From NCBI GenBank assembly GCA_048938025.1, contig JBHLMP010000003.1, forward strand, positions 1-10,851: a stretch of DNA of 10,851 nt. The letters run 5' to 3'. Both the position numbers and the translations under genes were made by a program. Below, one piece after another: positions 1 through 10,851 of the stretch. The stretch comes from Promethearchaeota archaeon. Its GTDB lineage: Archaea; Asgardarchaeota; Lokiarchaeia; Sigyniarchaeales; SOKP01. Every line of letters starts with the position of its first letter. Within the stretch, counting starts at the first letter, position 1. Under the pieces are notes generated by a model, which worked only from the letters and a program-made list of their open reading frames with translations, had not been told where the DNA came from and did no database searches.

Positions 1-14
1 AGAAAAGAAATGAG

Positions 15-770
15 TTAAGAAGATTTTTCGAATAATAAGTTATAATATTCTCTTAATTTTTCAATTTGAATTTGTCCAGGTGCTGTTTTTTCATCTAAAG
101 AGCAGTAGGTCATGAATGAACCATAATTTACGCATATTATTCTTGAAAAAATTCCGATTTCTCCCATGCAAAAAGAAATTATTTTTCTATTATTTTTAGA
201 AAAATATTGGCATAATTTTATTGGAATTAAATTATCTTCGAAATTTTGAGCTGTAAATATAACTTTATATATGCTTTTTTCTACTATATTGGCATTTATT
301 AAAAGCTTTTTAATTAATTTATCTTCAAACCTTAAAATTAGTTCAAGAGCTTCCTTATAAGAATAAGTTTTTTCATAATCATGATAAGAGAAAATCAGAG
401 TGATTTTTTTATTAGTAGCTAAATTTATAATATAATTAAGAATTTCTTTTTCAGAATTCATCTCAATATCAATAAAGCCAGGTTGGGCTTCAAGTAAATT
501 TTCTAGAATCCTTAATCTTTCTTTTTTATCAACCTTTAATTGTCCTCCCTCAGAATAATCTCTAAGTGTAAAAATTGTAGGAATAGTTGGATGAATCATG
601 CTTAATAGACTAGATCCTAATTCTCTTGTTAAATTTTCAACATTATTTATAAAATCGAACCTTAATTCAATGAAATCAGGTTTTTCATCTAATGCTTTTT
701 TGATGAGTGATAAATTTGTGTCATAATTATTAGTTTTTATCGGAATAGCAACACATATATTGAATTTCAT
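15..770 (-). CDS. aroD: Type I 3-dehydroquinate dehydratase
   Basis: Type I DHQase motifs ELRFD, FTLR..SEGG, IDIE, SYHDY, MGEIGIFSR and TAPGQ are present in order. ATG at 770 (MKFNICVAIP) is preferred over the TTG at 782. Confidence 0.93.
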   Translation of the reverse strand: MKFNICVAIPIKTNNYDTNLSLIKKALDEKPDFIELRFDFINNVENLTRELGSSLLSMIHPTIPTIFTLRDYSEGGQLKVDKKERLRILENLLEAQPGFIDIEMNSEKEILNYIINLATNKKITLIFSYHDYEKTYSYKEALELILRFEDKLIKKLLINANIVEKSIYKVIFTAQNFEDNLIPIKLCQYFSKNNRKIISFCMGEIGIFSRIICVNYGSFMTYCSLDEKTAPGQIQIEKLREYYNLLFEKSS

Positions 771-800
771 AGGAATTCTCAAAAAAAAGATTATAATTCT

Positions 801-1442
801 TTATATAAAAATAACTTCTTTTACTTTATCTTCTGATAATTTATTTGTATAATCAATTTCTTTAACTAAACCTTGATCTTTATAATAATCAATTAAAGGT
901 TTCGTATTTTTTTCATATACATCCAAACGATTATTTAGCGTTTCTTTAGTATCATCAGCTCGTTGTTTAAATTCTATTTTTTCACCGCATTTATCACAGA
1001 TCCCTTTTTTCTTTGGTTTCATAAAATATTTATTATAAATTTCACCACAATTTGGACAGGAATACCTACCAAGAATTCTTTTGATAAGAATTTTATGATC
1101 AATAGACAAAAGGATTACTGAATCAATAGTAGTGATTTCAGAAAGAAATTCCGCTTGATTAAGATTTCTTGGATATCCATCTAAAACCCATGATTTATCA
1201 CTAATTTCATCTAAACTCTTTTTGACCATATCGTTAGTTATTTCATCCGGTACAAGTTTACCCTTATCCATATATGATTTTGCTTTTAAACCTAATGGAG
1301 TTTCATTTTTTAAATTTTCTCTAAAAATATCTCCTGTACTAACGTGAATGATATCTGGCAATACTTGTTTTACTTGAGAGGAAAAAGTTCCTTTGCCAGC
1401 TCCCGGAGGGCCCAATAAAATAATATGTTTATTTTCTTGCAT
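801..1442 (-). CDS. adk: Adenylate kinase, bacterial/eukaryotic-type with zinc-binding LID
   Basis: P-loop GPPGAGKGT, HVSTGDIFR, GKLVPD, LDGYPRN..QA, LID with CPNC...CDKC, and QRADD. Confidence 0.96.
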   Translation of the reverse strand: MQENKHIILLGPPGAGKGTFSSQVKQVLPDIIHVSTGDIFRENLKNETPLGLKAKSYMDKGKLVPDEITNDMVKKSLDEISDKSWVLDGYPRNLNQAEFLSEITTIDSVILLSIDHKILIKRILGRYSCPNCGEIYNKYFMKPKKKGICDKCGEKIEFKQRADDTKETLNNRLDVYEKNTKPLIDYYKDQGLVKEIDYTNKLSEDKVKEVIFI

Positions 1443-1523
1443 GTGATAGATAAATTTTCATTAATATTATAATATTTAGGAATTTCTCATATCACTATTT
1501 AGTACAAGAGTTTTAACAATCTT

Positions 1524-2486
1524 TTAACTATTTTGAGATTTATCGAATTTTTTTATGAGTTCTATTATTTGTGCTTTTCTATAAGAAGCAGGAACTTTAA
1601 TATTATTCTTAGCACAATACTCTTTTAATTGATTAACTGTCCATTTGTTATAATCAATTTCTTGCTTTTTCTCAACTTCTTTCTCAATTTTCTTCTGTGG
1701 TGGAGTTGTTGTCATTTCTAAAACTTCTATTGCTTCAATAGTATTATTTTCATTATTGAAATGAACTCTTAATTTATGCCCTTCCAATTCAATAACTTCT
1801 TTTGGGAGCTTTTTTAAAGGTTCCCATTCTGTTTCTTCAACTGGTTTACCAAAAATTTCAGCTTTTTTAATGATAATACCATAAAGAGTATTATTCCCGA
1901 TTAATATATGAGCTCTCTTATAATCATCTGGAAGCTTAACTGAAAGAACTTTTGTTAAAATTTCTTTTTGTGATATACTTGTTGTATCAATCAAACTTTT
2001 TGAAGGTTTGGTTAAAACCTGTTTATTTTTGGTATATAAACTGCTTTTCTGCGTTTTAGGTACTACTTTTTGAGTCTTGATAGGGGGTGGTGAATTATTC
2101 AAAATAACAAACTGAGGTTGTTTATTATATTCTTCTTTTGCAGTTATTTGAGGTTTGAATCTAAACGCATTTAAAAATTCCTGAGGTTCATCTCCTTGAT
2201 CTACTGATACAATCTTACACCGATGAAATTTTGCCGAAAATATTAATTCTTGCTGTAATTCTGTTGCAACGCGAGAAGCGATAAATTTTTTTCTAACTGT
2301 TGATGTCGCACCGTTCCATATATATATTCTCCTAAGATCTTCTTTAACTATTAGAGCAACTTGGGAATCATTTAAAACTTTACTCCCATTGTTTTGACGA
2401 AATTCTTGTTCTGTTATATTTAATCTTTCTCTTTCACCAGTATCGTTCAATTCATATATCATGAAAGTAGAATAAGTATCTGACAT
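1524..2486 (-). CDS. Gelsolin-like domain protein with a second globular domain and a C-terminal HeH/SAP/Rho-N-like motif
   Basis: The N-terminal ~110 aa match a gelsolin repeat (LNDSQVALIV, IYIWNGATS...K..A, VDQGDEPQEFL). A low-complexity K/T/S/P linker and a beta-rich domain follow. The tail DYNKWTVNQLKEYC...IKVPASYRKAQIIELI resembles a helix-extension-helix. Start placed at MSDTY (2486); the ORF track extends to 2543. Confidence 0.75.
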   Translation of the reverse strand: MSDTYSTFMIYELNDTGERERLNITEQEFRQNNGSKVLNDSQVALIVKEDLRRIYIWNGATSTVRKKFIASRVATELQQELIFSAKFHRCKIVSVDQGDEPQEFLNAFRFKPQITAKEEYNKQPQFVILNNSPPPIKTQKVVPKTQKSSLYTKNKQVLTKPSKSLIDTTSISQKEILTKVLSVKLPDDYKRAHILIGNNTLYGIIIKKAEIFGKPVEETEWEPLKKLPKEVIELEGHKLRVHFNNENNTIEAIEVLEMTTTPPQKKIEKEVEKKQEIDYNKWTVNQLKEYCAKNNIKVPASYRKAQIIELIKKFDKSQNS

Positions 2487-2608
2487 TTTATTTTTCTTTT
2501 GAAAATTAGTTAAATACATTATAAGAGTACATATTTTTAACATTATTTCTATAGTTACATAGAGAGAAGATTTATCGTAATACTATAAATGAATGAAGAA
2601 GTTATTAA

Positions 2609-3448
2609 TCACGTCTCACCGCCACCATAAAGAAAAAAATCTGGTATCAGTGTCGAATTTGGTGCTATTGAATATTTTCCTAGATCAGCGACTCCATTTT
2701 CAATTAAAACTTCATCATCTATGAAAAAATTGCCTGTACACTCTCTACTGGGTTTTGTTAAGATAAAATATGCGGCATCTGCTACGATTTCAGGCTTTCT
2801 TGAGTGTTTAATAGCTTGTTCTCCCCCCAATAAGTTTTTTACAGCCGCTGTTGCTATAGCTGTTCTTGGCCACAATGCATTAACCGCAATCCCATCATTT
2901 TTTAATTCTTCAGCCATTCCCAAAACACACATACTCATTCCGTACTTAGACATAGTATAAGCTAAATGATTTGCGAACCATTTTGGATCCATATTTAATG
3001 GAGGTGAAAGATTGAGAATATGGGGATTTTCAGCGTTTTTTAAATGAGGAATACATAATTTTGAACATAAAAAAGTTCCTCGAACATTGACTGAAAACAT
3101 AAGATCAAAACGCTTCATTGGAGTCTGTAGCGTTGGACTTAAGTTTATTGCACTAGCATCATTAATTAAAGCATCAATTCCACCAAATTTTTTTACTGTA
3201 GCATCCACAGCAGCTTCTACTTGATCTTCAAATCTTATATCAGCAACACATGGAAGTGCTTTACCTCCAGCAGCTTCAATATCTTCAACAGAACTATAAA
3301 CTGTTCCGGGTAATTTAGGATGAGGCTCACTAGTCTTAGCTACTACAGCAATATTAGCTCCATCTTTGGCCGCTCGTAAAGCAATTGCTTTCCCTATACC
3401 TCTGCTTGCGCCAGTAATAAATAAAGTTTTATTTTTTAAATGTCTCAT
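2609..3448 (-). CDS. Short-chain dehydrogenase/reductase, HSDL2-like, without an SCP2 domain
   Basis: TGASRGIG Rossmann motif, PHPKLPGT, NPHILNLSPPL, catalytic YTMSK, NALWPRT.IATAA and TGNFFIDD. Confidence 0.92.
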   Translation of the reverse strand: MRHLKNKTLFITGASRGIGKAIALRAAKDGANIAVVAKTSEPHPKLPGTVYSSVEDIEAAGGKALPCVADIRFEDQVEAAVDATVKKFGGIDALINDASAINLSPTLQTPMKRFDLMFSVNVRGTFLCSKLCIPHLKNAENPHILNLSPPLNMDPKWFANHLAYTMSKYGMSMCVLGMAEELKNDGIAVNALWPRTAIATAAVKNLLGGEQAIKHSRKPEIVADAAYFILTKPSRECTGNFFIDDEVLIENGVADLGKYSIAPNSTLIPDFFLYGGGET

Positions 3449-3574
3449 TAAATAATTCACGTTTTTAATTCTTTATTCTACTACATTATCTTTTTTTTGA
3501 TAATATGATTAATTATATTAAATATCAATGCTGATAAATATCATTTATATTTATAATTTAAAAGTAAGTTATAA

Positions 3575-4162
3575 TTATCCTGTAAAATAGGAATTTTTAA
3601 TGTTTTTTATTAGAAAATTTACTTTTTTCTTTTCATTGATAGATAAAAGTGTAGGAAATTTACTTTTGATGGAAGTACCATAATAACTATTGCCAAAAAA
3701 TGTATTTACTCCAACTATAGTTTCTATTATATACCTTTTGCTTCCTAAATGGAGATAAATAGAAATATCATTAATTATTAAAAAATCAGTAGGATTATCT
3801 TTAAAATTATTAAGAATTTTAGATGTTATTTTATAATTAGAACACATATTTTTATAAAGTTCAGATTTATTTTTTGCTTTTAAACGAGGTGGAATAATTT
3901 CTCCTTCAAAGATAAAATTTTTACATTTAAAGCTCTCATTATAGTAATCTTGTATTCTTCCACCTATTTTTAAATTCTTAAAAACAGCTAATTTAGGAGC
4001 AAAATCTAAAATACTAATCTCTTGCGGATTAATTTTTTTTTCCTCTAAAAGAAATTTGACAAATTTTGCTGTATATAATGTCTTTTTTGTATCAGTTTCT
4101 CCATATAATAAAGTAGAATGGCCTATACATTCGTTGAAATTTAAATAATTAATGAGCTTCAT
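3575..4162 (-). CDS. Hypothetical protein, P-loop NTPase-like with degenerate Walker motifs
   Basis: TLLYGETDTKKT resembles Walker A with G>K, and FLIINDIS resembles Walker B. The long ORF is co-oriented with its neighbours. ATG at 4162 preferred. Confidence 0.6.
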   Translation of the reverse strand: MKLINYLNFNECIGHSTLLYGETDTKKTLYTAKFVKFLLEEKKINPQEISILDFAPKLAVFKNLKIGGRIQDYYNESFKCKNFIFEGEIIPPRLKAKNKSELYKNMCSNYKITSKILNNFKDNPTDFLIINDISIYLHLGSKRYIIETIVGVNTFFGNSYYGTSIKSKFPTLLSINEKKKVNFLIKNIKNSYFTG

Positions 4163-4185
4163 ATGCAAAAATGTTAAAATAATAG

Positions 4186-4770
4186 TTATTTAAAAAAATC
4201 CTCCCATGATATTCCTGCTTTTTTTAATACTAACAAAATTGTAAATCCAATTATACATCCCGGAATACAACTTAAAGCGAATAAACCCCAATAAGTCAGA
4301 AAACCTTCAAGTGAAAGAATTTTGCCTATTGGCGAAATTAATTGACCAATCGTTCCTCCTATGAATACCGTGCCTAGTGGTTCTGTTAAAGCAGATAATT
4401 CCACGTTTTTTGGAGCTTTTTTACGCAAAAGATAAGAAAAAGCTCCTACTACTAATGCGCCTGATATTCCCCCATGAAAGGCATGGATTGTTCCAATTCC
4501 TAAAGAAAATCGTAAAATAGCTATACCTAATGCAGTTATACATGAAAAAGTGAGTCCAATTAGAACACCAGTTATCGCATTAACAATGTGGGCAAAAGGG
4601 TTAATTTTAGTACCAAATATTAAAAAATAGGCAAATGGATTAATATAACTTAAGACTAATCCTACTGCTATAAAAATTCCTGTTGTAGCAATTTTTTTAT
4701 TTAAAGTAATTTGAGATGCTCGTTTTTCTTTATTTTCTTTATTCAGATCTAAAGAATTGTTTTCACTCAT
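4186..4770 (-). CDS. thiW: ECF transporter S component, ThiW family (thiazole/thiamine precursor)
   Basis: Several hydrophobic helices with a ThiW-like pattern: P..H.VN...GVL.G, R..LG.GT..AF.G...GAL..G, E.LGT..IG. Confidence 0.85.
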   Translation of the reverse strand: MSENNSLDLNKENKEKRASQITLNKKIATTGIFIAVGLVLSYINPFAYFLIFGTKINPFAHIVNAITGVLIGLTFSCITALGIAILRFSLGIGTIHAFHGGISGALVVGAFSYLLRKKAPKNVELSALTEPLGTVFIGGTIGQLISPIGKILSLEGFLTYWGLFALSCIPGCIIGFTILLVLKKAGISWEDFFK

Positions 4771-4966
4771 TTTTTGATCTAGACTTATTTTACATTTCTA
4801 ATTTTTATCAATTATATTTTAATTATGAACAAAAAATAAAATCCTATTAAAATTTAAACACATTTTATATAGATTATATGATTTAATCTTTTAAGGTATT
4901 AAAAATATTGTTAAATTCAGAGAAATTATGTCTTTAATTACATCCTTAGAGGTTTGCAAGTAAACT

Positions 4967-5641
4967 ATGAAAATTGGGGATTATACCATATATCCTACAA
5001 AAATTATATGTGTTGGTACTAATTATATGGATCATATTGAGGAAACTAAAATGGACATTCCCAAAGAACCTGTTTTATTTCCAAAAACTCCAAATTGTTT
5101 AATCTTAGATAATGAATCTATATTATATCCAAAATTACTATATAATAATCGAAAATATAACAGAGTCGATCATGAAGTAGAGTTAGCTTTTATTATAAAA
5201 GATAAATGCAAATTTGTAGCTCTTGAGGATGCATATAATTATATTCTTGGATATACTGTTTTTAATGATATAACTGCTCGTAAAATGCAAGTTAAAGATA
5301 TTGTTTCAAAATTACCTTGGTTTCGCTCTAAGTCGTTTGATTCCTTCGCACCTATAGGTCCTGTTATAAAAGAGGTTGATGAGATCAAAGATCCTCATAA
5401 TCTCAACATTGAATTAAAAGTAAATGGAGAGATTAAACAATCTTCTAATACAAGATATTTATTATTTAAAATACCAGAACTATTAGCTTACATTTCAAAA
5501 TTTTTCACAATGGAACCTGGTGATATCATAGCTACTGGTACTCCTAGTGGTATTGGTCCAATAAAACCAGGAGATTTGATTGAAGCTACTATAGAGAAAA
5601 TTGGAACTCTTAATAATAATGTAATTTTAGAAGGAGAATGA
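4967..5641 (+). CDS. Fumarylacetoacetate hydrolase family protein (copy 1)
   Basis: KIICVGTNY..H, EPVLFPK, DHEVEL, NDITAR, RSKSFDSF and GDIIATGTPSG. Confidence 0.95.
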   Translation: MKIGDYTIYPTKIICVGTNYMDHIEETKMDIPKEPVLFPKTPNCLILDNESILYPKLLYNNRKYNRVDHEVELAFIIKDKCKFVALEDAYNYILGYTVFNDITARKMQVKDIVSKLPWFRSKSFDSFAPIGPVIKEVDEIKDPHNLNIELKVNGEIKQSSNTRYLLFKIPELLAYISKFFTMEPGDIIATGTPSGIGPIKPGDLIEATIEKIGTLNNNVILEGE

Positions 5642-6324
5642 TGTTTAATATGAAAGTTGGAAATTCTACAATCCACCCAACCAAAATAATTTGCTTAGGG
5701 AGAAATTATTTAGATCATATTCAAGAGACAAAGGCACCTATACCAACAGAACCTGTGTTTTTTGGGAAGTCTTTAAACACACTTGTCACTAATAATGAGC
5801 CAATAATATATCCAAAACTTTTATATGAAAATCCAAATTATAATAGAGTTGATCATGAAGTAGAACTTGCATTTATTATTTTTCAACCTTGTAAAAACAT
5901 TTCAGCTGTTAAAGCATATGATTATATTAGGGGATATACTATTTTCCTTGATATAACTGCAAGAAAGATGCAAATTAGTGATCGAAACATAAAATTGCCC
6001 TGGTATAGAAGCAAAAATTTCGATACTTTCGCAGCTATAGGTCCTGAGATAGTTTCTTGCCATGAGATTGAGGATCCCCATAATCTGACAATTCAATTAA
6101 AAATAAATGGAGACTTAAGACAATTTTCTAACACAAAACACATGTTATTTAAAATTCCTGAAATCTTAGAGTATTTATCTAAATTTATAACTTTAAAAGC
6201 AGGTGATATAGTTGCAACTGGAACACCAAGTGGTGTATCACCTATTAAACCAGGTGATATTATTGAAGCATCGATTGAAAAAATTGGGACAATAAGACAT
6301 GAAGTAATTTTAGAGAGTGATTAA
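5638..6324 (+). CDS. Fumarylacetoacetate hydrolase family protein (copy 2)
   Basis: KIICLGRNY..H, DHEVEL, LDITAR, RSKNFDTF and GDIVATGTPSG. ATGA overlap with copy 1. Alternative starts at 5641 and 5650. Confidence 0.95.
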   Translation: MMFNMKVGNSTIHPTKIICLGRNYLDHIQETKAPIPTEPVFFGKSLNTLVTNNEPIIYPKLLYENPNYNRVDHEVELAFIIFQPCKNISAVKAYDYIRGYTIFLDITARKMQISDRNIKLPWYRSKNFDTFAAIGPEIVSCHEIEDPHNLTIQLKINGDLRQFSNTKHMLFKIPEILEYLSKFITLKAGDIVATGTPSGVSPIKPGDIIEASIEKIGTIRHEVILESD

Positions 6325-6382
6325 TTTTTTAATATTAAAGAATAATAAATAATTGATTTATTTAATTTATACTTATGAACCT

Positions 6383-6398
6383 AAAAATTTTTTAAATA
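6383..6398 (+). promoter_or_regulatory. Putative BRE/TATA promoter for a leaderless transcript of the small ORF
   Basis: An A-run followed by TTTAAATA (6391-6398), ending about 20 nt before the ATG at 6419. The AT-rich background limits certainty. Confidence 0.4.
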
Positions 6399-6418
6399 AT
6401 ATCATTTTCTTTTTACTA

Positions 6419-6604
6419 ATGAATTCAGAGGTTAATGAAGAAACAAAGAAGGAAATTTTTAGACTAATCTCTACCCCTGGAATTGAGATAGAAGATATTG
6501 TAGAACGAGTAAATCTAGATTACGATAAAGTCATGAAAATATTATCTGATGAATATTTACGAAATAATTTAGATTATGGTCGTCGTCTATGTTGTAGATT
6601 TTAA
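6419..6604 (+). CDS. Small hypothetical protein (61 aa), HTH-like
   Basis: ATG at 6419. The segment EIFRLISTPGIEIEDIVERVNLDYDKVMKIL has the hydrophobic spacing of an HTH. The protein ends RRLCCRF. Confidence 0.65.
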   Translation: MNSEVNEETKKEIFRLISTPGIEIEDIVERVNLDYDKVMKILSDEYLRNNLDYGRRLCCRF

Positions 6605-6719
6605 AGTTAAATTTTACCTTTAGTGGTATTTTAATAAAACTTTTTAACTTTTATTCATTTTTAAAAATACTAAGTTCACAATGGATTTTTTAATGGCTTA
6701 GGACGTAATAACTATACGG

Positions 6720-6744
6720 TTTCAATATATTATAGATATTGAAA
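6720..6744. repeat. Perfect 9-bp inverted repeat with 7-nt spacer
   Basis: TTTCAATAT (6720-6728) - ATTATAG - ATATTGAAA (6736-6744). Confidence 0.6.
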
Positions 6745-6748
6745 TATA

Positions 6749-6764
6749 AGAAAAGTATTTAATA
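6749..6764 (+). promoter_or_regulatory. Putative BRE/TATA promoter of the ribosomal stalk operon
   Basis: Purine-rich AGAAAAG followed by TATTTAATA, about 70 nt upstream of the rpl11 ATG. Confidence 0.45.
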
Positions 6765-6832
6765 ATCCTATGTTCCTTTGCCTTGAAAAATTGTATTAAA
6801 TAATATTTTAATTGAAAATTAAAAGGATTAAA

Positions 6833-7330
6833 ATGAGTAAGAAGGGTAAAGTTGTAGTAAAAGCATTGGTTACAGGTGGAGCCGCATCAGGTGGTCCACC
6901 TATCGGTCCAGCTGTTGGTCCAACAGGAATTAACATTAAAGACGTTGTTGACGTTGTTAATGAAAAGACCATGATATTCAAAGGATTAACAGTACCAGTA
7001 AGAATTGAATGTGATCCTGAAACGAAACAATTTGAAATTTTCGTTGAAACACCAAGCACAGCTTCATTGCTTCTAAAAGAACTCGGTGTGGAGAAGGGCT
7101 CCTCAAACAGTTTAGAAGATAAAGTAGGAGATTTAACATTAGACCAAATTCAAAATGTAGCTAGAGCTAAAAGAGATATTTTTTTGGATAAATCTTATAA
7201 AACAAGCATAAAGACTGTTTTGGGAACAGCCTTGTCTATCGGTGCTACTGTAGAAGGTGAATCTCCAAAAATGATTCAAAAAAAAATTGATAATGGAGAA
7301 TATGATGGCATTATTAAGGAGGAAGGATAA
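6833..7330 (+). CDS. rpl11: 50S ribosomal protein uL11 (archaeal type)
   Basis: LVTGGAASGGPPIGPAVGPTG, FKGLTVPV, TPSTASLL.KELG and VLGTALSIG. ATG at 6833 follows an AGGA. Confidence 0.97.
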   Translation: MSKKGKVVVKALVTGGAASGGPPIGPAVGPTGINIKDVVDVVNEKTMIFKGLTVPVRIECDPETKQFEIFVETPSTASLLLKELGVEKGSSNSLEDKVGDLTLDQIQNVARAKRDIFLDKSYKTSIKTVLGTALSIGATVEGESPKMIQKKIDNGEYDGIIKEEG

Positions 7331-7333
7331 AAT

Positions 7334-8062
7334 ATGAAAATAGATGATAAATTATTAAAGAGATCCCTTAATGCTGCCATTGAATTTTCGGTTTTTAAAA
7401 AAAAAGGGCACAAAGATAAAGTAAGGAAATTTGATGAGACAATTGATCTCATCTTAAACATTAAAGATGTGAATCTTAATGATCCAAAGGCTAGAATTGA
7501 TAAAGAATTAATACTTCCAAATGCAGTTATTGCAACAGATAAACCAAATATTTGTGTAATTGCTTCTGATGAGATATTATTAGAAGCTAAAAAATTGGGT
7601 CTTGATACACTTGATCGTGAAGCTTTAGCAAGAATTAACAATGAAGAAAAAAAATATAAAAAAAAATTTGTAAAAAAGTATGACTTCTTTGTAGTTGAGG
7701 ATAAAGAAATGCGAAATGTGGCTAGGTATCTAGCGCGTTTTTTAGGACCAGTTGGAAAAATGCCTAAACCTTTTCCAAGCGGATATGGAATTATCTCATC
7801 AGTAGATGATTTGAATACAGCTATTGAACGTTACAGAAAGATTATTAGAGTTCAAATGAAGAAACAATCAGTAATTCAAGTAAAAGTTGGCAAAAAATCC
7901 ATGGATTCAAATAATTTACTTGAAAACATGAAAACAGTAGTAGATTATATTGTAGATTTAATGCCGCATAAATATAATAATGTTAAATCAATGTTCCTAA
8001 AAACGACAATGGGACATCCTATTAGGGTTGATAATGATTATCTCACAAGTTTGGGGGTGTAA
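7334..8062 (+). CDS. rpl1: 50S ribosomal protein uL1
   Basis: RKFDETIDL, LGPVGKMPKP, VG...M....L.EN and LKTTMG, plus operon position and an upstream GGAGG. Confidence 0.97.
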   Translation: MKIDDKLLKRSLNAAIEFSVFKKKGHKDKVRKFDETIDLILNIKDVNLNDPKARIDKELILPNAVIATDKPNICVIASDEILLEAKKLGLDTLDREALARINNEEKKYKKKFVKKYDFFVVEDKEMRNVARYLARFLGPVGKMPKPFPSGYGIISSVDDLNTAIERYRKIIRVQMKKQSVIQVKVGKKSMDSNNLLENMKTVVDYIVDLMPHKYNNVKSMFLKTTMGHPIRVDNDYLTSLGV

Positions 8063-8066
8063 ATGA

Positions 8067-8957
8067 ATGATAAAGAAGAAAGAAATACCTCAATGGAAAT
8101 TAGATGAGGTAGATAACTTGGTAAATTTATTTAAGCAATATAAGAATATAGCAGTTATAGATGTTGCTCATTTGAATGATAAACAAATTCAAGAAACTCG
8201 GAAAATATTAAGGGGAAAAGCAATTATTAGGATGTCTAAAAAAAATTTACAAATAAGAGCAATTGACCAATTTAAAAATGAATCTAAAAATGAAAATTTA
8301 GATGAGTTAGCAAGTAGCATTCCTGGTCAGTCAGCTCTATGTTTCACTAACATGGATATTTTTGCATTGAAAAAGATATTTAATGAAAATGAATATTGGG
8401 TACCTGCTAAACCTGATGAAATAACTCCAGTAGATATATGGGTACCCGCTGGAGATACAGGATTACCAACAGGTCAAGTCATTTCCGAATTAAATATGAC
8501 TTTACGTTTACCAACTCGCATTCAAAATGATACTATCTGGATTAGAGAAGATACAAAGACCCATGAAGCAGGTGAACTTGTAGAAGTAAAACAGGCAGCT
8601 GTTTTAAAAAAGTTGGGCATAACTCCAATAGAATCGTTAATAAAGATCCATTTTGCGTGGAGTGAAGGAGAAATAATACCAGAGGAAGTTCTATATGTAG
8701 ACACCAGGGGATTCGAACGAGATATGACTAAAGCTTATAGAGAGGCGCTCAATATACTTTTTGAAATGCCATTTTATGTGGATGATATGACTGACGAATA
8801 TATTCTAAAAGCAATAGCCGAAGCTAATACATTAAATGCTATGATATTTGGAAAGGGAGTTCAAGTCACTGCCGAAACAGAATTAAAAGTTGAAAAAGAA
8901 GAAGCTGAAGAAGAACCAGAGGAAGAAGAAGTTGGTATTGGAGGATTATTTGGCTGA
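8067..8957 (+). CDS. rpl10: 50S ribosomal protein uL10/P0 (archaeal/eukaryotic type)
   Basis: IPQWK, PAKP...PVDIWVPAGDTG insertion domain, LKKLGITP, and an acidic tail ending GIGGLFG. Confidence 0.97.
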   Translation: MIKKKEIPQWKLDEVDNLVNLFKQYKNIAVIDVAHLNDKQIQETRKILRGKAIIRMSKKNLQIRAIDQFKNESKNENLDELASSIPGQSALCFTNMDIFALKKIFNENEYWVPAKPDEITPVDIWVPAGDTGLPTGQVISELNMTLRLPTRIQNDTIWIREDTKTHEAGELVEVKQAAVLKKLGITPIESLIKIHFAWSEGEIIPEEVLYVDTRGFERDMTKAYREALNILFEMPFYVDDMTDEYILKAIAEANTLNAMIFGKGVQVTAETELKVEKEEAEEEPEEEEVGIGGLFG

Positions 8958-9019
8958 TTTGGCTTATGAAAATATTATAATCTAATAATAAGATGATTTA
9001 AAATAAGAAAATATTAAAT

Positions 9020-9026
9020 AGGAGGT
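9020..9026 (+). promoter_or_regulatory. Shine-Dalgarno site of rpl12
   Basis: AGGAGGT lies 8 nt before the ATG at 9035. Confidence 0.8.
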
Positions 9027-9034
9027 TTGAAAAT

Positions 9035-9351
9035 ATGGAAAGTATTTATGCTGCATTACTGCTTCATAAAGTTGGAGGAAAAATTACGGAAGCAAATGTA
9101 GAAAAAGTATTAACTGCTGCGGGTGCAAAAGTAGATAAAACTGAAATTACCAAGCTTATTGCAGGATTAAAAGAAACGAAAATAGATGATATCATTAAAA
9201 ATGCTAGTGCTATGCCAGTAATGGCAGCTCCTGCTGGAGAAAAAGTCGAGGAAAAGAAGAAAGTAAAGAAGAAAAAAGAAGAAGTTGAAGAAGAACCTAC
9301 TGGAAGTTTTCTAAGATTTCCTTGTGTACCAGAATTGGTTCTTTATTCTAA
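9035..9351 (+). CDS. rpl12: Stalk protein P1/aL12; predicted spliced CDS join(9035..9305,9335..9351), 95 aa. The unspliced frame ends at 9355 (106 aa).
   Basis: N-terminus MESIYAALLLH..G.KITE..V.KVL.AAG, A/P hinge and charged tail. The conserved G-hydrophobic-G-x-LF terminus (GIGSLF*) is out of frame and is restored by removing 29 nt. Confidence 0.93.
9306..9334 (+). other. Putative 29-nt archaeal bulge-helix-bulge (BHB/BHL) mRNA intron
   Basis: Central 4-bp helix CUGG(9300-9303)/CCAG(9329-9332), 3-nt bulges AAG(9304-9306) and AAU(9333-9335), and exon-exon helix AAGAACC(9291-9297)/GGUUCUU(9337-9343) plus A9299-U9336. Canonical cleavage restores the frame. Confidence 0.82.
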
Positions 9352-9367
9352 CTAATCTTAATAGTGG

Positions 9368-9400
9368 TTTTTTTTTATTATTTTTTTTTTATTTTTTTTT
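9368..9400 (+). terminator. Oligo-T archaeal terminator of the stalk operon
   Basis: Three runs of 9-10 T immediately after the rpl12 stop. Confidence 0.75.
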
Positions 9401-9562
9401 AACTGATTTATCTATATTGTTAATAAAATTATTTGAATACTCTTTTTGAAACATAAACTTTTTTTAAAATTCAAGTTTTTTTAAATTACATTTATCAATT
9501 TGTGAAGATAAACATAATAGACTTTTAAAATTAAAGTAAAAGACACTTGATACTGATCTAAC

Positions 9563-10851
9563 ATGGCAGGAAGATTTCTTAAATTTTTCTCTCCTTTCGT
9601 TCGAATATTACCTGAGATTAAGCAGCCCCAAAGGGAGGTTTCCTTTAAGGAGAAGTTCATTTGGACAGCTCTCGTCTTGATAATTTACCTAATAATGTCC
9701 AACATTCCTCTGTATGGAGTTCAGCTTGAAGAATCCACCGATTATTTTTATTGGCTTCGGGTCATATTGGCAAGTCAGAGGGGCATGCTAACAGAGTTAG
9801 GTATAGGTCCAATTGTTACATCAGGTCTTATTATGCAATTGTTACTAGGATCAAAAATAATCAATGTAGATATGGCTGATCCCTATGATAGAGCTATGTT
9901 TAGTGGAGCTCAAAAAGTCTTAGCTATCTTTTTAACAATTTTTAATGCTCTTGCTTATTTAGCAGGAGGATCATTTGGTAGTTTAAGTGCAATTGGAATT
10001 GATGGAGCAACATTTATATTTGTACAATTACTTTTTTCTGGAATAATCATAATATTGCTTGATGAATTACTTCAAAAGGGGTGGGGTATTGGTAGTGGTG
10101 TCTCTTTATTCATAGCAGCAGGAGTAGCTGGTCAAGTTTTTTGGAATAGCTTTAGTTTTATAGGGGATGAGCAAGGAATACCAAGAGGTATAGTAATTGC
10201 ATTCTTTTGGGTGCTGTTTGATCGTGATCCTAACACAACTATCGGTTCAATTCTTGCACGGCAACAATTACCATCATTAATAGGGATTATTACTACAATA
10301 ATTATATTTTGCATTGTTATATGGTTCGAGTCTACAAGGGTTGAGATACCGCTTGCTTATCGGGGTTACAGGGGGTTCAAGGGTAAGTACCCCATGAAAT
10401 TACTTTATGTCTCTAATATCCCCGTTATTCTCGTCAACGCATTATATGCAAACTTTCTATTTTTCGGTCAGCTGCTGGCAGGTCCAAGCTCTGCATTACG
10501 TGTTTCACAGGGTGGAGCAATTTCCGATTTTTGGGTTGATTTATTAGGGAAGTTTAAAATCCGAGAGTCTCCAACAGGTCCAGGATCTCAACTAATTCCA
10601 ACAGGTGGGTTGATATGGTTACTCACACCACCTTTAGGATTAGCTGATCTAATTGCAAATCCAGTAAAAGCAGTAATATATTTATTCATTTTTACTTTCT
10701 TGTGTATAATGCTTGGGCGCGTATGGGTCGAAGTAAGTGGATTAGCGCCGCGAGATATTGCGGACCAGATACTCGCCTCAAAAATGCAAGTACCGGGATT
10801 CCGTAGTTCCGCAAAGATTATAGAACGCCTTCTGAAGCGATATATACCCAC
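9563..10851 (+). CDS. secY: Preprotein translocase SecY/Sec61alpha (3' end beyond the window)
   Basis: My translation from ATG 9563 is open to the window end: MAGRFLKFFSPFVRILPEI...IPLYG...ELGIGPIVTSGLIMQLL...LLDELLQKGWGIGSGVSLFIA...YPMKLLYVSNIPVIL...WVEVSG.APRDIA.Q...PGFR...RYIP. It is absent from the ORF track because no stop codon falls in the window. Confidence 0.97.
   Translation, partial: MAGRFLKFFSPFVRILPEIKQPQREVSFKEKFIWTALVLIIYLIMSNIPLYGVQLEESTDYFYWLRVILASQRGMLTELGIGPIVTSGLIMQLLLGSKIINVDMADPYDRAMFSGAQKVLAIFLTIFNALAYLAGGSFGSLSAIGIDGATFIFVQLLFSGIIIILLDELLQKGWGIGSGVSLFIAAGVAGQVFWNSFSFIGDEQGIPRGIVIAFFWVLFDRDPNTTIGSILARQQLPSLIGIITTIIIFCIVIWFESTRVEIPLAYRGYRGFKGKYPMKLLYVSNIPVILVNALYANFLFFGQLLAGPSSALRVSQGGAISDFWVDLLGKFKIRESPTGPGSQLIPTGGLIWLLTPPLGLADLIANPVKAVIYLFIFTFLCIMLGRVWVEVSGLAPRDIADQILASKMQVPGFRSSAKIIERLLKRYIP

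What the first reader, a model, noticed from the sequence alone, without database searches (positions are those of the whole stretch)
9287..9355. Candidate tRNA-type (BHB) intron in the mRNA of ribosomal stalk gene rpl12/P1
Seen in sequence: the ORF ends ...EEEPTG-SFLRFPCVPELVLYSN, while ATT GGT TCT TTA TTC TAA (IGSLF*) lies out of frame 29 nt downstream and matches the adjacent P0 tail EEVGIGGLFG. The RNA can fold as exon helix AAGAACC(U)A/UGGUUCUU, 4-bp helix CUGG/CCAG and 3-nt bulges AAG and AAU on opposite strands. The intron-side helix is weak (U9307-A9328 plus a small UAAG/CUUG stem), so it may be a relaxed BHL form. Established: EndA cuts after the second base of each bulge and RtcB ligates. 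Applying that rule (CUGGAA^G...CCAGAA^U) removes exactly 9306-9334 and gives ACU GGA AUU GGU UCU UUA UUC UAA = TGIGSLF*. Structure and protein homology independently point to the same junction. The well-established archaeal mRNA intron case is crenarchaeal cbf5; I do not know of one in rpl12 or in Asgard ribosomal protein genes, but I cannot check the literature.
Basis: partly seen in the sequence, partly recalled or inferred. Interest (0 to 1): 0.95.

Follow-up and report, generated by a model that had tools for sequence, protein, structure and literature searches.

The report
tRNA-type intron in ribosomal stalk mRNA
A 29-base insert near the end of the ribosomal stalk protein P1 gene of an Asgard archaeon looks like a tRNA-style intron cut out of the messenger RNA, one of a family of such inserts in related archaea, which would make it a rare case of a spliced protein-coding gene in archaea.

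Summary
Window 9306-9334 is a 29-nt insert in rpl12/P1. Removing it restores the tail ...EEEPTG-IGSLF*, which 23 of 23 same-genus homologs encode without interruption.

The flanks form a bulge-helix-bulge motif of class hBH, with a weak intron-side helix: CUGG/CCAG, two 3-nt bulges, and a 9-pair exon helix with one bulged U. A motif this good occurs at about 2e-6 per position and length in this genome.

It is not a singleton. 15 of the 120 best P1 protein clusters carry an insert at the same codon boundary. Seven orthologous loci gave DNA with 29-, 30- and 33-nt inserts. One of them, L044, is a strict hBHBh'.

- All 29-nt inserts keep IGSLF* out of frame, and differences there are synonymous only in the spliced frame.
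- Flank codons CCT, ACT and GGT are invariant in five diverged lineages, against 2 of 18 comparable codons elsewhere in P1.
- The genome encodes EndA alpha and beta subunits and RtcB.

No RNA data cover the junction, so splicing is inferred, not shown. In the window's copy a competing hairpin is more stable than the BHB fold. The papers I searched report only cbf5 and one Haloferax 5'UTR as archaeal mRNA introns of this kind.

The parts
9035..9305 (+). rpl12/P1 exon 1 (Met ... EEEPTG plus the first base of the Ile codon)
   Evidence: ORF list; Pfam Ribosomal_60s; 72-91% identical to same-genus P1 genes
9306..9334 (+). 29-nt candidate BHB intron. The boundaries may be slid up to 3 nt to the left with an identical product.
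   Evidence: Absent from 23 of 23 same-genus homologs. Removal restores IGSLF*. Homologous inserts sit at the same site in L035, L037, L043, L044, L049, L050 and L052.
9335..9352 (+). Exon 2: (A)TT GGT TCT TTA TTC TAA = IGSLF plus stop, out of frame in the DNA
   Evidence: Differences from L037 and L044 are synonymous only in the spliced frame.
9290..9299 (+). 5' strand of the exon-exon outer helix h (U9298 bulged)
   Evidence: BHB scan gives 9 outer pairs with one bulge. RNAalifold recovers the core GAACC/GGUUC helix in all 8 sequences.
9336..9344 (+). 3' strand of the outer helix h
   Evidence: The GGT and TCN codons are invariant in intron-bearing genes.
9300..9303 (+). Central 4-bp helix H, exon strand (CUGG)
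9329..9332 (+). Central 4-bp helix H, intron strand (CCAG)
   Evidence: Variants CCGG and CUGG still pair; CCCG leaves one UxC mismatch.
9304..9306 (+). 5' bulge AAG, predicted cut 9305|9306
   Evidence: Geometry. The cut offset within the bulge is recalled knowledge.
9333..9335 (+). 3' bulge AAU, predicted cut 9334|9335
   Evidence: As for the 5' bulge
9312..9324 (+). Small intron hairpin (UAAG / CUUG, loop AUUUC). It corresponds to the 5-9-bp hairpins of the other introns.
   Evidence: Columns 35-41 of A1 covary: AU 4, GC 3, GU 1.
9302..9321 (+). Competing hairpin GGAAGUUU / AGAUUUCC. It sequesters the 5' splice site and half of the central helix.
   Evidence: Free MFE folds
8067..8957 (+). 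rpl10/P0, upstream neighbour. It ends ...EEVGIGGLFG and is uninterrupted.

Best explanation
Window 9306-9334 is an archaeal bulge-helix-bulge intron inside the coding region of the ribosomal stalk protein P1 mRNA.

Proposed mechanism (all steps inferred):
1. In the pre-mRNA, the exon codons for E-E-P-T and G-S-L pair to form an outer helix.
2. The last four exon bases before the site (CUGG) pair with CCAG near the intron's 3' end.
3. The two cut sites then lie in 3-nt bulges on opposite strands.
4. The heterotetrameric (alpha-beta)2 splicing endonuclease EndA cuts both bulges.
5. RtcB joins the exons and circularises the 29-mer.
6. The mRNA then reads ...EEEPTG-IGSLF-stop, the conserved factor-binding tail.

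The window's copy is a relaxed (hBH) member of a family of homologous 29-33-nt introns. These occur patchily at this one site in P1 genes of related Promethearchaeota.

Shown: the structure, the family, the frame and codon constraints, and the presence of the enzymes. Inferred: cleavage and ligation in vivo.
For: (1) Removing the insert restores exactly the tail that 23 of 23 same-genus homologs encode uninterrupted.

(2) BHB geometry: 4 Watson-Crick central pairs and 9 outer pairs. Background is about 1.8e-6 per position and length.

(3) Same-site inserts occur in 15 of the 120 best P1 protein clusters, 7 in-frame and 8 frameshifting. DNA was obtained for 7 orthologous loci with 29-, 30- and 33-nt inserts, all in the L1-P0-P1-SecY context.

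(4) L044 is a strict hBHBh' at -20.1 kcal/mol, and its free MFE has the same architecture. The free MFEs of L035, L037 and L052 also contain the outer helix, central helix and hairpin.

(5) Pair counts: 89.1% of cells are paired, against 30-56% when partners are slid. 3 pairs change on both sides. 2 of 500 shuffles reach the observed score.

(6) All six 29-nt inserts keep IGSLF* out of frame. Among WIN, L037 and L044, the changed exon-2 codons are 6 synonymous and 0 non-synonymous in the spliced frame. In the unspliced frame they are 1 synonymous and 4 non-synonymous (pairwise counts).

(7) The flank codons CCT, ACT and GGT are identical in 8 of 8 intron-bearing genes (5 lineages). In 23 intron-less congeners CCT occurs 8 times, ACT 2 times and GGT at the second glycine 3 times. 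Elsewhere in P1 the five lineages share a codon at 2 of 18 comparable columns.

(8) The machinery is present. One EndA paralog resembles the crenarchaeal catalytic subunit (E 2.4e-35, with Tyr/His/Lys kept). The second lacks the His. RtcB scores 566 bits. Asgard EndA is reported as (alpha-beta)2 with the broad-specificity L1 loop (PMC5829648, passages).
Against: - No RNA evidence. The only RNA run (X20) covers 8075-8234 and 10264-10473, not the junction.
- In the window's own copy the BHB conformer (-8.7 kcal/mol) is less stable than a fold with a competing hairpin over the 5' site (-14.0). The intron-side helix is almost absent.
- The L037 lineage (4 of 8 sequences) has a UxC mismatch in the central helix.
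- The sample is small: 8 sequences and about 5 lineages. My search pattern forced ATT, GG and GAR, and kin are not independent.
- The in-frame 30- and 33-nt inserts could be tolerated as translated insertions without splicing.
- Fixed flank codons could partly reflect spread of an intron-plus-flank segment rather than structural selection.
- The positive control on the genome's tRNA introns was weak. Only 4 of 18 ARAGORN intron calls sat on a clean motif, probably because ARAGORN miscalls archaeal introns.
Confidence: 0.8

Rival explanations
1. The insert is real DNA but is not spliced. It is translated, so this organism makes a P1 with an aberrant tail that lacks IGSLF. The 30- and 33-nt versions elsewhere make a P1 with a 10-11-residue insertion. 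P0 still supplies one functional tail.
For: - The in-frame 30- and 33-nt versions have no stop and could be read through.
- The window's BHB conformer is less stable than a competing fold.
- There is no RNA evidence for splicing.
Against: - Six of six 29-nt inserts in three lineages keep IGSLF* intact out of frame. Substitutions there are synonymous only in the spliced frame.
- Synonymous flank positions are fixed exactly where the helices form.
- The hairpin covaries while the encoded peptide differs between types.
- A BHB this good is about 2e-6 by chance.
Confidence: 0.1
2. The frame is restored on the ribosome, either by translational bypassing of the 29 nt or by a -1 frameshift near CCAGAAUUGG, rather than by RNA splicing.
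For: - A hairpin lies inside the insert.
- A GGA codon precedes the insert, superficially like the take-off site of phage T4 gene 60 (a recalled comparison).
Against: - The landing site does not match the take-off GGA in WIN and L044 (AGA) or in L037 (CGA), and no stop codon follows the take-off codon.
- No X XXY YYZ slippery heptamer is present at the shift point (read directly).
- The 30- and 33-nt inserts would need no shift, so one mechanism cannot cover the whole family.
- This reading does not explain the exon-exon helix or the fixed flank codons.
Confidence: 0.04
3. The insert is an assembly or sequencing artefact, or a recent deleterious insertion in one population that resembles a BHB by chance.
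For: - Only 1 of 54 genus representatives and 2 of 161 class representatives carry an insert.
- A near-identical contig in run X3 stops matching at 9300. Other X1 contigs leave the window at 9282-9295.
Against: - An independent Logan contig spans the insert with 0 differences.
- Homologous inserts sit at the same site in 7 other loci from different assemblies and in 15 protein clusters.
- The chance rate of such a motif is about 2e-6.
Confidence: 0.03

Closest known systems
Crenarchaeal cbf5 pre-mRNA intron (Watanabe 2002; Yokobori 2009, PMC2738675, passages read)
   Same: - A short BHB or relaxed-BHB intron inside a protein-coding region.
- Cleaved by a heteromeric EndA with relaxed specificity.
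- Patchy gain and loss among related species.
- Gene callers mistake it for a frameshift.
   Different: - The host gene is the ribosomal stalk protein P1, not cbf5. cbf5 in this genome lies in one uninterrupted 337-aa frame.
- The lineage is Asgard (Promethearchaeota), not Crenarchaeota.
- The intron sits 5 codons before the stop, so it only switches the C-terminal tail.
- Splicing of cbf5 was shown experimentally. Here it is inferred.
Haloferax volcanii HVO_1309 5'UTR BHB intron (PMC7714728, passages read)
   Same: A BHB-flanked segment of an mRNA that is a substrate of the tRNA splicing endonuclease.
   Different: - That intron is 46 nt in a 5'UTR and does not change the protein.
- It was shown by circRNA-seq and an in vitro assay.
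- It is cut by a homodimeric euryarchaeal EndA.
Archaeal tRNA introns, including the many noncanonical ones of Asgard archaea (bioRxiv 10.64898/2026.10.13.758758, passages read)
   Same: - Same motif geometry: four exon bases before the 5' bulge pair with intron bases before the 3' bulge.
- Same size range and same enzymes.
- The spliced exon hairpin has a 7-nt loop like an anticodon loop.
- Class hBH counts as canonical in that paper's scheme.
   Different: - The host is an mRNA.
- No similarity was found to any sequence elsewhere in this genome.
- That preprint treats tRNA genes only; 'mRNA' occurs 0 times in its text.
Eukaryotic HAC1/XBP1 unconventional splicing (recalled; only search listings seen)
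   Same: - A short non-spliceosomal intron near the 3' end of a coding region.
- Its removal changes the reading frame and the C-terminus.
- An RtcB-type ligase joins the exons in animals.
   Different: - Cleavage is by Ire1 at two stem-loops, not by EndA at a BHB.
- It is a regulated stress switch. No regulation is shown here.

Membership tests
Archaeal BHB (EndA/RtcB-dependent) intron | [quoted passage not shown] | tested here: met
   CUGG (9300-9303) pairs with CCAG (9329-9332), 4 Watson-Crick pairs. The bulges are AAG and AAU. In homologs the central helix has 4 pairs (L044, L052, L035, counting G-U) or 3 of 4 (the L037 group).
Archaeal BHB (EndA/RtcB-dependent) intron | At least one flanking helix (exon h or intron h') | tested here: met
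   The exon helix has 9 pairs with one bulged U. The intron-side helix is nearly absent in the window (class hBH). Both are present in L044, which is a strict hBHBh'.
Archaeal BHB (EndA/RtcB-dependent) intron | Excision at the bulges yields the functional product | tested here: met
   In silico, removing 9306-9334 gives the tail encoded uninterrupted by 23 of 23 congeners. The same holds for all 7 homologous loci.
Archaeal BHB (EndA/RtcB-dependent) intron | The genome encodes the splicing endonuclease and RtcB ligase | tested here: met
   PF01974 matches two ORFs (105 and 70 bits). PF01139 scores 566 bits. The alpha-like paralog keeps Tyr/His/Lys; the beta-like one lacks the His.
Archaeal BHB (EndA/RtcB-dependent) intron | Spliced RNA and/or circular intron observed | not testable with these tools
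   The one RNA run found (X20) does not cover the junction.
Archaeal BHB (EndA/RtcB-dependent) intron | Cleavage of the motif by the cognate EndA in vitro | not testable with these tools
   This needs a bench experiment.
cbf5-type mRNA intron | The intron lies in the cbf5 (TruB-family) gene | tested here: not met
   The host gene is P1. Both TruB_N matches in G000 lie in one 337-aa open frame without stops.
Programmed translational bypassing (T4 gene 60 type) | Matching take-off and landing codons, with a stop codon after the take-off codon | tested here: not met
   Take-off is GGA. The would-be landing triplet is AGA (WIN, L044) or CGA (L037). No in-frame stop follows GGA. The defining features are recalled.
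-1 programmed ribosomal frameshift | Slippery heptamer X XXY YYZ at the shift point | tested here: not met
   CCA GAA UUG G contains no such heptamer (read). The 30- and 33-nt inserts need no shift.

The most novel reading that the evidence does not exclude
Splicing of the P1 tail intron is a regulatory switch, an archaeal counterpart of HAC1/XBP1. Unspliced mRNA yields a stalk protein without the factor-recruiting IGSLF tail. EndA/RtcB activity, which also matures tRNAs and rRNAs, sets how many functional tails each ribosome carries, and so couples translation capacity to RNA-processing capacity. The competing hairpin over the 5' splice site in the window's copy would be the element that makes splicing conditional.
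Probability: 0.1. Interest if true: 0.9.

Novelty: new member of a known kind. Interest (0 to 1): 0.75.

Why it matters
Spliced protein-coding genes are extremely rare in archaea. The papers I could search name only crenarchaeal cbf5 and one Haloferax 5'UTR (PMC7714728, passages).

- A family of tRNA-type introns in a ribosomal protein gene of Asgard archaea would extend mRNA splicing by the tRNA machinery to the closest prokaryotic relatives of eukaryotes.
- It would give a natural series (strict, relaxed, one mismatch; 29, 30 and 33 nt; present or absent in near-identical strains) for studying how such introns arise, persist and are lost.
- It flags an annotation error. At least 15 database P1 proteins carry spurious tails or 10-11-residue insertions.
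- It suggests that a motif-free census of insertions in conserved Asgard protein genes could find more.

Tried and rejected
**RNA evidence.**
- The look-up of sequencing runs found one RNA run. Read laying showed it covers only 8075-8234 and 10264-10473, so there is no verdict on splicing.
- Parts of the stretch without cover in X3 and X4 are not evidence of anything.

**Origin of the insert.**
- blastn-short of the 29-mer and its flanks against the whole genome gave only chance-level matches of 17 nt or less.
- An exact 22-mer scan of genome contigs gave 0 matches.

**Second mRNA intron in this genome.**
- 31 BHB-bracketed candidates joined two open frames. I looked at the top 14.
- The clean ones are adjacent genes whose downstream part begins with its own Met.
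- My frame bookkeeping was wrong for several others.
- The pilot is inconclusive and found nothing convincing.

**Covariance model R1 on 135 family genomes.**
- Only G000 and G119 matched full-length.
- About 30 matches of 42 nt are intron-less P1 ends.
- Four longer weak matches were fetched. They are an unrelated P-loop gene (2 hits), an intron-less P1, and an unrelated membrane protein.

**Chance hits of the collection scans.**
- 17 of 23 metagenome loci and 6 of 7 genome loci from the degenerate pattern have no P1 gene.

**Positive control on the genome's tRNA introns.** ARAGORN's intron calls are unreliable here, and 4 of 18 sat on a clean motif.

**Tree.**
- Only the quick tree finished, and it is poorly resolved.
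- 2 rows (P0038, P0099) were left out.
- One row (P0069) was mislabelled as insert-bearing by my regex. The true number of insert rows is 16, not 17, so 13 changes is one too many at most.

**Rfam** on 8900-9600 gave only a chance RNase_P match, 24 bits against a cut-off of 100.

**Supplements** of papers were not opened. The supplementary tables of the Asgard tRNA-intron preprint and of PMC5829648 might list non-tRNA BHB sites that I could not see.

**Rejected readings:**
- A tandem or inverted duplication origin. Only the last 8 nt of the insert resemble the end of exon 1, which reflects the motif's two-fold symmetry.
- A transposon footprint. It gives no explanation for the covarying hairpin or the frame conservation.

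Full report
**What is in the window.** The window carries rpl11, rpl1, rpl10/P0, rpl12/P1 and secY on the + strand. It is the first 10,851 bases of a 115,598-base contig. The assembly has 3.52 Mb in 88 contigs and is 29.3% G+C. A relative's record is titled Promethearchaeota.

The P1 ORF (9035-9355) ends ...EEEPTGSFLRFPCVPELVLYSN*. The letters for IGSLF plus stop lie out of frame at 9335-9352. Deleting 9306-9334 (29 nt) gives ...EEEPTG-IGSLF*.

**The gene without the insert.** I searched 41 relatives with the N-terminal 90 residues of P1 and found the gene in 38.
- All 23 same-genus loci fetched (L002-L024) end in an uninterrupted ...PTG IGSLF stop. One has PTV.
- Six loci from another family end ...G[LI]GALFG.

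So the 29 nt are an insertion relative to close kin, and removing them restores the genus consensus exactly.

**The motif and its chance rate.**
- The last four exon bases before the site (CUGG, 9300-9303) pair with CCAG (9329-9332) by four Watson-Crick pairs.
- AAG (9304-9306) and AAU (9333-9335) are 3-nt bulges on opposite strands.
- The exon sequences pair as A9299-U9336, then, with U9298 bulged, C9297..G9290 pair with G9337..U9344.

This is the tRNA-like topology. [quoted passage not shown] That preprint counts class hBH as canonical.

Because both bulges start with AA, symmetric cuts after 0, 1 or 2 bulge bases give the same product.

In a scan of both strands of the genome, motifs with a Watson-Crick central helix (at least 2 G-C) and at least 9 outer pairs numbered 1415. 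The scan covered 7,047,394 positions and 110 intron lengths, so the rate is about 1.8e-6 per position and length.

The intron-side helix is almost absent in the window: a 4-bp hairpin at -0.1 kcal/mol.

**The insert is genomic.** A Logan DNA contig of run X1 spans 9091-9470 with no difference and no gap, at depth about 35. X1 may be the source sample, so this is a check on the assembly, not independent support.
- In run X4, a relative's contig leaves the window at 9303 and reads straight on into the IGSLF codons.
- A near-identical X3 contig stops matching at 9300.
- The one RNA run (X20) covers only 8075-8234 and 10264-10473.

There is therefore no RNA evidence for or against splicing.

**A family of inserts at the same site.** I searched the large protein collection with the unspliced ORF. 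It returned 460 proteins at E <= 1e-10, and the best 120 were listed.
- 15 of the 120 carry an insert directly after EEEPTG.
- 7 are in frame, with 10-11 residues followed by IGSLF.
- 8 are frameshifting, with tails such as ...PELVLSFNS.
- The other 105 have no insert.

The ranking favours insert-bearing proteins, because the query's own tail adds to the score.

Among species-representative genomes the insert is rare:
- 1 of 54 in the genus (G000 itself).
- 2 of 161 in the class (G000 and G119 of a sister genus).
- 2 of 135 in the family with a covariance model. About 30 further matches were intron-less P1 ends of 42 nt, and four longer weak hits proved unrelated.

A degenerate pattern was scanned over metagenome and genome contigs. 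It gave six more P1 loci (L037, L043, L044, L049, L050, L052) plus L060, which equals G119's L035. The other 23 loci were chance matches without P1.

All seven distinct loci lie in the same L1-P0-P1-SecY context wherever the contig reaches. Their P0 and SecY are 59-78% identical to the window's over full-length matches, so they are diverged orthologs.

**What the DNA of the family shows.** Insert lengths are:
- 29 nt in the window, L044 and the four close L037-type loci.
- 30 nt in L035.
- 33 nt in L052.

Removing each insert at the BHB-predicted sites gives EEPTG-IGSLF-stop in all eight.

Each insert has a central hairpin of 4 to 9 bp with different sequences in different lineages.

I counted the proposed structure on alignment A1 (8 sequences, 16 pairs):
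- 89.1% of cells are paired, against 30-56% when the 3' partners are slid by 1-3 columns.
- 3 pairs change on both sides.
- 2 of 500 shuffles reach the observed covariation score.

The central helix reads CUGG with CCAG (window, L044), CCGG (L052) or CUGG (L035). All of these pair if G-U is allowed. In the L037 group it reads CCCG, which leaves one UxC mismatch.

With the BHB enforced, L044 folds as a strict hBHBh' at -20.1 kcal/mol: an 8-bp exon helix, a 4-bp central helix, two 3-nt bulges, and a 9-bp intron helix stacked directly on the central helix. Its unconstrained minimum (-22.9) has the same architecture. The unconstrained folds of L035, L037 and L052 also contain the outer helix, the central helix and the hairpin.

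**Selection acts in the spliced frame and on the helices.**
- All six 29-nt inserts keep IGSLF-stop intact out of frame.
- Among the window, L037 and L044, the exon-2 codons that differ are synonymous in the spliced frame: 6 synonymous and 0 non-synonymous, summed over three non-independent pairs.
- In the unspliced frame they are mostly non-synonymous: 1 synonymous and 4 non-synonymous.

Codon choice in the flanks also differs between the two groups:

| Codon | 8 intron-bearing genes | 23 intron-less congeners |
|---|---|---|
| Pro | CCT 8 | CCT 8 |
| Thr | ACT 8 | ACT 2 |
| first Gly | GGA 7 | GGA 0 |
| second Gly | GGT 8 | GGT 3 |
| Ser | TCN 8 | TCN 12 |

My search pattern forced ATT, the GG of the second Gly and the GAR codons. 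It did not force CCT, ACT, the T of GGT or TCN.

As a background, take the N-terminal domain of the five lineages. Among 18 columns with an invariant residue that has three or more synonymous codons, only 2 share the same codon in all five lineages. At the flank the figure is 3 of 3 for Pro, Thr and the second Gly.

These fixed bases are exactly those that build the central and outer helices.

**Machinery.**
- The genome has two EndA-family ORFs of about 200 residues, and RtcB.
- The C66 paralog aligns end to end with crenarchaeal heterotetramer chains (3p1z_B, E 2.4e-35). It keeps Tyr, His and Lys at the positions I recall as the catalytic triad.
- The C33 paralog has no His at the aligned position, as expected of a structural beta subunit.
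- Published analysis states that Asgard archaea have the (alpha-beta)2 EndA with the L1 loop, which goes with broad substrate specificity (PMC5829648, passages).

**Distribution.** On a quick, poorly resolved tree of 119 P1 N-terminal regions, the insert state needs 13 changes. Well-supported branches force at least 2.
- One row, P0069, was mislabelled as insert-bearing by my script, so the true figure is 12 or 13.
- Two rows were left out.
- The window's nearest rows are one intron-less protein (P0002) and one with a 33-nt-type insert (P0001).

The intron is thus patchy, even among near-identical strains.

**Weighing.** The BHB-intron reading explains all of the following:
- the exact restoration of the tail;
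- the motif;
- the length variation (29, 30, 33 nt) at one fixed site;
- the frame-independent conservation of exon 2;
- the fixed synonymous bases;
- the covarying hairpin;
- the presence of a suitable enzyme.

The main reservations are:
- No RNA has been seen.
- In the window's own copy a competing hairpin (9302-9309 with 9314-9321) makes the free minimum (-14.0 kcal/mol) 5.3 kcal/mol better than the BHB conformer (-8.7).
- One lineage has a mismatched central pair.
- The sample is small and the sequences are related.

Translation without splicing could be tolerated for the in-frame forms, but not for the 29-nt forms. Ribosomal bypassing or frameshifting fits neither the sequences nor the family as a whole. 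An artefact is excluded by the independent loci.

**Novelty.** I ran five full-text searches and read passages of four papers.
- As of 2020 the only reported archaeal mRNA BHB introns were crenarchaeal cbf5 and the Haloferax HVO_1309 5'UTR (PMC7714728, passages).
- The 2026 preprint on Asgard introns treats tRNA genes only.
- I found nothing on an intron in rpl12/P1 or in any Asgard protein-coding gene in these searches.
- The library does not hold most subscription papers, and supplements were closed.

I file it as a new member of a known kind: an EndA-type intron in an mRNA, in a new host gene and a new lineage.

Noticed in passing
window 8075-8234 and 10264-10473: An RNA-seq run labelled leaf-litter metatranscriptome (X20) holds two contigs identical or nearly identical to this sediment archaeon's P0 and SecY genes, at depth 2.5-3.7. 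The habitat is odd. It could be carry-over between libraries or a real relative.
   Followed up: no
window 9282-9444: In run X1, three contigs leave the window at 9282, 9284 and 9295 and rejoin at 9444. Two of them have higher depth (68 and 51) than the window's own contig (about 35). A near-identical X3 contig stops matching at 9300. Co-occurring close relatives probably have a different P1 3' end, possibly intron-less alleles.
   Followed up: no
protein P0039: One P1 cluster reads through the normal stop (...IGSLFSALSESIN). This suggests a lost stop codon or a sequencing error.
   Followed up: no
whole genome G000: ARAGORN finds only 32 tRNA genes. 18 have introns, several with implausible anticodons and intron positions. 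Only 4 of the 18 calls sit on a clean BHB. Many tRNA genes here are probably interrupted in ways this program miscalls, in line with the preprint on heavily interrupted Asgard tRNA genes.
   Followed up: partly
window 9363-9400: Long T runs directly follow the P1 stop. They are conserved in the closest relative L002 and are probably the archaeal terminator of the L11-L1-P0-P1 unit before secY.
   Followed up: no
L098 and L101 (G111:C78:4008-4073, G107:C43:15705-15770): The intron model weakly matches (26-28 bits) an in-frame stretch of an unrelated P-loop gene (...IEPTGNLTKIAMASGSTLYF...) in two genomes of genus g21. This is probably chance, due to the shared GAACCTAC.GG...GGTTC letters.
   Followed up: partly
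L052 positions 1678-4213: In this locus about 2.5 kb separate P1 from secY. The two genes are adjacent in the window and in the other loci.
   Followed up: no
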